Position numbers and translations under genes: made by a program | DNA from: a virus | Virus record (IMG/VR): IMGVR_UViG_3300029244_000004 | Strand: one strand, 5' to 3' | Length of the DNA stretch: 44,979 bases | Notes under the pieces: model-generated | What the model was told of the DNA's origin: nothing | The model's database searches: none | The model's input: the letters and a program-made list of their open reading frames with translations, nothing else | Shown: positions 1-44,979 of the stretch, one piece after another | Layout of the letters: each line of letters starts with the position of its first letter | Numbering within the stretch: the first letter of the stretch is position 1

Positions 1-99
1 CGGACTGTTTGTATTGCCATATTTACACCTCTCCGCTATAAACTTCACCGCTCTGGAAATAGGCCGCTCCAACTACGACCGCTTGATCCTCGGCGGAAA
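1..99. repeat. terminal overlap copy 1 (identical to 44881-44979)
   Basis: Read directly: cggactgtttgtattgccat...cggcggaaa occurs at both ends. This is typical of a circular assembly written with a k-mer overlap. Confidence 0.95.
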
Positions 100-193
100 C
101 TGTGATCAAGAAACTTGTATTGATACCAATTGGATTTTGTAATATGGTTGCGGACGTAATTTTAGGAATATAAATTGTATATTGCTCATCCAT
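23..193 (-). CDS. small tail-fibre-module protein (56 aa, below ORF-track cutoff)
   Basis: ATG at 193, TAA at 25-23. Translation: MDEQYTIYIPKITSATILQNPIGINTSFLITVSAEDQAVVVGAAYFQSGEVYSGEV. It fills the gap between 202..414 and the Ig-like gene, whose ATG (20 = 44900) lies 2 nt after its stop. The C-terminal YSGEV echoes the ...FCGEV end of 43313..43990. Confidence 0.4.
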   Translation of the reverse strand: MDEQYTIYIPKITSATILQNPIGINTSFLITVSAEDQAVVVGAAYFQSGEVYSGEV

Positions 194-201
194 CTTTCCA
201 C

Positions 202-414
202 TTACTTCCTATCCCTTACCAGCCGATTGTTGATATATTCCATCGCCGCCGTTACTCGGTTTAAGTCGGAGGCGTTGTAGGTGCCCTTCAGACCGGAAGA
301 CCACTCCACTTTTTCTTCTGGTGACATTCTGGACCAGCCTTTGTCATGGAGGGTTTTCCAGCGGGTTACATCCGCCTGAGTGCGGTCTGTGATTAATGTA
401 TCAAGGACGCTCAT
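202..414 (-). CDS. 70-aa protein, truncated paralogue of the central module of 43313..43990
   Basis: LITDRTQADV...SGLKGTYNASDLNRV aligns with residues about 73-131 of the 225-aa protein (36/59 identical, hand count). Its start overlaps the stop of 411..1871. Confidence 0.5.
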   Translation of the reverse strand: MSVLDTLITDRTQADVTRWKTLHDKGWSRMSPEEKVEWSSGLKGTYNASDLNRVTAAMEYINNRLVRDRK

Positions 415-1871
415 GTTCCTATCGCCTCCACATTTGCCGCAACAGTATTAGAAAGCCTGATCTCCATCTTTGCGACATTTCCTGTGTTGGTCCCGTCCCA
501 AGCATTTGGCATGGTCAGCATATCTCCAAGTTTCTCACCGGCCCATACGATCTTTGCCTTGTTGGTGCTACGCTTTAGGTAGTAGTCATAAACACGTTGT
601 GCCACTGCCTGCCCGATAGAGGGAGAGACTAAAGTCGCATCTGTGATTTCTATCACATTTTGCTTGTCCGATGCCGTTATGTCCGAATTGGAAACACTAT
701 ATTCTGTCTTTGTATCGCTATATTTAATGCCGTTGATTTCTATTGACCCATTTGTGTTTTGGGAGTATGTATGTGCGGTCACCACCACTTTTGTAACAAT
801 GGCTGCTGTATCCACCGTTACGCCCGTATAAGTCCTATTTTTACCGACCTCTTTGGCTGTAGATGACAGATGAAACACATAGAGGCGTTCCCTACCATCT
901 GTAGAAGCACATACACCCCAGGCAAACAACACCTGCTGTATAGCCTCACGCTTGGATGTCGCCGTTAAAGCTCCGGCCAGTGTTATATCTGTTATAGCGG
1001 GATCGTACTCAATCTCAAAGTCTCCATCTACTATTTCAGACAAAAGCTCCTTTGCCGATTTGTTGGTATACACACCACCTGAAAATGGCGTTTCATCTAA
1101 CACGCCTAATGCGTCGTAGCATTCAATATCATAAACTGTGGCTGCTGATCTGGAGTATCCATCAATATAGTAGACACCAATCAAATTATCGTTATTCCGT
1201 ACCTCCACAGGTTGTTTTAGCTGGAACATAAAGTCCACATCATCTTTGCTGTCGAGCGTCCATTTCATGGTCGAGATAGGAAGCTCCGTCGCAATCAGGC
1301 TCATTTCGTTTACAATAGAAGCAGACCGCAACTCAGACATTCCGAAATATCTAAATATTCCAAATACGATTTGTTCCAGTTTTGCCCTTCGGCCTGGCAG
1401 ATTCGTCCTGTTAAGAGTAATCACGATCTTGTTATAGCTCTCTACTCGCTGTTGACAGAAAAATGTAGCAGCATTGGGGGAAAAATCGGTGTTCGCCTTC
1501 TGTGTGTCTCCCTGATACCACTTGATGTTGACGGAATCACAGTAGTCGCCGGACGCGCTGTCAAACACAAGGGTTAGCCCAACAGATGAATATTGCTGGT
1601 CGAAGTCAATCGTAATAACAGGCGGATTTTCAAAAGAGCAGTCATCTCCGCTCATTTCAGCAGACCAGAAGGCAGTCGGCTCATTTTCCACAAGTTTGTA
1701 ATTACCATCTAAGCCCCAATGATTCAACTCGCATGTGATAGTAGGTGCCGGGGTGACCCCAGATGGCAGTAAAGATGGATTTGAAAAGCTCTCAACTGCT
1801 GTGGTGCTGACAGATGCATCCTCCTCCGCTCCGGGGGCTATATCCTTATACAAAATCGTGGTCCTGCTCAT
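411..1871 (-). CDS. tail-associated / baseplate hub-like protein (Tal-type N-terminal region)
   Basis: 486 aa, second gene after the tape measure, with overlapping start/stop on both neighbours. The call rests on position only. Confidence 0.5.
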   Translation of the reverse strand: MSRTTILYKDIAPGAEEDASVSTTAVESFSNPSLLPSGVTPAPTITCELNHWGLDGNYKLVENEPTAFWSAEMSGDDCSFENPPVITIDFDQQYSSVGLTLVFDSASGDYCDSVNIKWYQGDTQKANTDFSPNAATFFCQQRVESYNKIVITLNRTNLPGRRAKLEQIVFGIFRYFGMSELRSASIVNEMSLIATELPISTMKWTLDSKDDVDFMFQLKQPVEVRNNDNLIGVYYIDGYSRSAATVYDIECYDALGVLDETPFSGGVYTNKSAKELLSEIVDGDFEIEYDPAITDITLAGALTATSKREAIQQVLFAWGVCASTDGRERLYVFHLSSTAKEVGKNRTYTGVTVDTAAIVTKVVVTAHTYSQNTNGSIEINGIKYSDTKTEYSVSNSDITASDKQNVIEITDATLVSPSIGQAVAQRVYDYYLKRSTNKAKIVWAGEKLGDMLTMPNAWDGTNTGNVAKMEIRLSNTVAANVEAIGT

Positions 1872-2281
1872 GCGGGTGTCACCTGCGCCTCCATTGGGAT
1901 AAAATTGACTTCAATCTCACCCCAGTAATTCACGCCTCTTTCCACCTTCTCTATGTCTTGCGATGCACTTGTATAATAAGCTTCATAGGAGATGGTGGTT
2001 TGTCCATCAGCAGCCTCCAGCATAACCGAATCATCCACGGAGTGCTCTACAAGGTAATCCCAAAATTCGTCCAGTCCGTTGTAGTTATCACCCCGGCGGA
2101 ATACTGTCAGTTTGTGGCCGATATATGTACCGATAATATCCCGTACCATGCGTCCAGTCATGACCCGTCCGGCGTTCTCACCGTCCAGGACATTGAAGTT
2201 TCGGTTATATTTAGAGATTGCCACATCTGCATCGAACTCTATCCCATTTAACTTAATGTAGCTCATAGTGGACACCCTCAT
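1868..2281 (-). CDS. distal tail protein-like (small)
   Basis: 137 aa, immediately downstream of the tape measure (2-nt gap). The call rests on position. Confidence 0.4.
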   Translation of the reverse strand: MRVSTMSYIKLNGIEFDADVAISKYNRNFNVLDGENAGRVMTGRMVRDIIGTYIGHKLTVFRRGDNYNGLDEFWDYLVEHSVDDSVMLEAADGQTTISYEAYYTSASQDIEKVERGVNYWGEIEVNFIPMEAQVTPA

Positions 2282-2283
2282 TT

Positions 2284-4968
2284 CTATCTGTTCGTCAGGG
2301 ACATCCCGTGTCTACGGGCTACCTTCTTCTGGTTGCGGTAGATCACTTCCCCGTCCAGGTTAATAACGTTTTCAATAAGCTGACCATCTGCATTCATCCC
2401 GCTCCTGGTTAGGGCCATCATCACAGCCTGAACGATGGTATCAAGAGGTGCCTCCACATTGGTCCCACTCTTCTGGTCGCCCAAAACCGCCAAAAACTCA
2501 CGATTCGGAGGAATTACCGCACCACGGGCCAGTGCCGGAATATTTTGCATGGGTAACGAAACTGACCTTGCAGAAGCTCGTCCACTTCGGCTGGATGAGC
2601 TAGAACCGGAGGACGATTTACCAACAGTCTTATAAACCGTTGTAATTGTGATGGTTATATTCCGCTCAATAGATGCCAGCTTTGCGTTAAGGGCATTGAT
2701 CTCCGCAATTACTCCCTGAATGTTTTGGGATGCCTTGTTGTAGCAGTCAGTCCAAGTCTTGTTCCAAGCAGGAGCAAATTCGCCCGTCATATACAGGAGG
2801 AAGGCAACCAACGATGCTTTCATAAGCTCTGTATTGTTGGTACAAAGAGCTAATACCGCATTAAACATGATGCTAAAGGCGGATACGACCATTGTGGAAT
2901 TGTCGTTTACACCGTTTTCCAGTCCGGACATCATGTATCCGCCCAGGTCCTCGAATTCAGTAGATGGGGAATGGATGCCAAAGAAATCCTTTACTCCATC
3001 AATAAAGTTTCCGCCCCATTCAGTAATTTTTTGCCCAATGGAAGATAAGCCGTTAAACAAACCGTCCAGCATATCTTGACCGAGTCCAAGCCAATAATCC
3101 AAAGTGAAGAATTTAGACGGGCCAGCATCCCACCATGAAGTAAAATTACTCCATGCTCCAGATATGGCATCCAGAATAAAATTCCAGTTTGGAACAATTG
3201 CAACAACTAGACCGGCCGCCCCAGTAGCAATAAGTCCAAGCCCAAGAGGGATTCCGGCACCAGTGAACAGAAGTATCACACCAAGAACCAACAAAGCGCC
3301 GCTAACGATTGCTGTAACTGCTCCTATCGGACCTTGCAAAGCAGTTTGTATAGTGTCCCAGTTTATCACTGCAGCAGCGGCCAAACTGATTGCTCCCGCT
3401 GCCATCATACCAACTCCAAGAGCCATATTCGCACCAGAGAAGGTAAGGACAGCGCCCAACACAAGAAGCGACACACCAAGCAGCCCGGCAATCTCTGTAA
3501 TAACTTGCTTTATGCTGATTGTTGTACTGCCCCAATTCAACGCAACCGCAGCCGCCATAGCTACCGCACCTGCAATCATAAGCCCGATACCGAGCGGGAT
3601 ATTCGCACCAGAGAAGGTAAATAGTGCGCCAAGCACCAGAAGCGAAACGGACAACAACTCCAGAATCCCGGTAATTGCCCTCTGCATTTCTTCCGACATG
3701 GTGCTCCAATTCAACGCAACCGCCGTGCCAAGCGCAAGTGCGCCAACAATCATAAGGCCAATACCAAGTAGGATGTTTGCGCCCGAAAAGGCTAGAATGG
3801 CTCCGATTACAAGTGCCGCGCCTCCTAGTATAATCAGGACTCTGTTGATTGCTTCAAGTAATGGGCCATCAAGCGCCCCCCAGTTCTCCGAAACGACGGA
3901 TACAAGCCCAATTGCCCCCGCTGCCATAAGCGAAAGTCCAAGGGGGATATTCACTCCTGAAAACGCAAGGAGCGCACCAAGCGCAAGAAGGGCACCACTC
4001 ACATACGCCGTTAATTCATCAATCTTCTGCTTGTATTCCGCAGTCGAGAAATCATCAAAAACAGGTTTTATTCCTTCTGATGCTCCTGCACCTGTACCAC
4101 CAGAAGCCGCCCCTCCCCCAGATAGTTTGTTGATCTCATCGAAACTGGCAAGGGACTTACTGGCCTTCTTAGCCGCTGACCCTACACCTTCAACGGCATT
4201 TGCCTCATTGTAAAGGTTTTCTGCCGCCTCTGCGGATGCTTCGACCGTCGTGCCAAAAAGCGCCGATACCACACGCGCAATAGCCGACACAATGCGGGCA
4301 AGCACATTTACAAACGCCGTAAAGGCTGGTATAATCACGTTGATCAGAGGCTGTGCCAGGGTCAGCAGCGCTCCCTTCAGACGTCCAATTGCCTGTGACG
4401 CTTCATCGTTGGTTTTGATGAGCTTCCCGAGCCACTGACGCAGAGCGGCTGCGCCCTGAGAAATCACGGTGAAAACCAACGCGCTTCGGAGGACTTCCCG
4501 AAGCCGGAGGGAGAACCGCTGTGCTCCCTTCTGGGCTCGGTCCACGGCTTTCGACATGGCTTCGGCGGCTGGGCCTGTGCGGGCCATATTCTGGTACAGC
4601 TCTCCAGCTTGCGTTTTTGCCAAATCCAGCCGCGTCGTGGTCTCCTGGATTCCGCGATCCATTCGTTCAATTTGGACAACCACTCCATCCCACTCTTTCT
4701 GGAGGCTAGACACAACGGCCCTTTGTTCATCCACATGGGCAGAGGTAAAAAACTTCCCGCTGTTTTCCATGCTGTCCAGCTTCGCCTTTGCGGCATCCAG
4801 CTCAACACCTAGCTTCTGCGCCTGCTCCACAAGCGGGATTTTCTGTTGCTGTTTGACATATAGCTGGTCGTTCAGTGTCTGTATCTTCCTATTGAGCCGG
4901 TTGAGTTCCTGCTGGGCCTTTTTGTCATCAATGTTCGTCTCAATGACGATAGAACCATCAGCCGCCAT
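2284..4968 (-). CDS. tail tape measure protein
   Basis: 894 aa with a coiled-coil N-terminus and an SLASFDEINKLS motif. It lies between the chaperone-type genes and the distal tail genes. Confidence 0.9.
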   Translation of the reverse strand: MAADGSIVIETNIDDKKAQQELNRLNRKIQTLNDQLYVKQQQKIPLVEQAQKLGVELDAAKAKLDSMENSGKFFTSAHVDEQRAVVSSLQKEWDGVVVQIERMDRGIQETTTRLDLAKTQAGELYQNMARTGPAAEAMSKAVDRAQKGAQRFSLRLREVLRSALVFTVISQGAAALRQWLGKLIKTNDEASQAIGRLKGALLTLAQPLINVIIPAFTAFVNVLARIVSAIARVVSALFGTTVEASAEAAENLYNEANAVEGVGSAAKKASKSLASFDEINKLSGGGAASGGTGAGASEGIKPVFDDFSTAEYKQKIDELTAYVSGALLALGALLAFSGVNIPLGLSLMAAGAIGLVSVVSENWGALDGPLLEAINRVLIILGGAALVIGAILAFSGANILLGIGLMIVGALALGTAVALNWSTMSEEMQRAITGILELLSVSLLVLGALFTFSGANIPLGIGLMIAGAVAMAAAVALNWGSTTISIKQVITEIAGLLGVSLLVLGAVLTFSGANMALGVGMMAAGAISLAAAAVINWDTIQTALQGPIGAVTAIVSGALLVLGVILLFTGAGIPLGLGLIATGAAGLVVAIVPNWNFILDAISGAWSNFTSWWDAGPSKFFTLDYWLGLGQDMLDGLFNGLSSIGQKITEWGGNFIDGVKDFFGIHSPSTEFEDLGGYMMSGLENGVNDNSTMVVSAFSIMFNAVLALCTNNTELMKASLVAFLLYMTGEFAPAWNKTWTDCYNKASQNIQGVIAEINALNAKLASIERNITITITTVYKTVGKSSSGSSSSSRSGRASARSVSLPMQNIPALARGAVIPPNREFLAVLGDQKSGTNVEAPLDTIVQAVMMALTRSGMNADGQLIENVINLDGEVIYRNQKKVARRHGMSLTNR
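3184..4008 (-). repeat. five tandem copies (about 57 aa / 172 nt) of a hydrophobic hairpin module inside the tape measure
   Basis: The unit LL(V/A)LGA.L.FSGANIPLGIGLM.AGA...A.AV.(L/I)NW recurs at about aa 321, 376, 434, 493 and 551. Confidence 0.85.
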
Positions 4969-4994
4969 AAAATCACCACCTTGGAGGTATCAGG

Positions 4995-5630
4995 ATGAAA
5001 AAGAAAATGATAAAGTGCAAGAGCTGTGGAGCTGAAATCGCAAAAACCGCAAACCGGTGTCCTAACTGTGGAGCACGGCAGCATCAGGTCGCCTTGTCCA
5101 TCTGCGCTGTCATCATCGTGCTCACAGTTGTGGCCTGCATGGCCATCCTTATCCCTGCCATGAATGGAGATGGCTTGACAGGCCAAGGGACCAATCAGCC
5201 CGAGGAGAATAATACTGTTGGAATAGAAGGGGTTCTGTCAGCAGACTGCTTCGATCTTTCAGTCGTGGATGTGAAATGGACAACTGCGCTTGAAACCTCT
5301 CTTGGAACAATCGCCCCGGACGACGCAGAAAAAGGTTTGCTGTGTATCATCTTCTCTGCAAAAAATACAACGGACAGCGTTCAAAATGTGGCCAGTAGCG
5401 GGTTTAACGCTTACGCCGATGGGAAGAAGGTCATTCCAAAAGTCGTAGTTGGCGGCATTGATGATGCAGTTGTATTTGTTGGTGCTGTTTCTCCCGGCAT
5501 GGAAATTGTTGGCCATGTGGTGTGGGAACTTCCGCTTGATTGGGAGGAATTTCAGACATCATATATCGATGCCGGAACAGCGGTAGATAGCAAGCAGCAT
5601 TTTGTCATCAAAAAGAGCGATATAGAGTGA
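4995..5630 (+). CDS. zinc-ribbon / single-TM / DUF4352-like beta-sandwich membrane protein (moron)
   Basis: GGAGG lies 7 nt before the ATG. The protein has CKSCGAEI...CPNCG, then the hydrophobic stretch ALSICAVIIVLTVVACMAILIPA, then a DUF4352-like domain. It is on the opposite strand to the tail operon and has its own terminator. Confidence 0.75.
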   Translation: MKKKMIKCKSCGAEIAKTANRCPNCGARQHQVALSICAVIIVLTVVACMAILIPAMNGDGLTGQGTNQPEENNTVGIEGVLSADCFDLSVVDVKWTTALETSLGTIAPDDAEKGLLCIIFSAKNTTDSVQNVASSGFNAYADGKKVIPKVVVGGIDDAVVFVGAVSPGMEIVGHVVWELPLDWEEFQTSYIDAGTAVDSKQHFVIKKSDIE

Positions 5631-5637
5631 TTACGAG

Positions 5638-5662
5638 CCGCCCCTTCGGGGGCGGTTCTTTT
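5638..5662 (+). terminator. rho-independent terminator of the plus-strand moron
   Basis: CCGCCCC-ttcg-GGGGCGG followed by TTCTTTT. On the minus strand no U-run follows the hairpin. Confidence 0.8.
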
Positions 5663-6233
5663 ATCCCTTCGTCCACATATTGACCAAATCGTTCTCCGCT
5701 TCGCTGTACCGTGTCTTGATGTCCACAAGATCCTGATTCTTTCGGTAGAACTCCCGGTCCGATTTGTCCAAGGGCTTGCCTTTCGCTTTTTTCTCCCGGA
5801 TACGGACTATTTGAGCAAAGAGGCAGTCCCCGATCTCATAGTAGGCCGCCAGGAAAGTCCACCAATGTAAACCACCCGAATTTTTATTTGGGTCATAATC
5901 TACTGCTCTTGCCTCATAACCTAACACTCTGTTAATGGGAGCGACTATGTACGGATAATCTTGCTCCCAGTCCACCAGATTGGGAGCTTTTCGCCCCTCT
6001 GGCTGGTCCTTTCCCCCATTGATGAAGATCATGCACTCATGGATGGCCTCGTCAAAGTCAGAAAGGGCTTCCCATTCTGGATAGAACATCTGGAGCACGG
6101 CAAGAGCCCTATCTTCCTCTGATAAATCCGGGTCATTCATCGCCTCGAAAATATCCAGAATCACCCGGTAATCATAGCGGATGGCAAACTCCTCTCCGCC
6201 AACCATTACGCTTTTTGGTAATCCATAGCCCAT
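5661..6233 (-). CDS. Gp15-family tail assembly protein
   Basis: 190 aa directly upstream of the tape measure. It resembles the Phage_Gp15 family. Its own RBS is AAGGAG 7 nt before the ATG. Confidence 0.55.
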   Translation of the reverse strand: MGYGLPKSVMVGGEEFAIRYDYRVILDIFEAMNDPDLSEEDRALAVLQMFYPEWEALSDFDEAIHECMIFINGGKDQPEGRKAPNLVDWEQDYPYIVAPINRVLGYEARAVDYDPNKNSGGLHWWTFLAAYYEIGDCLFAQIVRIREKKAKGKPLDKSDREFYRKNQDLVDIKTRYSEAENDLVNMWTKG

Positions 6234-6248
6234 GCCGTGCTCCTTCTG

Positions 6249-6680
6249 TTACTTCTTCTGGTATTTCTGATATTTGGCCGTATACTTGGCAATCCTGGGG
6301 TTTGTGGCCTTTTGCTCTCTGGCATAGGTGCTGTCCACCTCGTCCATCACAGCCAGCATCAGGTTACACCACACGGGCAGCCCGTTTGCCAGGGCATAAA
6401 CATTCATCCCACCAAACAAGGCTTCACTGACAGGAACACCAAACAGGCCGTCAATGATTTCCCGCATCTCGGTATCCCGTTCTCTGGCAAACTCGAAAAT
6501 TTCCTTCTTATCTGCCATCTTTTCAATACTGGACTTGTATCCATCTTGCTTCTTATCCAGGTCCTCGAATGCAGAGTACAAACGCTCCACAAAGTTAGAA
6601 TCTGAAGGGTTGAAGGTAACTTCCACTTTCCCATTCAAGTCATATGTAACAAGGCCAGTATCAAAATTGAGCTCTTTCAT
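6249..6680 (-). CDS. tail assembly chaperone-like protein
   Basis: 143 aa between the major tail protein and the Gp15-like gene. The call rests on position. Confidence 0.5.
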   Translation of the reverse strand: MKELNFDTGLVTYDLNGKVEVTFNPSDSNFVERLYSAFEDLDKKQDGYKSSIEKMADKKEIFEFARERDTEMREIIDGLFGVPVSEALFGGMNVYALANGLPVWCNLMLAVMDEVDSTYAREQKATNPRIAKYTAKYQKYQKK

Positions 6681-6683
6681 GGA

Positions 6684-7214
6684 TTACTCCTCTCCGTCTG
6701 CTTTAAAGGTCACAGTGGCTCCCGAAATGGATGCCGTTCCGGTTGTGCGGGTGCCGCCGTAGGTTACCTCAATGGGCATCCCAATGGAGCCGCCACCCTC
6801 GCCGCCAAGGCCAGTAGGCAATACCGAGCAGGCAGAATACCTCTCCGCAAATACTGCCGTGTTTGCCGTGCCAGCATATAGATGAACGATGAGCATATCC
6901 TGATTCAACAGAGCATTGACATTGTTCTCTTTGATAGCAAGATTCCAAATCTTTTGCTGCGCCTCGTCAGCGCCGTCTAACTCACAGGGGTCAAAGGTCT
7001 GTGTCTTGGTGGCCTTCTTTCCGGTAGTATAAGTATCACCAAAGATATCTACCTTGGTCTCCGTCTGCCAGTCGAACTCGATAGAGCTATCCTCCACACG
7101 CTTACCTACGGGGGACCAAGTGGGGGTCCCGCTCTCTCCAGTATTTAGATAGGCAATCAGCATTTCCCGGCCTACAGTCTGGCCTGGGGTAGTGTTAAAC
7201 TCTAAATCAGCCAT
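6684..7214 (-). CDS. major tail protein
   Basis: The start is set at ATG 7214 (AAAGGAG 8 nt upstream). The protein begins MADLEFNTTPGQTVGREMLIAYLNTG... with a T/G-rich C-terminus, and sits before the chaperone genes. Confidence 0.75.
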   Translation of the reverse strand: MADLEFNTTPGQTVGREMLIAYLNTGESGTPTWSPVGKRVEDSSIEFDWQTETKVDIFGDTYTTGKKATKTQTFDPCELDGADEAQQKIWNLAIKENNVNALLNQDMLIVHLYAGTANTAVFAERYSACSVLPTGLGGEGGGSIGMPIEVTYGGTRTTGTASISGATVTFKADGEE

Positions 7215-7228
7215 TGTGCTGTCTCCTT

Positions 7229-7699
7229 TCACACGCCGACCTCGTAGGTCAGCTTCATCAAAATTTGGTAGTCCTCTATTCCTCCTTCATAGGAGGCGAA
7301 TTTTGATGCCTGGGTAGTCGGCTCGACTCTAAGGGCCCGTACTCCATCTCCCAGGCTAGGCAGATTCTTCCTGGCCCAGTCCCCAAAGTGGTTCAGCAGC
7401 TCGTCGGCCTCCAGGCGGCGGTCGTTGCTACTCCCAGGCTTGATACGGTAGATCAGTTTGAATTGATACTCCGCCTGGTAGCCTCCCAAAATGTACTGCC
7501 GGGTGATATAGGTCCCCTGGATGGTTGACAGAGCCATGGCCACCTCTTCTCCGATGGCAATATCCAGCGATTCATACTTGATCATTGTGACCGGCTTTTC
7601 GGGGAAGGTGTTCACCCACACATTCATTGAGCGGGAAATCTTGTCTACCTCTTCCGCCGCCGCCAGCATCCGGGGCTTTTCCCGTTTTTCATAGATCAT
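7229..7699 (-). CDS. tail terminator / tail completion protein
   Basis: 156 aa immediately upstream of the major tail protein, in SPP1-like neck gene order. Confidence 0.45.
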   Translation of the reverse strand: MIYEKREKPRMLAAAEEVDKISRSMNVWVNTFPEKPVTMIKYESLDIAIGEEVAMALSTIQGTYITRQYILGGYQAEYQFKLIYRIKPGSSNDRRLEADELLNHFGDWARKNLPSLGDGVRALRVEPTTQASKFASYEGGIEDYQILMKLTYEVGV

Positions 7700-8099
7700 G
7701 TTTCACCGCCTTATCCGACACACGGACCCACTTCTCCAGGTTTTCCGCCTTGCTGGCCTCGAACCAATGGGATTGTGCCTGTCCGTGTACTGCTTTGCTA
7801 AAAACCAGGTCCTTGTCCGTCAGGACCTTTGTGCCGCCCTTTGGGGCGTAGCTGCTTCCGGTCTCAGGATCAACCATCAGTTTCCCGTAGTACAAATAGC
7901 GAGATTGTGGTCCAGGATAAATAACTTTAGAGCCATCAACCCTTGTCCTCCGGTCCAGGTCACCTGTCAAGGCTGGGGCATAAGGAGAAGTATCCTTCCG
8001 CACTTGGAGTGCCACAATGTGCTCTGCCTTGGTGCACCCTTCGGCGAGCTTGTCCTTGATTGCCTCTAGCCCCTCGGTGTGGACACTGAACTTCAACAT
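7689..8099 (-). CDS. neck protein (HK97 gp10-like minor capsid / head-tail joining)
   Basis: 136 aa in a translationally coupled chain of head-tail genes. Confidence 0.45.
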   Translation of the reverse strand: MLKFSVHTEGLEAIKDKLAEGCTKAEHIVALQVRKDTSPYAPALTGDLDRRTRVDGSKVIYPGPQSRYLYYGKLMVDPETGSSYAPKGGTKVLTDKDLVFSKAVHGQAQSHWFEASKAENLEKWVRVSDKAVKHDL

Positions 8100-8548
8100 C
8101 AGGCTCCACCTACTTCCCAGTGGGACATTTCGCCGCCGAAGTCCTTGAAGTCAACCGTTTTCACGTCGTAGACGTAGTCGTATGCGGCGGATATTTTCTG
8201 ATTGCTCCAGTCCGGGTGGGCAGCCTTTCCCTTGACAAAAAAGGTGTTTTGTCCGGGGGAGAGCGTCCACAGACCGTCCCGGCTCTCACCGTTCCAGAAC
8301 TCCACGGGGCCAACGTACCGCTTTTTCTCCCCGGTTACACCATCAGTGGCTGACACGTTGACTGGTATGTAGAGCGTCACGGAATCGGCATCTACAAGCC
8401 CACTTTCGTTGACGTTTTTCCCCTTCACGGCATCCAGAAGAACCCCCTCCAGCACCGTGATGTGATTGATCGTTCTCTCATCCAGAGTAGCCGGATCAGT
8501 CTCCACCGACACATTGTAGAGCGTCACAGTATGGGGGAACATATCCAT
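8099..8548 (-). CDS. head closure protein
   Basis: 149 aa following the connector-adaptor gene. The call rests on position. Confidence 0.45.
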   Translation of the reverse strand: MDMFPHTVTLYNVSVETDPATLDERTINHITVLEGVLLDAVKGKNVNESGLVDADSVTLYIPVNVSATDGVTGEKKRYVGPVEFWNGESRDGLWTLSPGQNTFFVKGKAAHPDWSNQKISAAYDYVYDVKTVDFKDFGGEMSHWEVGGA

Positions 8549-8969
8549 ATCCGCACCCCCTCCCTCTGTACAGGAGGCCGGTAGCCCCTAAATATTGCTG
8601 GGCGATAGCCCCAAGGGAGGCTTGCGCCGCCTGGGCGGAGGACAGGGCCTGTTGTGCGCTGTCCCCGCCGCTTCGGTAGGTCTTGGACCAGCTTCCAACG
8701 CTCTGGCTTTGCAGTTCTCCCTCGGATGTCACGGAGGCGGACAGAGCCTTTTGCGCCAGCGCTTGGGCGGCATCAATGGCCTGATACTGCTCCGCAACGG
8801 CGCAACAGGCCATTTTCAGCGCATCAAGGCCAGCATTACGGGCCGCTCGGCCCTGCGTGTAGTAATCCAGGAAGGAGCTTGCGCGCAGGGACAGGCGGGG
8901 AAAGTCGGCCTCCTGAATGGCTGTCCCCAGGTATGTAGTTATGTAATACCTATAGTCTGCGTAAGCCAT
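8496..8969 (-). CDS. head-tail connector (gp6-like adaptor)
   Basis: MAYADYRYYITTYLGTAIQEADFPRLSLRASSFLDYYT... matches the gp6-like connector pattern. Confidence 0.6.
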   Translation of the reverse strand: MAYADYRYYITTYLGTAIQEADFPRLSLRASSFLDYYTQGRAARNAGLDALKMACCAVAEQYQAIDAAQALAQKALSASVTSEGELQSQSVGSWSKTYRSGGDSAQQALSSAQAAQASLGAIAQQYLGATGLLYRGRGCGYGYVPPYCDALQCVGGD

Positions 8970-8983
8970 TACAGAGCCTTCTT

Positions 8984-9271
8984 TCAGGTTGATTTCGTGA
9001 CGGTAACGGTGTAAACCTTCTGCGCCGCCCCGTTTTTCACCGTGATAGTAACTGTGTTTGCCCCCTCCGCCCAGGTAGCCGCCGCGCCATTGCTTACGGG
9101 CGTTTCGCCATTCAAGATGGTTACTGTCGCCTCGTCATCCTCTGGCGTTGCGGTGATGGTGTTGGTAGCGTTTGTCGTGTTGGCTGTATACTCCGTCGCA
9201 TCTGGGTCAAACGACGGAGTTAGTGTCAGCGCGCCAATCGTCAGCCCCGAGAGGCGCGCGCTTAACCCCCC
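8984..9271 (-). CDS. -1 frame C-terminal extension of the major capsid protein encoding an Ig/cadherin-like beta-sandwich domain (93 codons)
   Basis: The -1 frame is open from the slippery site to TGA at 8986-8984. There is no ATG/GTG/TTG before codon 51. Translation: LSARLSGLTIGALTLTPSFDPDATEYTANTTNATNTITATPEDDEATVTILNGETPVSNGAAATWAEGANTVTITVKNGAAQKVYTVTVTKST. Confidence 0.7.
   Translation of the reverse strand, partial: GGLSARLSGLTIGALTLTPSFDPDATEYTANTTNATNTITATPEDDEATVTILNGETPVSNGAAATWAEGANTVTITVKNGAAQKVYTVTVTKST
9229..9271 (-). promoter_or_regulatory. programmed -1 ribosomal frameshift signal
   Basis: The mRNA reads GCG GGG GGT TAA. The heptamer G_GGG_GGT lies at 9271-9265, followed by a 5-nt spacer. 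A 7-bp all-GC stem (9259-9253 pairing with 9235-9229) has a 17-nt loop. Confidence 0.65.
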
Positions 9272-10233
9272 GCTGGCTCGTAGACAGCAAAAGGGAAGGC
9301 GTTCTCCAGCCCCGCATTATAGGCGTTGATGGGATTGGGGATCTCCCAGCCCAGCCGCATGACGGCACGGAGAGCCACCATGTCATTCTGCATCAGGTTA
9401 TAAAGGATGTTTCCGGTAGTGGGGTCCTGCACCACACCGCTGTCAAAGATCTTGAAGGTCATATCCTGCCGGATGGCATAGACCAACTGGCTCCAGTCAC
9501 CCACAATGGCCAGGGATTCCTCCGGGTCAAAAGCGCCGTTGACAGGGAAGTACATAGACATACCATCCAGCGCGTAGCGGGTGTCACCCTGCATGTCGGT
9601 CTTGAAAATGGGCTGACCGTTCTTGTCCACCAGGCCGCGCAGCTTGGCCCGCATCTGGATAGCAGCCATCACGCCGTTGGGGATATAACCGCTCTCCTCC
9701 ACTTTGGCGATCACACCGCCCTCACCCATGATGTCCTTGAAAATATCGCTGGTAGCAGTCACAACAGCGTTTGCAGTAGTAGCCGAAGGAACCAAGCCCT
9801 CACGCCAGGAGGTGGGCTTGTCCGTGCCGTACAGGATGGCGGCGTCGATGACCTTACCGAATGCTTCCTGGAGACGGGGGCGTACTTCACCCCAGATGTC
9901 GTAGTTGCTGTCATCCAGCACTGCCTCTGGGATGGGGACGATGACAGCGATCTCCTCGGCGTAGATTTTCTTCTTGTCCCACGCCATGTTGGTGGTCTTT
10001 TTGAGGGATGCCTTGGAGTCAGACGCTCCAGTCGTAGCCTCGCCGTTCACAAAGTAGGCGGTGGGCAGTGCGTCCAGCACGTTAAGGGTCTGGGTCTTAC
10101 TGGTCATGTTGGGCAGCCGTCTGGCCATCCGCAGCACGGCGGACTCCGTTACGGCTCCCTGGATAATCTCACGGGTCACGGGTTCAGGAATAAGCCCGGA
10201 AAGTTTACTTCTATCAATAATATCAACAGCCAT
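9262..10233 (-). CDS. major capsid protein (HK97 fold), zero-frame product
   Basis: 323 aa following the scaffold gene. The sequence pattern is HK97-family (..LRMARRLPNMTSKTQTLNVL..AYFVNGE..IAVIVPIPEAVLDDS..). Confidence 0.85.
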   Translation of the reverse strand: MAVDIIDRSKLSGLIPEPVTREIIQGAVTESAVLRMARRLPNMTSKTQTLNVLDALPTAYFVNGEATTGASDSKASLKKTTNMAWDKKKIYAEEIAVIVPIPEAVLDDSNYDIWGEVRPRLQEAFGKVIDAAILYGTDKPTSWREGLVPSATTANAVVTATSDIFKDIMGEGGVIAKVEESGYIPNGVMAAIQMRAKLRGLVDKNGQPIFKTDMQGDTRYALDGMSMYFPVNGAFDPEESLAIVGDWSQLVYAIRQDMTFKIFDSGVVQDPTTGNILYNLMQNDMVALRAVMRLGWEIPNPINAYNAGLENAFPFAVYEPAGG

Positions 10234-10246
10234 TTAGGTTCTCCTT

Positions 10247-10747
10247 TCATTTCAGTGCGCCCCGAATCAGGGCATTCATTACATCGTTTTCTCCTGTTTT
10301 GGAGCTTCCGCCACCCACAGGAGCGGTCCAGTCAAAAGTGGTCTTTTTGCGGTCAGCGGTCAGGGCGTCCACGGCTTGCTCAAAGGTGGTCTTATCGTCC
10401 ACCATCTTCCAAGCCTTGAAGGCGATAAACTCCGCCTCCTCGCCGGTCAGGCCCTTCTTCAGAACGTACAGTTCCCGTTTCAACTGGTCCCGCTCGCTTT
10501 CCGCGGCGGTCAGTTTGCCGGAGAGGGTGTCCCGCTCGCCGGTCAGCTTATCCCAGCGTTCTTTCTCACCAGCCTGTCCAGTTTGCCAAGTGCGGTAGGC
10601 AGTCAGTTCTTCCTCGCTGGGCATCCCCTTCATGGCTTTTGCAAGCCGCTTGCCAATCATGGCATCCACTTCCGCCTGAGTGAAGGTTTTCTCAGGGGCG
10701 GGCTCCGGCGCAGGGGCCGGGGTAGGGTTATTGATAGGTTCGCTCAT
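10247..10747 (-). CDS. scaffolding protein (DUF4355-like)
   Basis: 166 aa with a PAPAPEP N-terminus, TQAEVDAMIGKRLAK and coiled-coil sequence, located upstream of the capsid gene. Confidence 0.75.
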   Translation of the reverse strand: MSEPINNPTPAPAPEPAPEKTFTQAEVDAMIGKRLAKAMKGMPSEEELTAYRTWQTGQAGEKERWDKLTGERDTLSGKLTAAESERDQLKRELYVLKKGLTGEEAEFIAFKAWKMVDDKTTFEQAVDALTADRKKTTFDWTAPVGGGSSKTGENDVMNALIRGALK

Positions 10748-10809
10748 AAATACCTCCGTTTATTGTCAGGGCCGTCGCCCTGCGGTTTTACGCCTCTCGG
10801 CATGGATAC

Positions 10810-10861
10810 AAAAGAAAAAGCGTGGGCAACCAACTACAATCTGTAGTCAGTTACCCACGCT
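10810..10861 (-). terminator. strong intrinsic terminator inside the head module
   Basis: Minus-strand RNA: AGCGUGGGUAAC...GUUGCCCACGCU. An inner CUACA-GAU-UGUAG helix extends it to about 20 bp. It is followed by UUUUUCUUUU. Confidence 0.8.
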
Positions 10862-10881
10862 CGGGTCTTCCGCCTCAACGC

Positions 10882-11052
10882 TTAGAGTCGGGAGCAATAT
10901 TCATTTGATTTCGGATATTCCGCCGTTTCCACCCTTGTTTTTGATAAATCAATAGAAGCACATTCCGTCTTTAATCGCTCATTTTCTCGGATTAGGTCAG
11001 CCACTCGCTTTTGATTGGCATTCTCGCAAAAATCCTTCCACCAATTGCTCAC
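10882..11052 (-). CDS. 56-aa hypothetical protein of an autonomous moron (GTG start)
   Basis: GGGAGGAAG lies 9 nt before the GTG. Translation: SNWWKDFCENANQKRVADLIRENERLKTECASIDLSKTRVETAEYPKSNEYCSRL. It is bracketed by its own promoter and terminator and is AT-richer than its surroundings. Confidence 0.4.
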   Translation of the reverse strand: MSNWWKDFCENANQKRVADLIRENERLKTECASIDLSKTRVETAEYPKSNEYCSRL

Positions 11053-11082
11053 ATTCTCACTTCCTCCCGCTTGATATGTATA

Positions 11083-11111
11083 ATTTTAACACCATTTTTC
11101 ACGGGAATCAA
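11083..11111 (-). promoter_or_regulatory. sigma-70-type promoter of the moron
   Basis: Minus strand: TTGATT, 17 nt, TAAAAT. Confidence 0.55.
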
Positions 11112-11163
11112 CTCAACGCGGCTTCCTTTGGATAGAAGTGCTTCGATTATGCATTTCGCTTTA

Positions 11164-11382
11164 TCATCCAATAATATCGATGCGTTCAATTTCGTCCTCC
11201 GTAAATCCGATCAGCAAACCTTTTTCATTCTCCACATCGAACTCCAGAAACTCATTTCCATCATCGTCGAAGTCGTAATCATACCCATAGAGCTCCCCAA
11301 TCGTCATGCGCCCGCTTGTGGAAAAAACTTTAATTTTCTTTCCGAAGTAAATCTCAGGATTTTCAATTATCATTTTTTCCAC
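11164..11382 (-). CDS. small acidic protein, candidate immunity protein for the MuF-borne toxin
   Basis: 72 aa (..YGYDYDFDDDGNEFLEFDVENEKG..). Its start overlaps the last 13 nt of the toxin-bearing gene. It is AT-rich like the toxin segment. Confidence 0.55.
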   Translation of the reverse strand: MEKMIIENPEIYFGKKIKVFSTSGRMTIGELYGYDYDFDDDGNEFLEFDVENEKGLLIGFTEDEIERIDIIG

Positions 11383-12932
11383 CTCCCCGAAAATGGAACG
11401 CCATGAGCTCCGCTTTTGCTATAATGGATTTTGATGCTTCTTGCAATTATTATATCACCGTTTCTATTGATTGTATATCCAATCTCTTTGCCGGCGTCAA
11501 TAATTTCTGTATTTTTCCACTTTTTAAAATCATCTGTAAAATTGATTTTCCCGCTACCTGCCTTTGCGTTTATGATGGCTTGTAACTCCTCCATAGAAAC
11601 CGTTATTACACTTCTACCCGGTATAGCCATACCAGCCATATGCCGCGCTTGTTTCTCTGGATTGATTTCCAACGGATACTCACCGCTTTGGATTGCCTGC
11701 CTGATCGGTGCTTCCGCATCGCGCTGTATTTTGAGGGCTGAAGCCATTTGCTCAGATGCCACATCGGTATAGGTAACTTTCATCCGTTCCCGCTGCAACG
11801 GCAGCCCAGCCGCCTCGCTGAACGACTTATATTCTGCGTTTAGCCGCCGAATGCGGGCTGTCACCGATTGAGCGTCCTCTTCCAGCCCTGCGGCCTTGTA
11901 TGCCGTCTGTTCCCGCTTCAGCTTGCGGACGGTCCGCTCGATTTGCCTCTGCTTCTGGGTAGCCTCATAGGCTGTATAGTGCTTACCCTCAAAGTCAACG
12001 TCGTGGCCGTCGTCAATGTGGGCCAGCTCCTCATCGGTGTATGTGCGCTCCATCACACCATCCACAAATGCAGTCCTGATATGACGGCAGTTGGCTCCTT
12101 CCAGTCCATCCACATAACCAAGGCCGCACACCTCGTAGATGTTCGGATACTTGTCCCCGGCTCTGACAGAGTACACACGGCCCTGCCATAACTTGTGGTT
12201 CTGCCAGCCGACACCCTTATCCCGTGCCCCGATGTGGGCGGACACTTCAAAATAAGGTGTTTCCAGATATTCAGCACTCTGCTCCGTGTACTTGGCACAG
12301 AGCTGGGATACGCCTGTCATCACTGCACGACGGGCAGCCACGTCAATTTGGTCTCGGTGTCCGCTCTCGTAATCCACGATCTTGATACCGCTGTCCGCAA
12401 GCTGTTTGACGGCGCTTTTGATGGCCTGATTGTAAGAGATGGCCCCGCTCGTGATCTGCATCTCCGCATTGTCCAGCGCCCATTGATAGGCTTTTGCAGG
12501 CTTCAGCATCGTCCGCCCATTGTCCACCAGAAATCCCATGGAGCGGGTCAGGTTTCCAACCTCCCGCTGTGCCTGTGCCATGATGGCGGCAATCTCGGTG
12601 ACACTCACAAGCATTTCAGGTGCAGTCACCCCCGCAAGGTCTATGACCTCTCGGTAGTACCGCTGGTTACGCTCTACTACGTCGTCCAGCAGCTTTTTAA
12701 GGTCCCGCTGGCTGATGTTGGTGGTGCGTTGGATGGCCTTTTCGATTTCCTCCAGGCTGATGCCGTGGGAGCGAAGCGCCCGGATGTCCTGCACCGTGAC
12801 CTCGTTCAACTCGCCAGCCAGTTTCAGCCGGGAGCATATCTCGTTAAGGAGGATCGCCTCCAGACTGCGGTATAGTTCGGTCAGTCCTTCCGGGAGAGCA
12901 TCGAGAAGTTCCGGGGTGAATGGATATCTCAT
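11370..12932 (-). CDS. head morphogenesis / minor capsid protein (MuF, SPP1 gp7-like) with C-terminal Ntox50-like polymorphic toxin domain
   Basis: The gene follows the portal. The N-terminal two thirds match the minor-capsid-protein-2/MuF pattern (..EGANCRHIRTAFVDG..). The last about 125 aa read NPEKQARHMAG..PGRSVITVSMEELQ..AGSGK..W.NTE..IGY..IKIHYSKSGAHGVP. Confidence 0.8.
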   Translation of the reverse strand: MRYPFTPELLDALPEGLTELYRSLEAILLNEICSRLKLAGELNEVTVQDIRALRSHGISLEEIEKAIQRTTNISQRDLKKLLDDVVERNQRYYREVIDLAGVTAPEMLVSVTEIAAIMAQAQREVGNLTRSMGFLVDNGRTMLKPAKAYQWALDNAEMQITSGAISYNQAIKSAVKQLADSGIKIVDYESGHRDQIDVAARRAVMTGVSQLCAKYTEQSAEYLETPYFEVSAHIGARDKGVGWQNHKLWQGRVYSVRAGDKYPNIYEVCGLGYVDGLEGANCRHIRTAFVDGVMERTYTDEELAHIDDGHDVDFEGKHYTAYEATQKQRQIERTVRKLKREQTAYKAAGLEEDAQSVTARIRRLNAEYKSFSEAAGLPLQRERMKVTYTDVASEQMASALKIQRDAEAPIRQAIQSGEYPLEINPEKQARHMAGMAIPGRSVITVSMEELQAIINAKAGSGKINFTDDFKKWKNTEIIDAGKEIGYTINRNGDIIIARSIKIHYSKSGAHGVPFSGRWKK

Positions 12933-14350
12933 TCAATCTCCTCTTCCTCCTCGTCTGTCATATCCTCCATCTTTGGAAGCATCTTCTTTGCCGTGGCCTC
13001 GTCCTCGTTCATCCACTTAGACCGGAACTCCCAGTCATTCATGATACCGGCGTTCAGAAGCTGCATATCCCTGGCAAAATCAGACTGCTTGTCCTCGATG
13101 ATGGAGTCATCAAAGTCAATGGAAATCTCCACGTCCTCATTCAGTCCGGCATTCATGGCCGTGTTTCCCAGGCGGAGGATGATCCGGCACAGCTCGGTCA
13201 ATACCTGCTCCAGAATGATTTCATGTTTCTTGATCGTACGGAACATGGTGCTGTTCTCGCTGATGACCTGCGTCGCTGTAGCCACGCTACCCTGGTCGAA
13301 TCTGTAATGGTTCTCTCCGAATCCGCACTTGCTGGACAGCAAATTGAGCTGGTCCTGGATTCCTGTATTGTGCTCCTGCGTCCGAAGGGTCATATCAATG
13401 GGGGTGATGATCCCGTTATTGTCCGTATCCTCCGGGAGCACATAATATGTCAGGTCGTCTGGGTCGAAAAACGGCTCTCCATCCAAGTCCTTTGTAGCTG
13501 AGGGCTTTACCATGATACGCTTTTTCCCCAGGATGAACTCGTTTACATAGCTGTCATAAGCCACGTCCACGCCCTTGAGCACGTCGATGGCGTTGGCAAA
13601 CACAGAGATGCCAAGAGGAATATTATCGTCGTAGTTGTTGGCGATGTTGGGCCGGTCAATGACAAACTGCCGACGGTCCGACCCAGTATGTACCACCTGT
13701 GGAACCCGCTCAAAGCCTGACACATCAGCCAGTAAAACTTCCGCATCCACATTGTTGTTCCGGTATCGGTAGAGCCGGTTCTCAATGTCGTACAGGCCGT
13801 TGACCTTGTGGTGGATCTGGAGGTAGCAGTAGTCCTCTCCATTGATTGTAACGATGCTGTCAAAAGCGCACTCTGTAATGATTCCATTCCGCCATGCCAG
13901 CGGCCAAATGTGCTCTACGGTCACATAGTCCATCACAATTCCGTCGGCGCTTCCGGGGACAGGCCCTTCTTCCGTGGCCTCCATGCCCACAACCCTGGGG
14001 ATAAAGGCTACCGTCCCAAGGGCAAACGCCTTTTCCTGCATCTCATTGGATTTCACCAAAAAGTTGTTTTCCTCGAATACTCGGTCAACAAATTCCTGCT
14101 CTTTGCTGCCCTCCAGGGTGATTACTACCTTCTCGTTCATCAGAAGGTTCGCCCAATCCTCCGGGATTTTCTTGCCCATATTGAGAGTGTACCGCTTGCA
14201 CCGAACCACACTAGCCCCGTTGTGGACCTTGTACCTGTGGAATCCCTTCACGTCGCCCACATACCAAGACTTCCACTCCTGCACTTTTGTGTAAAACTCC
14301 TCCGGCACCGTGGAGTAACCAAGCTCTTTCAGTTTTTCTGTAATATTCAT
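12929..14350 (-). CDS. portal protein (SPP1 gp6-like)
   Basis: 473 aa directly after the large terminase, with an acidic C-terminus (EEEEEIE). Confidence 0.85.
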   Translation of the reverse strand: MNITEKLKELGYSTVPEEFYTKVQEWKSWYVGDVKGFHRYKVHNGASVVRCKRYTLNMGKKIPEDWANLLMNEKVVITLEGSKEQEFVDRVFEENNFLVKSNEMQEKAFALGTVAFIPRVVGMEATEEGPVPGSADGIVMDYVTVEHIWPLAWRNGIITECAFDSIVTINGEDYCYLQIHHKVNGLYDIENRLYRYRNNNVDAEVLLADVSGFERVPQVVHTGSDRRQFVIDRPNIANNYDDNIPLGISVFANAIDVLKGVDVAYDSYVNEFILGKKRIMVKPSATKDLDGEPFFDPDDLTYYVLPEDTDNNGIITPIDMTLRTQEHNTGIQDQLNLLSSKCGFGENHYRFDQGSVATATQVISENSTMFRTIKKHEIILEQVLTELCRIILRLGNTAMNAGLNEDVEISIDFDDSIIEDKQSDFARDMQLLNAGIMNDWEFRSKWMNEDEATAKKMLPKMEDMTDEEEEEIE

Positions 14351-15585
14351 GCCGTTATTCCCATCCTTCGGAATACTCTCTCCAGGGCATATCTAGTAGC
14401 GTCAATCAGGTGATTGTTCTCATCAGGATAACCGCTGATAATTTCTCCGTCCTTATTTCGCTCATACTCATAATTCACAAACTCGTTGTATGCATTTGGC
14501 GTTCTTCTGCGGTCAATGACAATCTTCCGCCTCTGGAGCCACTTCATGCCGTACTCTACACTCCCAGAGCCTTTAATTGCTTCTTTGGCTGGGAGCCCCA
14601 TCGCCCGGTAGTCTGCTGATGATTTAGGCTCTGCGCTGTCGCAGGTAATGTAAGCGTCCTTGTACCCTTTGGAAAGAATCAACTTCCCGCTCGCCTCGTT
14701 GGTCAGCTTATTTTGGTATATCTCGTCCATCAGATAAATCGTCTCTCTGGCCCGATCATAGTGGAGGCGGATAAAGGCAAAGGGGTCAGGAAACCAGCCC
14801 CAGTCCACGCCTTGATAAATCTTGTCAAAAGACGCAATCTCTTTGTCTGTGATCTCCCGCAACTCAAGGTTTTCGAATACGTTCCCGCCAGTTCCAACAG
14901 CTTCACCTAGATATTCATGACGGTACGCCCGCTCATCTGTGGCTTTCAGGTGCTCGGCTTCCGCCATGAACTGCGCTCCCAGCCACTCTGGCGGGGCCTC
15001 AAGGTATGTACTCTTGTGGCACAGCCTGTCCACCCGCTCCTCCAAACTGTCCTTGTTGGCCCAGTTATCCCGGCTGATTGGTGGATTGTAGCTCTCAAAA
15101 TTCCAGAACTTCGACCCACCTCTCATGGTAGATTGCAGTATAGTTCGGATCTCAGCCCGACCAGCGAACTGATCTTTCTCCTCAAAATGGGTGACGGCGA
15201 TATAGCCAAAGGGAACCTTGATAGACTTGATTTTCATGGGATCATCCGCACCCCGGAACATAATTTTCTGGCCGGTTGGCCTATAAATCAGTTCCATAGG
15301 CTGCACCTTTGCATCCCAGTATTCTGCCATTCCAAGCTCTCCAATGCCCCAGAGATATTGTGCGTATACACTGTCTCGAATCGTATTAGCTACCTTTCGG
15401 AGCACAAGGGCGTGAGTCCCTGGGTTGTTTATCAGCAGCAACGGAACTAGTAAGGACACACAGGAGGATTTCAGTGAGCCTCGGCCGCCGGACAGGTCGT
15501 AGTGTGTATGTCCGTGCTGAAATACATCACGGGCCAGCAAATGAAATGCGGGGCCAAGTACAGTAGATAAGCGCACCTCAGACAT
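14347..15585 (-). CDS. terL: terminase large subunit (PBSX/Terminase_3-like)
   Basis: 412 aa with a Walker A-like LSGGRGSLKSS and a nuclease-half pattern. It is flanked by the small terminase and portal genes. Confidence 0.9.
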   Translation of the reverse strand: MSEVRLSTVLGPAFHLLARDVFQHGHTHYDLSGGRGSLKSSCVSLLVPLLLINNPGTHALVLRKVANTIRDSVYAQYLWGIGELGMAEYWDAKVQPMELIYRPTGQKIMFRGADDPMKIKSIKVPFGYIAVTHFEEKDQFAGRAEIRTILQSTMRGGSKFWNFESYNPPISRDNWANKDSLEERVDRLCHKSTYLEAPPEWLGAQFMAEAEHLKATDERAYRHEYLGEAVGTGGNVFENLELREITDKEIASFDKIYQGVDWGWFPDPFAFIRLHYDRARETIYLMDEIYQNKLTNEASGKLILSKGYKDAYITCDSAEPKSSADYRAMGLPAKEAIKGSGSVEYGMKWLQRRKIVIDRRRTPNAYNEFVNYEYERNKDGEIISGYPDENNHLIDATRYALERVFRRMGITA

Positions 15586-16003
15586 CTATGACCACCTTGA
15601 CTTCCATATCCTCACTTGTTTTTTCGATGGGCTTGTCCCTCCACCTGTCCGGTCTTCGGTTCTTCAGCCAGAAGATTTGCGCCGTGGTATCCGGAATCAC
15701 TGTCTTAACGGTCTGGATGACCTTTCGCCCGTCCTTTTCGCTGATCTCTACCCGCTCCTCCATGTACTCGTAGCCCAGGGCCCGTTTCAGAAGAGCGTTT
15801 TCCACCTGGATATCCACGATTTCTTTGCCCTTTTTTATGGCCTCCGAAAACTCAGGGAACTTGTTTTTCCAATCGTATAGCGTGGTTGCGGATATACCAA
15901 TCTTTTCCGCAAGCTGTTCATCTGTCAGCCCATCCCGTGCCCATCCTTCAAGTAGCAAGAGCCCATCCGGCTCCAGCCACCGTTGATATTTGCCTTTCGC
16001 CAC
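15578..16003 (-). CDS. terS: terminase small subunit (HTH)
   Basis: GTG start with GAGGTGGTGA upstream. The sequence LTDEQLAEKIGISATTLYDWKNKFPEF forms an HTH. The gene overlaps terL. Confidence 0.75.
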   Translation of the reverse strand: MAKGKYQRWLEPDGLLLLEGWARDGLTDEQLAEKIGISATTLYDWKNKFPEFSEAIKKGKEIVDIQVENALLKRALGYEYMEERVEISEKDGRKVIQTVKTVIPDTTAQIFWLKNRRPDRWRDKPIEKTSEDMEVKVVIDV

Positions 16004-16082
16004 AATGGGCTCACCACCTCAATCAAAATTTCCCGTACCCTCCCCCCTCCCATCATTTCAGCGAGACGGGCACGCCCTTGTA

Positions 16083-16721
16083 TCAAAGCTCCATATTGGG
16101 GTAAACATTTTCCCACACTTTCATATGGTAAATATTTACCTCGCCATAGTTCGCGTCGAAGATCTTTCTAACTCCATAGCCCATCCGCTCACTGACATTT
16201 TTCAGTTTTCTCCAGTCAAAGTCTTTATGAGATCGTCCGTTCATGTGTGCGACTCTCTTGATGGAATACCATTCCCTGCTTCTGTCCAGTTCTGCCTCCA
16301 GCGCTTTTCTTTTGTCCTGCTCTCCTTTTAAGGCTGTACACAACTGGATCATCACATCTGGATTCAAGATTGCCGCCTCAAGAGTTTCTGGGGTCATGTA
16401 AGCTCCATGCTTACGGACAGATGGAATCACTTCGCTTGTTACCCACCGCTTGAATTTTTTTGCTGTGGGAAGTTTGCTGGAGAGCACCAGAGAATACAGG
16501 CCACTCTCGTTGATGATGGTCATGTTTCTGGACTGGCTGCCGTCGTGAATCCCGACGTTAGCTTTATCCTCGTCATCCACGTGCCGATCGAGCGCATCAC
16601 GTGGGTTGCTGTACCCCAGGGCCTGGGCAACATCCTTGCCTACCAGCCACGGTTCGCCCTTTACTTCAACAGTGCGGATGACTCCAAACTCTGGGCTTTC
16701 AAAGAGCTTCATTTTGTTCAT
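16083..16721 (-). CDS. Bro-N / antirepressor family protein
   Basis: The N-terminal FGVIRTVEVKGEPWLVGKDVAQALGY..PRDALDRHVD is a Bro-N pattern, followed by a KilAC/ANT-like C-terminus. Confidence 0.75.
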   Translation of the reverse strand: MNKMKLFESPEFGVIRTVEVKGEPWLVGKDVAQALGYSNPRDALDRHVDDEDKANVGIHDGSQSRNMTIINESGLYSLVLSSKLPTAKKFKRWVTSEVIPSVRKHGAYMTPETLEAAILNPDVMIQLCTALKGEQDKRKALEAELDRSREWYSIKRVAHMNGRSHKDFDWRKLKNVSERMGYGVRKIFDANYGEVNIYHMKVWENVYPNMEL

Positions 16722-16761
16722 GTGAGAGGTCTCCTTTCGTATATGTTAGGAGAGGTGGCGG

Positions 16762-17084
16762 GGGCATATCCCGCCATGCGTTACCCCTCAATTTAAGCTT
16801 TCCGCCCCCATCTCCCGCAACGAGGCACGGCATATATACCCCTTCCGGGGTATGCTCCGGGTTTGGTCAGGCTTTCCGGGGGCCTGCTCTGTAAGGACTT
16901 GCGTCCTGGTGCCACCGCCCGCCTCATGCGGCGAGGAGCGGCATATAAAGCACCACCACATGGATGATGCTTTGTCCGGCATACACCGAACTTCTCTGGA
17001 GCCGAGAGGCGGGTAATGAGCCGCCACGACCTCGCCGCCGTTCCCATGGCTGCGGTCCGGCCTTCTGCTACAGCACTCGGCATA
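16762..17084 (-). promoter_or_regulatory. GC-rich non-coding region with five same-orientation (C/G)GGCATA repeats (candidate pac / regulatory array)
   Basis: Exact CGGCATA occurs at 16828, 16939, 16977 and 17078, with GGGCATA at 16762 (plus-strand coordinates). Only R-rich spurious ORFs are present, and there are many GC hairpins. Confidence 0.4.
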
Positions 17085-17091
17085 TTTTTGA

Positions 17092-17247
17092 CTATCTGAT
17101 ACAGGTACTCATAAAAATCATAAAAGACAAGTTCCAGACCATTCCGTTTAGGTCGTCTTTCTCCTTTGATTTGAAGGCTAAATAAGCATTTACGATCATA
17201 AGAACAAGGCAGATAAATTCTGCAATGATTTTGATTTTTTCCATCAT
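17092..17247 (-). CDS. 51-aa two-TM membrane micro-protein (AT-rich island)
   Basis: GGAGCA lies before ATG 17247. Translation: MMEKIKIIAEFICLVLMIVNAYLAFKSKEKDDLNGMVWNLSFMIFMSTCIR. GC content is far below that of both flanks. Confidence 0.5.
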   Translation of the reverse strand: MMEKIKIIAEFICLVLMIVNAYLAFKSKEKDDLNGMVWNLSFMIFMSTCIR

Positions 17248-17760
17248 TCTTGCTCCATCATCACATAATTGCAGCAGAGGACGTTTAACTCGGATAATCC
17301 ATCTGCCTATAACGCCGAGTATCACATGTGCGCTTCCCGCTTAATTGTCACACCCTTATGTGCGGCCGGTCATTCCGTCCTGGTACACATAAGGCAGTTT
17401 TCAGCGGGATAGCGCCGGGGCAGGTCATAGCTGCCGCCGCTTCCGCCTCCATGACAGGCGGGCTCCGTTACCTATCCCCCAGGGCAACGGTTGCTTTAAT
17501 CCTTGGGGTAAGCGTCTTTCCGCAGTCAGCTCCTTGGCCTTTGGAGCGCATTGTCTAATGCCCGTAAAGGGCGATGTTGCCGCATGGAGGGCGAGACCCT
17601 CCGGCCCGGATGTGTGGGCTGATGCGCTCGTGCGGCGTATGTACCCCGGCAAGCGCCGGGGTTGAGGAGGAAATAGAAGAAGCGAATGGGAGCGCAGGTG
17701 TATACGCTCCCACACTCCCATTGTCGCATACATATTTCTGCTCACTCATAAAACTTTATG
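17248..17760 (-). ncRNA. large structured non-coding RNA candidate (family unassigned; strand inferred from context)
   Basis: The region has no credible ORF. It contains nested and crossing helices: 17330-17341/17403-17415, 17354-62/17386-94, 17544-51/17622-29, 17579-84/17631-36, 17586-91/17597-602 and 17644-50/17655-61. Alternative helices lie at 17685-17722. Confidence 0.4.
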
Positions 17761-17761
17761 A
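17746..17761. promoter_or_regulatory. perfect inverted repeat TCATAAA-ac-TTTATGA (candidate operator)
   Basis: Read directly. It lies 40 nt downstream of the HTH gene 17801..18013, at the start of the non-coding region. Confidence 0.35.
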
Positions 17762-17800
17762 ATTCGCAATATTTTCTATGAGATTATGAAAGTTTAGGGC

Positions 17801-18013
17801 TTACTCTTCCTCCATTTTGCAGAGTTCATCGAGGCTAATGTGATAATATGCCGCAATCAGCTTTAGGGCTGTCATTTTTGGCTCCACTTCCCCTCTCTCA
17901 TATTTTCGTAATGCATCAGGGCTTAAGCCCATTAGCTGTGATGTAACCGTCATGCTCCTGACCGGCCTCATAGACTCCCTTAACCTTCTTAGCCGCTCTG
18001 GAAACTCGTTCAT
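17801..18013 (-). CDS. XRE-family HTH protein
   Basis: MNEFPERLRRLRESM...LMGLSPDALRKYERGEVEPKMTALKLIAAYYHISLDEL. Confidence 0.65.
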   Translation of the reverse strand: MNEFPERLRRLRESMRPVRSMTVTSQLMGLSPDALRKYERGEVEPKMTALKLIAAYYHISLDELCKMEEE

Positions 18014-18026
18014 CCTACCACCATCC

Positions 18027-18227
18027 TTATAATCCCTGCTGTTCCAGAGGGCAGTCAAAGGATACTCTTTTTTTCCGCTTTCCTATTTCCTTGGATTCAC
18101 AGTGGTCCACGTCTCCCACTCTACGGCATCCGGTATCTAATAGATGGTTGCAAAAGGGCGCATCCTTGGAATTATTGATACCTCGCCAGTAGACGCAGGT
18201 TTTCCCCTTGTCACAGATTTCGACCAT
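18027..18227 (-). CDS. Cys-rich small protein
   Basis: GGGAGGAGAG lies before ATG 18227. Translation begins MVEICDKGKTCVYWRG..FCNHLLDTGCRRVGDVDHC. Confidence 0.5.
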   Translation of the reverse strand: MVEICDKGKTCVYWRGINNSKDAPFCNHLLDTGCRRVGDVDHCESKEIGKRKKRVSFDCPLEQQGL

Positions 18228-18534
18228 ATCTCTCCTCCCAGGGTTTAAACAGGTCATCTCCAACAATGGCCCTGATCTGCTCGTCAATCTTTGCTTTGGC
18301 ATAGACGAACTCACCATCGTCCTGCTGATCCTCACAGACCATCCGTGCCATACCGTTCATGGCTTCTATGTATGCGGTCCAGAAAGCCTCAGACCTACCG
18401 GGGCCAAGCTGGAGGACCTCGTGAGCGGCAATCATGGCAGCATCTTGTCCCATCTGCATCAGCATGTCCATTTTCAGATGGAAAAGGGCGTTATATTTGG
18501 CCTCTATCTTGGATATCAAAGCATTTGGCTTCAA
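18211..18534 (-). CDS. hypothetical protein
   Basis: 107-aa ORF in the coupled early gene chain. Confidence 0.55.
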   Translation of the reverse strand: MKPNALISKIEAKYNALFHLKMDMLMQMGQDAAMIAAHEVLQLGPGRSEAFWTAYIEAMNGMARMVCEDQQDDGEFVYAKAKIDEQIRAIVGDDLFKPWEERYGRNL

Positions 18535-18914
18535 TGTCCGCCCTCCCCGTCGTGGATGGAGCCAACGATCTCAATTCCGCTTGTTGAAAGGTGCTTGTTT
18601 ACGCCCATACTTTCAGCGCCATTCAGCCAAACGCAAAATCTATTCCACTCTGGGTCATAGCATACGGGGGCTTCCTTTTGCTCGTCCTTCCAGTTAGTCC
18701 AACGGATGATATCCCCCTCAAAAATCTTCTTCCCGTTCTTGTCGGTCAGTCCGGTGTACTGACAAACCGTGGAGGGGTCAACCTCGTAAGCTTCACCATG
18801 CCGATTTCTGAACATAATAAAGGGATTTAAGCTATCATGGAGTCGGTATAGATAACCTTCCACCCATGCACCATCACTCAGCCGCTTGGCTTTGAAAAGG
18901 ATTTCTCTGGTCAT
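18531..18914 (-). CDS. YopX-family protein
   Basis: ILFKAKRLSDGAWVEGYL...QYTGLTDKNGKKIFEGDII matches the YopX pattern. Confidence 0.75.
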   Translation of the reverse strand: MTREILFKAKRLSDGAWVEGYLYRLHDSLNPFIMFRNRHGEAYEVDPSTVCQYTGLTDKNGKKIFEGDIIRWTNWKDEQKEAPVCYDPEWNRFCVWLNGAESMGVNKHLSTSGIEIVGSIHDGEGGH

Positions 18915-19819
18915 TTGGCACCTCCTATGATCTCGTCAAGGGTGACGGTTTTGCCAGGGTGGAGGGAGGGGAAATGGTCTACGTTTAGCTCTATCGTCGC
19001 ACCAACAACAGAAATGGCCCCAGATTCGGCTTTCACAATCGCTTTTGCACATGGCCACAGTGTCTTGATAGCCTTCGCCCTTTCCACCTCCTGCTGGGTG
19101 AAGCGTGGCTTGCGGATGATGCGGTCGGGGTGGTCTAGTGAAATCAAAAGCGCAACGCTGGAATTTGCTTTGTTGGGTGGCTCTGTCTGGTATGTACCAT
19201 TCTCCAATATCCAAAACTCGATTTTGTCTGAGTAGTGCTTGATTTTGAAGCGCTCTCCGACTTCTACCCCTAACCGCTGGCAGATGTAGGGCTTCTGCTT
19301 GTCCATGTCTTCCTCCTTACACAAATCCATATACTTAGCGCAGTCAACGAGCCAGCAGTCCAGCAAATCGGAGGCCCACCAATCCAGCTTGTCCCACAAG
19401 GCCCAGATTTCCGGCATTTTTGCTTCTGAGGCCGTTTTTAATGCTTTGGCCCATCCGCTTGTACCGCTGAGATCGTACCATTTTCCCTCAGTCTCCACGT
19501 CGCCGAATGTATTCTCAAGTTCACGTTTGAAAAGGCGCAGAAATGCAAAAAACGGTTCTTGAGACTCGCTCGTCTGTTTGTCCATGTTGGCCTCCTCCTT
19601 ATGTTTTCGTGGCTCCACGCAATCATCCTCCACCACCTCGAACCCCATCAGGCGGGCGGCTTCGTGGGGGTGGTATTCTGCCCAATCTGCACATACTTTG
19701 TCAGGGTCTCCTACCGGCTCTCTAAGAGCACAGTTATCACACCATCGTTGCTTGCAGTAATGGTCTACTGCATCTGAAATGGATAACACTTCCCCCGTCT
19801 CAGGGTTCCGAAACTTCAT
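18911..19819 (-). CDS. hypothetical protein (302 aa)
   Basis: The start is set at ATG 19819 (AGGAGG 7 nt upstream). The protein begins MKFRNPETGEVLSISDAVDHYC... Confidence 0.6.
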   Translation of the reverse strand: MKFRNPETGEVLSISDAVDHYCKQRWCDNCALREPVGDPDKVCADWAEYHPHEAARLMGFEVVEDDCVEPRKHKEEANMDKQTSESQEPFFAFLRLFKRELENTFGDVETEGKWYDLSGTSGWAKALKTASEAKMPEIWALWDKLDWWASDLLDCWLVDCAKYMDLCKEEDMDKQKPYICQRLGVEVGERFKIKHYSDKIEFWILENGTYQTEPPNKANSSVALLISLDHPDRIIRKPRFTQQEVERAKAIKTLWPCAKAIVKAESGAISVVGATIELNVDHFPSLHPGKTVTLDEIIGGAK

Positions 19820-20078
19820 GCTCGGCCTCCTTTCGCTGTCCGTAAGAACAAAACTCCAGCGGATGATATTCGTAGGTGTTTTGCTCAAGCACAGGATTTC
19901 TCCCAATAAATTCAATGCGGCGAATACATTCATCTTGATATTTGCACTCCCGGCACCTGACCACAGGCACGGCGGAGACAAGGGGCACTTCTCTAAGAGT
20001 TTCTTTTGCTAAGATTTCCCAATCTGAGCACCCAAAATAATCCTCTGCAACATCGCGGTCAATCAAATTCGCTTCCAT
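19800..20078 (-). CDS. hypothetical Cys-rich protein
   Basis: GGAGGA lies before ATG 20078. The protein contains a CRECKYQDEC motif. Confidence 0.5.
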   Translation of the reverse strand: MEANLIDRDVAEDYFGCSDWEILAKETLREVPLVSAVPVVRCRECKYQDECIRRIEFIGRNPVLEQNTYEYHPLEFCSYGQRKEAEHEVSEP

Positions 20079-20391
20079 GCTCGTCCTCCTTGTCCACGTG
20101 AGCGCCATGGGCGCAATAGAAATCCCCAGGGAGAGCCACGCCCCACACCTGGCACCCTCCGATCATGCCAATATCATCGCCCATATCTTTATAGATGCGG
20201 TACTTGCAGTTTTGGCAGTACACCACCTCCGCAACGTCGGCGGCGGGGAGGTCTGACAGCATGGCCTCGATCTCGGAAGAACTAAAGTTCCCAGACTTGT
20301 AAACAATAGTGCATCCATCTGATCCATCATTTTCCGGGTCAACTGGATAAAACAGGGCGATTGCCTGCTCCCTCTCGATGTACTCCTTCAT
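20059..20391 (-). CDS. hypothetical protein
   Basis: GGAGGAAACAGGA lies before ATG 20391. The protein contains CQNCKY. Confidence 0.5.
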   Translation of the reverse strand: MKEYIEREQAIALFYPVDPENDGSDGCTIVYKSGNFSSSEIEAMLSDLPAADVAEVVYCQNCKYRIYKDMGDDIGMIGGCQVWGVALPGDFYCAHGAHVDKEDEHGSEFD

Positions 20392-20542
20392 TCCTGTTTC
20401 CTCCATGTATTGTATGGGGCATGATATAGCCTGCCGTCTCCTGTTCTAACCATAATTTGTGGTGCGCTGGCAGTAGGGGTATAAATTTTAACTATAACCC
20501 CACATACTCCACTCAGCACACAGACTACCTTATCCCCGATGT

Positions 20543-21064
20543 TCATCCCTGCTCCCTCCGTAGTGCGGCCTCGGCCTCGGCACGAGTGAGAAAGACGGTT
20601 TTCCCGATTCCGTTAAAATCTACCTCGTAACCTATCCAGTGAGTGGATTTCCTGTCTGTATGTGTCGATAGTTTCCAGCATCCACTTGTCCAATTGTGGA
20701 TAGACTCAACTTCCGTTTCCCGCACCTGCTCTTTATCTACATAATAGAGCTTATCATGTAATTTTACGGGCAGCACCACGCACAGCCCCTCCCGTTCGGC
20801 CTCGGCTATCTCCCTCAGCCTGTCCAACGAAATCTTAGCTGTCAAGCTGAATCGCTGCGAAACCTCGTCCCGCATGGTCATGCGCTGGTTGCACAGCACG
20901 CGCAGGCGGTCAAGGTCGTATTCGCCTGTGCCGTCGCAGAGAATGTCCTCGATGGCGGCGAGACGGTCAAAAATGTCATTCAACTCCATGCCACACTTCA
21001 TCCCTGCAATTATTTCATGCTTCCCATTCTGATAAACGCCGGTTTTTACAGTCAACCGTTCCAT
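20543..21064 (-). CDS. hypothetical protein (173 aa)
   Basis: ORF in the early operon. No family was recognised. Confidence 0.6.
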   Translation of the reverse strand: MERLTVKTGVYQNGKHEIIAGMKCGMELNDIFDRLAAIEDILCDGTGEYDLDRLRVLCNQRMTMRDEVSQRFSLTAKISLDRLREIAEAEREGLCVVLPVKLHDKLYYVDKEQVRETEVESIHNWTSGCWKLSTHTDRKSTHWIGYEVDFNGIGKTVFLTRAEAEAALRREQG

Positions 21065-21065
21065 G

Positions 21066-21446
21066 TCAGTCCTCCTTCGGGCCGCGCCTTAGATACTTCG
21101 GCATACACTCAGCCCACGAGCCTAAAATGCGTTCCGCCTCTTCCAGCGCCTCGGTTTCATAGCTATGCGGCATCTCCTTGTCGCTGTTGATATAGGAAAA
21201 CCACATCATAGCAAGGGCTCGCTTCACCTGCTCCAGCTCGGCCCGCAGCTCTGGGATGAGCGGGCAATGTGCCGCCGGAACAGCGGTGCAAAATCCACCA
21301 ACCGCCGTGCAGTTCCCGTTGTCTGGGTGTATGTAAGGGCAGCCGATGCAGTTTGGAATGGCCTTTGGCTGATACGCACCACACGGCCATGTCAGGCCAG
21401 ACCCAGTACGGCAATCGTCATATTTGGTGCAGCTCTCACATTTCAT
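21066..21446 (-). CDS. Cys-rich hypothetical protein
   Basis: 126 aa with many CxxC-type cysteines in the N-terminal half. Confidence 0.55.
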   Translation of the reverse strand: MKCESCTKYDDCRTGSGLTWPCGAYQPKAIPNCIGCPYIHPDNGNCTAVGGFCTAVPAAHCPLIPELRAELEQVKRALAMMWFSYINSDKEMPHSYETEALEEAERILGSWAECMPKYLRRGPKED

Positions 21447-21469
21447 CAGGCGTCCTCCTCTCCCTCCGG

Positions 21470-22204
21470 CTAAAACAGCCGGTAGTTTAGTTCGTCGTCC
21501 AGCATTGACCAGCGGAAAACTTTATCATCCACATAGATCATCCCCTCATCCTCCAGTTGGAAGCGCCTGTCAAAGTCGTGAACTGTATGTCCGTCCGCCT
21601 TGAACGTCACGGGGCTATCCTTATCCCATTTGAGCATCAGCGCCCACAAATCCGGGTAGCTCTTCCGAAGAATCCTGAGCTGTCCTACACTCTGATTGTG
21701 GCAGAACCAGCATCCTCCACGGGTAGCGGTGGTGTAGATTGGGGATAGCAAATCGTTCTCTTCACACCATCGGCGGCAATCCGTCTCTGTCCATCCTGCC
21801 TCCACCAGAGGACTTTTCTTTTTGTCAGACAGGCTATGGAACCTATTCGGTTCGTCTGCGGCGATGCCGATGTACTGGACGGCGTCTCTCAGGAGCCGCC
21901 CTAGAACGTGTTGCTTTAGACGGCTATTACACCAAGGCCCTCTCTGATAGGGCCAGCCGTATATTTTCCCGCCGCGCTCTCCGTCGCCCTCGCAAATCAT
22001 GTAGAACAAGTCCTGATAACAGCGCTTCGCCCTAACGTGCTCCACCTCGATTCCCCACCGCTCCTTGACGATCTTGTCGGCCTTGGACTTAAACTCCACC
22101 ATCGGCGGCAGGTCGGCAGGGATGGTGTCTGTGGCCCAAACTTCGGCATGCACGATCCGGTCAAGTGGCCATCCAAGTTCCTCAATCGCTCCCAGACAAG
22201 CCAA
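21470..22204 (-). CDS. PAPS reductase-like (PP-loop superfamily) protein; 5' end appears frameshifted
   Basis: ..GGCWFCHNQSVGQLRILRKSYPDLW.. matches the phage PAPS-reductase pattern. The track start is TTG. The expected PP-loop segment lies in another frame upstream (22219..22254). Confidence 0.65.
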   Translation of the reverse strand: MACLGAIEELGWPLDRIVHAEVWATDTIPADLPPMVEFKSKADKIVKERWGIEVEHVRAKRCYQDLFYMICEGDGERGGKIYGWPYQRGPWCNSRLKQHVLGRLLRDAVQYIGIAADEPNRFHSLSDKKKSPLVEAGWTETDCRRWCEENDLLSPIYTTATRGGCWFCHNQSVGQLRILRKSYPDLWALMLKWDKDSPVTFKADGHTVHDFDRRFQLEDEGMIYVDDKVFRWSMLDDELNYRLF

Positions 22205-22246
22205 CGAATCCTTGTCAGCTAACCATAGCTGAGGCTCAAAATATGC

Positions 22247-22597
22247 TCAGGCATGGTTGGCATCACCGTCCTCTCCCTCCGGCGGGCGGCGGTCAGGCAG
22301 TTCCGGGATTGGTAGCCAATGGGTGACTCGCCCATAGAGCTCATCAAACACAAAGCATTGAGTGCTATCAATCCAGTCAATGCCAATGCGGCCATTCCCG
22401 TAGTGTACCAGCACATCTTTTCGCTTCTCTGGTAACCTCTTATTCACGCTCACCCACTCGTTCGGCGGGGTGATGGTTGGCACCTCTTGGATTATTTTCC
22501 TTGCCGCCGCATTAAAAACCTGTTCATCCTCTGTATCTGCTGGGCTATATGCGAACTTTTTCAACAGTTCGTTACCGTCAATCAGTCGTACTGCCAT
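22247..22597 (-). CDS. DUF551-like protein
   Basis: The C-terminal NEWVSVNKRLPEKRKDVLV...HWLPIPELP matches the DUF551 pattern. Confidence 0.55.
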   Translation of the reverse strand: MAVRLIDGNELLKKFAYSPADTEDEQVFNAAARKIIQEVPTITPPNEWVSVNKRLPEKRKDVLVHYGNGRIGIDWIDSTQCFVFDELYGRVTHWLPIPELPDRRPPEGEDGDANHA

Positions 22598-22853
22598 CTT
22601 TCAGCGCCTCCAGCATCTCCATCTCCTCCGCGCTCAAAATCGGCGCACGGGTGTTCCATATCTGCCGTGCTTCTTCCAAGTCGTACCCCGCCGCCATAAA
22701 CCCACATGGGCATTCAATCATTACACATGCCATCACGGCCCTGTGCTTCGCGTCCTCACCTCTGCACCCTGGGCACGGCAACAGCACCCCCGCCTCCGTC
22801 AGCCGTCTGGCCGCCTCTTTTGAGCCGAGCATCGCTAATTTAATGTCATCCAT
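22578..22853 (-). CDS. Lar-family restriction alleviation-like zinc-ribbon protein
   Basis: ..LLPCPGCRGEDAK....IECPCG....EARQIWNTR matches the Lar-like pattern. Confidence 0.55.
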   Translation of the reverse strand: MDDIKLAMLGSKEAARRLTEAGVLLPCPGCRGEDAKHRAVMACVMIECPCGFMAAGYDLEEARQIWNTRAPILSAEEMEMLEALKDGSTTD

Positions 22854-23754
22854 GTATAATCCCCTTCTCTATGTCCGCTATGGCCTGAAACACCGGATAA
22901 AACTGCTGGGGAACTACTGCGTTTCCAAGGCATTTAAGTCTGTCCACCCGAGAGGGAACCCCATAAGCCACTCTACAAATGTCGGGTTCAATTGGCCACC
23001 AGCCACCACGTCCAGGCTTGGCCCTCCGTCTCTGTGCCTCTCTCCATTCCCTCTGCTGTTCTGCGCTTTCGGCGTGGGCCACATCTTCACCATCCCGCTC
23101 AAATTTGGCTCGCCCCTGCTGTTGTGATAAAACTTCCGGTTCGCCGAATCTGACGCAATCGGAGTTTTCCAAAGAATAGGTTCTCCGTCCTCTCCCGTTA
23201 TGTTTTCTTTCCAGCGCTCTACACCCGATAATCGCGCATCTGTCCCTCCTGTGCGGGGCGTCGACGGAACAAGCCGGAATAATAAACGCTTGGACGGAGT
23301 AACCTTCGTTTTCCAGGTCAGCGTACACCTGGTCGAGTGCCATATTGACGATCCCAGCAACATTCTCGCCAACGACCCAAGCGGGCCGGAGTTCCGATAT
23401 AACTCTAAGCATTTCAGGCCAGAGGTAACGGTCATCGTCACTGCCTCTTCGCTTCCCGGCAACGGAGAAGGGCTGGCACGGAAATCCTCCTGAAACAATG
23501 TCAGCTGTTCGCAGTCCTGTTTTTTCATAAAAGCTCTCCTTTGTCAGCGTCCTGATGTCCCTCCAGCGTGGCACATCTGGCCAGTGTTTTTCCAGCACCT
23601 TTGTCGGATAGTCCGCCCACTCACATTGTCCAACGGTTTTAAATCCAGCCATTTCCGCCGCAAGATCCAAGCCTCCAATGCCGGAAAACAGGGATAGATG
23701 GGTTAGCTTCGCCGCCTCTTTGTCGCCCAGCAGGGCGGCCTTCTCATCCTTCAC
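22846..23754 (-). CDS. DNA (cytosine-5)-methyltransferase
   Basis: GTG start. Motifs present: FSGIGG (I), GGFPCQPFS (IV), GENV (VI), APHRRDRCAIIG (VIII) and LGNAVVPQ (X). Confidence 0.85.
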   Translation of the reverse strand: MKDEKAALLGDKEAAKLTHLSLFSGIGGLDLAAEMAGFKTVGQCEWADYPTKVLEKHWPDVPRWRDIRTLTKESFYEKTGLRTADIVSGGFPCQPFSVAGKRRGSDDDRYLWPEMLRVISELRPAWVVGENVAGIVNMALDQVYADLENEGYSVQAFIIPACSVDAPHRRDRCAIIGCRALERKHNGRGRRTYSLENSDCVRFGEPEVLSQQQGRAKFERDGEDVAHAESAEQQREWREAQRRRAKPGRGGWWPIEPDICRVAYGVPSRVDRLKCLGNAVVPQQFYPVFQAIADIEKGIIHG

Positions 23755-23765
23755 GATATCTCCTC

Positions 23766-24140
23766 CTATGGTTTTTCTCCTGGTTCCTCGATCTCGATCT
23801 CTATCCTTGGCTTTCCCTTGTCCACAGCGAAGCTGTCAGAAAATCCTTCGATATTCTCCCAGCCGTCATTCCTCAGAACACCCATCTTCACTAAGGCGTC
23901 CTGGATAACCTTCCGGCCAAAGCTGGAGATGTTGTCCTTGTCCCGCCTCCGGTTTTTTTCCACCCAGAGGTATCGCATGAACACAGGCTCCCGCAAAGGC
24001 GTTCTGATTTGACGTCTAAGAGCTATGATTACCGATGTCTGGCAATCCCGTTTCAGTTTTGCCCCCTTCTGCCGGTGGCCCCGTTCCGCTTCTATGTACT
24101 CGTTGAGACCAGGCAGAGAAAACGGGATGATCAGCCGCAT
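23766..24140 (-). CDS. rusA: RusA-like Holliday junction resolvase
   Basis: GGAGGA lies before ATG 24140. MRLIIPFSLPGLNEYI...RRDKDNISSFGRKVIQDALVKMGVLRNDGW matches the RusA pattern. Confidence 0.75.
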   Translation of the reverse strand: MRLIIPFSLPGLNEYIEAERGHRQKGAKLKRDCQTSVIIALRRQIRTPLREPVFMRYLWVEKNRRRDKDNISSFGRKVIQDALVKMGVLRNDGWENIEGFSDSFAVDKGKPRIEIEIEEPGEKP

Positions 24141-24346
24141 GTTTTCCTCCACCACTTTTCACGCAGTGGCTCTTGGGCTATAACGATATTTTCCACTGCT
24201 GGCGGGGCCTTGTATGCCTCCAACACAATTCGAAGCGCCTGCGCAACTTCCCGATGGTCTTCCGCGAAGAATGTCCCGGCTTGAATCAGCGCCTCTCTCC
24301 GTCTGATCTCTCCCTCTATCAGCTCCATTATTCGCGCCCTATCCAT
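24131..24346 (-). CDS. hypothetical protein
   Basis: 71-aa ORF coupled between the helicase and RusA genes. Confidence 0.5.
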   Translation of the reverse strand: MDRARIMELIEGEIRRREALIQAGTFFAEDHREVAQALRIVLEAYKAPPAVENIVIAQEPLREKWWRKTCG

Positions 24347-25604
24347 TCTTCATCTTCAACTCCCATGTGTAACATTTTGACGGGCTTCCATCAGCCTGGT
24401 AGAACCGCTTAGACGCTTCGTTGTAATCAAGCCGCACCCGATCCCTCGCTCCAAACTCTCTATTCTTCAGCACGGTCAGGAGTGTAGAATATCCCACCTC
24501 CCGCACCTTCTCCTCCGGTACCCGCTCGACCTTGAACACGTTGTCAGCCCGGTTTGTAATATCCGCGCTCCCACCTACATCGTCCGCTTCAATCGGGCCG
24601 TCCGTTTTCCTGGGATGCGCCACCAGATGCACATGGACATCCAGCCGCTTTGAAAACGCCACCAGCCTCCCGGCAAATGAGGACTGCGCCCTCCAAAATC
24701 CAATTTGCTGCTCGTTCTTTAGTTCAGCCGTCATGATGTTATCTACAAGAAACGTGTCACACCCATACCTCCGGTTGGCATACTCGAAAAGTTTGAGAAT
24801 GTTGTCCTCGTCATGGGCATTCTTCTGCTGAATGTCCGTTAAAAACAGCATCTTGTCCCACCACTCGTTGATTGCTGGTATAACCCGATCCTCAACATCG
24901 TACATAACTCGGCCCGTCCGTTGGTCCTCCCGCCGCCGGGTGTGGAGATAACCCGCCGCCTGCTGGAGCAGCCCAAGTTTAAACTGCTCCTTTGGAAGCT
25001 CCCCAGAGTAGGCGCAGACGCAATGGCTTTGGTTCACCGCGTCTAACAATATCTGTCCCAGAATTGTGCTCTTGCCCTCCCCACGCTTTCCGGTCCAGAC
25101 GGACAGCTCTCCGCCTACAAAGCCTCCAATGGCCCGGTCCAGGTCAGGGATACCGGACACCACCCGCTTGGCGTTTTTCCGCTGTGTTGTGTCCACATCC
25201 GCCAGGTTGAGCAATCCTTGAGTGGGCAGCTCCTCCGCGTTGAGCAACAGCCGGTCAATGGCTTTCAGGCCGCCCTCCTCCCGCAATGACCACACCGTCT
25301 CGCACCCCAGGAAGTCACGTGGCGCTGGTACCATCACCGGGATGGGCACTCGCGCGGTCAACTGCTCCGCCGCCTCATCCTGTGCGGCACCAGGTGGGAT
25401 CGCCAGCAGGATATACGGGAACTGAGCCAGCCACTCCGTCCATCCGTTGACCTCAGACCAGGGTGCTGTCAGCGATTTGCACACCGCGTTGATCCTCACT
25501 GCGTCCACGTCCTCCGCGTTCCGTACCCACCAAAGCCCCGTGGGCTGGGATGGGTCTATGAACTCAGGACGGAACAACAGGGCGTCATTTGGCCCAGTAA
25601 TCAT
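24339..25604 (-). CDS. DnaB/Twinkle-like replicative helicase
   Basis: Walker A motif GKRGEGKST and a DnaB_C-like C-terminal half, with a degenerate primase/Toprim-like N-terminal half. Confidence 0.75.
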   Translation of the reverse strand: MITGPNDALLFRPEFIDPSQPTGLWWVRNAEDVDAVRINAVCKSLTAPWSEVNGWTEWLAQFPYILLAIPPGAAQDEAAEQLTARVPIPVMVPAPRDFLGCETVWSLREEGGLKAIDRLLLNAEELPTQGLLNLADVDTTQRKNAKRVVSGIPDLDRAIGGFVGGELSVWTGKRGEGKSTILGQILLDAVNQSHCVCAYSGELPKEQFKLGLLQQAAGYLHTRRREDQRTGRVMYDVEDRVIPAINEWWDKMLFLTDIQQKNAHDEDNILKLFEYANRRYGCDTFLVDNIMTAELKNEQQIGFWRAQSSFAGRLVAFSKRLDVHVHLVAHPRKTDGPIEADDVGGSADITNRADNVFKVERVPEEKVREVGYSTLLTVLKNREFGARDRVRLDYNEASKRFYQADGSPSKCYTWELKMKNG

Positions 25605-26289
25605 CCTCTCCGTCCCCCTTCCGCTTGTCTTCCACCGCGTCCCAATCGGCTAAACATCGAACGCCTTGAGCCAGCTTGTTTCGCAGGATCGCCCGGATAT
25701 ATGACCAGGACGTTTTTTTCTCATCCAGGGCAATATCAAACGCCCTTTGACAGCACTCCGGCCCCATCTGCTCCACATAGCCCTTTAGCTCATCAAGGCT
25801 CTGTTGTGACGGATTGGCGTTGATTTTATCCAGGTACGCAGACATGACGGTGGCGATGGCTTCGCGCGTGCGTGCGGAGGATGTTTCCTGTTCTAACGAT
25901 AAGTTATCTATATACGATGATGATGTTCCATTTCCTAAAGGTAATACCATGGTATTACCACTGGACATACCATCGTCATCCTTTTGTTTATTCCACCGCT
26001 TTGCCACATTCTCTCTTTGCCGTTGAGAGTGAGCCTCCCTTTTTTTGATCTCCTCCTCCATTCGGCGGTTGAACAGCTTGCCGTCCTCGTCCGTCTCGAA
26101 CTTCCCCCGGACCTCCTCAGACAGCCTCCCGACCGCACGGGCTACCTCCCCCTCCGTCATGTGCCCCCGCTCCCTCTGGAGGCACAGAAGGGTGATGTAC
26201 TGGCCACGCTCCTTCATATTCATCAGAGCCGCCCCGCCCAGGAAATCGGATGTATAGAACAAAACGGCGGGGTCTTTGTTCTTTGCCAT
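25585..26289 (-). CDS. replication protein (DUF1376/YdaU-like N-terminus plus DnaD-like C-terminus)
   Basis: N-terminus: PAVLFYTSDFLGGAALMNMKERGQYITLL. C-terminus: ..FDIALDEKKTSWSYIRAILRN. Confidence 0.65.
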   Translation of the reverse strand: MAKNKDPAVLFYTSDFLGGAALMNMKERGQYITLLCLQRERGHMTEGEVARAVGRLSEEVRGKFETDEDGKLFNRRMEEEIKKREAHSQRQRENVAKRWNKQKDDDGMSSGNTMVLPLGNGTSSSYIDNLSLEQETSSARTREAIATVMSAYLDKINANPSQQSLDELKGYVEQMGPECCQRAFDIALDEKKTSWSYIRAILRNKLAQGVRCLADWDAVEDKRKGDGEDDYWAK

Positions 26290-26303
26290 CTTATCTCATC
26301 CCC

Positions 26304-26729
26304 TTAAAACGGGAGTTTGCCGTCATCGTCGGCCAGTTCAGAAAAGCCGTCCTGCTGGGGCTCCGGCGCTCCGTAGTCCCCGCTGGTGTTGGAGGTGTCC
26401 CCGCTCCGCTGAGAGTCCCCGAAGTAGATATGGTCGGCTACCACCTCAGCGCTGGTGCGCTTGTTGCCGTCCTTGTCCGTCCAGTCACGCATCTGGAGCC
26501 GGCCCTCCACAACAGCCATACGTCCCTTAGTAAAATATCGGCTGACAAACTCCGCTGTGTTCCGCCAGGCCACCACGTCTATCCAGTCGGTGGCTTTCTC
26601 GCCAGTCTGCTTGTCCTTAAAGTCCCGATCCACCGCCAGGCGGAAGGAGGCCACGGGATTTCCTCCCTGAGTGTGGCGAAGCTCCGGATTTTTCGAGAGT
26701 CTTCCTTGCAGCACGATTTTATTCAGCAT
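26304..26729 (-). CDS. ssb: single-stranded DNA-binding protein
   Basis: MLNKIVLQGRLSKNPELRHTQGGNPVASFRLAVDR... with an acidic DDDGKLPF tail. Confidence 0.9.
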   Translation of the reverse strand: MLNKIVLQGRLSKNPELRHTQGGNPVASFRLAVDRDFKDKQTGEKATDWIDVVAWRNTAEFVSRYFTKGRMAVVEGRLQMRDWTDKDGNKRTSAEVVADHIYFGDSQRSGDTSNTSGDYGAPEPQQDGFSELADDDGKLPF

Positions 26730-26943
26730 TGTTATCCTCCAATCTGTATTCGGCGTAGCTCACTGCCTCGCCGTATCGGTTCTTTGCGCTGACAGTTGTT
26801 TTCTTGATTGAATACCCATGCTTATGCCTGAGGTCATATATCCTCGCTCCCAGTCGGTAGCAACCCAGATCCAAAAATGCCTGTGCCGGGTTGATAGAAC
26901 CAAAATCCTTTATGTACTGGAGGACTCGCTCACACTGTCCCAT
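26719..26943 (-). CDS. winged-helix DNA-binding protein (HTH_39-like)
   Basis: ..GCYRLGARIYDLRHKHGYSI..TVSAKNRYGEAVSYAEY. Confidence 0.55.
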   Translation of the reverse strand: MGQCERVLQYIKDFGSINPAQAFLDLGCYRLGARIYDLRHKHGYSIKKTTVSAKNRYGEAVSYAEYRLEDNNAE

Positions 26944-27278
26944 TTGTGATACCTCACTTTCTCCTCGGTCCAGTCAGGATAAAAGCCTCTGAGATAGTTG
27001 ATGATGTATGCCCTGATGTCCGCCTGAGAATGGAATCCCAGAGGCCGCAGCCGATCCATAAACAGCCCCTCGTCAAAAGCGTAGTGGCAGGGGCCGCACA
27101 GGGTAACGATGTTCTCCACCACCCCCATGCCGCCCTGGGAGCGGCGTACCACATGACAGTGGGGGCCTCCCGGAGCTCCGCAGAGGATACAGGTTGCGGG
27201 GCCGTGGGTGCAGTCCCGCGCGGCCACAGCGGCCTTGACACTGGCTGATATGGCTGTTTGCTTGGTCTGTTTATGCAC
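26910..27278 (-). CDS. HNH endonuclease
   Basis: CILCG....HCHVVRRSQGG....NIVTLCGPCH. Confidence 0.75.
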   Translation of the reverse strand: MHKQTKQTAISASVKAAVAARDCTHGPATCILCGAPGGPHCHVVRRSQGGMGVVENIVTLCGPCHYAFDEGLFMDRLRPLGFHSQADIRAYIINYLRGFYPDWTEEKVRYHKWDSVSESSST

Positions 27279-27801
27279 GGCCCCACTCCTCCTTCATGGC
27301 CGCCAGCTTCTCAGGCGGCAATGTCTCAATGCCAAGGTCCTTGCAGTCTTGCACGATGCTGTCAATGAGCCGGGACATTTGCTTTGTGTTATATTGGCTG
27401 GAGCCGTAGTACGCCCGGACTACCTGACGATCCCCGGACCTGGAATAATCCACGATCTCCGTGGGCCATCCCGTCCCCTGCCTTTCCCACACCGTGCGGA
27501 AAGTCTTGACCGCCGCCGCCTCCAGAATGAAGTCCCGGAAAATCCCGATTTCCCGCACTTTCTGGAGATAGATTTCCTCCTTCGTAGAGCGGATAGCGTC
27601 CGCCAGCTTGTCTAAAAGGACCCAGCAGTAGGCATTGGCGTCTAGACTCCGCTTTTCCCGGTGCTCCTTGATTTCGCAGTCATAGATGCGGTTTTGCTTG
27701 TCCAGAATGAAAGTTCTGGCTGGAGCGGGCTCATTGACCTTTAGGCACAGCCAAACCCCGCTGTCCATCTGGATACGGGCCTCTGTAAACGTGAGGGTCA
27801 T
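27271..27801 (-). CDS. NinB/Orf-like recombination mediator
   Basis: ..EKRSLDANAYCWVLLDKLA.. corresponds to the RSLDQN motif of lambda NinB. Confidence 0.6.
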   Translation of the reverse strand: MTLTFTEARIQMDSGVWLCLKVNEPAPARTFILDKQNRIYDCEIKEHREKRSLDANAYCWVLLDKLADAIRSTKEEIYLQKVREIGIFRDFILEAAAVKTFRTVWERQGTGWPTEIVDYSRSGDRQVVRAYYGSSQYNTKQMSRLIDSIVQDCKDLGIETLPPEKLAAMKEEWGRA

Positions 27802-28406
27802 TGTCCCGCCGCCTTTTCAGCCGCAAACGCTTTTTTCTGGCATACCGGGCAGAGCTGCCGCCCAAACCGCCCAGTGGAATAGGCTATGATGTCCGCCACT
27901 GGCCAAGGGGTTCCATCTCGCTTCACCCCGTCTACCAGTTGCGTCCGGCAATCAGAGCAGTATAGAGGTGTCTCACGCTTTCTGCTATGATCCCTAGTCC
28001 GCTCCGTGTACTCGTTTGTATCCGGGTCTTTTGTATCATCAATGCAGAATAGGCCGTTTAGGGCGTACTTCCGGGCGTAGGAAGAGGCTGTGCCAGTGAC
28101 TTGGGCCTCGTCCATCCCCTTCTTTTCTGACGCCTCTCTGGCATAGGCACTGTTGGTCATAAAGTCATCCCCATCCATATCCCTCAGGGTGGCGGTGGCA
28201 CAAACGTAGTAGCGGTCCCCGCAGTTCATCAGCTCGTCTCCCACCGTCAGTACCAATCGGTGCTTCTGGAGCAGGGGCTTCACCGCCTCCAAAATGTCCT
28301 CACAGGAGCGGTATTTGTATCCGCCAAACTTGTTGGTCTGCCCCTTTGGTGCCTTAAGCTCCGCTTGGAGCTGGCCTACACGTTCTAAAAACTTGTTTTC
28401 CATCAA
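27798..28406 (-). CDS. ERF-family single-strand annealing protein
   Basis: ..NKFGGYKYRSCEDILEAVKPLL...TGTASSYARKYALNGLF.. matches the ERF pattern. Confidence 0.8.
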   Translation of the reverse strand: MMENKFLERVGQLQAELKAPKGQTNKFGGYKYRSCEDILEAVKPLLQKHRLVLTVGDELMNCGDRYYVCATATLRDMDGDDFMTNSAYAREASEKKGMDEAQVTGTASSYARKYALNGLFCIDDTKDPDTNEYTERTRDHSRKRETPLYCSDCRTQLVDGVKRDGTPWPVADIIAYSTGRFGRQLCPVCQKKAFAAEKAAGQ

Positions 28407-28630
28407 ATCGCCTCCTCATATCTCATACCAAGACAGTCAGCCACGATTGCGGGGCTGACCCGGAGCAGTTCTTTTACCCGATCCTGGAAACAGTTGGCGC
28501 ACATCCTCCGTCCATCCTCCAGGATAATGGGGTCTGTCTCGTACTGCTCTGCCCCACATTTGGAGCAGTACCATGCAGGAGATGCATCCTGCGGATCTCT
28601 CACAGCGCCCACCCCACCAGCAGAGAGCAC
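28403..28630 (-). CDS. zinc-ribbon small protein
   Basis: WYCSKCG...MCANC. Confidence 0.5.
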   Translation of the reverse strand: MLSAGGVGAVRDPQDASPAWYCSKCGAEQYETDPIILEDGRRMCANCFQDRVKELLRVSPAIVADCLGMRYEEAI

Positions 28631-28773
28631 ATAAAGATCATGCTAGACACCACCAGGCACTGCCTCACAATGCGGTTCATGCGTGCCTCACGCTCCCGGC
28701 GGCACTGATAGCAATATTCTCTAGCGTCGTGGTTTCGCTCCACCAGAGAGCGTCCGTCCTCAATGTACTTCAT
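28600..28773 (-). CDS. 57-aa tail-anchored membrane protein
   Basis: GGAGG lies 6 nt before ATG 28773. Translation: MKYIEDGRSLVERNHDAREYCYQCRRE...CLVVSSMIFMCSLLVGWAL. Confidence 0.55.
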   Translation of the reverse strand: MKYIEDGRSLVERNHDAREYCYQCRREREARMNRIVRQCLVVSSMIFMCSLLVGWAL

Positions 28774-29497
28774 TCTTTTCCTCCACAATCCTGGCCTTTG
28801 CCATCTCAATAGCAAGCATATAAACTCGTCCATGTTCGTTGTCTCCGTGGGTCTGTTTTACCTTGTCGGAAAACTCCTCCAGATCCCCCAAAAAGCACCC
28901 ACAGGAAACATAGATCTTTCCGTCTTTACATCGAAAAAAGGTTGTGGTTCCGTTGCGAGAGCCAATAGCTCCGATCCAAAAGACAGTACCTATCTTACAC
29001 ACCTCGGCGTTGCCGGACACCCTGGCGTTGCCGGACACCTCGGCATTGCCGTACACCTCGGCGTTGCCGGACACCCTGGCGTTGCCGGACACCCTGGCGT
29101 TGCCGTCCACCACGGCGTTGCCGTACACCACGGCGTTGCCGTACACCCAGGCGTTGCCGTACACCCTGGCGTTGCCGTCCACCACGGCGTTGCCGTACAC
29201 CTCGGCGTTGCCGTACACCCAGGCGTCGCCGGACACCCTGGCGTCGCCGTACACCCAGGCGTTGCCGTACACCCAGGCGTTGCCGGACTGACTCAAATTT
29301 TCCTCCTTCTCAATCCAGCCACCTAGATCGCCAGCATTTACATTTCCAAACTGAACCAGAGCTTTGATGCGGTATAAGGTTTTCCCAAGGAAGACCTTCG
29401 TTTCAGATGTCAACTCATACTTTTTCACTTCTTCCGCCTCTTTTCCATAAATTCCGCCACAGCGAGGGCGGTACAGATTACAATGCACACCATGCAC
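28760..29497 (-). CDS. hexapeptide-repeat (beta-helix type) phage protein; start uncertain
   Basis: About 16 consecutive GNA.V. hexads are flanked by the conserved-looking LYRIKAL..GDLGGWIEKEENLSQ and ..CGCFLGDLEEFSDKVKQTHGDN. The true start may be the internal GTG before KKYEL. Confidence 0.7.
   Translation of the reverse strand: MHGVHCNLYRPRCGGIYGKEAEEVKKYELTSETKVFLGKTLYRIKALVQFGNVNAGDLGGWIEKEENLSQSGNAWVYGNAWVYGDARVSGDAWVYGNAEVYGNAVVDGNARVYGNAWVYGNAVVYGNAVVDGNARVSGNARVSGNAEVYGNAEVSGNARVSGNAEVCKIGTVFWIGAIGSRNGTTTFFRCKDGKIYVSCGCFLGDLEEFSDKVKQTHGDNEHGRVYMLAIEMAKARIVEEKNEVH
29006..29293 (-). repeat. 16 tandem 18-bp coding repeats (GGCGTTGCCGTACACCNN on the plus strand)
   Basis: Counted directly. 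The units are contiguous with no spacers and are in frame (6 codons per unit). Confidence 0.9.
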
Positions 29498-29512
29498 ACC
29501 ACGGATAAAAAC

Positions 29513-29710
29513 TCAAACAATTCTGATTCCTCCCAGTGTCATCAAATAGAACCACTGCTCTTGAGTAAGGCGTACCTCCTGCTCGTCCAGGAGCTTTGCG
29601 ATAGAGCCATCGCCGCATCCGATCTCATGGGCAATGCCCCTTTGTGAGAGCCTATGCCGCTCCATAGCCCGCTGGGTGATACGGCGGACTGTCTCATTTG
29701 GAGTTTTCAT
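29513..29710 (-). CDS. small HTH-like protein
   Basis: ..RLSQRGIAHEIGCGDGSIAKLL.. Confidence 0.45.
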   Translation of the reverse strand: MKTPNETVRRITQRAMERHRLSQRGIAHEIGCGDGSIAKLLDEQEVRLTQEQWFYLMTLGGIRIV

Positions 29711-29891
29711 TTCTCTCCTCCCGGTCTAGGATTCTCGCCATGACTTCGGCTAAATTCCGAACCGTTTTAAGCAGCTCCGGCACATCAACTCCATAATGAT
29801 CCCGTTCCAGATTGTTCATGTGCATCCTAGAATTCCGGCTCTGCGTCCCAAGGTCCTTAATGCTGTCGTTCTCTTCAAGCGTTTTTTTCAT
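29694..29891 (-). CDS. hypothetical protein (65 aa)
   Basis: ORF coupled to 29513..29710. Confidence 0.45.
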   Translation of the reverse strand: MKKTLEENDSIKDLGTQSRNSRMHMNNLERDHYGVDVPELLKTVRNLAEVMARILDREERNENSK

Positions 29892-29909
29892 AAAATTTTC
29901 CTTTCCGGC

Positions 29910-29938
29910 TTGACAGAGAACGGATGTTCTAGTATGAT
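29910..29938 (+). promoter_or_regulatory. near-consensus sigma-70 promoter, antisense to the early operon
   Basis: TTGACA (29910-15), 17 nt, TATGAT (29933-38). Confidence 0.65.
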
Positions 29939-29944
29939 GTATCT

Positions 29945-30020
29945 ATCAAGCCTAATTGCCTACTCAGTTAGGTTTGCCAGCCTCGTCAGGTGTGTCCAGC
30001 ACCTGATGGGGCGATTTTTA
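29945..30020 (+). ncRNA. about 75-nt orphan small RNA candidate
   Basis: A promoter lies upstream. The 5' hairpin pairs 29948-55 with 29968-75. A 12-bp terminator stem (29981-92 pairing with 30000-11) is followed by UUUUU. No RBS or plausible ORF is present. Confidence 0.55.
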
Positions 30021-30800
30021 TAACAGGTTTGGTAATCGGTTTTCTTCTCTCTGCCCATAGTTATATGCCAGCAAAATTTGTACAGCGTACTTTCTGGCAC
30101 CGGATGACCTATCCACCTGTGCGTCTCTAATTAAGTCATTTGGATGCTTCCTGCTTAGTTTTTGGATCAATATGTCCTCTTTCGCCTGTTCTTTGTACGT
30201 CCGAAGGAAAAGGCCAAGCCCCTTCAAGATTTGCGCCTGTGCGCCAGCCGGGTCCCCGTTCCACGCGCCTTTTATAACGCGGATATACATCGCATACAGT
30301 TCGTTGTCGTTAATTGCAAGAAACTCGTTCCATAGAGTGCTGACTGCTACGACAGCGTTTTTAGCCTTGTTTCCGGTCCACGAAATTTCGAGGCCGTTAG
30401 CCTCTGTAACCCTCTGGAAATCGATTGACTGTTTATCTCCATAGTTTCCAAGGACCCGTATTTTGTCGGTCAGTGTGACGCGGCTCGTTGTCCCTCTCTG
30501 ATTAATGAACATATTAGCTGCGTCCATTTTTGTCATTCCGTTATAGACCCGACACTTTACGCAGAGGTCACGACCGGCGTTTCTGGCCTTTAAGACCTTC
30601 ATTGTCATCTGCCCATCAAAGCAGTAATACTTTCCATCAATCAGGGCTACGCTGATAGGCTGAACGAGGTTCGGGTCGAATGTCCGCATGATCTTGTTGA
30701 ACTGCGCCCTACGCCGGTTTACGTCCCTCTGGCCAAGGTCATCAATCAGGATGTCCTTTGTGTTGAGGTCTAAAAGCTGGACTTCAATTTTCTGTGCCAT
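30018..30800 (-). CDS. ParB-N/DGQHR-like domain protein
   Basis: ..ISVALIDGKYYCFDGQMTMKVL.. resembles the DGQHR/ParB-like nuclease fold motif. Confidence 0.5.
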   Translation of the reverse strand: MAQKIEVQLLDLNTKDILIDDLGQRDVNRRRAQFNKIMRTFDPNLVQPISVALIDGKYYCFDGQMTMKVLKARNAGRDLCVKCRVYNGMTKMDAANMFINQRGTTSRVTLTDKIRVLGNYGDKQSIDFQRVTEANGLEISWTGNKAKNAVVAVSTLWNEFLAINDNELYAMYIRVIKGAWNGDPAGAQAQILKGLGLFLRTYKEQAKEDILIQKLSRKHPNDLIRDAQVDRSSGARKYAVQILLAYNYGQREENRLPNLL

Positions 30801-31743
30801 TCTCTCTCACCATCCTTACCATGTTTTTGTACTTTTCGATGACCTCAACGCCTCTGTCCAGTTCTTTCATAGCGGCGTCACGCCCAGCAGGAATATCAAG
30901 CATTTCTCGGTGGACAAGAACCATATGCTGTTTCAAAGAAGCATCCAGGGCCTTGATAGCAGTATGAATGAGCTCCTGAAACTCCGACACGGTAAATGGA
31001 GCAGGAGGGACTTCCGGCTCAACCTTTGGGATAGGGCGGAGAATCGCCTTCGCGGTGTCCGTGTCGCCATTCTTGATAGCCTCCACGGCCTCGCGTTTCT
31101 TTTCCTCCGGGGCGTTTCGGATTTCAGAGATAACGGACCTGGGGGCTTTCACAGAACCGGACAGGACGGCCTCTTTGATACCGGGAGAGATCTTTTCTGC
31201 TTCGTTTAATCCGTCTACGAAATGTTCCGCTCGCTCAACTGTAGATCCACCAACGCCGAATTGCTTTGCAATTACATCTTTTGTCTTTCCTTGTTTTGGT
31301 AGGTCTTCACTTTGAAGACTTACCTCTGTCTTTGTGTATTGATTTCCTCGAAACCCATCAGATGCCCCCATAGACATCTTCTGCGCCTTGTATGCCTCAC
31401 CAATCAGTGTGGTCTTTTGCTCATCAGTGATATTCCGCCGTCCCAACTGGTTCCGGCACATCCAAACAATAGCCGCCCACTTATCAGGGAAGTCCATCTG
31501 CTTCACTCTGAAAGGGATTTCAGGATGCTTCTGGATAATTTTGTAACGGTGGTGGCCGTCAATGATAGTGTTGTGCCACACAACCAGCGGCTCCCGCACT
31601 TCTCCGTCAGCAACGATATTCTCTTCCAGTTTGGAGAACTCGTCTGCTGACAGAGGCGGTATCTTATCCCGAAATTCGGGATCAATATTTAACTGTCTCA
31701 CTTTTCCTCCTTGTATTCCGTCCCGCACCATGCTAAAATACAA
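30784..31743 (-). CDS. ParB-like nuclease domain protein
   Basis: ..REPLVVWHNTIIDGHHRYKI.. matches the ParB N-terminal pattern, followed by a helical C-terminus. Confidence 0.7.
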   Translation of the reverse strand: MYFSMVRDGIQGGKVRQLNIDPEFRDKIPPLSADEFSKLEENIVADGEVREPLVVWHNTIIDGHHRYKIIQKHPEIPFRVKQMDFPDKWAAIVWMCRNQLGRRNITDEQKTTLIGEAYKAQKMSMGASDGFRGNQYTKTEVSLQSEDLPKQGKTKDVIAKQFGVGGSTVERAEHFVDGLNEAEKISPGIKEAVLSGSVKAPRSVISEIRNAPEEKKREAVEAIKNGDTDTAKAILRPIPKVEPEVPPAPFTVSEFQELIHTAIKALDASLKQHMVLVHREMLDIPAGRDAAMKELDRGVEVIEKYKNMVRMVRENGTEN

Positions 31744-31803
31744 GGTGCAAGGACTTGTCCTGTTCTTTCGCCCTCATCCGTGCGCTACCACGGGTGGGGG
31801 CAA

Positions 31804-32193
31804 TTATTTTGTTGCTGACAAAGCCGCACTCAAAATAGTCTGTAAGCCGGATAGTCTTTCGTTTACGATTCGCTCAATCCCATCCACCGCCAGCTCCTCG
31901 ACCTCCCGCAGCCTGTAAGTAGGCAGGTCGCCCCGTTTGTACTTCACCAGAAGCCCCGGCGAGATGTTATAGGCCCAGCTTCCAGTTTCCTGATTCTGTA
32001 CTCCAAAGCCAAAGGGTGCCCTCTGCTCCTGGAGCGCCCGGTACAGCGTGGGTGTGGACCATCCGATGAACTGAGCCGCCAAATAAACTGGCACATTGGA
32101 ATGTGATAGGATCTCCTTCTCCCCGATAGGTGGGGTCTCTTGCTTCTTCATGGTTTCCTCCTTTCTGGTCATTTTATTGGCCGCTTCCTTCAT
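31804..32193 (-). CDS. HTH DNA-binding protein (excisionase/AlpA-like)
   Basis: GGAGG lies 6 nt before ATG 32193. The sequence contains ..VPVYLAAQFIGWSTPTLYRALQEQRAPF.. Confidence 0.5.
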   Translation of the reverse strand: MKEAANKMTRKEETMKKQETPPIGEKEILSHSNVPVYLAAQFIGWSTPTLYRALQEQRAPFGFGVQNQETGSWAYNISPGLLVKYKRGDLPTYRLREVEELAVDGIERIVNERLSGLQTILSAALSATK

Positions 32194-32245
32194 ATTTACC
32201 TCCGTTCCCTGTCGTGATATACTGGCGGAGAAGGGAGGCTTACAA

Positions 32246-32623
32246 ATGATAGAGAAAATAGATTTGATTGAATTTGAAAAAATCGTTCTTTCAAGAGATG
32301 AAGCAAAAGCCCTCAAGCTTCTTCAATCTAAAAATATCTTGCTTGATGATAAATCAAAGAACGCCCTTAATCGGTTGATTCGTCTTGGGTTGGCTGAAAA
32401 ATATTACACCAGGTGGAATAATGAGCCGCATTTTGGCGCTCGCTTATCAGACCGCGGCAAAGACTTCTTGATGTTTTCCAGACGGTCAAAAGCAAATTCC
32501 AGAAAAAATTCGCGGAGATACTGGATAACAACTTTGATTGCTGTGATTGCTTTGGTCAAATCCTTCATGCCAGAAATTTCCGCAGGATTGGTATGGCTAT
32601 TGAAGTTATTAGGGCTACAATAG
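32246..32623 (+). CDS. tail-anchored membrane protein (plus-strand moron in the immunity region)
   Basis: GGGAGG lies before ATG 32246. The 125-aa protein is AT-richer than its surroundings and has a C-terminal TM segment YWITTLIAVIALV. Confidence 0.55.
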   Translation: MIEKIDLIEFEKIVLSRDEAKALKLLQSKNILLDDKSKNALNRLIRLGLAEKYYTRWNNEPHFGARLSDRGKDFLMFSRRSKANSRKNSRRYWITTLIAVIALVKSFMPEISAGLVWLLKLLGLQ

Positions 32624-32720
32624 ACAGGCCAAGCGGAAGATAAGGATGCCTTTCTGGAAAGTCATAAAGCCACTCCTTAAATTTCTCCATCCCTCTCACC
32701 CCCTCCCCATTCAGTCCTTT

Positions 32721-32954
32721 TTATTGGACAGTTCCCGTGCTATCATGATCGCACTTCTGGATTTCCAAAATTTCCCGGATAGCCTGAACAACCTTGGGGG
32801 TGGAGAGCTGGCCGGTCTTGATCTTGTACATATAAGAATCATCAAAATACAAGCCAGTCCTGTTTCGAACTTCCTCAATTAACCAGGTCTGCGGTTTGTC
32901 TAAGTCAATCAGCCGCTTCCCGATGTCCTTGCCGAACGCCGTAAGTTGTGCCAT
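32721..32954 (-). CDS. Cro-like HTH regulator
   Basis: GGAGGTGA lies 8 nt before ATG 32954. The gene is divergent from the CI-like gene and first in the early operon. Confidence 0.6.
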   Translation of the reverse strand: MAQLTAFGKDIGKRLIDLDKPQTWLIEEVRNRTGLYFDDSYMYKIKTGQLSTPKVVQAIREILEIQKCDHDSTGTVQ

Positions 32955-32983
32955 TCCATTGCTCACCTCCCTATATCGTGTTG

Positions 32984-33012
32984 TTGACAATTACGGAAAG
33001 TTGTAATATACT
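32984..33012 (+). promoter_or_regulatory. rightward promoter candidate (towards the repressor gene)
   Basis: TTGACA, 17 nt, TATACT. Confidence 0.5.
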
Positions 33013-33059
33013 TATCTTGCCACAGATAATAAATACAGCCGTCCGTACTTCATGTGACT

Positions 33060-33088
33060 ATAATATTACTGTTCGCTGTAAAAGTCAA
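33060..33088 (-). promoter_or_regulatory. leftward early promoter candidate (towards cro)
   Basis: Minus strand: TTGACT, 17 nt, TATTAT. It is flanked by the inverted 8-mers CCGTACTT (33043-50) and AAGTACGG (33094-101). Confidence 0.5.
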
Positions 33089-33144
33089 GTAAAAAGTACG
33101 GTCATCTGTAATTTTGCCTTTTTGCACAAATGCCGGGAGGAATT

Positions 33145-33519
33145 ATGGAAGATTTGTACAAGCATATAGAAGGACTTGGAAGGGAACACGGTTATAAGAA
33201 CATGACTGTTCTCTGTAAGGCTGCCGGGGTTCCCCGTTCCACGATGTCGGAATTAAATAATGGGAGAAGCAAAGACCTTTCCAAACCAAACGCCCAAAAA
33301 TTCGCAGATATTCTGGGAATTACTCTGGATGAGGTATATGGAGAAGAAACAAAAAAAGCGCCCACCCAAGAGGATGAGCGCGAGATAACTTTTGATGATT
33401 TTACTTTTGCGATGCAAAACGAAAGCAAAGACTTGACCGAGGCAGATAAGCAAATCCTTCTATCAATGGCAAAACAGCTTAATGATGCAAGGAAGAAGAG
33501 AAATGGAGAATCTAAATAG
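33145..33519 (+). CDS. CI-like XRE-family repressor
   Basis: HTH: ..MTVLCKAAGVPRSTMSELNNGRSK.. The gene is followed by ImmA. The start may be 33130 or 33145. Confidence 0.75.
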   Translation: MEDLYKHIEGLGREHGYKNMTVLCKAAGVPRSTMSELNNGRSKDLSKPNAQKFADILGITLDEVYGEETKKAPTQEDEREITFDDFTFAMQNESKDLTEADKQILLSMAKQLNDARKKRNGESK

Positions 33520-33952
33520 CCTATATAAATGGTTAGACCTAGAGGGAGTCTTTGTATTTGATAGGAGGCTCCCGTTCAGCAAAAAGGATTCTAAAGCGAC
33601 CACTCTAAAGCTAAAGCCTCCTTATGAAACTTGGGGCATATTTCTTGACAAGAAAAGGTTGAAAACAAAGGCAGAGGAAAAATCCGCTGTGCTTCATGAG
33701 TGTGGGCACTATGCAACGGGAGCCACCCATGAAGTAAACAGTCCGTTCGATCTTGTTGCGAAGCATGAATACAAAGCAGACAAATGGGCTGTCGAACGGG
33801 CGCTGTCAGTCGATGAACTAGACGATGCTGTGGCAGAAGGTCATACAGAAATTTGGGATCTAGCTGAGTATTTTGGAGTAACTGAGGACTTCATGCGAAA
33901 GGCCGTCTGTTGGTATACCTACGGGAATTTGGCGACGGAGTTGTATTTTTAG
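33503..33952 (+). CDS. ImmA/IrrE-family metallopeptidase
   Basis: HECGH zinc motif. The gene is paired with the XRE repressor. Confidence 0.75.
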   Translation: MENLNSLYKWLDLEGVFVFDRRLPFSKKDSKATTLKLKPPYETWGIFLDKKRLKTKAEEKSAVLHECGHYATGATHEVNSPFDLVAKHEYKADKWAVERALSVDELDDAVAEGHTEIWDLAEYFGVTEDFMRKAVCWYTYGNLATELYF

Positions 33953-33977
33953 GTATAAGAGCAAGGGAGAGTTCCTC

Positions 33978-34235
33978 GTGAAAAATATTCTCGGTCGTTT
34001 TCGTTCTTATTTGCATGAAACGAAAGAGTTAAATCGGATATATTATGAGCAAGAAGCTTTTAGTGATGACATAAAAGAAATACAACAAGATAAAGAAAGA
34101 ACATCAGAGATTGAAAAATACGGAAAAGAAAGAACTTTTTTAATTTCAAAAATTAATACTTTAGGGCAGGATAGAAAGCTGTTTACTTTATACGATTGTA
34201 GTTGGCATTTTACAGACTATGCAGATTTTTCTTAA
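33978..34235 (+). CDS. hypothetical protein (85 aa, AT-rich)
   Basis: GGGAGAG lies before GTG 33978. Confidence 0.5.
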   Translation: MKNILGRFRSYLHETKELNRIYYEQEAFSDDIKEIQQDKERTSEIEKYGKERTFLISKINTLGQDRKLFTLYDCSWHFTDYADFS

Positions 34236-34398
34236 AAAATAAAAGCCCCCGGTGCTACCAACACCGAGGGCGGGCCGTAGATGCTACCAACATCAACGGG
34301 AAGCAAAGCACCCCAAACCGATAAATCCAAGGCACCTTTGCGCCCTTTTATTGTATCATACTGGGACCACGGGTGCAACCATAAAAAGGAGGAGCACC

Positions 34399-35448
34399 AT
34401 GAAGCGAGCAAATGGGACCGGAACTGTGGTCAAACTATCCGGTAACCGGAGCCGTCCATACTGTGTCAGAATATCCCAGCGAGATAAGCGTGGATATGTA
34501 ATCCAAACAGCCGTCAGTTACCATGCGAAGGCCGCCGAGGCACAGGCCGCCTTGGATGAATTAGTCAAGAAAATCCAAGCTGGGAATCATATCAGCGCCG
34601 ATACAATCAATACGACATGGGGGCAGGCTTATGAGATATGGTCCGCTCGAAAGTACAGGATAGCTGGACCTGCCTCCGTGGCATCCTATAAAGCCTCCTG
34701 GAGCCGTGTAGGGGCTCTAGCTGACCGGAAGGCCAGGAGTATTACTATTGATGATCTCCAGGCTATCATTGACCAGGATGCGGCGGATGGTATGTCTAGC
34801 TCGTCCATTAATAACGACTGCATCCTTATCAAAGCTCTGTTTAAATTTTTAATGGAACGTGACATTGTTGCGAAGGACTACTCCGCTTTTATTCAGGTCC
34901 CGAAGGTCGGTCCGAAGCATACCAAAGGTGCCTTTGACGACCTACAGATGGCAAGACTGGAGAAGTTGGCTAAAGAAGGATTCCCATGGGCTGACACGGT
35001 GCTCATGCTCTGCTATACCGGCCTCCGCATCAACGAGTTTTTGTCCCTCACTCCATTCAACTTTGATCCAGACACAGGATGCTTAACTGGCGGCAGCAAA
35101 ACTGAAGCTGGGAAGGGTAGGACCGTTCCTGTTCATCCAAAAATCCGCTCATACTTTGACCGCTGGATGGCAGATCAGGCAGATACTATTATCCATCAGG
35201 ACGGAAATCCCATATCAGACAGGTGGTATCGAGCATCAGCATTCAAAGGTGTCATGGACGCTCTAGGTGTAACTGGTGCTACACCACACTGGTGCCGCCA
35301 CACTTTCGTAACCAGAGCTAAGATAGCTGGGGTGGATGAGATGGCCCTAAAGTTCATTGTTGGGCACTCGCAACGTGGCAATATCACCGCACAATACACC
35401 CACCCAGATCCCTCCTGGCTTGCCACCGAGATGGCAAAAATCGCATAA
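34399..35448 (+). CDS. int: tyrosine integrase
   Basis: AGGAGGAG lies before ATG 34399. Catalytic-core pattern: ..LCYTGLRINEF..., HWCRHTF, GHS...YTH. Confidence 0.85.
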   Translation: MKRANGTGTVVKLSGNRSRPYCVRISQRDKRGYVIQTAVSYHAKAAEAQAALDELVKKIQAGNHISADTINTTWGQAYEIWSARKYRIAGPASVASYKASWSRVGALADRKARSITIDDLQAIIDQDAADGMSSSSINNDCILIKALFKFLMERDIVAKDYSAFIQVPKVGPKHTKGAFDDLQMARLEKLAKEGFPWADTVLMLCYTGLRINEFLSLTPFNFDPDTGCLTGGSKTEAGKGRTVPVHPKIRSYFDRWMADQADTIIHQDGNPISDRWYRASAFKGVMDALGVTGATPHWCRHTFVTRAKIAGVDEMALKFIVGHSQRGNITAQYTHPDPSWLATEMAKIA

Positions 35449-35471
35449 AAAATAATCACCAAAAACCAGGC

Positions 35472-35503
35472 GTTAGTAACGGGTTAGTAACACGGTTAGT
35501 AAC
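35472..35503 (+). repeat. three tandem GTTAGTAAC arm-type sites (a fourth copy at 35675-35683)
   Basis: Read directly at 35472, 35483 and 35495. The sites start 24 nt after the int stop. Confidence 0.7.
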
Positions 35504-35511
35504 AAAAGTCA

Positions 35512-35544
35512 GGAAAGTGCTGGTATATCAGCACTTTCCTTTTT
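35512..35544 (+). terminator. int terminator
   Basis: GGAAAGTGCTG-gtatat-CAGCACTTTCC followed by TTTTT. Confidence 0.85.
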
Positions 35545-35545
35545 C

Positions 35546-35572
35546 AAAAATTTAAGAAGTTCTTAAATTTTT
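35546..35572. promoter_or_regulatory. perfect 13-bp-arm palindrome AAAAATTTAAGAA-g-TTCTTAAATTTTT (attP core / binding site candidate)
   Basis: Read directly. It lies between the arm-type repeats. Confidence 0.45.
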
Positions 35573-35686
35573 AATCGATTATCTTCATATATCGAGAGCA
35601 AAAGTTATCTTCCAGTTTATAAATTCTCATTTTAGTCAACTTTTTTTGCCACATCATATCACACAAAATCTTGCGTTAGTAACAAA

Positions 35687-35711
35687 TCCGCCCTCCTTTT
35701 GGGAAGGCGGA
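35687..35711 (-). terminator. terminator after the last cargo gene
   Basis: Minus-strand RNA: UCCGCCUUCC-caaaa-GGAGGGCGGA followed by UUUGUU. Confidence 0.6.
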
Positions 35712-35716
35712 CTAGT

Positions 35717-36064
35717 TTAGAGGGCCCGAATTTTCCGCATAACACCTTCGTAGACACGTGGGTTTACTGTGTGGAGCGTGTCCATCAGGTCATCCATGAT
35801 GGACCACGCCGCTCTCTGATCTCTGCCATACACGCTACGCAAAAAATCGCTGTCCCCGTAGTCATCAACTACCGAGTATTCCTCAGAAACTGCCGGTGCG
35901 GCGGAGTAAGATGTCTCATAGGTCGCCGGACGTTCCTGCCGGTCCATGCGGTCCCGAATGGTATACAGGTTGGCCAGCTTTGCGTAGGCCGGGTAGCTGG
36001 ATTCTCCGTATTCCAGACGGGCAATCTCAATGTCTATCTCCTTGCGGTCAAGCATGGGGGACAC
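35717..36064 (-). CDS. hypothetical protein (115 aa)
   Basis: ORF with tight spacing to 36071..36493. No function was recognised. Confidence 0.6.
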   Translation of the reverse strand: MSPMLDRKEIDIEIARLEYGESSYPAYAKLANLYTIRDRMDRQERPATYETSYSAAPAVSEEYSVVDDYGDSDFLRSVYGRDQRAAWSIMDDLMDTLHTVNPRVYEGVMRKIRAL

Positions 36065-36070
36065 CCCCTA

Positions 36071-36493
36071 TCAGTCTCGGCCCAGCTCGCTCATAAAACG
36101 GCGGATTGCTTCACGCTCTCGGTCAGTGGTGGCATTTTCCATCATCTCACGGGCCTGCTCTATCATAGCCTCCTTGGCATCGTGGCGGCTATACCCTCCA
36201 TCTCTGCTATAGTCACCACGGTTGCTATAACCGTCCCGGCTATAGTGTCCTCGGACATAGTGCTTACCACGGTTAGCATAGCTGGAGCCACGATTATAGG
36301 AGCCTCGTCCCTCCCAGTCGCCCGCCTCAGAGTAGCCGCCGTCCTCCTCCAGAGCGCAGATTTTATCGATGTTCTTGATGGTATCAGTCAGTTTGTGGAC
36401 GGTCTCCAGATCACCGGCAGACATTTCGGGCTTGCGGGCAATCTCGTCCAGTTCGTCCTGGAGCTTATCCTTCAGGTCATATAGTGCTTTCAT
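36071..36493 (-). CDS. hypothetical protein with central Y/S/R/G/D-rich repeats
   Basis: Helical ends flank GSYNRGSSYANRGKHYVRGHYSRDGYSNRGDYSRDGGYSRHD. Confidence 0.6.
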   Translation of the reverse strand: MKALYDLKDKLQDELDEIARKPEMSAGDLETVHKLTDTIKNIDKICALEEDGGYSEAGDWEGRGSYNRGSSYANRGKHYVRGHYSRDGYSNRGDYSRDGGYSRHDAKEAMIEQAREMMENATTDREREAIRRFMSELGRD

Positions 36494-36507
36494 AGTATCC
36501 TCTCCTT

Positions 36508-36948
36508 TCAGGCTACACGCTCAACAATAAAGTTACTGTTGGCTACTAGAATAGGCTGTGTACTGGTGTTTTTTGCGGCAACAGTGACACAGCAGCCACG
36601 GGGGACATCTACCACAGCGGAGACATAGATATTAAAGAAATTCTCCACAGCGGCAGGGGTAACAGTAGCGGTAGATGCGGTCAATGCCTCGCCATTGATG
36701 GAGATTGCCGCAGTGATGGCCTCCACGGTCCCACCGTCAGGGATGGCGATATTCGCGCCAAAGGACACTTTGAACTTTGCTCTGCACTGGTTAGTAAGCC
36801 CACGAAGCGTCACCAGTCCAGCCCCCTCCCGGTGTACGATGCAGGGCTTGCTCGTGTTGGCCTCCTCGGTAAAGGGCACGTTTTGACCAGCGGCAACGGT
36901 TACGATTGCGCTATTTGTGTACTCGGCCAAAAAAATCATTCCTTTCAA
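36508..36948 (-). CDS. C1q/TNF-like (BclA C-terminal-like) beta-sandwich protein; start uncertain
   Basis: ..AEYTNSAIVTVAAGQNVPF...LVTLRGL..KFKVSFGANIA....ISINGE........VAAKNTS.QPILV.NSNFIVERVA resembles exosporium BclA-C-type domains. The track start is TTG and the RBS is poor. Confidence 0.5.
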   Translation of the reverse strand: MKGMIFLAEYTNSAIVTVAAGQNVPFTEEANTSKPCIVHREGAGLVTLRGLTNQCRAKFKVSFGANIAIPDGGTVEAITAAISINGEALTASTATVTPAAVENFFNIYVSAVVDVPRGCCVTVAAKNTSTQPILVANSNFIVERVA

Positions 36949-37043
36949 AAAGATTAGCGGCGAGGCTATTGCCCCGCCGCATAGTTCAAAATCGGCACGG
37001 GGCCGAACAGTCCGAATTTATCGGACAGTTGAGGTATTGGGTT

Positions 37044-37802
37044 TTAGCAGCCGCCGCCACAGGGATTACACCCACAACCGGCATAAGGGTTGGGCACCTG
37101 ATAGGCCGGCACGGGCATGGGATTGATGCGCCGGATCAGTTCAGCGGTCTGGGCCTCCTGATTGGCGGTGAAGAAAGCATTCTGCGCCGCTTGGGAAGCC
37201 TGGAACTTCAGGCTCTGGTTTTCAGCCGTCAGAGTAGCGATCTTGTCCTGAGTCAAAAAGTCCAGGATCGCACGGCTGTTGGCGTTCTGGTTGTCGATGA
37301 TGTCCCGAGTGCTGTTCTGGATGGTATTCCGGGTATCGCAAGCCTGGGTAGCCATGTCGTAACGAACGCCCTGGATTGCCGCCTGGGTAGCCGCACCCTG
37401 GGTGGACAGGTTATAATTCACGCCGTCCACTGCCCGCTGGGTCTGGCAGCAGCAGTCCTGGAGCTGATAGCCCAGATTGCAGATAGCATTATCCACACCA
37501 TGGAAGCCGTTGGTTACGGCGGAGAGGATACCGCTCTGGCCGGTCTGGAGACCGTTCAGCGCAAAGCCCTCGTTGATGTCGGCTCTAGTAGCCCAGCCCT
37601 GACCGGAGGGAGAGCCCAGGCCATTGCCGGAGTTACCACCCCAGCCGCCGCCATAGCCGCCCCAACCGAACATACCGAAGATCAAGAACAGAATAATCCA
37701 GGAGGCCCAATCGCCTCCCCAGCCGCCGAAACCGCCATTCCCGCCCTGATAGGCAGGCTGCACGGGCATGGTCATTACAGCGCCGTCAGAAGAAAGACTC
37801 AT
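37044..37802 (-). CDS. Gly/Trp-rich membrane-anchored protein with Cys-rich C-terminus
   Basis: GGNGGFGGWGGDWASWIILFLIFGMFGWGGYGGGWGG... then a Q/N/T-rich helical region, ending ...NPYAGCGCNPCGGGC. Confidence 0.6.
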   Translation of the reverse strand: MSLSSDGAVMTMPVQPAYQGGNGGFGGWGGDWASWIILFLIFGMFGWGGYGGGWGGNSGNGLGSPSGQGWATRADINEGFALNGLQTGQSGILSAVTNGFHGVDNAICNLGYQLQDCCCQTQRAVDGVNYNLSTQGAATQAAIQGVRYDMATQACDTRNTIQNSTRDIIDNQNANSRAILDFLTQDKIATLTAENQSLKFQASQAAQNAFFTANQEAQTAELIRRINPMPVPAYQVPNPYAGCGCNPCGGGC

Positions 37803-37860
37803 TGTGTTATCTCCTTTTTTGATTTATTTTCAAAACCGTGGCCACGGATTTTGATTGAAG

Positions 37861-38082
37861 TTATTTACCAAACATTCCCCTCATCCCCTCAAACATGCCT
37901 GACATCTGCTGGGCTTGTTTCTGGACCTGGTTAAGCTGATCTTGGGAAATGCGGCCAGATGACACCATCTCTTGTATCATGGCGTTGGGGTCCTTCCCCT
38001 TCATCTGGTTCATAAACTGCTGGAATTGCTGCATCATATTAGGCTGACGATTGCCGCCCATAGCGTTGAAAAACGGATTCAT
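37861..38082 (-). CDS. M/Q-rich small protein
   Basis: MNPFFNAMGGNRQPNMMQQFQQFMNQMKGK...QQMSGMFEGMRGMFGK. Confidence 0.55.
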   Translation of the reverse strand: MNPFFNAMGGNRQPNMMQQFQQFMNQMKGKDPNAMIQEMVSSGRISQDQLNQVQKQAQQMSGMFEGMRGMFGK

Positions 38083-38540
38083 TCAGCATCCTCCTTTACA
38101 GATTTCTTTTTTACAGGGGCCGTCTCTTTGGCGCTTAGAGCGTCCACACGGGCCGCAAGAGCGTCCAGGTCATCCTTGGTGGCATAGCGGATAGAAGGCT
38201 CCTGCGCTGGGGAAGTCCTTGTGGCATTGCTGCGTTCTACCAGATCATAAATTTTGATGCTGGGCTTTCCAGAGGCATCCGCCTGCTTGAGATAAATAGT
38301 GGGGCTGTTGCTGTCCCACAGAGCGACAGCAGAGTTAGGAGCCACCAGATACCCCATGGCCTCCTGCTCACCATTCACCCAAACCATGGACTGACCATTT
38401 TGCTGGGACTGTACGGGCGGCATTTGCGGTCCTTGCATGGGAGGTTGGAACTGCTGCCCACGGAGCTGGGCCAGTTGGTCCGGCATGGGTGGCTGGTAGT
38501 ACATGGGCTGATAGCCCGGATAGTAAGGTGTATAGGCCAT
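38079..38540 (-). CDS. P/Q/Y-rich N-terminus plus small beta-domain protein
   Basis: MAYTPYYPGYQPMYYQPPMPDQ...MVWVNGEQEAMGYLVAPNSAVALWDSNSPTIYLKQADASGKP. Confidence 0.6.
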   Translation of the reverse strand: MAYTPYYPGYQPMYYQPPMPDQLAQLRGQQFQPPMQGPQMPPVQSQQNGQSMVWVNGEQEAMGYLVAPNSAVALWDSNSPTIYLKQADASGKPSIKIYDLVERSNATRTSPAQEPSIRYATKDDLDALAARVDALSAKETAPVKKKSVKEDAE

Positions 38541-38546
38541 ATCACA

Positions 38547-38939
38547 TCATCCTTTCCAGTAGTACAAAACTTCCTTTTCTCCGGAATCCCAGGTGTCCAG
38601 AATTGTCCCATCGATAATACAGACCACATGGGAGTTCAGGCCGAGAAGGTACACATCGCTTCTATGGGTCCTGGCAAATTCGTTTACCGTTGTATGAGGT
38701 GGGGCCATTCTGCGCTCCAGACCATACCGGCTGAGATAGCTCCTCCACACCTCGTTGGAGCTTGGCATATCTTTCAGGAGATACCCTTCCAGACACAGGC
38801 CGATATAGGTAGTATCCCAGTCCTGGTCCAGTGCTGTGGAAATCGCTCTAACCGTGCAGTCCCCCACATTCCTGTTGTAAGGGTTTTCGTTGTGCCAGGA
38901 ATACCTCTCCGTTGTTCGCATGGCGGCTTTCCACCTCAT
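38547..38939 (-). CDS. putative papain-fold (Cys-His-Asp) protein
   Basis: NVGDCTVRAIS ... NSHVVCIIDG ... DTWDS, in the spacing expected for a Cys/His/Asp triad. No family was assigned. Confidence 0.45.
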   Translation of the reverse strand: MRWKAAMRTTERYSWHNENPYNRNVGDCTVRAISTALDQDWDTTYIGLCLEGYLLKDMPSSNEVWRSYLSRYGLERRMAPPHTTVNEFARTHRSDVYLLGLNSHVVCIIDGTILDTWDSGEKEVLYYWKG

Positions 38940-39051
38940 TCAGATACTTTTCCAAGCCATAATCATCCCCCTGCGCCTGAAACCACATAATGGTTTCCCT
39001 GGCGCAATCAGGCCGGATGCCAGCGGCAATCAATCTCTCTACCGGGGTCAT
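38848..39051 (-). CDS. hypothetical small protein (67 aa), overlaps the next gene by over 70 nt
   Basis: MTPVERLIAAGIRPDCARETIMWFQAQGDDYGLEKYLNEVE... The tail is of doubtful coding quality. Confidence 0.35.
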   Translation of the reverse strand: MTPVERLIAAGIRPDCARETIMWFQAQGDDYGLEKYLNEVESRHANNGEVFLAQRKPLQQECGGLHG

Positions 39052-39151
39052 ATATCACACGTCCTTTGTATAAAAATAAGGAGGGCCGTGAGGAGGACTG
39101 CGACGTGTACAGCCCTTGTTCCCCACGTCCTCCATGTCTATATTGTCGCAT

Positions 39152-39186
39152 AAAAATTCCCCGGCTGGGTACGGTCCCAGTCGGGG
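39152..39186 (-). terminator. hairpin plus U-run after the sigma-like gene
   Basis: CCCCGACUGGG-accgua-CCCAGCCGGGG (one mismatch on the minus strand) followed by AAUUUUUA. Confidence 0.55.
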
Positions 39187-39197
39187 TTGTGTACGTT

Positions 39198-39449
39198 TTA
39201 TGTACGGTTTGTGTAGAGCTTGGCGGATACATTTTTCACCCGTTCCAAAATATGTTTAAGGTGGTCTCCCACCGTGGCCCTGCGCCATCCCAGCTCCGCC
39301 GCAATATCCATTTGACACCATTTGTCAATAAGATATCGTCTGGCGATCAGTTCATCGTCCCGGTGGAGTGCGGCCTCGTGGATGGCCTCCTCCAGTTGAG
39401 AGCGCAAGAGCTTGTCAAGCGATTCCGGTAGCTTTACTCTTGCGCTCAT
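39198..39449 (-). CDS. sigma-70 region-4-like HTH protein
   Basis: 83 aa: ..DELIARRYLIDKWCQMDIAAELGWRRATVGDHLKHILERV.. Confidence 0.55.
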   Translation of the reverse strand: MSARVKLPESLDKLLRSQLEEAIHEAALHRDDELIARRYLIDKWCQMDIAAELGWRRATVGDHLKHILERVKNVSAKLYTNRT

Positions 39450-39465
39450 GCTCCACGTCCTTTCC

Positions 39466-40230
39466 TTACTTCAACGCCGCCGCCCTTGCCATGACGGCAC
39501 TCTCCTCACGAGTGACAAATGCCATAGGTCGGGTCCCATCTGTCAGGCCAAGCTCGTTGGCCTCTGCAAACAGCTTCGGCATACTGGCCGGCAGCTCCGC
39601 TCGCTCGGCCAGATAGCGGTCCATGTACTCCTTCCACTGCTCGTAGGTCACTTCTTGCTCACCTCTCATCTTCTGGGCTACATCCCCCCGGAAATCATCC
39701 ATGGTCTTGCCGAATTTGGGGAACCAATGGAGAACGTCGGAATGGTTGCTGGCTACGCCCCGCTGATAGCCCTCCTTATGGCAAATTACCACTCCGTCAG
39801 CCAACGGGTCCAGGTTATACTCCTTGCAGAGATAGGCTGTCAGCTCCACGGCCTCCTGGTACACCGCCTCAAAATAGCTGGCATCCTCCAGGCCGTCCTC
39901 GCAAATTTCAAAGGAGATATGGGTATCATTTGCACTGCCATTCTTCCCTCGGCCACAGTGCCAGCCACGGCGATTCCAAGGAAGGGTCTGCACCGTGCCA
40001 ACGCCTCCGTCGGCAAATTTTCCTACAAAGGCGTGGACGCACTTATTCAGTCCTGTCCTGTCCCAATCATTTGCGTACTGGTTCCGACCAATTACATCAT
40101 CTCCGGGCACATAGCGGGCCACAGAGGGGTTATTAGCCCCGGTCGAGTGTACCATTACCCCCTGTGGCCGGATGGTCCTCCCGGCCCTGTAACAGTCGTT
40201 TCTGGTCAAATACTGTTGTACGATCCTCAT
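39466..40230 (-). CDS. endolysin, N-acetylmuramoyl-L-alanine amidase (Amidase_2/PGRP type)
   Basis: GGAGGA lies before ATG 40230. The sequence contains ..GVMVHSTGANN...HAFVG...WHCG...ISFEICE.. followed by a short C-terminal wall-binding-like tail. Confidence 0.8.
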   Translation of the reverse strand: MRIVQQYLTRNDCYRAGRTIRPQGVMVHSTGANNPSVARYVPGDDVIGRNQYANDWDRTGLNKCVHAFVGKFADGGVGTVQTLPWNRRGWHCGRGKNGSANDTHISFEICEDGLEDASYFEAVYQEAVELTAYLCKEYNLDPLADGVVICHKEGYQRGVASNHSDVLHWFPKFGKTMDDFRGDVAQKMRGEQEVTYEQWKEYMDRYLAERAELPASMPKLFAEANELGLTDGTRPMAFVTREESAVMARAAALK

Positions 40231-40268
40231 GATATCCTCCAAGGACGGCAAAAGGCCGCCCCGTCTAC

Positions 40269-40296
40269 TTGACAAAGCGGCCTGATCTGATATAAT
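40269..40296 (+). promoter_or_regulatory. consensus sigma-70 promoter pointing away from the endolysin
   Basis: TTGACA (40269-74), 16 nt, TATAAT (40291-96). Confidence 0.65.
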
Positions 40297-40352
40297 AATG
40301 ACGAAGGGATGACTGCGACAAGCGGTTAGCCCAGATGCAAAGTTATAGTTTC

Positions 40353-40395
40353 AAAAAGAAACCGTCACCTGCCGGGGTGGCGGTTTCTGCTTTTC
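40353..40395. terminator. bidirectional intrinsic terminator
   Basis: GAAACCG-n-CACC...GGTG-n-CGGTTTC (40358-40387). AAAAA lies on the left, giving a U-run for the minus strand. TGCTTTTC lies on the right. Confidence 0.65.
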
Positions 40396-40442
40396 ACAAT
40401 GATCGTGACCGTGAACGGTCCGATATGTAATGTGATCCGCAT
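40365..40442 (-). CDS. 25-aa micro-ORF inside the small transcript (speculative)
   Basis: MRITLHIGPFTVTIIVKSRNRHPGR. The GGGGGTGAGG SD is sequestered in the CACCACCC/GGGGGTG hairpin. The stop codon lies inside the terminator stem. Confidence 0.25.
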   Translation of the reverse strand: MRITLHIGPFTVTIIVKSRNRHPGR

Positions 40443-40522
40443 GGCCTCACCCCCTCTCGGGTGGTGTGGCTAACCGCCTGCCGTTGTTGCAGTATCCCTC
40501 CGGTCCCTTGTGGGACAAAATC

Positions 40523-40551
40523 ATTCTATCAGAGGGTCCGCTTTCTGTCAA
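40523..40551 (-). promoter_or_regulatory. near-consensus sigma-70 promoter (minus)
   Basis: Minus strand: TTGACA, 17 nt, TAGAAT. Confidence 0.65.
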
Positions 40552-40556
40552 TTCTT

Positions 40557-40582
40557 GCCGCCCAGTGGGGCGGCTTTTTCTT
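40557..40582 (+). terminator. plus-strand intrinsic terminator
   Basis: GCCGCCC-agt-GGGGCGGC followed by TTTTTCTT. It overlaps the stop codon of 40581..40847. Confidence 0.7.
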
Positions 40583-40847
40583 ATGCCTGCTCCGCCTGCT
40601 CGGCGGCCTCTTTGTCAGCCTGGATGCCAGCCTCCACGGCGGCGGCGAAGGTATCCATACCGCCAGTTTGATAAGCGGCGGCCAGCTCCGCACCGTGTCT
40701 GCCGGTAAACTCTCGCATGGCCTTGGACTCCTCGTCGGTAATCTCAGGGTGCTTCTTCAGGAGCATGGGCATGCCTACGGTAGCCAAATCGGGGGCATCG
40801 TTCTTCTCAGTGATTTCGTACAGTTCATACAGTAGTTCGGTTTTCAT
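40581..40847 (-). CDS. hypothetical acidic helical protein (88 aa) downstream of the holin
   Basis: AAGGAG lies 7 nt before ATG 40847. Confidence 0.55.
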   Translation of the reverse strand: MKTELLYELYEITEKNDAPDLATVGMPMLLKKHPEITDEESKAMREFTGRHGAELAAAYQTGGMDTFAAAVEAGIQADKEAAEQAEQA

Positions 40848-40876
40848 TGTCATTCTCCTTTTGTAATAAAATTTGT

Positions 40877-41137
40877 TTATTCCTTCATCTGTTTTATGGC
40901 CTGGTTGACACCAGTTGCCGCCAGACCGCTTACAATGCCCACGGCAACGGCGGTCAGCGGGTCCGTGGCCGGGAAATCCTGGAGGCCGGTATACAGCGCC
41001 GCCACGCCAAGCACACCGCCACACAGGCCCACGATAGCCGGAATGTACTTGTTATCCAGACCGGACGATTTGACAATCAGTCCAACCAGATAACAGATGA
41101 CGGTAATGGCCGCCACGGATGCGATTCCAAAGTCCAT
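40877..41137 (-). CDS. holin (Hol44 / Phage_holin_5-like)
   Basis: GAGGGGGTGA lies before ATG 41137. Translation: MDFGIASVAAITVICYLVGLIVK..KYIPAIVGLCGGVLGV...GIVSGLAATGVNQAIKQ. Confidence 0.7.
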   Translation of the reverse strand: MDFGIASVAAITVICYLVGLIVKSSGLDNKYIPAIVGLCGGVLGVAALYTGLQDFPATDPLTAVAVGIVSGLAATGVNQAIKQMKE

Positions 41138-41151
41138 ATTTTCACCCCCTC

Positions 41152-41511
41152 TCAAAGACCTATCTTGTCTAACAGAAAGGCCATAACCGCCGTAATAACC
41201 GCCGCAATTACGGCCCAACTTATTTTGCCTTTCAGATCTTTCCAGGTTCGTCCAGGCTCTGCCTGAATGTCTGACAATCCCTTGGACAGTGTGCTCACTT
41301 TACCCGTCAGGTCCTCAAGCTTTTCGAGTATCGTTGTGTACTGCTGCCCCTGCTCCGCACGGGCGATCTCTAGCTCCCGGATTCTGTTGAAAAACTCTTT
41401 GTGCGTCTGTCGGGACTGCTCCTTCCATTCGCTCATCTGCTTTTCCAGCATATTAGCTTTCTGGAGGCCAAGGCAATCCCGCTGTGGGTCTAAGATACAT
41501 TTTTCATCCAT
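41152..41511 (-). CDS. xhlA: XhlA-like protein (coiled coil plus C-terminal TM)
   Basis: A coiled coil is followed by KISWAVIAAVITAVMAFLL. The gene lies directly upstream of the holin, as in PBSX xhlA-xhlB. Confidence 0.55.
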   Translation of the reverse strand: MDEKCILDPQRDCLGLQKANMLEKQMSEWKEQSRQTHKEFFNRIRELEIARAEQGQQYTTILEKLEDLTGKVSTLSKGLSDIQAEPGRTWKDLKGKISWAVIAAVITAVMAFLLDKIGL

Positions 41512-41935
41512 CGTACACCTCCCACGCCTGGGCGTACTCCTCTGGTGAAAAGTTGGTGTCCTGTTTGCACCGATATGTCTTTCCGTCAGTATAGATCATG
41601 TACTCCCCGACCCTATACATATCATGGGCACCCTGAACAGGCACAAAGGGGCGGGCCGTCTCAGGGCTTGTCCCATGAAGGGGCCGCCAGAAGGTGAACC
41701 AGGCGGAGTTATCCGGCTTGATGTCAGGGTGGGTCGCATTGTCGTGCGCCTGAAAGCACTCCCAGGTCTGGCCGTTGGCGTTTCGGATATCACCTACCTG
41801 ATAGGCTCCATCCGACCACTCCTCATATAGTCCGCTGGCTCGGATGCGCTTGTCGTCGCTGTCGATGACTGCCCCGGCCAAGGTCTGCCTGGACACATAG
41901 ATAGCGGATGCCAGTGCGTCGTACAAATTGCTCAC
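41504..41935 (-). CDS. carbohydrate-binding (CBM5/12-like, two repeats) tail-fibre accessory protein
   Basis: YQVGDIRNANGQTWECFQAHDN...P..SAWFTFW and YRVGEYMIYTDGKTYRCKQDTN...P. Confidence 0.5.
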   Translation of the reverse strand: MSNLYDALASAIYVSRQTLAGAVIDSDDKRIRASGLYEEWSDGAYQVGDIRNANGQTWECFQAHDNATHPDIKPDNSAWFTFWRPLHGTSPETARPFVPVQGAHDMYRVGEYMIYTDGKTYRCKQDTNFSPEEYAQAWEVYDG

Positions 41936-42207
41936 AGTGTAAGCCCCCTCTCAATGGCAGTCTCAATACTGGATACCCTGTCCTCAAGGGTGGGTTCCGG
42001 CTCCGGTTCAGGTTCCGGCTCTGGCACGGTCCCGGCGGTCATGTCTATAACAATCTGGCCGTTCACCTCGATATCCACAAAGGGGAAGGTATCAGGAACG
42101 GTGATGCTGGAGGGGACCTCCGCCCATCCATCCGGGATGGTATTCAAATTACAGGTTTGGTTGCGGTGCGCCCCGTTCTCCAAGGGCTGGATTTCGATGA
42201 TTAACAT
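41932..42207 (-). CDS. small tail-fibre-associated protein with a (PE)n linker
   Basis: 91 aa containing PEPEPEPEPEP. The call rests on position. Confidence 0.5.
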   Translation of the reverse strand: MLIIEIQPLENGAHRNQTCNLNTIPDGWAEVPSSITVPDTFPFVDIEVNGQIVIDMTAGTVPEPEPEPEPEPTLEDRVSSIETAIERGLTL

Positions 42208-42219
42208 GGGGACCTCCTT

Positions 42220-43311
42220 TTAACCGATGGCGTAATAGTAATAGGTAGTTCCTGTACCATTTAACTGGTTGCTTCCACTTCCGGTAAAATTTATATACCA
42301 AGAAATAGTGGACCCCTCTCTCTTCATCAGGGTATATTGAGTTGCGGTTGATCCTCCAAATTTCCATTGGATTTTTTCGTATGTATCGCCTAAAAATATA
42401 GGCAATGCAAAATATAAGTTGTCTCCCCTTGTCCCTTTACGCCCATCTGTATCGCCGACTATAAATAGTTTAGGCTCAAAAGGGAGTGTCAAACTGCATG
42501 GGTTATTGACCCCGTAGGTGCCGGTCCCCACATAACTGCCAGTCTCTACTCTCAGTGGTAATACCGAGTTTTCAAACGGTATCCCCAAAAACTGATACTC
42601 ATACCCATCTTGGATGCCGCTGTCGGGGTAGGCTTCGCGGTCAGATGAGAAAATATAATCAGAATATACTGATTCTACTTTCTGGGCTGTTACAGCACGC
42701 ACTCCAAAGTGCCATTCGTTTATGCCGCCAGAAACACTGCACGTCGCATCATCAGCAAAATAGTATATATTTCCGTTGATTGACGTGTATTTACCCTTCA
42801 ATGCGCTAAATGATTTTTCGTAGTAGTCACTATCGTACTGATATCCAGAAAGCTTTTTTGAACTAGAACCAGATGCTAATGAAACCTTTCCGCTTTCGGA
42901 AATTACAATCGAGCTGTTGTAAGATATATATATACATTCGTGTCCTTTTTCATCGATTTGGCCTGTAGCAGTAACTTGAATATTTGCACCAGATATCTTC
43001 GAAACATATTTCGCGGATGCTACACTTCGCTTCCACCAATACTGGTTATATTTCCCCAGGAAGGCCAACACATCGTCTGGGACATTGGATACATCCAGCC
43101 CAAACAAAGCCGCTGTGGTGTCTTTCAGCAGAGTTCCCTTATTCAGAGGGGTCCCCTCCTGCGATATCCCAGCAGGGTTTAGCGGTCCAATATCATAGGG
43201 GAATGTGCCGTTATTGAGCATCTGAATGAACTGGGATAGCGTTGTGTTTGCCGGGATATTAGACTTCATAAGCCGGGAGTTTCCAGTCCCCAGGGCGACT
43301 AAATCTTGCAT
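42220..43311 (-). CDS. tail fibre / receptor-binding protein
   Basis: GGAGAGG lies before ATG 43311. The protein begins MQDLVALGTGNSRLMKSNIPANTTLSQF... and sits distally in the tail module. Confidence 0.55.
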   Translation of the reverse strand: MQDLVALGTGNSRLMKSNIPANTTLSQFIQMLNNGTFPYDIGPLNPAGISQEGTPLNKGTLLKDTTAALFGLDVSNVPDDVLAFLGKYNQYWWKRSVASAKYVSKISGANIQVTATGQIDEKGHECIYISYNSSIVISESGKVSLASGSSSKKLSGYQYDSDYYEKSFSALKGKYTSINGNIYYFADDATCSVSGGINEWHFGVRAVTAQKVESVYSDYIFSSDREAYPDSGIQDGYEYQFLGIPFENSVLPLRVETGSYVGTGTYGVNNPCSLTLPFEPKLFIVGDTDGRKGTRGDNLYFALPIFLGDTYEKIQWKFGGSTATQYTLMKREGSTISWYINFTGSGSNQLNGTGTTYYYYAIG

Positions 43312-43312
43312 G

Positions 43313-43990
43313 TTACACCTCTCCACAAAAGATTTCGTTTGAATAGAAATAGGAGTTAATCATCTTTGTAATAAGGCCATCTACGGCAAGCAGAATACGT
43401 TCAATATCGTTGGCCTCCTTATAAGTCAGCCGCTCCATATCCTCTGGAACTTCCGGCGTTCCCGGTAGGACGGTCAATGCGTTACGCAGGGTATCCACAT
43501 CTGATAAGTAGGTCCGCATATCAGATTCCTTTGGAATATCGCTGGCCGTCCAGTCAATTTTTGGGGATACCGGAACGAGATACCCAGCTTTGGTCAGCCG
43601 TCCGGCCACATAAACCACAGCGTTCCCCACCCGATTCAGGTCAGAAGCGTTATACGCTCCCTTTAGGCCGGATTCCCAATCGGCTTTTTCTTTCTCCGAC
43701 ATATTGTTCCAGCTTTTTGTGCTAAGTCGCACGACGTAATTCACATCGGCTTGCGTCCTGTCTGTAATTAGGTTTAGCAGACCATAGTATAAAGTAAAGG
43801 ATGTTGTGCTAGACTGCCCGGAACCGGAAACGATGTTCAATATTACAACATAGATGTCATCCTCTGCCCGATCTGCCACCGCCTCCCAGACCTCACCCTC
43901 AGTGTTGGTCCAGACCACTGATACATCATTGACGGTCCCGGACACATAGATGGTAGAGGCTGGGAGGGAGGCGGAAATCGTTTGGGTCAT
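43313..43990 (-). CDS. tail-fibre module protein (225 aa)
   Basis: It contains the LITDRTQADV...GLKGAYNASDLNRV module shared with 202..414. Confidence 0.6.
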   Translation of the reverse strand: MTQTISASLPASTIYVSGTVNDVSVVWTNTEGEVWEAVADRAEDDIYVVILNIVSGSGQSSTTSFTLYYGLLNLITDRTQADVNYVVRLSTKSWNNMSEKEKADWESGLKGAYNASDLNRVGNAVVYVAGRLTKAGYLVPVSPKIDWTASDIPKESDMRTYLSDVDTLRNALTVLPGTPEVPEDMERLTYKEANDIERILLAVDGLITKMINSYFYSNEIFCGEV

Positions 43991-43994
43991 GTTA

Positions 43995-44900
43995 TCACCC
44001 CGTAATCTGAACGGAAATTACCATTGTCTGACCGGCGTCTACTGGATTGGGCGTTATGGTCGCACTGACAATCTGCGGAACGGATGTATCAAGCGTGACG
44101 TTGATGGTCACGGACGTGGATTTCCCGGCCTGGTCAGTGGACGTGACCACAATAGCATTTGCGCCGTTCGCCAACGTGATTGTCTTAGAAAACGCACCGC
44201 TCGATTCCACAGTAACCGCGCCCTGATCTACACTGTTTAGCTGAATGGTCACTGTCACTGGGCTTGAGGTCGTGTCATTTGTAGTGCCTGTTACAGTAAT
44301 AGACGCATTGTTGGTAATCAGCCCATCCGTCGGACTAGTTACATTCAGGGACGGAGCTACCGTATCCACCGTAAAGGTGGTAGACTTCTGTGCGGCTGCG
44401 TTTCCGTCGTTGTCAGATGCATCTACGCTTACCGTGTGACTTCCATCTTTAAGCGGAGAGGCCGCAGTATAAGTAAAGCTGTATCCGTTCGTTACCGCAC
44501 TGTGCGTGACCTCGCCTACGGATACCTGATTGTTGTCCAGCTTCACCACAACGCTGTTCAGATTTACGCCAGAGCCGCCAGCTTCATCTATGACAGTAAA
44601 TGTGACAGGCTGATTGCTGTTCGTTACACGTGCGCCATTCGTCGGAGATGTAATTGTAATAACCGGCGCTACTGTTTCCTTAACCACAAGCTGAAGCCCG
44701 TCAATGGTCGATCCGTCTGCTGTGGCTTGTGTGCCCGCTGTATTGGTCGCTTCAACCGTCACATTATAGTATCCATTAGGCTGATTAAACGATGTGGCAC
44801 CTGGAGCCGTGATCGTGGCTTCCCAACTTTGAGTCCCATCGTTATATGTCAGTGTGTGCCATGTTCCGTTGACCTGTGCCCGGACTGTTTGTATTGCCAT
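43995..44900 (-). CDS. Ig-like (Big-type) repeat tail-fibre/adhesin protein
   Basis: Repeated modules: VAPVITITSPTNGARVTNSNQPVTFTV..., DTVAPSLNVTSPTDGLITNNASITVTGTT..., DTSVPQIVSATITPNPVDAGQ... Confidence 0.7.
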   Translation of the reverse strand: MAIQTVRAQVNGTWHTLTYNDGTQSWEATITAPGATSFNQPNGYYNVTVEATNTAGTQATADGSTIDGLQLVVKETVAPVITITSPTNGARVTNSNQPVTFTVIDEAGGSGVNLNSVVVKLDNNQVSVGEVTHSAVTNGYSFTYTAASPLKDGSHTVSVDASDNDGNAAAQKSTTFTVDTVAPSLNVTSPTDGLITNNASITVTGTTNDTTSSPVTVTIQLNSVDQGAVTVESSGAFSKTITLANGANAIVVTSTDQAGKSTSVTINVTLDTSVPQIVSATITPNPVDAGQTMVISVQITG

Positions 44901-44979
44901 ATTTACACCTCTCCGCTATAAACTTCACCGCTCTGGAAATAGGCCGCTCCAACTACGACCGCTTGATCCTCGGCGGAAA
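44881..44979. repeat. terminal overlap copy 2 (identical to 1-99)
   Basis: Exact 99-nt identity with the window start. Confidence 0.95.

Follow-up and report, generated by a model that had tools for sequence, protein, structure and literature searches.

MuF proteins that carry toxin domains have been reported in temperate phages only, not in virulent ones (Jamet et al., PMC5576092), and Ntox50 is named among the MuF-linked toxin domains by both Zhang et al. (PMC3482391) and Jamet et al. (PMC5576092), who tabulated the MuF+Ntox50 combination in 2012 and 2017, respectively; the 2012 table gives no immunity family for Ntox50. In PMC5576092 and PMC10083569, MuF proteins are described as present in few copies in the capsid, as binding the portal and DNA and as exiting with the DNA, an idea that comes from SPP1 gp7. 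The latter is a homologous portal-adjacent minor head protein that has neither a toxin tail nor an immunity gene. In the Apk2-IapK-Aph1 system (Streptococcus pneumoniae, Bacteroides caccae), which consists of a MuF body, a toxic tail and downstream immunity gene(s), antibacterial toxicity of the MuF toxins and their neutralisation have been demonstrated, but the role of MuF toxins is called unknown and we found in this literature no demonstration of delivery by injection (PMC10083569, PMC12226406). The Apk2 tail is a (p)ppApp synthetase, not an RNase, and is countered by two immunity proteins, one of them enzymatic. Outside phages, YxiD-CTD of Bacillus subtilis 6633 (PDB 9V8I, PMC12700104) is an Ntox50 BECR toxin with the active-site residues H447, H521, K524 and H528, and its proven immunity protein, YxxD, which is encoded directly downstream, folds as an Sm-like barrel and inhibits the toxin by blocking its basic substrate face (PMC12700104). 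The same paper pairs YxiD-CTD structurally with MafB2-CT of Neisseria meningitidis B16B6 (PDB 8HHJ), a toxin from a Gram-negative bacterium and a MafB secretion context, whose immunity protein MafI2 differs from YxxD in conformation and recognition mode (PMC12700104).

Here we analysed a window of viral DNA (the whole stretch of 44,979 nucleotides, IMG/VR record IMGVR_UViG_3300029244_000004) in which a MuF gene with an Ntox50 tail is followed by a small acidic gene. The features of this pair are as follows:

11370..12932, minus strand: MuF-Ntox50 gene, encoding a minor head protein of 520 aa that ends in a toxin tail (ORF, Pfam and PHROGs)
11777..12932, minus strand: conserved MuF body, aa 1-385, which ends at the junction motif QRERMK/V (80-locus comparison and blastn)
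11370..11776, minus strand: exchangeable tail, aa 386-520, a linker helix and then Ntox50, pI 9.56 (tail classes and breakpoints)
11394..11666, minus strand: Ntox50 domain, predicted BECR-fold RNase, aa 423-513 (Pfam PF15542 and AF2 model)
11640..11642, minus strand: codon of His431, aligned to catalytic His447 of YxiD (profile alignment to 9v8i_B)
11403..11426, minus strand: codons of His503, Lys506 and His510 (IHYSKSGAHGVP), aligned to His521, Lys524 and His528 of YxiD (profile alignment to 9v8i_B)
11164..11373, minus strand: candidate immunity gene, 69 aa from ATG, predicted acidic Sm-like barrel, phrog_1865 (start-codon evidence, PHROGs and AF2)

A preliminary description of this DNA had placed a 520-aa MuF gene directly after the portal gene, which was borne out: residues 6-371 match PF06152, Phage_min_cap2 (MuF2), with an E value of 2e-84 in Pfam, the protein matches the minor head protein family phrog_581 (E 4e-95) in PHROGs, and the portal gene (12929..14350; SPP1_portal, E 4.9e-18) overlaps the MuF start by 4 nt. 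The head and packaging genes are in the order TerL, portal and MuF, with the scaffold and capsid genes downstream. The element had also been taken for a temperate phage, and the same window indeed encodes a tyrosine integrase (34252..35448) and a Cro/C1 HTH repressor gene (33130..33519), consistent with a prophage. A scan of genome contigs with the whole MuF protein returned 5 loci, too few for host statistics, and hosts were therefore named from cluster members: they are gut Oscillospiraceae-type Clostridia (Intestinimonas, Lawsonibacter, Flintibacter and Pseudoflavonifractor). The locus thus unites an N-terminal domain of the MuF superfamily (one of PF04233, PF06152, MuF3 and MuF4), a portal-adjacent position, a toxin tail, a small downstream ORF (<150 aa), a prophage setting and polymorphic tails, by which MuF polymorphic toxins are recognised (Jamet et al. 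2017, PMC5576092); since MuF+Ntox50 had been tabulated twice, it adds to an already published class, confirming its architecture and revealing no new one. The gene order portal, MuF-Ntox50, small ORF, scaffold is also that of phiC2 (gp04/gp05; Clostridioides) and SP120 (gp64/gp65; Staphylococcus), whose small ORFs of 64-66 aa belong to phrog_1865, as does the 69-aa protein of the window, and match the immunity family of the window in hhalign with probabilities of 96.9% (SP120 gp65) and 73% (phiC2p05). The toxin tails of these two phages are <40% identical to that of the window, and their hosts differ from the gut Clostridia named above.

The Ntox50 pattern had been recognised in the tail by its motifs, and KQARH, PGRSVIT and IHYSKSGAHGVP are all found there. 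The match to PF15542 in Pfam (E 5.4e-20; 72.4 bits, gathering cut-off 22.2 bits) covers model positions 1-92 of 92 and is therefore far beyond chance. The residues conserved in Ntox50 are H, S, K, T, H, K and HxVP (Zhang et al. 2012, PMC3482391); the tail holds H431, S441, T487, H503, K506 and H510-G-V-P, and H431, S441, T487, H503 and H510 are invariant among 31 homologues. The H(+3)K(+4)H spacing is the same as in YxiD. A model of the tail made with AF2 (pLDDT 87.5) had YxiD-CTD as its best Foldseek match in the PDB (9v8i_B; E 4.8e-6, TM 0.59/0.69) and MafB2-CT as its second (8hhj_B; E 0.024, probability 0.98), with CdiA-CT also among the top matches. At the sequence level YxiD-CTD and the tail resemble each other little, with a phmmer E of 0.15 and a profile E of 0.015, and their structural alignment has 26% identity. 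These models predict that the core of the tail is a BECR-fold RNase domain with a complete His/His/Lys/His active-site set, and the tail is thus a predicted RNA-cutting toxin. YxiD differs in that it is experimentally a metal-dependent tRNase, whereas the RNase activity of the tail is a prediction, and in that its delivery domain is LXG, of type VII secretion (T7SS), in place of a phage head protein.

The gene after the toxin had been described as encoding a very acidic protein of 72 aa and as starting 13 nt inside the toxin gene. The acidity holds (pI 4.05 for the 69-aa form), and GTG 11382 does open an ORF of 72 aa that overlaps the toxin gene by 13 nt; the likelier start, though, is ATG 11373, with an overlap of 4 nt, because it overlaps the MuF stop codon as ATGA, has GGAGG 8 nt upstream and lies at the position where 35 of 36 aligned homologues start. 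The gene is likely to be translationally coupled to the toxin gene and is a candidate antidote, and its position just after the toxin gene is that of the YxxD gene. The 69-aa protein matched phrog_1865, a PHROG that comes without a curated threshold or function, with an E value of 3.7e-8 over 58 of 64 profile positions; no Pfam immunity family matched it, and a search of NCBIfam gave no match. Its AF2 model (pLDDT 96) is an Sm-like small beta-barrel, the structural neighbours of which in Foldseek (2e12, Sm and LSm proteins, YaeO 6jie and Hfq 3hsb) are of the same kinds as those given for YxxD (PMC12700104). YxxD itself (9v8i_A) was not within the top 50 Foldseek matches of the model, and PDB sequence searches, both single-sequence and profile, returned sub-threshold LSm matches only, with neither YxxD nor MafI2 among them. 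As no similarity was found at the sequence level, the link between the 69-aa protein and YxxD rests on fold, and the common structural neighbours lead us to predict that this fold is the same in both.

We compared the locus with 80 IMG/VR phage loci in which the MuF body is 84-98% identical. On these bodies the tail (80 phage contigs) is Ntox50, PBECR2, CdiA_C or an unknown domain, or is absent; 14 of the 80 sister loci have such tail-less MuF variants of 386-389 aa, to which SPP1 gp7 corresponds. The preliminary description had seen a shift to AT-rich composition, and the GC content is indeed 0.36-0.44 over about 10800..11700 as opposed to 0.56-0.60 on either flank, in an island that includes, besides the toxin/immunity pair, two further small ORFs and a hairpin (below). 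That the tail differs from the body was likewise correct, but the switch, put at about aa 395, lies further upstream: by blastn, all loci whose tail differs or is missing lose homology at 11776-11781, the breakpoint is at aa 386 (nt 11776), and the exchangeable unit ends at the stop codon of the immunity gene, 11164. The swapping of tail and downstream gene together, which had been proposed as a check, was found in both directions, since one locus (L115) carries a 98.5% identical tail on a body that is 65.7% identical. The tail and the small gene therefore move between phage backbones as one 612-bp cassette (11164..11775). In a sister phage with a CdiA_C tail (L021) no small ORF lies downstream, so that an immunity gene is not universal at the position behind the tail.

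The association of the two halves of the cassette was close in whichever direction it was followed. Of the 41 loci found via the toxin motif (40 relatives and the window's own), all 41 have the small gene directly behind the Ntox50 tail, and the 55 sister loci whose tail is different or absent all lack it; this supports the toxin/immunity arrangement of the MuF class that had been claimed for the locus. Conversely, an Ntox50 tail adjoins the small gene in 40 of 41 loci found via the immunity protein; the remaining locus is cut off by the end of its contig. The immunity protein diverges faster than the toxin, yet in step with it (r = 0.97). Two alleles of a chromosomal relic of the locus (described below) share 96% identity across 3 kb, and those of their differences that show in the translations fall in the C-terminal half of the toxin and the first two thirds of the immunity protein. 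The wider linkage was tested on GenBank phages, where phrog_1865 ORFs begin <=25 nt after the end of Ntox50 in phiC2, phiMMP01/03, S. pseudintermedius phages, Streptococcus Javan prophages and phiOH2; tblastn with the window's own immunity protein found no match in GenBank phages. IMG/VR searches with distant phrog_1865 members gave one locus for P0221 and none for P0233 and P0240, and one close variant of the immunity protein was present on 647 contigs.

Within and behind the cassette, four further features were noted:

11449..11477, minus strand: promoter-like site within the toxin gene (TATACA, 17 nt, TGaTATAAT; consensus scan)
11049..11189, minus strand: small ORF orf46, 46 aa, TTG start with GGAGG 6 nt upstream (accompanying cargo)
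10882..11052, minus strand: small ORF orf56, 56 aa, GTG start, variable third cargo gene (ORF list)
10818..10862, minus strand: terminator-like hairpin, 20-pair stem and T-run, at the end of the variable region and shortly before the conserved scaffold-gene leader

The promoter-like site, a consensus match within AT-rich DNA, agrees with the consensus at 10 of 12 positions, has an extended -10 and lies ~76 nt upstream of the ATG of the immunity gene. It is kept in all 11 distinct cassette variants, and the identity of synonymous codons over its -10 box is 0.94 compared to 0.64 overall, the best of all contiguous windows; in a synonymous-site test, random column sets reached this value at a frequency of 1.2e-4, a figure that applies to phylogenetically related sequences. 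We consider the site a candidate promoter from which the immunity gene may be expressed in the lysogen. Relatives of orf46 occur beside Ntox50, PBECR2, CdiA_C and tail-less MuF genes alike, and in sister phages that share the toxin/immunity pair orf56 is replaced by a zinc-ribbon or Cys_rich_KTR gene. As orf46-like genes accompany every tail class and both ORFs swap independently, the idea that they are extra immunity or accessory parts was rejected and they were placed outside the toxin/immunity pair. Analogous hairpins of different sequence close the small-ORF cargo sets in the sister phages examined, and no hairpin was found in two loci that have no such cargo, the tail-less L032 and the CdiA_C-tailed L021.

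Parts of the cassette were also found on their own. An immunity gene that has no toxin lies at the edge of an unrelated prophage with a P22-type portal, others lie on Streptococcus satellite phages, and an orphan toxin/immunity module sits behind another MuF toxin; together, these orphan immunity genes and the orphan module support action in trans. In addition, the relic, which comprises aa 329-520 of the MuF protein, the immunity gene, a zinc-ribbon gene and a stub of the scaffold gene, all with intact ORFs, persists in a non-phage chromosomal context on dozens of contigs. Short toxin homologues (≤216 aa) turned out to be orphan modules, relics or one half of a MuF gene interrupted by inserted genes; a group I intron as their cause was rejected, no Rfam intron being found at gathering thresholds in the three loci scanned (L001, L005 and L009). 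A search with PADLOC gave nothing for the three small ORFs and a single marginal match for the MuF protein (PDC-S37, E 0.003), so that a reading of the locus as a defence system is without real support.

Overall, we favour the interpretation that at this locus a temperate phage encodes a MuF polymorphic toxin and the immunity protein cognate to it, and consider this probable even with the whole mechanism included; that the two genes are a toxin/immunity pair is by itself very likely, and the steps of virion delivery and lysogen immunity stand at about even chances. Late in the lytic cycle, toxin and immunity protein would be made together, and the acidic barrel would cover the basic substrate face of the RNase and thereby spare the producing cell. 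A few MuF copies, like those of SPP1 gp7, would be built into the capsid at the portal and would enter the next cell with the DNA, where, if the recipient has no immunity protein, the RNase would cut tRNA or other RNA and bring about translation arrest. Lysogens would make the immunity protein alone, from the promoter within the toxin coding sequence, and would be protected because it is made on its own. The outcome would be that immune kin are told apart from non-immune competitors or rival phages, and a role as a competition or exclusion weapon is an inference here as in the literature (PMC10083569, PMC12226406). A bolder proposal, which we put forward tentatively and as somewhat doubtful, is that phrog_1865 is a dedicated Sm-like immunity family for phage Ntox50, and that its orphan copies and the internal promoter indicate injection from the capsid into other cells; satellites and rival prophages would then keep an antidote because the toxin reaches them, or their hosts, in trans.

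The same molecules could serve another purpose, in that the RNase, once injected, would promote the phage's own infection as an effector of takeover or counter-defence, acting for example by transient shutdown of host translation or by destruction of particular host RNAs, and the small protein, expressed early by the genome that has just entered, would be a timer that switches the RNase off, with no inter-bacterial weapon involved. The exchange of tails gives this proposal some substance, as PBECR2, a phage-type BECR nuclease domain, is one of the other tails that sister phages carry at this very junction, and an orphan immunity gene in a resident prophage would act as superinfection exclusion; moreover, the PNAS 2023 discussion names co-injection that aids infection as one of two possibilities, and Jamet et al. 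(PMC5576092) proposed an influence on the lysogeny decision. We nevertheless regard it as unlikely, since the tail is dispensable for infection, as judged by the 14 of 80 near-identical phage loci that have none, since confinement of MuF toxins to temperate phages (PMC5576092) would be odd for a general takeover factor, and since the strong diversification at the toxin/immunity interface is a signature of kin-discriminating weapons. Still less probable is an action confined to the carrying cell, in which the pair would be a toxin-antitoxin system of the addiction or abortive-infection type that stabilises the prophage and whose tail is never delivered. The chromosomal relic with its intact ORFs on dozens of contigs is what an addictive module would leave behind, but the toxin forms part of a virion protein and is encoded in the late head operon, not in the lysogeny module, anti-phage defence models gave no match beyond the marginal PDC-S37, and toxin-less immunity genes on satellites and in an unrelated prophage make no sense for a purely internal pair. 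That the 69-aa protein is a head-assembly chaperone or an RNA-binding Sm-like factor and no antidote, the tail perhaps being an inactive structural extension, is scarcely credible, for, although its fold is that of the RNA-binding Sm and Hfq proteins and no Pfam immunity family matches it, it occurs only with the Ntox50 tail and is absent from tail-less and other-tailed head modules, co-diverges with the tail, is strongly acidic, unlike RNA-binding Sm proteins, and shares its fold with a proven Ntox50 immunity protein, YxxD, and the tail's catalytic residues do not vary among homologues.

Prophages of gut Firmicutes commonly carry MuF toxins, and the literature of 2023-2025 calls both their role and their virion delivery unknown. 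The MuF polymorphic toxin described here is a clean example that is frequent in public assemblies, with a predicted RNase tail, a defined active site and a precise swap junction, and its tail-less and other-tailed sister phages provide natural controls. As a candidate antidote family, phrog_1865 can now be assigned a function, and the distribution of orphan antidotes is open to survey. If the proposal of injection from the capsid into other cells is true, it would offer a first genomic approach to the purpose of MuF toxins.

The window is a prophage, and its hosts are gut Oscillospiraceae-type Clostridia; the names on cluster members are Intestinimonas, Lawsonibacter and Flintibacter, and relatives also occur in Pseudoflavonifractor and Muriventricola. 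The minus-strand order is TerL, portal, 520-aa gene, three small ORFs, scaffold-like gene and HK97-type capsid gene, with lysogeny and replication genes elsewhere in the window:

14347..15585, minus strand, TerL
12929..14350, minus strand, SPP1-type portal
11370..12932, minus strand, MuF-Ntox50 gene, 520 aa
between the 520-aa gene and the scaffold-like gene, minus strand, three small ORFs
10247..10747, minus strand, scaffold-like gene
9262..10233, minus strand, HK97-type capsid gene
33130..33519, elsewhere, Cro/C1 HTH gene
34252..35448, elsewhere, tyrosine integrase
elsewhere, DnaB-like helicase

As noted in the preliminary description, the tail region of the 520-aa gene is AT-richer than its surroundings: GC drops from 0.56-0.60 to 0.36-0.44 over about 10800..11700. 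The lysogeny end of the prophage (32-35 kb) is also GC-poorer (0.42-0.45), and the host flank beyond the prophage is marked by a 301-aa protein (43995..44900) with Big_13, Big_7 and Glucodextranase_B domains.

The proposal that a MuF body here carries an Ntox50 tail was borne out by the HMM check. Residues 6-371 of the 520-aa protein match Phage_min_cap2 (MuF2 family; Pfam E 2e-84), and residues 423-513 match Ntox50 (PF15542) over the entire 92-position model (E 5.4e-20; 72.4 bits versus a gathering score of 22.2). Zhang et al. 2012 predicted Ntox50 to be an RNase of BECR fold and gave its conserved residues as H, S, K, T, H, K and HxVP; their listing includes MuF as a delivery domain and caudoviruses as hosts, and names no immunity family for it (PMC3482391). 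YxiD-CTD of B. subtilis 6633, placed in PF15542 and solved with its immunity protein (9V8I), is a metal-dependent tRNase with active-site residues His447, His521 and His528 and two lysines at the substrate, Lys446 and Lys524 (PMC12700104). When a tail profile from 31 homologues was aligned to 9v8i_B, H431, H503, K506 and H510 of the window tail fell on YxiD His447, His521, Lys524 and His528 with identical spacing; H431, S441, T487, H503 and H510 are invariant among the 31. An AlphaFold2 model of residues 395-520 (pLDDT 87.5) had 9v8i_B as its top PDB match in Foldseek (E 4.8e-6, TM 0.59/0.69); the MafB2-CT toxin 8hhj_B ranked next (E 0.024), ahead of a CdiA-CT. Sequence comparison by itself links the tail to YxiD weakly (E 0.15 with a single sequence, 0.015 with a profile), and the assignment therefore stands on Pfam HMM, catalytic residues and predicted fold jointly; these place the tail in Ntox50, with predicted RNase activity.

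The acidic small gene downstream of the tail was likewise recovered, with a revised start. ORF calling does give the 72-aa product, overlapping by 13 nt, that had been described, from GTG 11382; however, ATG 11373 and the MuF stop codon overlap as ATGA, GGAGG stands 8 nt upstream of it, and 35 of 36 aligned homologues start at this position, and the product is therefore taken as 69 aa. The protein is acidic (18 D+E versus 6 K+R, pI 4.05), the toxin tail being basic (pI 9.56). It matches phrog_1865, a PHROGs family with no annotated function (E 3.7e-8), and nothing in Pfam, NCBIfam or PADLOC. It resembles YxxD, the proven Ntox50 immunity protein, in predicted fold and size class as well as in charge logic and the place of its gene; sequence homology to YxxD was not found in single-sequence and profile searches of the PDB.

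The two genes are tightly linked. A homologue of the 69-aa gene begins at the toxin stop codon in all 41 Ntox50-motif loci (the window's own and 40 related loci), and none was found in 55 sister loci that have a different tail or are tail-less. In the reverse search from the 69-aa protein, the tail lay directly upstream in 40/41 IMG/VR loci, the single exception being cut by a contig end. Identity to the window is 42-99% for the small protein and 63-98% for the toxin; the former diverges faster, yet in parallel (r = 0.97, all pairs). Among GenBank phages, 48 records have a minor head protein with an Ntox50 tail; none of these tails reaches 40% identity to the window tail, and tblastn of the window 69-aa protein against these phages gave no match. 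The 64-66-aa ORFs behind the GenBank tails are phrog_1865 members that match the window family by hhalign (phiC2p05, 1e-31 against phrog_1865 and hhalign probability 73%; SP120 gp65, 1e-21 and 96.9%), and in phages of Staphylococcus, Clostridioides, Streptococcus and Geobacillus the phrog_1865 ORF starts at most 25 nt past the end of the toxin. For the small protein, 69 clusters were found at E ≤ 1e-3 among 1.84 billion representative proteins, nearly all 60-80 aa long. On this linkage and the small-ORF family matches across phages, it is reasonable to see in phrog_1865 the immunity family for Ntox50 toxins carried by phages.

Within the toxin coding sequence, at 11477..11449, lies a site that resembles an extended -10 promoter (TATACA, 17 nt, TGaTATAAT), 76 nt ahead of the immunity ATG. 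It is kept in 11/11 distinct cassette variants, down to about 57-70% protein identity. Synonymous codon identity was compared across 66 codon columns that are conserved and degenerate: the five columns covering the -10 box form the top contiguous window, at 0.94 versus a mean of 0.64, and random five-column sets reach 0.94 at a frequency of 1.2e-4. This suggests a possible separate immunity promoter, with which lysogens could make immunity protein without toxin.

Comparison of 80 IMG/VR loci whose MuF body is 84-98% identical to that of the window, a kind of check proposed in the preliminary description, showed that tail and downstream gene swap as one cassette.

Tail classes behind the shared MuF body
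Ntox50 (PF15542), 25 loci
120-aa tail, then 64-aa acidic cysteine-rich ORF, no Pfam match, 31 loci
PBECR2 (Pfam E 4e-16), 7 loci
CdiA_C (PF18451; Pfam E 3.6e-18), 3 loci
tail-less, 386-389-aa MuF, 14 loci

In every one of these loci that lacks an Ntox50 tail, nucleotide homology ends at 11776-11781 (aa 386), inside a conserved QRERM[KRQ]V motif, and returns shortly before the scaffold gene, at 10802-10856. In more distant Ntox50 cassettes homology ends with the immunity stop codon (11160-11173), which sets the mobile unit as 11164..11775. Conversely, in one related locus (L115) a body only 65.7% identical to that of the window bears a 98.5% identical tail, and such a tail/body mosaic is the pattern that defines polymorphic toxins. 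The commonest alternative tail (L043, about 5160..5870, and 30 similar loci; ...GKFSSRQYQVQLDPPQISGVTDHF...LVLYQTDRNTLKFLADSGYVVLSVDGKIVTAVP...) is followed by the 64-aa ORF and a Cys_rich_KTR-like ORF; tail and 64-aa ORF are a candidate undescribed toxin/immunity pair. The CdiA_C-tailed MuF of L021 (about 5160..5884), L081 and L027 is a predicted toxin with no obvious adjoining immunity gene, the 171-nt gap from tail to scaffold holding no ORF of at least 30 aa.

Between the immunity and scaffold genes, within 10818..11189, lie two unrelated small ORFs, orf46 (46 aa) and orf56 (56 aa), and a 20-pair terminator-like hairpin (10818..10862), which form a moron-like cargo slot separate from the toxin/immunity pair. 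Genes like orf46 (pattern in this slot, ..A.IIEALL.KG.R.ELIP...G.KIIHIKR) occur with every tail class and with tail-less MuF, and the third small gene, orf56 in the window, is swapped for zinc-ribbon or Cys_rich_KTR genes in phages sharing the same toxin/immunity pair. Every cargo set examined closes with its own hairpin, of differing sequence; no hairpin was found in the two loci without small-ORF cargo, tail-less L032 and CdiA_C-tailed L021.

Copies outside the standard arrangement were also detected. At the margin of a prophage with P22-type portal, a 70-aa homologue (L100 4001..4213; tblastn identity 61% over the matched stretch, phrog_1865 E 1.7e-12) stands alone behind an HTH gene. The Streptococcus satellite phages Javan632 (L109 3001..3183; E 1.8e-9) and Javan462 (L110 3001..3198; E 1.8e-18, hhalign probability 96.6%) carry phrog_1865 genes, with weaker tblastn matches on Javan354, 475, 504 and 529, and the GenBank Ntox50 matches include none of these satellite records. 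An antidote without poison is expected if the poison comes from outside, and a satellite in a helper capsid would enter together with the helper's MuF toxin. In L099 (441..3240; also L097 and L098), a MuF of 592 aa, whose tail contains HExxH, and a 75-aa ORF precede a 182-aa ORF that repeats about 45 aa of the pre-junction MuF body before an Ntox50 domain, accompanied by the immunity gene. Displaced toxin modules are an arrangement of CDI and Rhs loci, and this orphan module looks like such an array at a phage head locus. The word 'orphan' is absent from Jamet et al. (PMC5576092). A chromosomal relic (L002-L004 6001..7250; L010-L011), present on dozens of metagenome contigs between histidine-kinase and S8-peptidase genes, retains the Ntox50-bearing MuF residues 329-520 and the immunity gene, together with a zinc-ribbon gene, the hairpin and 33 scaffold codons. 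Its two alleles are 96% identical across 3 kb, and the differences visible in translations fall in the C-terminal half of the toxin and, for the immunity protein, in the N-terminal two thirds.

In a sister clade (L005-L008 6341..8651; L009 6020..8651; L001 760..1589) the MuF gene is split at aa 255-277 by a 244-aa N6_N4 methyltransferase gene or by a 282-aa ORF that has its own promoter-like site and by eye resembles an HNH homing endonuclease. The conserved GANCRH motif is interrupted by an in-frame TAG in L001 and L005 (GANCR*RH) and by a 10-nt insert in L009, and an RBS and ATG of its own precede the toxin-bearing half; the split may represent decay, a functional split or recoding. Rfam matches above gathering score were an int-alpA RNA motif (L009 6911..6976, 53 bits) between the MuF N-terminal half and the 282-aa ORF, and a DUF3800-VIII RNA motif (L005 2635..2699, 51 bits) upstream of the terminase gene.

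Overall, the locus agrees with the MuF polymorphic toxin class in every feature that can be computed and is therefore a further member of this published class. MuF with Ntox50 was explicitly tabulated by Zhang et al. 2012 (PMC3482391) and Jamet et al. 2017 (PMC5576092), the latter already remarking on small ORFs downstream of MuF toxins, and 2025 work in a T7SS context characterised one Ntox50 toxin together with its Sm-like immunity protein (PMC12700104). The MuF toxins found in the literature with demonstrated antibacterial toxicity and neutralisation are (p)ppApp synthetases, and what MuF toxins do physiologically, and how they are delivered, is still described there as unknown (PMC10083569, PMC12226406). 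The additions made here are modest: a predicted functional reading of phrog_1865, the exact swap junction, an embedded promoter candidate, and orphan and relic copies. The locus, although unsurprising to specialists, is useful as a model.

Follow-up and report, generated by a model that had tools for sequence, protein, structure and literature searches.

The window, a 44,979-nucleotide stretch of viral DNA (IMG/VR record IMGVR_UViG_3300029244_000004), carries a non-coding cassette at positions 16722 to 17800 on the minus strand, 1.08 kb long and composed of about ten structured-RNA modules and one small open reading frame (ORF), as delimited by the ORF list, Pfam and block-wise conservation assessed over at least 104 loci. 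Pfam searches of the neighbours placed it between an HTH_3 gene (17801-18058) and a Bro-N gene (16083-16721), both on the minus strand, with the early genes (HTH_3 and YopX) on one side and the Bro-N, terS, TerL and portal block on the other. The RNA sense is the minus strand. A sequence-only reading had flagged positions 17248-17760 as an ORF-free, GC-rich and helix-dense stretch; this proved to be the 5' half of the cassette, and the structured ORF-free region is wider (16722-17800) and includes a real 51-amino-acid ORF at 17092-17247.

The claim that the flagged stretch holds no credible ORF was borne out. The arginine-rich ORFs on both strands of the gap gave zero matches in Pfam or PHROG, indels of 1, 2 and 3 nt separate the copies of close relatives, and conservation across the stretch is mosaic; the frameshifting indels together with the lack of Pfam and PHROG matches argue that it is non-coding. 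The high GC content (0.59 at 17326-17745 versus 0.514 for the whole window) and the density of helices were likewise upheld, the latter by folding against shuffled sequences, with z = -6.2 on the minus strand and z = -3.5 on the plus strand. The 51-amino-acid ORF, also on the minus strand, lies inside the array separate from the RNA modules, encodes a hydrophobic product, has GGAG 8 nt before its ATG and a GC content of 0.37, and found no family match in Pfam or PHROG; its DNA is kept in about 20 of the loci listed, with conservative substitutions in the L045 copy. A consensus scan of the window's cassette, uninformative in itself, returned neither a sigma-70 promoter nor a terminator, and the L045 relative has a near-consensus promoter.

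All modules are given here in the minus-strand sense, from the 5' end. Module E (17682-17727) is a long hairpin, GCGA-CA-AUGGGAGUGUGGG / CCUGCGCUCCCAU-UCGC, preceded by UAU and kept in about 27 of the loci listed. Two mutually exclusive helices had been proposed within it at 17685-17722; these stem from a duplicated GGGAG, and the compensated version in L010 (AUGAGAGUGGA/UCCACUCUCGU) favours one long hairpin. The next hairpin, ACCCCGG-CGCUUG-CCGGGGU (17643-17662), noted earlier at 17644-17661, exists and is kept in a handful of close relatives. Module D (17578-17636; 38 distinct variants) is a tRNA-like three-way junction without an anticodon arm, composed of the leader ACAUAC, an acceptor-like stem GCCGCA/UGCGGC, a middle arm GCCC/GGGC and a T-arm-like hairpin GGAGGG-UCUCG-CCCUCC. 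Two helices already noticed from the letters correspond to its T-arm-like stem (17586-17591 with 17597-17602) and acceptor-like stem (17579-17584 with 17631-17636), and 95.7% of the cells of the module are paired versus 41-50% when the partner is slid. The acceptor-like stem shows changes from A-U to C-G and G-C, and covariation in the module is thin; about 25 nt lie between the acceptor-like and T-arm-like stems, and the loop (UCUCG/UCGCGCC) is unlike a T-loop. The helix said to cross the acceptor-like stem as a pseudoknot or switch (17544-17551 with 17622-17629) did not survive the comparison: relatives hold AUGCGCUCC, the changes in the partner (GCAGCACGAUGC) are uncompensated, and the two modules also occur apart.

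Downstream of module D, an alignment of 29 relatives contains two linker hairpins, GCCC-UUUAC-GGGC (17560-17572) and GCUCC-AAAGGCCAA-GGAGC (17529-17547), both of which are missing where the following unit comes straight after a tRNA-like module. That unit, type 1 (17328-17528), is a multi-hairpin RNA of about 200 nt and the largest coherent unit of the stretch in the alignments. Its order is an invariant UGAC, H1, H2, K1, K2 and then the core motif. H1 (GCG-GAAAGA-CGC, 17512-17523) shows C-G to U-A covariation, H2 (17477-17508) is a long hairpin, and K1 (17443-17461, loop GUCAUGG) has double changes in three of its six stem pairs. The loop of K2 (17419-17435, CUAUGAC) is complementary to that of K1, and the one variable pair between the two loops is G·U in nine cases, A-U in four, G-C in three and never unpaired, a thin covariation. 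Past the core motif, the hairpin ACUCGG...CCGAGU (17288-17320) stands upstream of the 51-amino-acid ORF and is replaced in L056 by CUAGG/CCUAG, a compensatory change.

On the far side of the ORF, module B (16997-17081) is again tRNA-like, with the form AUAU|GCCGAG...GGCGG-CUCAUUAC-CCGCC-U-CUCGGC-UCCA and an encoded CCA end; it is kept in 27-30 of the loci listed, and the order differs in L003, L004 and L028. A minihelix, GCCGCU-C-CUCGCC-GCAUGA-GGCGGG-C-GGUGGC-ACCA (16907-16942, from folding), has AUAU before it and a CCA end, is kept in 43 of the loci listed and has compensated versions in relatives, namely, CCUAUC.../GGAUAUGG and GCCGC/GCGGC. Folding places further hairpins at 16757-16906, GGAC-GCAA-GUCC, CAGGC...GCCUG, ACCCC-GGAA-GGGGU, GCCGUGCC...GGGGGCGG and GGCGGG-AUAUGCC-CCCGCC, followed by the ribosome-binding site of Bro-N; this segment has 81% identity with phage Chenonceau and is kept in 16-20 of the loci listed.

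Module D, module B and the minihelix did not qualify as tRNAs, for which a cloverleaf with D arm, anticodon arm and canonical T-loop, detectable by ARAGORN or by Rfam RF00005, was required: ARAGORN found no tRNA or tmRNA in the window and left both D and B uncalled, and RF00005 had no match in 16600-17900 even at E<=10. Bacterial RNase P cleaves minimal substrates of an acceptor stem and a T-arm, favouring U at -1 and G at +1. By sequence, a minihelix-type substrate was taken to consist of an acceptor-like stem on a T-arm-like hairpin (about 12 bp) with a single-stranded 5' leader, G at +1, U at -1 and, optionally, a 3' NCCA. Such features are present in AUAC|GCCGCA...GGAGGG-loop-CCCUCC-A-UGCGGC-A (17578-17640), AUAU|GCCGCU...GGUGGC-ACCA (16907-16946) and AUAU|GCCGAG...CUCGGC-UCCA (16997-17085), which makes the three modules putative tRNA-like substrates of RNase P.

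The core motif (module C, 17328-17416) forms the 3' domain of the type-1 unit and was delineated by covariation and a covariance model, R1. It consists of P1, a 12-13-bp helix with one bulged A (17403-17415 with 17330-17341), a near-invariant 5' loop GAAAACU (17396-17402), a second helix P2 (17391-17395 with 17352-17356), a variable cap (17357-17390) and a 3' loop GUGACAAUUA (17342-17351) of the near-invariant form GUGACAAU(C)UA. About 19 near-invariant loop nucleotides are thus bordered by covarying helices, and the cap is optional. The 12-bp bulged helix and the enclosed hairpin (17354-17362 with 17386-17394) described from the letters correspond to P1 and P2, and covariation in the homologous regions of related phages supports both. 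In the alignment 91% of their cells are paired, versus 30-50% with the partner slid, and eight pairs show double changes; the covariation score was 0.175 versus 0.106, a value reached by none of 500 shuffles, a statistic that closely related copies inflate. A second, independent set of 51 distinct copies was 82% paired, with a score of 0.179 versus 0.113. G·U-type pairs that are possible in the minus sense only were frequent (A1: U·G 9, G·U 31; A3: U·G 17/25/12).

R1 is defined by P1 (either 12-13 bp long or made up of a pseudoknot and an inner helix of 7 bp), GAAAACU, P2, the variable cap and GUGACAAU(C)UA, to which the strand of neighbouring tRNAs is added. On 17321-17420 its minus-strand score was 86.3 bits (E = 9e-23), compared with 6.4 bits for the plus strand; the match is partly by construction, since the window copy is identical to a model-building sequence; outside the building set, it gave 98 matches in 100 loci. 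Homologues were collected by exact-match patterns, which partly fixes some of the positions called invariant; GAAAAC was found in all 81 distinct copies gathered without selecting on it. In a sister architecture, type 4, the counterpart of the outer P1 strand forms a pseudoknot with a hairpin loop, and the changes in it are compensatory between sequence classes (GACGRC:GUYGUC, GCCGA:UCGGC, CUGC:GCAG, GCGC:GCGC, GCCG:CGGC and GACGAU:AUCGUC). A pattern scan of species-representative genomes returned eight stretches, two of them real, which argues that the core motif is phage-borne and not chromosomal. Judged against Rfam 15 and a literature search by motif sequence, which gave chance matches only, it is a widespread and apparently undescribed RNA motif; absence from Rfam alone is no proof of this, and a separate catalogue of 8,495 candidate RNAs from IMG/VR (PMC10690425) lay outside the comparison.

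The modules recur in other orders in more than 200 gut-phage contigs, where they are found separately, reordered and elsewhere in the genome. As hosts, these phages have gut Clostridia (Flavonifractor phages), and two Flavonifractor phages in GenBank carry modules, with spacers mis-annotated as hypothetical proteins. Among the loci listed, 139 tRNA genes were found in 103 of 209, interleaved with the modules and on the same strand, and all 137 tRNAs of motif-bearing loci lie on the motif's strand, 131 of them within 1 kb. AUAU was the commonest tRNA leader in these loci, and the AUAU|G junction is common to modules and tRNAs. In 17 of 18 contexts, a tRNA following the motif has its 5' end 16-20 nt past the start of the 3' strand of P1, and the end of an upstream tRNA lies 68-74 nt before GAAAAC in 43 contexts among the loci listed. 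A terS-like gene stands about 420 nt downstream in at least 86 loci and TerL in at least 69, while at least 41 loci have the array at an alternative site between TerL and portal. The window itself contains non-tRNA modules only; after its core motif come a hairpin and the small ORF, with no tRNA or tRNA-like element next to it, so that the logic of a spacer between tRNAs is borrowed here from the relatives.

Taken together, the stretch is probably the 5' half of a phage RNA cassette of the tRNA-island type, encoded on the minus strand and, we infer, processed to small RNAs. Across the relatives, the cassette behaves as a chain of independently exchangeable modules of predicted RNA structure. 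It would be transcribed as one precursor, either where the late (packaging) operon begins or, as in some relatives, from its own promoter. RNase P would cut the AUAU|G junctions before each acceptor-like stem, tRNA 3'-end enzymes would trim behind these stems, and the spacer RNAs would thereby be freed as small RNAs, discrete and stable. In the core motif, the invariant loop may then act as a functional surface at a constant distance from the adjacent tRNA, its partner being most plausibly a tRNA, a tRNA-like element or a protein.

Other readings of the whole stretch fit the comparison with relatives less well. A cis-acting leader of the late operon, controlling Bro-N, terS and TerL by attenuation, antitermination or processing and stability, would suit a place exactly where the early genes give way to the late ones, with terS-like and TerL genes downstream in most loci, as well as the alternative pairings and U-rich 3' flank of module E. 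We consider it distinctly unlikely, because the modules also sit between TerL and portal, are interleaved with tRNAs, are shuffled in order among relatives and in one relative have their own promoter, because the cassette has no terminator-like site, and because a gene-specific leader would be less portable. Constant proximity to terminase or portal genes among the loci listed, and repeated GGCATAT junctions that could promote recombination and so explain the mosaicism, would also be expected of a DNA-level element, such as a pac or cos site, a terminase-binding region or a recombination hot spot with incidental hairpins. This is very improbable given that the pairing is specific to one strand, its numerous G·U pairs becoming A·C on the opposite strand, that the covariance model reaches 86 bits on the minus strand but 6 on the plus strand, and that the tRNA genes are co-oriented at fixed spacing. 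Decaying tRNA pseudogenes or relics devoid of present function would account for the lack of an intact tRNA in the window and for several modules retaining acceptor-like and T-arm-like stems only, an account that is hardly credible for modules that hundreds of phages, mosaic in other respects, have kept, their pairing preserved by compensatory changes. The candidate large RNA proposed at the early/late boundary is, in its structure and conservation, supported; as one ornate RNA of 500 nt or more of the ROOL/GOLLD class it is extremely unlikely, helix-dense, phage-borne and tRNA-adjacent in relatives as it is. Rfam 15, in which ROOL and GOLLD are included, gave no match in the window at the gathering score, none over the region at E<=10 and none in a type-4 unit, the long-range helix proposed between two modules is not conserved, and modules that separate and reorder cannot all be parts of one obligatory fold.

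What the core motif does within the preferred tRNA-island-type cassette can be proposed only tentatively. It might represent a new class of functional RNA concerned with the handling of tRNA, either a double-T-loop device docking on the tRNA elbow or a new self-cleaving ribozyme, and we regard this as rather doubtful. In the first version, it could be a cis clamp on the neighbouring (pre-)tRNA, which would make it the fourth natural double-T-loop elbow-docking device; P1 approximates the length of the acceptor/T-arm stack and would leave 4-7 nt between the device and the 5' end of the tRNA that follows, so that it could serve as a phage-encoded molecular ruler or chaperone. In the second, it could be a new ribozyme that punctuates phage tRNA arrays by self-cleavage. 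Hammerhead, twister and HDV-like (theta) ribozymes cluster in phage regions, beside phage tRNAs. That the core motif, and perhaps other modules, are self-cleaving ribozymes cutting a polycistronic tRNA/RNA precursor is in keeping with the near-invariant loops between covarying helices, with an outer helix that is nested or pseudoknotted as in permuted ribozyme classes, with the fixed spacing at which the motif fills inter-tRNA spacers, and with the array of L093, where RAGATH-21 (RF03097), whose class occurs close to twister and hammerhead ribozymes, precedes the core motif by about 220 nt. It is nonetheless unlikely: no Rfam ribozyme family (hammerhead, twister, twister-sister, pistol, hatchet, hairpin and HDV-like) matched the region of the window even at E<=10, or the type-4 unit at E<=5, a cleavage site is not inferable, and processing at tRNA borders is already explained by RNase P and RNase Z.

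The usual annotation of a phage tRNA island lists tRNAs with "junk" spacers, or calls the spacers hypothetical proteins. Here the spacers appear as folded RNAs that are themselves conserved, with invariant loops, a pair of kissing loops and one variant containing a pseudoknot. Hundreds of phage contigs from the human gut carry them, where the packaging operon begins. Should either version of the core motif hold, phage spacers would be active RNA machines and not passive linkers; if the motif bound tRNA or cleaved RNA, tRNA biology would gain a new class of RNA, with consequences for the way in which phages manage or protect their supply of tRNAs. The question can be tested directly, since one carrier of modules B, C and D, the Flavonifractor phage Castelnaud (L002), is in culture, and whatever the function, the motif model lets annotators mask false ORFs.

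Among known systems, the core motif bears some resemblance to the double-T-loop module in its RNase P topology. Two UG..A pentads, UGAAA (17399-17403) and UGACA (17346-17350), stand on the two strands of the internal loop, flank a variable hairpin and vary at the N positions in L003, L097 and L016 (UGUCA and UGGCA), and the linkage to tRNAs is tight. Docking on the tRNA elbow would involve interdigitation in three dimensions and stacking on the G19:C56 platform of the tRNA. Known double-T-loop modules, two interdigitated T-loops of five nucleotides each, have the signature AG..A plus UG..A (PMC3664808), whereas both pentads here are UG..A, AG..A is absent and the fold is a predicted one, so the resemblance serves as a lead only. 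A T-loop pentad starting from U83 (UGUGA) was discarded, as U83 covaries with position 27. Likenesses to twister (only ACUGCC in common), to loop B of the hairpin ribozyme (AGAAACA/GUAUAUUAC), to a k-turn, to the 11-nt GAAA receptor (CUAAG) and to RNase P CR-I (GGAAAGAC) were rejected, having neither covariance-model support nor a consistent register.

RAGATH motifs and their associated ribozymes share the type of neighbourhood, small size, conserved loops and covarying stems, but the sequence and architecture of the core motif differ, and the window has no RAGATH or ribozyme match; a literature search on the name "RAGATH-21" found no paper. The kinship with ROOL and GOLLD is one of habit, not of family: these are likewise ornate, borne by phages or prophages and often beside tRNA genes, whereas they are single folds of 500-800 nt and the units here are modular and 40-250 nt long, and neither matched the whole window (gathering score), the region (E<=10) or 13 related loci. 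In E. coli tRNA operons, 3'ETS-leuZ and ITS fragments are short, weakly structured base-pairing sponges. Like the present modules, they occupy spacers between or after tRNAs, from which they are liberated by RNase P or RNase E; the spacers described here differ in being highly structured, with invariant loops and pseudoknots. The tRNA cluster of phage T4 is co-transcribed with small stable RNAs, "species 1 and 2" or RNA C and D. The present modules are, like these, non-tRNA structured RNAs inside a co-oriented phage array of the tRNA type, presumably freed by tRNA-processing enzymes. They have no sequence or structure relationship to the T4 RNAs, true tRNAs were lost from the window or were never part of it, and the modules are shuffled among many phages whose hosts are gut Clostridia.

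All genes around the flagged region are on the minus strand. An HTH_3 gene (85 aa), with YopX and other early genes upstream, ends at 17801, and a Bro-N gene, followed by a terS-like gene, TerL (Terminase_3) and an SPP1-type portal gene, starts at 16721, leaving a gap of 1,079 nt (16722-17800). Its sole convincing ORF encodes a 51-aa hydrophobic protein at 17092-17247, an AT-rich island (GC 0.37) flanked by two blocks of GC 0.59. The sequence-only reading had seen no credible ORF in 17248-17760, and this was upheld, the Arg-rich ORFs of the gap having no match in Pfam or PHROG; indels of 1, 2 and 3 nt separate close relatives from the window. The fold of 17326-17800 was much more stable than that of dinucleotide shuffles for the minus strand (z = -6.2), and less markedly so for the plus strand (z = -3.5). 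The proposed comparison with Rfam yielded nothing above noise over 16600-17900 (Rfam 15, E ≤ 10) and nothing at gathering score over the whole window. No tRNA or tmRNA was detected in the window by ARAGORN, and neither a promoter nor a terminator was found by consensus scan of its cassette, the non-coding array at 16722-17800.

Three anchors, each scanned against IMG/VR as an exact pattern, retrieved 48, 63 and at least 120 contigs, pooled into 209 usable loci; homologues collected in this way include many that are closely related to one another. Among GenBank phages, similar DNA was limited to Chenonceau and Castelnaud of Flavonifractor plautii; it matches in separate pieces, occupies the corresponding place in their genomes, and is annotated there as hypothetical protein CDS. 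Such CDSs cover homologous modules, i.e., separate structured-RNA pieces, at 2935-3418 of locus L001 (ON453904) and 2978-3478 of L002 (ON453903), and are probably gene-caller artefacts. Conservation of the window across the collected loci was block-wise, with blocks reappearing in varying order and combination: 16997-17085 comes before 16939-17003 in L003, L004 and L028, and 16801-16946 adjoins 17323 in L009 and L015.

The core motif, at 17328-17416 on the minus strand, consists of helix P1 (GCGCU-A-UCCCGCU with AGCGGGA-AGCGC), a 5' loop (GAAAACU), helix P2 (GCC.. with ..GGU), a cap varying in length from 12 to ~90 nt, and a 3' loop (GUGACAAU(C)UA). P1 and P2 are the 12-bp bulged helix and enclosed hairpin already noticed by eye, and covariation supports both. 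Among 42 distinct sequences, standard pairs filled 91.4% of P1/P2 cells versus 30-50% when the 3' partner was slid by 1-3 columns, double changes occurred in 8 of the 18 pairs, and the covariation score of 0.175 (shuffled, 0.106) was reached by none of 500 shuffles; G·U, A-U and G-C were all seen at the first P2 pair. The covariance model from this alignment found exactly one copy in the window, on the minus strand (86.3 bits; 6.4 bits at the same site on the plus strand), and 98 copies in 100 loci outside its building set, where the inner P1 and P2 were 82% paired overall (score 0.179 versus 0.113) and contained dozens of U·G pairs that are C·A mismatches on the opposite strand. GAAAAC was present in 81/81 distinct copies gathered by a 3'-side anchor only, and in the 5'-anchored set the 3' loop differed at two or three positions only (GUGUCAAU, GUGAGCAU, and GUGGCAAU). 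The RNA structure of the minus strand is under selection. A scan of 185,579 species, one genome each, returned only two true matches, and because both were on phage-sized contigs the motif is phage-borne.

In the window and ~30 distinct relatives, the core motif forms the 3' domain of a ~200-nt type-1 unit (17328-17528), which also comprises an invariant UGAC, hairpin H1 (C-G to U-A covariation), the long covarying hairpin H2, and adjacent hairpins K1 and K2. The K1 stem showed double changes in three of six pairs, and the 7-nt loops of K1 (GUCAUGG) and K2 (CUAUGAC) are complementary; their lone variable pair was G·U (9), A-U (4) or G-C (3) and never a mismatch, which is thin but suggestive of a kissing contact. 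The sister type-4 unit was more abundant (79 copies, 33 distinct) and occupies the entire spacer between two tRNAs, in the order hairpin A, hairpin B, joiner (A/U)GGAAAUGACAAUG, 7-bp inner P1, and the same loops and P2. Here, the strand equivalent to the 3' strand of the window's outer P1 pairs with the hairpin B loop, with partners co-varying by sequence class (GACGRC:GUYGUC, GCCGA:UCGGC, CUGC:GCAG, GCGC:GCGC, GCCG:CGGC, GACGAU:AUCGUC, and UCGU:GCGA). That two topologies both keep the outer P1 pairing is the strongest sign of selection on the fold, beyond sequence. UGAC also recurs at predicted single-stranded sites of both unit types (L126 and others), namely, the 5' end (AUGACNG), K2 loop (CUAUGAC), joiner (AAUGACAAUG), and 3' loop (GUGACAAU), lying in the window at 17525-17528, 17423-17429, and 17345-17351; a protein may bind it, or it may provide alternative partners of GUCA in the K1 loop.

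Module D (17578-17636, minus strand) is a three-way junction of an acceptor-like stem, a 4-bp middle arm, and a T-arm-like hairpin, in which the helix 17579-84/17631-36 and the hairpin 17586-91/17597-602 of the sequence-only reading found their place; 95.7% of cells were paired in 38 distinct variants, with A-U to C-G and G-C changes. It is too short for a tRNA and was not recognised as one. Some copies in L002, L007, L051, and L062 carry GGCUGAAAACCA at the D-arm position, sharing the string CUGAAAAC with the core-motif 5' loop. Two other proposals did not hold. The crossing helix 17544-51/17622-29 joins modules that are also found apart, and L005, L014, and L034 have lost it with no compensating change; it was taken as a chance match. 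The two competing helices at 17685-17722 read best as one long hairpin (17682-17727), present in a fully compensated long form in L010, their apparent competition being due to a duplicated GGGAG. A simple hairpin lies at 17643-17662. Downstream of the small ORF, beyond the range first flagged, are a tRNA-like element with a UCCA end (16997-17081), a minihelix with an ACCA end (16907-16942; compensated variants in relatives), and several further hairpins.

The units are modular and portable and are co-oriented with tRNA genes at a fixed distance. Several relatives in the alignment were flanked by plain tRNA halves, read on the minus strand of the window, and ARAGORN detected tRNA genes in 103 of the 209 loci, 139 in total. 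Core-motif loci held 137 of these, every one on the strand of the motif and 131 within 1 kb of it. Of 18 contexts with a tRNA behind the motif, 17 have its start 16-20 nt past the initial base of the 3' strand of P1; in 43 type-4 contexts, the end of the upstream tRNA lies 68-74 nt ahead of GAAAAC. Modules and tRNAs have a common AUAU-G junction: AUAU was the commonest 4-nt tRNA leader in motif-bearing loci, and the plus-strand GGCATAT repeats of the window are explained as this leader plus the start of the acceptor-like stem (AUAU-GCC) at the head of each module. The cassette is located in the late/packaging operon; ORF clustering in 199 loci placed a terS-like small gene ~420 nt (86 loci) and TerL ~1.3 kb (69 loci) downstream of the motif, or the array between TerL and the portal gene instead (41 loci).

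Bacterial RNase P accepts minimal substrates of an acceptor stem and T-arm, with a preference for U at -1 and G at +1. The cassette would most likely be transcribed as a precursor, either together with the late genes or by a promoter of its own, RNase P would cut ahead of each acceptor-like stem, and 3' processing would trim behind the tRNAs, so that the spacers are set free as separate small RNAs. Total P1 length is preserved (12-13 bp, or 7 bp plus a 4-6-bp pseudoknot), and this, together with the invariant loops and the fixed tRNA distance, speaks more for a catalytic core or a surface for interactions than for an element that only confers stability. On either side of the variable hairpin, the loop strands each contain a U-G-N-N-A pentad (UGAAA on one, UGACA on the other). 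The J11/12-J12/13 double T-loop of RNase P, which docks the tRNA elbow (PMC3664808, PMC4919913), has the same topology, whereas its canonical signature is AG..A plus UG..A and that of the core motif UG..A twice; judged from sequence, the likeness may serve as a lead.

The 51-aa ORF (MMEKIKIIAEFICLVLMIVNAYLAFKSKEKDDLNGMVWNLSFMIFMSTCIR, 17092-17247, minus strand) sits inside the RNA array, is kept in ~20 loci, and shows conservative substitutions in L045. It had no family match and appears to encode a genuine small membrane protein, perhaps a moron akin to toxins or holins. Just upstream is the minus-strand hairpin ACUCGG...CCGAGU (17288-17320), which may regulate the ORF in view of its compensated counterpart in L056 (CUAGG/CCUAG). 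The 2.1-kb array of L045 includes two tRNAs and its copy of the ORF, and is headed, in the RNA sense just past the TerL stop, by a near-consensus extended -10 promoter (TTGATT-17-TGgTATAAT). Directly after the array, before the portal gene, L011 and L045 have a conserved small CxxC...CxxC (zinc-ribbon-like) ORF (MKIDVYCPVCAAAGINHGKGRLLMQVDSK...CKACKKNIKIELKGEKSA). In L093, a RAGATH-21 RNA (RF03097, 80 bits) at 11279-11347 adjoins a tRNA and is itself ~220 nt upstream of that locus's core motif, so RAGATH-type motifs share these arrays.

The cassette belongs to no Rfam family tested, and the IMG/VR candidate-RNA catalogue (PMC10690425) may already contain parts of it. Its habitat is that of ROOL and GOLLD and of the RAGATH motifs, RAGATH-21 being present in one related array. 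In kind, the cassette is a phage tRNA island with embedded non-tRNA RNAs, analogous to RNA C/D of T4 and the tRNA-spacer small RNAs of E. coli.

Follow-up and report, generated by a model that had tools for sequence, protein, structure and literature searches.

A single stretch of DNA, read in two frames, probably encodes the two chains of a nested DNA cytosine-C5 methyltransferase of the M.EcoHK31I type. The window, that is, the whole 44,979-nt stretch of viral DNA analyzed here (IMG/VR record IMGVR_UViG_3300029244_000004), carries on its minus strand an open reading frame, alpha, for a C5-methyltransferase large chain. Wholly within alpha lies a second one, beta, shifted by +1, such that codon position 1 of frame b is codon position 2 of frame a (Table 1). 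Frame b is a real gene, neither a relic nor an error, and most likely encodes the second, DNA-recognition subunit of the enzyme. Alpha would provide the AdoMet-binding and catalytic core, with motifs I–VIII joined to motif X by a spacer of about 80 residues whose sole requirement would be the lack of a stop codon. Beta would be translated independently from an internal AAGGAG-N7-ATG signal, its first ~115 residues being overprinted on alpha motifs IV–VIII and its C-terminal ~90 residues consisting of tandem boxes followed by motif IX. We infer that the two chains physically associate, beta filling the small-domain position left empty by the alpha spacer, that the assembled enzyme is active, and that its specificity resides in beta. 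As an orphan methylase encoded in the prophage early region, it would modify phage and host DNA against restriction.

Table 1. Features of the nested locus, in window coordinates
Feature	Coordinates	Strand	Remarks
Alpha ORF, C5-methyltransferase large subunit	22846..23754	-	302 aa; motifs I–VIII, open spacer, pre-X/X
Alpha catalytic core, motifs I–VIII	23224..23703	-	frame a is the selected frame; third-position excess
Alpha spacer, residues 178–256	22987..23223	-	R/E/Q/G-rich; stays open, protein sequence unconstrained
Alpha pre-X element and motif X, PDICRVAYGVPSRVDRLKCLGNAVVPQ	22906..22986	-	frame a selected from about RLKCLGN on
Beta ORF, proposed small subunit	22914..23528	-	204 aa, ATG start; wholly within alpha, +1
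Beta translation start: AAGGAG, 7-nt spacer, ATG	23526..23541	-	embedded in alpha codons K72–E77
Beta N-terminal part, ~115 aa	23181..23525	-	overprinted on alpha motifs IV–VIII; weakly constrained
Beta variable region: two tandem ~31-aa W-x-T-P boxes (LWKTPIASD.., MWPTPKAQN..)	22995..23180	-	presumed target-recognition part
Beta putative motif IX, LNPTFVEWLMGFPLGWTD	22938..22991	-	frame-b periodicity 0.292/0.105/0.097

The extents and offset of the two frames, the motifs I, IV, VI, VIII and X of frame a, and the W-x-T-P and NPxFVEWLMGFPxGWT boxes of frame b had all been described in an earlier note on this DNA, and the open reading frames and their translations agree with that description in every respect. 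Alpha begins with a GTG preceded by GGAGGA and contains FSGIGG (motif I), GFPCQPFS (motif IV), ENV (motif VI), QAFIIPACSVDAPHRRDR (motif VIII) and LGNAVVP (motif X). The first four of these lie in a Rossmann-type catalytic domain, which places alpha among the C5-methyltransferases. The Pfam profile PF00145 matches residues 18–185 (profile positions 2–168, E=2e-40), the NCBIfam profile TIGR00675 scores 119 bits against a cut-off of 100.65, and recognition by Pfam and NCBIfam is confined to the first 185 residues. In PHROGs, phrog_363 (“DNA methyltransferase”) matches alpha over its full length, and more than 8000 alpha homologues were found. The AlphaFold model, built from 66 sequences, is confident at residues 15–180 and 280–296, with pLDDT below 50 at residues 182–279. 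Foldseek and phmmer align the core to M.HaeIII, M.HhaI and the prophage enzyme 3g7u over only ~170 columns, corresponding to the large domain; the Foldseek probability is 1.00 for M.HaeIII and M.HhaI, and the aligned part of M.HhaI comprises residues 5–170.

The middle of alpha had been portrayed as an R/E/Q/G-rich stretch rather than a folded target-recognition domain, and our analyses bear this out. These four residues make up 49% of positions 178–256 compared with 24% elsewhere in the protein, and the spacer is open but not constrained as a protein (naive dN/dS 1.68; pLDDT <50). Motif IX and a constrained variable region are absent from alpha and are both present in frame b, so that no single polypeptide of the locus combines motifs IX and X with a recognition domain. 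Downstream of the spacer, R272, C275, L276 and G277 of alpha are invariant. In three alpha homologues of 490–523 residues (P0060, P0081 and P0105), the spacer holds a conserved, protein-like insert (..LSDEAKERAREILRNLREE..FLCEYEE..HRREYHSQLAREYSDALFRLSH..), which may be a real frame-a domain or another nested element.

Frame b reads ..ILWKTPIASDSANR..VKMWPTPKAQNSRG..LNPTFVEWLMGFPLGWTDLNALETQ, beginning with the N-terminus MKKQDCEQLTLF.., continuing through the two ~31-aa boxes and ending with LNPTFVEWLMGFPLGWTD. The latter is nearly invariant among 101 beta sequences and is putatively motif IX, an assignment made from its consensus and its position in relatives, without a profile match. When the two frames are searched separately, as had been suggested, alpha is recognized by PF00145 and phrog_363, and beta by phrog_1008 (“DNA methyltransferase”), which spans beta residues 3–199 and profile positions 32–282 of 329 (E=1.9e-38). 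Pfam and NCBIfam yielded zero matches to frame b. Neither an in-silico a–b–a chimera nor the C-terminal halves alone, compared with Pfam, lengthened the match so that it reached the C-terminal half of PF00145, and a comparison of beta with the PDB sequences gave chance matches only. For beta alone, AlphaFold (101 sequences) reached a pLDDT of 42 without a confident model; this low-confidence prediction would be compatible both with folding on alpha or DNA and with the absence of such folding, and neither supports nor excludes it.

Beta-like proteins are abundant. A word-indexed search returned 1887 homologues, all of about 180–280 aa and devoid of Pfam domains, and an exhaustive search of a representative library returned 12,917 representative clusters at E≤1e-3. 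The homologues differ in box number; P0304, P0243, P0255 and P0386 have very different counts of tandem [WFLM]-P-T-P-x-A-x-D boxes, up to ~10. One of them, P0386 (869 aa), bears a long, unrelated fusion at its C-terminus and for this reason cannot nest in an alpha of ordinary size.

The translation start of beta sits between the early motifs of alpha and motif IV, and the same ATG with an upstream GGAG occurs in most of the 81 loci first examined. Codon usage in alpha is skewed precisely where this signal is embedded. Among 158 distinct sequences, alpha codon 76 is TAT in 101 cases and TAC in 3, compared with a background of 128:114, and codon 73 is GAG in 89 cases and GAA in 21, compared with a background of 404:432. 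The synonymous sites of alpha are therefore constrained so as to preserve the ribosome-binding site and the start codon of beta.

Both frames stay open far beyond chance, as judged by random synonymous recoding of the alpha protein (for frame b) or of the beta protein (for frame a). Over the 103 codons that overlap motifs IV–VIII, frame b was open in ~0.1% of the recodings. Across the variable region, frame a was open in 0.7% of them for the window gene and in 0–19%, mostly 0.2–4%, for twelve other loci. In none of the 13 genes tested, namely the window gene and these twelve loci, is the third frame open.

Selection on the two frames was followed by codon-position differences and dN/dS in pairs of homologues (Table 2), the kind of test that the earlier note had put forward, and it gave a dN/dS of 0.18 (naive estimate) for frame b over the variable region and motif IX. 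In the spacer region, the third position of frame a is its most conserved position. The position differences and the dN/dS values together show that the constrained reading is a, then b, then a. The boxes and motif IX of beta are thus constrained as protein, and the N-terminal ~115 residues of beta are only weakly constrained beyond staying open; opposite this part, the diversity at four-fold sites of alpha is 0.41, compared with 0.57 outside the overlap.

Table 2. Differences per codon position in pairwise alignments of 75–98.5% identity, and dN/dS (NG86; values for overlapping frames are naive estimates)
Region	a1 (=b3)	a2 (=b1)	a3 (=b2)	dN/dS, frame a	dN/dS, frame b
Before overlap	.122	.079	.493	0.07	2.40 (out-of-frame control)
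Overlap with motifs IV–VIII	.150	.087	.270	0.20	1.00
Variable region	.206	.087	.058	1.68 (with motif IX)	0.18 (with motif IX)
Motif IX	.292	.105	.097	pooled with variable region	pooled with variable region
After beta stop	.096	.075	.366	0.09 (4 pairs only)	n/a

The nested arrangement is widespread. We collected 243 loci, comprising 80 viral, 80 metagenome and 80 GTDB genome loci and three others. Relative to alpha, beta matched in the +1 frame in 163/163 loci of the viral/metagenome set and in every one of the 80 GTDB genome loci. Complete enclosure of beta by an alpha that ends in GNxV was seen in 70 of the latter. The loci come from Oscillospiraceae, Lachnospiraceae, Paenibacillus, Brevibacillus, Bacillus and Bacteroidota, and furthermore from Pseudomonadota, Patescibacteria, Chlorobiota, Acidobacteriota and Coriobacteriia, and the beta start and reading frame are conserved across phyla down to 31–40% beta identity. 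The window itself is 99% identical to a region of Muriventricola aceti H5_61 (L164), and megablast with the gene as query gave no close match among cultured phages. Some genomes carry the pair repeatedly: an identical nested pair occurs at five sites of an uncultured Roseovarius chromosome (OX638333; L215–L217, L219 and L220) and on three contigs of the Lihuaxuella thermophila genome (L189, L191 and L192), pointing to a prophage or mobile element that bears the pair and is present in several copies.

Relatives with other layouts help to assign the parts of beta. A chimeric query, in which the boxes and motif IX of beta were joined to motif X of alpha, retrieved proteins with motif IX, a spacer and then ..EPxxPRxAxGxxxRVxRLKxLGNAVVPQ, all in one frame. 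In L200 and L234 (both from Brevibacillus isolates), L197 and L245, alpha ends shortly after motif VIII, and the beta frame runs through the N-terminal part, the boxes, motif IX and motif X (for example, L200 1290-2436). Since motifs IX and X occur only in beta at these four loci, a complete enzyme is impossible there unless beta is translated. In L246, one frame holds the whole region from motif IV to motif X, including four W-P-T-P boxes that separate VIII from IX; this contig has very low coverage and an internal stop in motif IV. Judged from these layouts, the boxes would occupy the variable, target-recognition position, LNPxWVEWLMGFPxGWT would be motif IX, and RVAYGVP of alpha belongs to a separate pre-X element. 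In three database proteins (P0169, P0172 and P0264), the reading passes from the alpha to the beta frame. These proteins could be natural variants that arose by deletion or frameshift, or products of misassembly, and they illustrate that the two frames easily become fused.

The same relatives settle the nature of the RVAYGVP and EWLMGFP readings, which the earlier note had mapped onto each other nucleotide for nucleotide. Their overlap in the DNA is correct, but they are not two versions of one motif: in L200, L234, L245 and L246, one frame contains motif IX and, after it, motif X, and a single motif read twice is ruled out by the serial order of the two elements in these loci and in P0391. 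The correspondence in the window is due to the GGGGTTCCC run and not to a common ancestry of the motifs, and the overlap results from the nesting.

Other explanations of the double reading must be weighed against the nested two-chain enzyme. Two programmed ribosomal frameshifts, from a to b after motif VIII and from b back to a between IX and X, would yield a single polypeptide with the canonical order I–VIII, recognition region, IX, X. The a–b–a course of the selected frames and the single-frame arrangement of motifs IV through X in L246 are in keeping with such a product. However, direct reading of the sequence disclosed no slippery heptamer, in-frame stop or recognizable shift site at either junction, and the first junction falls in a modular, poorly conserved region. 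Frameshifting would also leave unneeded the SD-ATG of beta, the 100 open frame-b codons before the boxes and the open frame-a spacer, three features that are conserved against chance odds of roughly 0.1–4%, and M.EcoHK31I works as two separately expressed chains (PMC2836561). We consider this route very unlikely. The recoding into two isoforms, which had been offered as one option, finds no support here, as a slippery site is absent and both frames are open far beyond what a frameshift needs. It is less probable still that frame b is the untranslated relic of a single-frame gene that suffered compensating indels, with frame a working alone through a degenerate linker. Single-frame and half-shifted relatives do exist, and gene callers and PGAP usually annotate alpha only, but a relic would decay, whereas frame b has a naive dN/dS of 0.18, a third-position excess, an intact reading frame and a start conserved across phyla, in a region where frame a lacks amino-acid constraint. 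Compensating indels are the likely evolutionary origin of the arrangement, given the one-frame relatives, but not a defect of the present gene.

That beta is a real protein outside the methyltransferase, for instance one with a regulatory role or an independent function in DNA binding or anti-defence, is improbable, although beta alone has neither a Pfam or NCBIfam match nor a confident fold and its relative P0386 bears a long unrelated extension. Alpha lacks motif IX and a constrained variable region, and beta has exactly those; motif X is also part of beta in some relatives, and beta was found apart from the alpha reading frame in 0/243 loci. Indels introduced by sequencing or assembly of the contig can practically be dismissed, as the same arrangement is present in isolate genomes (Muriventricola aceti H5_61, at 99%, Paenibacillus, Brevibacillus and Bacillus) and in cultured phages. 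The possibility of an overprinted gene, also raised in the earlier note, is the one that agrees with a complete nested gene bearing a conserved SD-ATG start and evolving under purifying selection.

The pair is located in a prophage replication/early module, with genes for a DnaB-like helicase and a RusA-like resolvase upstream and a Lar-like restriction-alleviation gene and a DUF551 gene downstream. A scan of five adjacent ORFs revealed no gene for a restriction enzyme; four of them have Pfam matches, the exception being 21470..22204. This context fits an orphan protective methylase. The neighbouring 91-aa ORF at 22578-22853 (minus strand) overlaps the alpha stop by 8 nt and matches the Lar family PF14354 weakly, with 26.5 bits, just below the cut-off of 28.6; a Lar-like identity would put a second anti-restriction function beside the methylase. 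A 22-nt direct repeat (22810-22831 and 23711-23732, 82% identical and 901 nt apart) lies at the 5' ends of this gene (22578..22853) and of the methyltransferase gene (22846..23754), both on the minus strand, and because of it the methyltransferase and Lar-like proteins begin alike (MKDEKAALLGDKEAAKLT.. and MDDIKLAMLGSKEAARRLT..). Alpha homologues likewise begin with MDDIKxALLG. The two repeat copies flank the methylase cassette and may mark a recombination junction through which it is gained or lost.

Our findings bear on the annotation of these enzymes. Only one member of the pair is annotated in the records checked, which were a metagenome contig and RefSeq-derived/PGAP plasmid records, sometimes as a “hypothetical protein”; standard gene callers retain one of two nested ORFs on the same strand. 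When beta is omitted, the matching of methylomes to genes, the prediction of specificity and heterologous expression will fail for such common prophage methylases. The locus also provides a clear, deeply conserved case of bacterial dual coding over ~600 nt, in which the selected frame switches twice.

A broader proposal, which we consider evenly balanced between right and wrong, is that DNA specificity lies in the nested beta across ~13,000 clusters (50% identity), and not in the large chain as assumed in the literature on M.EcoHK31I, that it is carried by 1 to ~10 interchangeable ~31-aa W-x-T-P boxes per protein, that the “variable region” of alpha is a stop-free, out-of-frame shadow, and that three layouts interchange by single frameshifts. 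These layouts are one chain; alpha (I–VIII) with beta (boxes, IX, X); and alpha (I–VIII, X) enclosing beta (boxes, IX). If true, the family would offer a natural system for the origin of overprinted genes and split enzymes, and would be suited to studying how box shuffling alters methylation specificity.

Among known systems, M.EcoHK31I is the closest in design, with chains of 309 (alpha) and 176 (beta) residues, similar in size to the 302 and 204 residues in the window. As in that enzyme, the small chain of the window is encoded in a second frame entirely within the large gene, from a start of its own, and has a putative motif IX, and the large chain holds motifs I–VIII and X, the comparison being one of published descriptions rather than of sequences. 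M.EcoHK31I of E. coli (isoschizomer M.EaeI; Lee, Kam & Shaw 1995) is a heterodimeric C5-methyltransferase in which alpha contains motifs I–VIII and X, beta contains motif IX, and activity needs both (PMC2836561, PMC3404938). Its internal Met codons 17 and 26 of beta are suspected translation starts (PMC2836561). The layout was thus already described, although the earlier note did not recognize it. The two systems differ in two ways. The predicted recognition domain of M.EcoHK31I was placed in alpha and not in beta (PMC3404938), whereas in the window selection reads the variable region in the beta frame, which suggests that the recognition part of EcoHK31I-type enzymes may sit in the small subunit. 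Furthermore, M.EcoHK31I belongs to a restriction-modification pair, and the window gene is an orphan located beside a Lar-like gene within the replication module of a prophage. Among plasmids, a tblastn search with beta turned up no enterobacterial record usable as a proxy for EcoHK31I.

The other natural two-chain C5 enzyme is M.AquI (Karreman & de Waard 1990; PMC3404938), which is split within the variable region. L200, L234, L197 and L245 are divided likewise, with I–VIII in alpha and the rest, including IX and X, in beta. In the window, by contrast, motifs IX and X do not share the C-terminal subunit, as motif X is in the alpha frame, and beta is therefore fully nested instead of following alpha. 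Beta here also has an additional N-terminal part of ~100 residues overprinted on motifs IV–VIII, which is likewise present in the four M.AquI-like loci.

Monomeric C5-methyltransferases differ from the window locus in that a single frame encodes their only chain, which includes the folded recognition domain. The likeness lies in the core, which aligns in sequence and structure with M.HhaI, M.HaeIII and the CP-933R enzyme (PDB 3g7u), and in the order of motifs, as the a–b–a reading recovers I–VIII, variable region, IX, X and the single-frame relative L246 has W-x-T-P boxes between VIII and IX.

Genes 61/62 of Paenibacillus phage Leyra (MG727701) form the same nested pair, both being annotated as DNA-cytosine methyltransferase, and its beta is 45% identical to that of the window. 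The P. larvae phage genome paper lists the nested pair, and the nesting is not discussed there. To conclude, the nested design itself is already known from M.EcoHK31I, and phages of Paenibacillus larvae carry annotations for both ORFs; novelty may lie in the position of the recognition region in beta, the breadth of the family, and the existence of three interconvertible layouts.

What the first reader, a model, noticed from the sequence alone, without database searches (positions are those of the whole stretch)
40269..40582. Convergent consensus promoters and three terminators enclose a 230-bp structured locus that insulates the endolysin from the holin
The holin-module gene (ends 40581) and the endolysin (starts 40230) are 350 nt apart, and the gap has the features of an antisense pair. 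A minus-strand TTGACA-17-TAGAAT promoter (40523-51) drives an about 165-nt hairpin-rich RNA ending at a terminator (40358-87 plus U-run). A plus-strand TTGACA-16-TATAAT promoter (40269-96) drives the exact antisense. That antisense ends either at the same bidirectional hairpin or at a strong terminator (40557-82). The minus RNA contains a 25-codon ORF (MRITLHIGPFTVTIIVKSRNRHPGR) whose SD is buried in a CACCACCC-GAGA-GGGGGTG hairpin. This architecture resembles a type I toxin-antitoxin pair or a sense/antisense timing switch. It also means the endolysin is not simply co-transcribed with the holin. A weaker TTGTCG-17/18-TATTAT promoter overlaps the plus-strand -10 back to back.
Basis: partly seen in the sequence, partly recalled or inferred. 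Interest (0 to 1): 0.65.

Follow-up and report, generated by a model that had tools for sequence, protein, structure and literature searches.

The report
Unannotated toxin–antisense RNA module in phage
The 350-bp gap between the holin-side gene and the endolysin holds a self-contained accessory module, a conserved 25-codon peptide gene faced by a small antisense RNA gene, built like a type I toxin-antitoxin pair; it is an unannotated family common in gut Clostridia and their phages, not a core part of the phage's lysis control.

Summary
The described sequence features are real and not due to chance. Only five sites in the 45-kb window match the sigma-70 consensus at 11/12 or better, and two of them face each other in this gap.

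The module belongs to a family of over 140 copies in Oscillospiraceae, Lachnospiraceae and gut phage contigs.
- The 25-codon ORF is under purifying selection (pN/pS 0.09–0.32 in frame, about 1–8 off frame).
- Its ribosome-binding site sits in a hairpin with a GNRA-type loop.
- Covariation shows that the minus RNA does not stop at the middle hairpin. Its 5' leader pairs with a segment beyond that hairpin in a roughly 30-bp closing helix.
- The plus promoter is the best-conserved part (-35 TTGACA in 97/100 copies). It should make a roughly 90-nt RNA that ends at the middle hairpin and is fully complementary to the peptide mRNA's 3' part.

Sister phages carry the same RNA framework with the ORF swapped for a Pfam Hol_Tox (TxpA-type) toxin. 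Others carry an unrelated gene in the same slot.

Verdict: a new, unannotated type I toxin-antitoxin-like family, carried here as phage cargo. The "lysis timing switch / insulator" reading is not supported. Toxicity and the transcripts themselves remain untested.

The parts
40557..40582 (+). Plus-sense intrinsic terminator (GCCGCCC-AGTG-GGGCGGC followed by TTTTTCTT). It would stop plus-strand read-through before it runs antisense into the late genes. On the minus strand no U-run follows the hairpin, so it is not a terminator for holin-side transcription.
   Evidence: scan. The stem covaries in L001-L003. It is conserved in sister phages.
40523..40551 (-). Promoter of the peptide mRNA (TTGACA-17-TAGAAT with a TG extension). 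The predicted transcription start is about 40516.
   Evidence: A promoter lies at the equivalent place in 66/66 full copies, with a median match of 10/12, TG in 46/66 and a 17-nt spacer in 46/66.
40503..40516 (-). Stem-loop at the very 5' end of the mRNA (GUCCC-ACAA-GGGAC).
   Evidence: In other copies a hairpin of different sequence starts about 6 nt after the -10 box (listing).
40468..40501 (-). 5' strand of the long-range closing helix (GGAGGGAUACUGC, then a 6-nt bulge AACAAC, then GGCAGGCGGUUAGCC).
   Evidence: fold z-score -9.0; covariation with 40303-40332, and G·U pairs that exist only in the minus sense.
40448..40466 (-). Hairpin that sequesters the SD, capped by a GAGA (GNRA-type) tetraloop. 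The SD is GGGGGUG.
   Evidence: The SD is fully paired in 58/62 copies and at least 53 have a GNRA loop. Pair 52:64 is U-A in 19 sequences and C-G in 17.
40365..40442 (-). 25-codon ORF plus stop codon: MRITLHIGPFTVTIIVKSRNRHPGR. It is the putative toxin.
   Evidence: pN/pS is 0.09 (R-type) and 0.32 (P-type) in frame against 0.97-7.8 off frame. Third codon positions vary about 2-6 times more than positions 1-2. The two subfamilies differ by an in-frame 2-codon indel.
40357..40388 (+). Middle hairpin, read as the intrinsic terminator of the plus-strand small RNA. It overlaps the last 8 codons of the ORF. On the minus strand it carries a C·A mismatch, and in this window also a U-run, so it may terminate part of the minus transcripts.
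   Evidence: C·A on minus and G·U on plus in 90/95 copies. The plus-strand fold is more stable in 94/95 (-20.9 against -15.3 kcal/mol). T count after the stem averages 6.3/10 on plus and 4.6/10 on minus.
40303..40332 (-). 3' strand of the closing helix (GGGCUAACCGCUUGUCGCAGU followed by CAUCCCUUC). It is also the exact complement of the first 30 nt of the small RNA.
40269..40296 (+). Promoter of the antisense small RNA (TTGACA-16-TATAAT, TG-extended). The predicted start is about 40303.
   Evidence: In 100 unique copies the -35 is TTGACA in 97, the -10 is TATAAT or TATACT in 90, the spacer is 17 nt in 86, and 95 score 11/12 or better.
40303..40395 (+). Predicted small RNA of about 90 nt, the putative antitoxin. 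It has a 5' stem-loop (40306-40332), an unconserved linker and a terminator hairpin.
   Evidence: fold z-score -5.1. The ends are inferred from the promoter and terminator. No Rfam family matches.
40248..40282 (-). Minus-sense terminator (a 13-bp stem, GGCCGCUUUGUC-AAGUA-GACGGGGCGGCC, followed by UUUU). It is the predicted 3' end of the peptide mRNA. It straddles the plus -35 box and ends about 12 nt before the endolysin ribosome-binding site.
   Evidence: (alignment). It is conserved in sister phages and in L154 and L173. A strict equivalent is found in only about one third of family copies.
40250..40516 (-). Predicted full-length peptide mRNA, about 265 nt.
   Evidence: Inferred from the promoter, the covarying 5'-3' helix and the terminator. 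Not shown experimentally.
39466..40230 (-). Context only: endolysin (Amidase_2).
40581..40847 (-). Context only: 88-aa gene of unknown function downstream of the holin (holin at 40877-41137, Phage_holin_5_2).

Best explanation
The gap holds an autonomous type I toxin-antitoxin-like module, carried by the phage as accessory cargo (a 'moron').

The peptide mRNA. A sigma-70-type promoter on the minus strand makes an mRNA of about 265 nt for a 25-aa cationic, moderately hydrophobic peptide. The mRNA is built to be stable and translationally silent:
- it starts with a 5'-terminal stem-loop;
- its 5' leader pairs with its 3' untranslated region in a roughly 30-bp closing helix;
- its ribosome-binding site is locked in a GNRA-capped hairpin.

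The antisense RNA. A stronger, nearly invariant promoter on the plus strand makes a small RNA of about 90 nt. It ends at the middle hairpin and is perfectly complementary to the 3' part of the mRNA. Its first 30 nt are the exact complement of the 3' strand of the closing helix, so they mimic the mRNA's own leader.

Inferred mechanism. The small RNA displaces the leader and forms a long perfect duplex. That duplex exposes the mRNA to double-strand-specific cleavage and decay, and may also tighten the block on the ribosome-binding site. If the small RNA is lost, the stable mRNA persists and the peptide is made.

What is shown from sequence: the genes, the promoters, selection on the ORF as a protein, and the RNA helices. 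What is inferred: the transcripts' ends, the toxicity, and the neutralisation step.
For: 1. Non-random features. Two of the five sites matching the consensus at 11/12 or better in 45 kb face each other here.

2. Family size. 100 unique copies were found through the 20-mer of the 3' element. Copies are multiple per genome: three in tandem in L011, and five places on one Vescimonas replicon.

3. The ORF is protein-coding. pN/pS is 0.09-0.32 in frame against about 1-8 off frame, and the two subfamilies differ by an in-frame indel.

4. RNA structure. RNAalifold run without constraints recovers the 5'-3' helix, the SD hairpin and the middle hairpin. 96.6% of cells are paired, against 33-50% when partners are slid. 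136 cells show compensatory changes, against 9-39.

5. Further compensatory changes outside the search pattern: GCAGC with GCUGC, GCAAC with GUUGC, a matched 1-nt insertion on both sides, and UUGCC with GGCGG.

6. Strand assignment.
- The leader:3' duplex is more stable in the minus sense in 66/66 copies (-47.7 against -37.5 kcal/mol).
- The middle hairpin is more stable in the plus sense in 94/95.

7. Promoter asymmetry. The plus promoter scores 11-12/12 in 95/100 copies, while the minus promoter has a median of 10/12.

8. Cassette exchange.
- Sister phages L004/L007 have an identical leader, 3' element and promoters.
- Their ORF, however, is MVTYSDLIQIGILIVGILGLILQITKRK, which passes the Pfam Hol_Tox gathering score (24.5 against 23.3 bits).
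- 'Holin-like toxin' is how TxpA-family type I toxins are annotated (PMC2887945).

9. Loss of the peptide gene. 16 of 95 copies keep only the small-RNA gene.

10. Match to described hallmarks. SD/anti-SD hairpin, 5' stem-loop, 3' terminator, a 5'-3' long-distance interaction, and an antisense RNA on the 3' side are the determinants listed for type I toxin mRNAs of Gram-positive bacteria (PMC8594479).
Against: - No transcript, toxicity or neutralisation data exist.
- The window's peptide does not meet a classical transmembrane-helix criterion. Its best 19-residue Kyte-Doolittle mean is 0.73, against 2.41 for the Hol_Tox variant. Its uncharged run is 14 residues, broken by Gly-Pro.
- It matches no Pfam, NCBIfam or PHROG family, and the small RNA matches no Rfam antitoxin family.
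- Comparable loci, such as YhzE of B. subtilis, have an antisense RNA but showed no toxicity (PMC2887945).
- The 3' end of the mRNA is not uniformly marked. A strict minus-sense terminator beyond the 3' element was found in only about one third of copies.
- In this window the middle hairpin has a good minus-strand U-run, so a shorter 165-nt RNA may also exist.
Confidence: 0.7

Rival explanations
1. It is a small-protein gene regulated by a cis-antisense RNA, but the peptide is not a self-toxin. It could be a membrane-associated or regulatory small protein, or a factor that excludes other phages, expressed from the prophage. The antisense RNA would only tune its level.
For: - The peptide lacks a canonical transmembrane segment and looks prone to beta structure.
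- It has no homology to any described toxin.
- YhzE-type loci show the same layout without measurable toxicity (PMC2887945).
- The module sits in typical cargo positions of prophages: next to integrases and in the lysis region.
Against: - The same framework carries a bona fide Hol_Tox/TxpA-family toxin in sister phages.
- Silencing is layered: a sequestered SD, a closing helix, and a stronger antisense promoter.
- The peptide gene is repeatedly lost while the small RNA is kept, in 16 of 95 copies. This fits a harmful product.
Confidence: 0.2
2. One reading: a sense/antisense switch belonging to the lysis cassette. It would separate endolysin transcription from holin transcription and time lysis, perhaps with the peptide acting as an auxiliary holin-like factor.
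For: - Two minus-sense terminator-like hairpins lie between the holin-side gene and the endolysin.
- The plus promoter fires head-on against late transcription.
- The module sits directly upstream of endolysins with three different catalytic regions (window; L154/L188 Amidase_2; L173 Amidase_3).
- There is a precedent: hokW-sokW of prophage Sp5 aids lysis and phage release (PMC8621323).
Against: - Thirteen sister phages with 73-94% identical endolysins replace the module with an unrelated opposite-strand gene. A more distant relative has no insert at all.
- The same module occurs beside integrases, tail genes and bacterial serC/blaI/rumA genes.
- The three endolysin-linked cases share the orf88-like gene and the endolysin C-terminal domain. 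They probably reflect one mosaic phage group rather than independent recruitment.
- The hairpin at 40557-40574 is not a terminator in the late-gene direction.
Confidence: 0.07
3. It is a leader-peptide or terminator attenuator that controls the endolysin in cis: promoter, short ORF, terminator, then gene.
For: The order promoter, 25-codon ORF, hairpin with U-run, then endolysin resembles an attenuator in this window.
Against: - Downstream genes differ completely among family copies and are often on the other strand.
- The peptide is conserved as a protein rather than for particular codons.
- The hairpin is optimised for the opposite strand.
- The conserved antisense promoter has no role in such a scheme.
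Confidence: 0.02

Closest known systems
TxpA/RatA of the Bacillus subtilis skin element, and the wider TxpA ('holin-like toxin', Pfam Hol_Tox PF16935) type I family
   Same: - The genes converge, and the antisense RNA lies on the 3' side, overlapping the end of the ORF and the 3' UTR.
- The peptide is small with a cationic tail.
- The locus sits on a mobile element.
- In sister phages L004/L007 this very RNA framework encodes a peptide that passes the Hol_Tox threshold (layout per PMC8594479).
   Different: - The window's peptide has no similarity to TxpA/Hol_Tox and no canonical transmembrane helix.
- The small RNA does not match RatA or any other Rfam antitoxin.
- If the mRNA ends as predicted, it covers the small RNA completely rather than partly.
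BsrG/SR4, BsrE/SR5 and YonT/SR6 of B. subtilis prophages (SPβ and a prophage-like element)
   Same: - They are prophage-borne.
[quoted passage not shown]
- The SD is partly sequestered.
- From my own knowledge of these systems, the antitoxin both triggers RNase III-dependent decay and, for SR4, tightens the SD block. This is the mechanism I infer here.
   Different: No sequence or family relation was detected. Those systems are not described as having a long covarying 5'-3' closing helix that the antitoxin's 5' end mimics.
hok/sok (plasmid R1) and AapA1/IsoA1 (Helicobacter pylori)
   Same: The full-length toxin mRNA is kept inert by a 5'-3' long-distance interaction and SD sequestration (general principle cited in PMC8594479).
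   Different: - These are Gram-negative systems.
- Their antisense RNA binds the 5' region, not the 3' part.
- Activation there needs 3' trimming, and nothing here shows that.
par (Fst/RNA I-RNA II) of Enterococcus plasmid pAD1
   Same: Two convergent promoters share one hairpin as a terminator. The toxin is a small peptide with a charged tail.
   Different: - In par (own knowledge), direct repeats give complementarity between the two 5' regions, and both RNAs end at the shared terminator.
- Here the repeat is inverted, so the two 5' regions have the same sense.
- Here the mRNA reads through the shared hairpin.
Type I toxin-antitoxin modules on prophages: hokW-sokW of Sp5 in E. coli O157, and modules in Clostridioides difficile prophages
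   Same: They are type I modules carried as prophage cargo. hokW-sokW affects phage release (PMC8621323).
   Different: The toxins, RNAs and hosts are different. No functional data exist for this module.

Membership tests
Type I toxin-antitoxin system (generic) | A small ORF (under 70 aa) encoding a hydrophobic peptide with a polar or charged C-terminus | tested here: met
   The peptide is 25 aa, with a 14-residue uncharged core, the tail KSRNRHPGR and net charge +5. It is under purifying selection.
Type I toxin-antitoxin system (generic) | A predicted transmembrane helix in the toxin | tested here: not met
   The best 19-residue Kyte-Doolittle mean is 0.73 for the window peptide and 1.30 for the P-type peptide, both below the customary 1.6. 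The core is broken by Gly-Pro or Gly. The Hol_Tox cassette in sister phages scores 2.41. This was a crude scale, not a dedicated predictor.
Type I toxin-antitoxin system (generic) | An antisense RNA gene with its own promoter and terminator, complementary to the toxin mRNA | tested here: met
   The plus promoter is conserved in 97/100 copies. The terminator hairpin is optimised for the plus strand in 94/95. The RNA overlaps the ORF's end and the 3' UTR. This is a prediction from sequence; no transcript has been observed.
Type I toxin-antitoxin system (generic) | Toxin mRNA determinants: an SD/anti-SD hairpin, a 5' stem-loop, a 3' terminator and a 5'-3' long-distance interaction (PMC8594479) | tested here: met
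Type I toxin-antitoxin system (generic) | Multi-copy or tandem occurrence, in intergenic positions on chromosomes and mobile elements | tested here: met
   Three tandem copies in L011, several contigs per genome assembly, five places on one Vescimonas replicon, and copies on phage contigs.
Type I toxin-antitoxin system (generic) | The peptide is toxic when over-expressed, and the RNA neutralises it | not testable with these tools
   This needs expression experiments.
TxpA / Hol_Tox (Pfam PF16935) | The peptide scores above the Pfam gathering threshold | tested here: not met
   The window peptide and both family consensus peptides give no hit. Only the swapped cassette of L004/L007 passes, at 24.5 against 23.3 bits.
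Known antitoxin or small-RNA families in Rfam (RatA, SR4-type, Sok, RNAII/par, OhsC and others) | A match at the family's gathering score | tested here: not met
   There is no hit at gathering thresholds in the whole window. The best permissive hits are OhsC at 21.3 bits (threshold 50, E 0.94) and TarB at 21.1 bits (threshold 80). Both are driven by the terminator.
Leader-peptide transcription attenuator | A constant functional link to the downstream gene, with a terminator on the same strand as the leader ORF | tested here: not met
   Downstream genes are unrelated across copies. The hairpin favours the opposite strand.
Core phage lysis-cassette element (holin, antiholin or lysis regulator) | Conserved presence in related phages' lysis cassettes, and restriction to that context | tested here: not met
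   It is replaced by other cargo in 13 sister phages and is absent from a more distant relative. It is found outside lysis cassettes and outside phages.

The most novel reading that the evidence does not exclude
The conserved leader and 3' element may form a universal regulatory 'socket' into which unrelated small peptide genes are swapped by recombination. At least three peptide types were seen: the beta-prone MRITL/MPITL peptide, a Hol_Tox peptide, and an amphipathic helical peptide in L096. In this phage group the socket has sat immediately upstream of the endolysin through several exchanges of the endolysin's catalytic domain. Strong late transcription running head-on into the antisense promoter could therefore silence the small RNA and release a membrane-active peptide as an extra lysis trigger. 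That would be a type I toxin recruited as a lysis timer, with a non-helical beta-hairpin peptide as a new kind of type I toxin.
Probability: 0.12. Interest if true: 0.7.

Novelty: new member of a known kind. Interest (0 to 1): 0.5.

Why it matters
- It adds an unannotated and apparently undescribed type I toxin-antitoxin-like family that is abundant in major human-gut Clostridia (Faecalibacterium, Oscillospiraceae, Lachnospiraceae) and in their phages. Very few RNA-based regulators are known in these organisms.
- The peptides are too short for standard gene callers and carry no name in the public databases searched. The small RNA is absent from Rfam.
- The family gives unusually clear comparative evidence for the mRNA architecture: a closing helix whose 3' strand is the antisense target, and strand-asymmetric hairpins.
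- It also shows toxin cassettes being exchanged inside a fixed RNA framework.
- For phage annotation, a long 'structured gap' inside a lysis cassette can be independent cargo rather than lysis regulation.

Tried and rejected
- Rfam at gathering and at permissive thresholds: no family. The OhsC and TarB hits are terminator-driven and far below threshold.
- tRNA and tmRNA scan: none.
- Pfam, NCBIfam and PHROGs on the peptides: nothing for the window peptide. The weak YrzI and MpPF26 hits (E 0.02-0.15) are not significant.
- Structure prediction was not possible because the peptide is under 30 aa.
- Exact look-up in the 15-billion-protein collection: the window peptide is absent. Two relatives are present but unnamed.
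- Full-text search for peptide strings: no paper. A search for type I toxin-antitoxin with Faecalibacterium listed no title or abstract describing this family.
- Plasmid database: only one large Vescimonas replicon.
- A par-like mechanism, with complementary 5' regions arising from direct repeats, is rejected. The repeat is inverted, so the two 5' regions have the same sense.
- The long plus-strand RNA of about 280 nt, ending at 40582, is rejected as the main product. The middle hairpin is a good plus-strand terminator across the family.
- My strict terminator finder located the outer terminators in only about one third of copies, so their generality is unsettled.
- A column-wise count on the outer part of the SD hairpin was not attempted, because a bulge shifts the MAFFT columns. 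Per-sequence folding was used instead.
Full report
**What is in the sequence**

The window is a phage or prophage genome with its late genes on the minus strand. Around the finding the gene order is as follows:
- an XhlA-like gene, 41152-41511;
- the holin, 40877-41137 (Phage_holin_5_2);
- an 88-aa gene of unknown family, 40581-40847;
- a 350-bp gap;
- an Amidase_2 endolysin, 39466-40230;
- an 83-aa gene with only weak, sub-threshold helix-turn-helix hits.

The promoter scan finds plus-strand TTGACA-16-TATAAT at 40269-40296 (12/12) and minus-strand TTGACA-17-TAGAAT at 40551-40523 (11/12). Both have a TG extension. Across the whole 44,979 bp only five sites reach 11/12, against 0.41 expected from Markov-1 simulations, and two of them are these. 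The 25-codon ORF, its SD-containing hairpin and the three G+C-rich hairpins are all present at the stated places.

**Corrections to the observation**

The hairpins are strand-specific.
- 40557-40574 is followed by a T-run only on the plus strand. It cannot terminate transcription arriving from the holin.
- 40254-40282 is followed by UUUU only on the minus strand.
- The middle hairpin, 40357-40388, has a C·A mismatch on the minus strand that becomes a G·U pair on the plus strand.

The 'weaker' TTGTCG/TATTAT promoter is a 9/12 match, which is chance level. It is made of a conserved RNA element and the reverse complement of the plus -10 region.

**It is a family**

blastn against phage records found the core of the gap (40312-40509) at about 70-79% identity in three human-faecal contigs whose flanks are unrelated. 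One of them is bacterial DNA lying between blaI-like and rumA-like genes.

A 20-mer from the most conserved stretch (GGCNNACCGCTTGTCGCAGT) retrieved 6 viral stretches and 108 genome stretches. After removing about 18 chance hits in unrelated taxa, 100 unique copies remained. They come from Faecalibacterium, other Oscillospiraceae, Lachnospiraceae and related genome assemblies.

Copies are multiple per genome: three in tandem in L011, and five places on one Vescimonas replicon.

**The ORF is a real gene**

The peptides fall into two subfamilies: MRITLHIGxFTVTIIVKSxNRHxxx (25 aa) and MPITLTFHxFGxxFTIKVKSxNRHPxR (27 aa). They differ by an in-frame two-codon indel, and some copies stop early at 20 aa.

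| Subfamily | pN/pS in frame | pN/pS in the other two frames |
|---|---|---|
| R-type (25 aa) | 0.09 | 2.2-7.8 |
| P-type (27 aa) | 0.32 | 0.97-1.8 |

Third codon positions vary about 2-6 times more than the first two positions.

The peptide has a moderately hydrophobic core rich in beta-branched residues, interrupted by Gly or Pro, and a strongly basic tail. It does not reach the usual hydropathy threshold for a transmembrane helix. It matches no Pfam, NCBIfam or PHROG family. It is essentially absent and unnamed in the protein collections, and no paper containing its sequence strings was found.

**The minus-strand RNA**

Folded from the predicted start (about 40516) to the 40254-40282 terminator, the RNA forms a closing helix of about 30 bp. 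The leader (40468-40501) pairs with 40303-40332, beyond the middle hairpin (z = -9.0).

RNAalifold on 39 diverse copies, run without guidance, recovers this helix, the SD hairpin and the middle hairpin. On that structure:
- 96.6% of cells are paired, against 33-50% when partners are slid;
- 136 cells show compensatory changes, against 9-39.

Compensatory changes occur outside the sequence used for retrieval. The helix flanks vary as AAAGG/CCUUU, GAGGGA/UCCCUU and GAGGAGC/GUUCCUC. In the independently retrieved set the pairs are GCAGC/GCUGC, GCAAC/GUUGC, UUGCC/GGCGG, and a matched one-base insertion on both sides.

Two invariant G·U pairs, and the energy comparison (minus sense better in 66/66 copies, -47.7 against -37.5 kcal/mol), assign this helix to the minus-strand RNA. 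The functional peptide mRNA must therefore read through the middle hairpin.

Other features of the mRNA:
- It begins with a stem-loop whose sequence varies while its position stays fixed.
- Its SD is fully paired in 58/62 copies, under a GNRA loop in at least 53.

**The plus-strand RNA**

The plus promoter is the most conserved feature of the family:
- -35 TTGACA in 97/100 copies;
- -10 TATAAT or TATACT in 90;
- a 17-nt spacer in 86;
- a fixed 15-nt distance to the conserved element in 65.

The minus promoter is weaker, with a median match of 10/12.

The middle hairpin is more stable on the plus strand in 94/95 copies. It carries C·A on minus and G·U on plus in 90/95, and is followed by more T's on the plus strand. 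The product is therefore a small RNA of about 90 nt, from about 40303 to about 40395 (z = -5.1). It is fully complementary to the 3' part of the mRNA.

Its first 30 nt are the exact complement of the 3' strand of the closing helix. They are therefore an improved copy of the mRNA's own leader. Sixteen of 95 copies keep only this small-RNA gene and have lost the promoter-to-ORF segment.

**What it most likely is**

The following features are the hallmarks listed for type I toxin-antitoxin loci, and specifically for the Gram-positive layout with the antisense RNA on the 3' side (PMC2887945; PMC8594479):
- a small cationic-tailed peptide gene;
- a structurally silenced and end-protected mRNA;
- a stronger convergent promoter for a fully complementary small RNA;
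- multi-copy and tandem occurrence;
- carriage on phages and chromosomes;
- repeated loss of the peptide gene.

The strongest single clue comes from sister phages. L004 and L007 have the same flanking genes, with the endolysin 92% identical. Their promoters, leader and 3' element are identical to the window's. Between the two halves of the helix, however, they carry a different SD hairpin, ORF and terminator. That ORF (MVTYSDLIQIGILIVGILGLILQITKRK) passes the Pfam Hol_Tox threshold, and 'holin-like toxin' is the label under which TxpA-family type I toxins are annotated. L096 carries a third, amphipathic peptide in the same framework.

I infer, but have not shown, the following mechanism. The small RNA displaces the leader from the 3' element and forms a long perfect duplex. 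This triggers double-strand-specific cleavage and decay, and may extend the SD-blocking helix, as described for BsrG/SR4 (own knowledge).

**What it is not**

A search for relatives of the endolysin in viral contigs shows that the slot between the 88-aa gene and the endolysin is a variable cargo site.
- Four sister phages carry this module, two with each peptide type.
- Thirteen, with endolysins 73-94% identical, carry an unrelated insert of about 345 bp. It encodes an 89-aa protein on the opposite strand, with its own promoter and a bidirectional terminator.
- A relative at 60% identity has the upstream 67-aa ORF overlapping the endolysin start, with no insert.

Elsewhere the module lies next to integrases, a tail-tube gene and bacterial housekeeping genes. 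It is therefore accessory cargo, not a built-in lysis timer or insulator.

It does sit directly upstream of endolysins with other catalytic domains in L154/L188 and L173. Those phages share the 88-aa-like gene and the endolysin C-terminal domain, however, so this is probably one mosaic lineage.

Whether the endolysin here is transcribed by read-through of the two minus-sense hairpins cannot be decided from sequence.

**Novelty and score**

The kind of system, a type I toxin-antitoxin module on a prophage, is well known. The peptide family, the small RNA and the shared framework appear to be undescribed and unannotated. The peptide is atypical because it has no clear transmembrane helix. I rate it a new member of a known kind, with an interest of about 0.5.

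The main uncertainty is functional. Toxicity, neutralisation and the transcript ends all need experiments.

Noticed in passing
L118-L120, L123-L127, L130-L133, L135 (about 400 bp upstream of the endolysin start in each locus); the equivalent slot is window 40231-40580: Sister phages carry a different insert of about 345 bp in the same slot. It is an opposite-strand 89-aa ORF (MHDYKLLCHFLRQAETAFSL...) with its own TTGACA-17-TAATAT promoter and a bidirectional terminator. It has no Pfam or PHROG match. The slot is a hot spot for exchangeable cargo.
   Followed up: partly
L004:7562-7796 and L007 (same locus type): These have the same promoters, leader and 3' element as the window. The segment between the two helix halves is replaced by a Hol_Tox-family ORF with its own SD hairpin and a terminator that works only in the plus sense. 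This looks like cassette exchange by recombination within the conserved flanks.
   Followed up: yes
L011:1166-2266: Three tandem modules lie about 440 bp apart in a Lachnospiraceae genome assembly. They mix the 27-29-aa P-type and the 25-aa R-type peptides.
   Followed up: partly
L003, L014, L023, L034, L046, L051, L059, L064, L066, L072, L086, L088, L093, L101, L102, L104: These are 'orphan' copies that keep the middle hairpin, the 3' element and the plus promoter but lack the minus promoter, leader and ORF. L059 lies beside a tRNA gene. In L022 the start codon is mutated to ATT.
   Followed up: partly
window 41152-41511 (-): A 119-aa ORF upstream of the holin matches phrog_937 ('hemolysin', XhlA-like). 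The lysis cassette therefore resembles the XhlA-holin-amidase arrangement of Bacillus PBSX-type elements, with an extra 88-aa gene of unknown family.
   Followed up: no
window 4307, 29910, 32984 (+): These are the only other sites in the window matching the sigma-70 consensus at 11/12 or better. 32984 lies in what looks like the lysogeny switch: a divergent region between the minus-strand HTH-like ORF at 32721-32990 and plus-strand genes starting at 33130.
   Followed up: no
L012, L015, L022, L027: True family copies lie on contigs binned as Bacteroidales, Bacteroidaceae, Oxalobacter and Barnesiella. These are probably binning errors, or transfer on phages. By contrast L010 and L025 (Bacteroides), and hits in Planctomycetota, Acidobacteriota and others, are chance 20-mer matches inside coding DNA.
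   Followed up: no
L154:4471-4852, L188:11243-11624, L173 (minus orientation, 4350-4725): The whole module, including the terminator that straddles the plus -35 box, sits immediately upstream of endolysins with other catalytic domains: Amidase_2 with an unrelated N-terminus, and Amidase_3. These endolysins share the window endolysin's C-terminal domain.
   Followed up: partly
protein P0003: The 90%-identity cluster holding the 27-aa peptide also lists a 903-aa NCBI protein. This is either a clustering oddity or a mis-called ORF running through a module.
   Followed up: no
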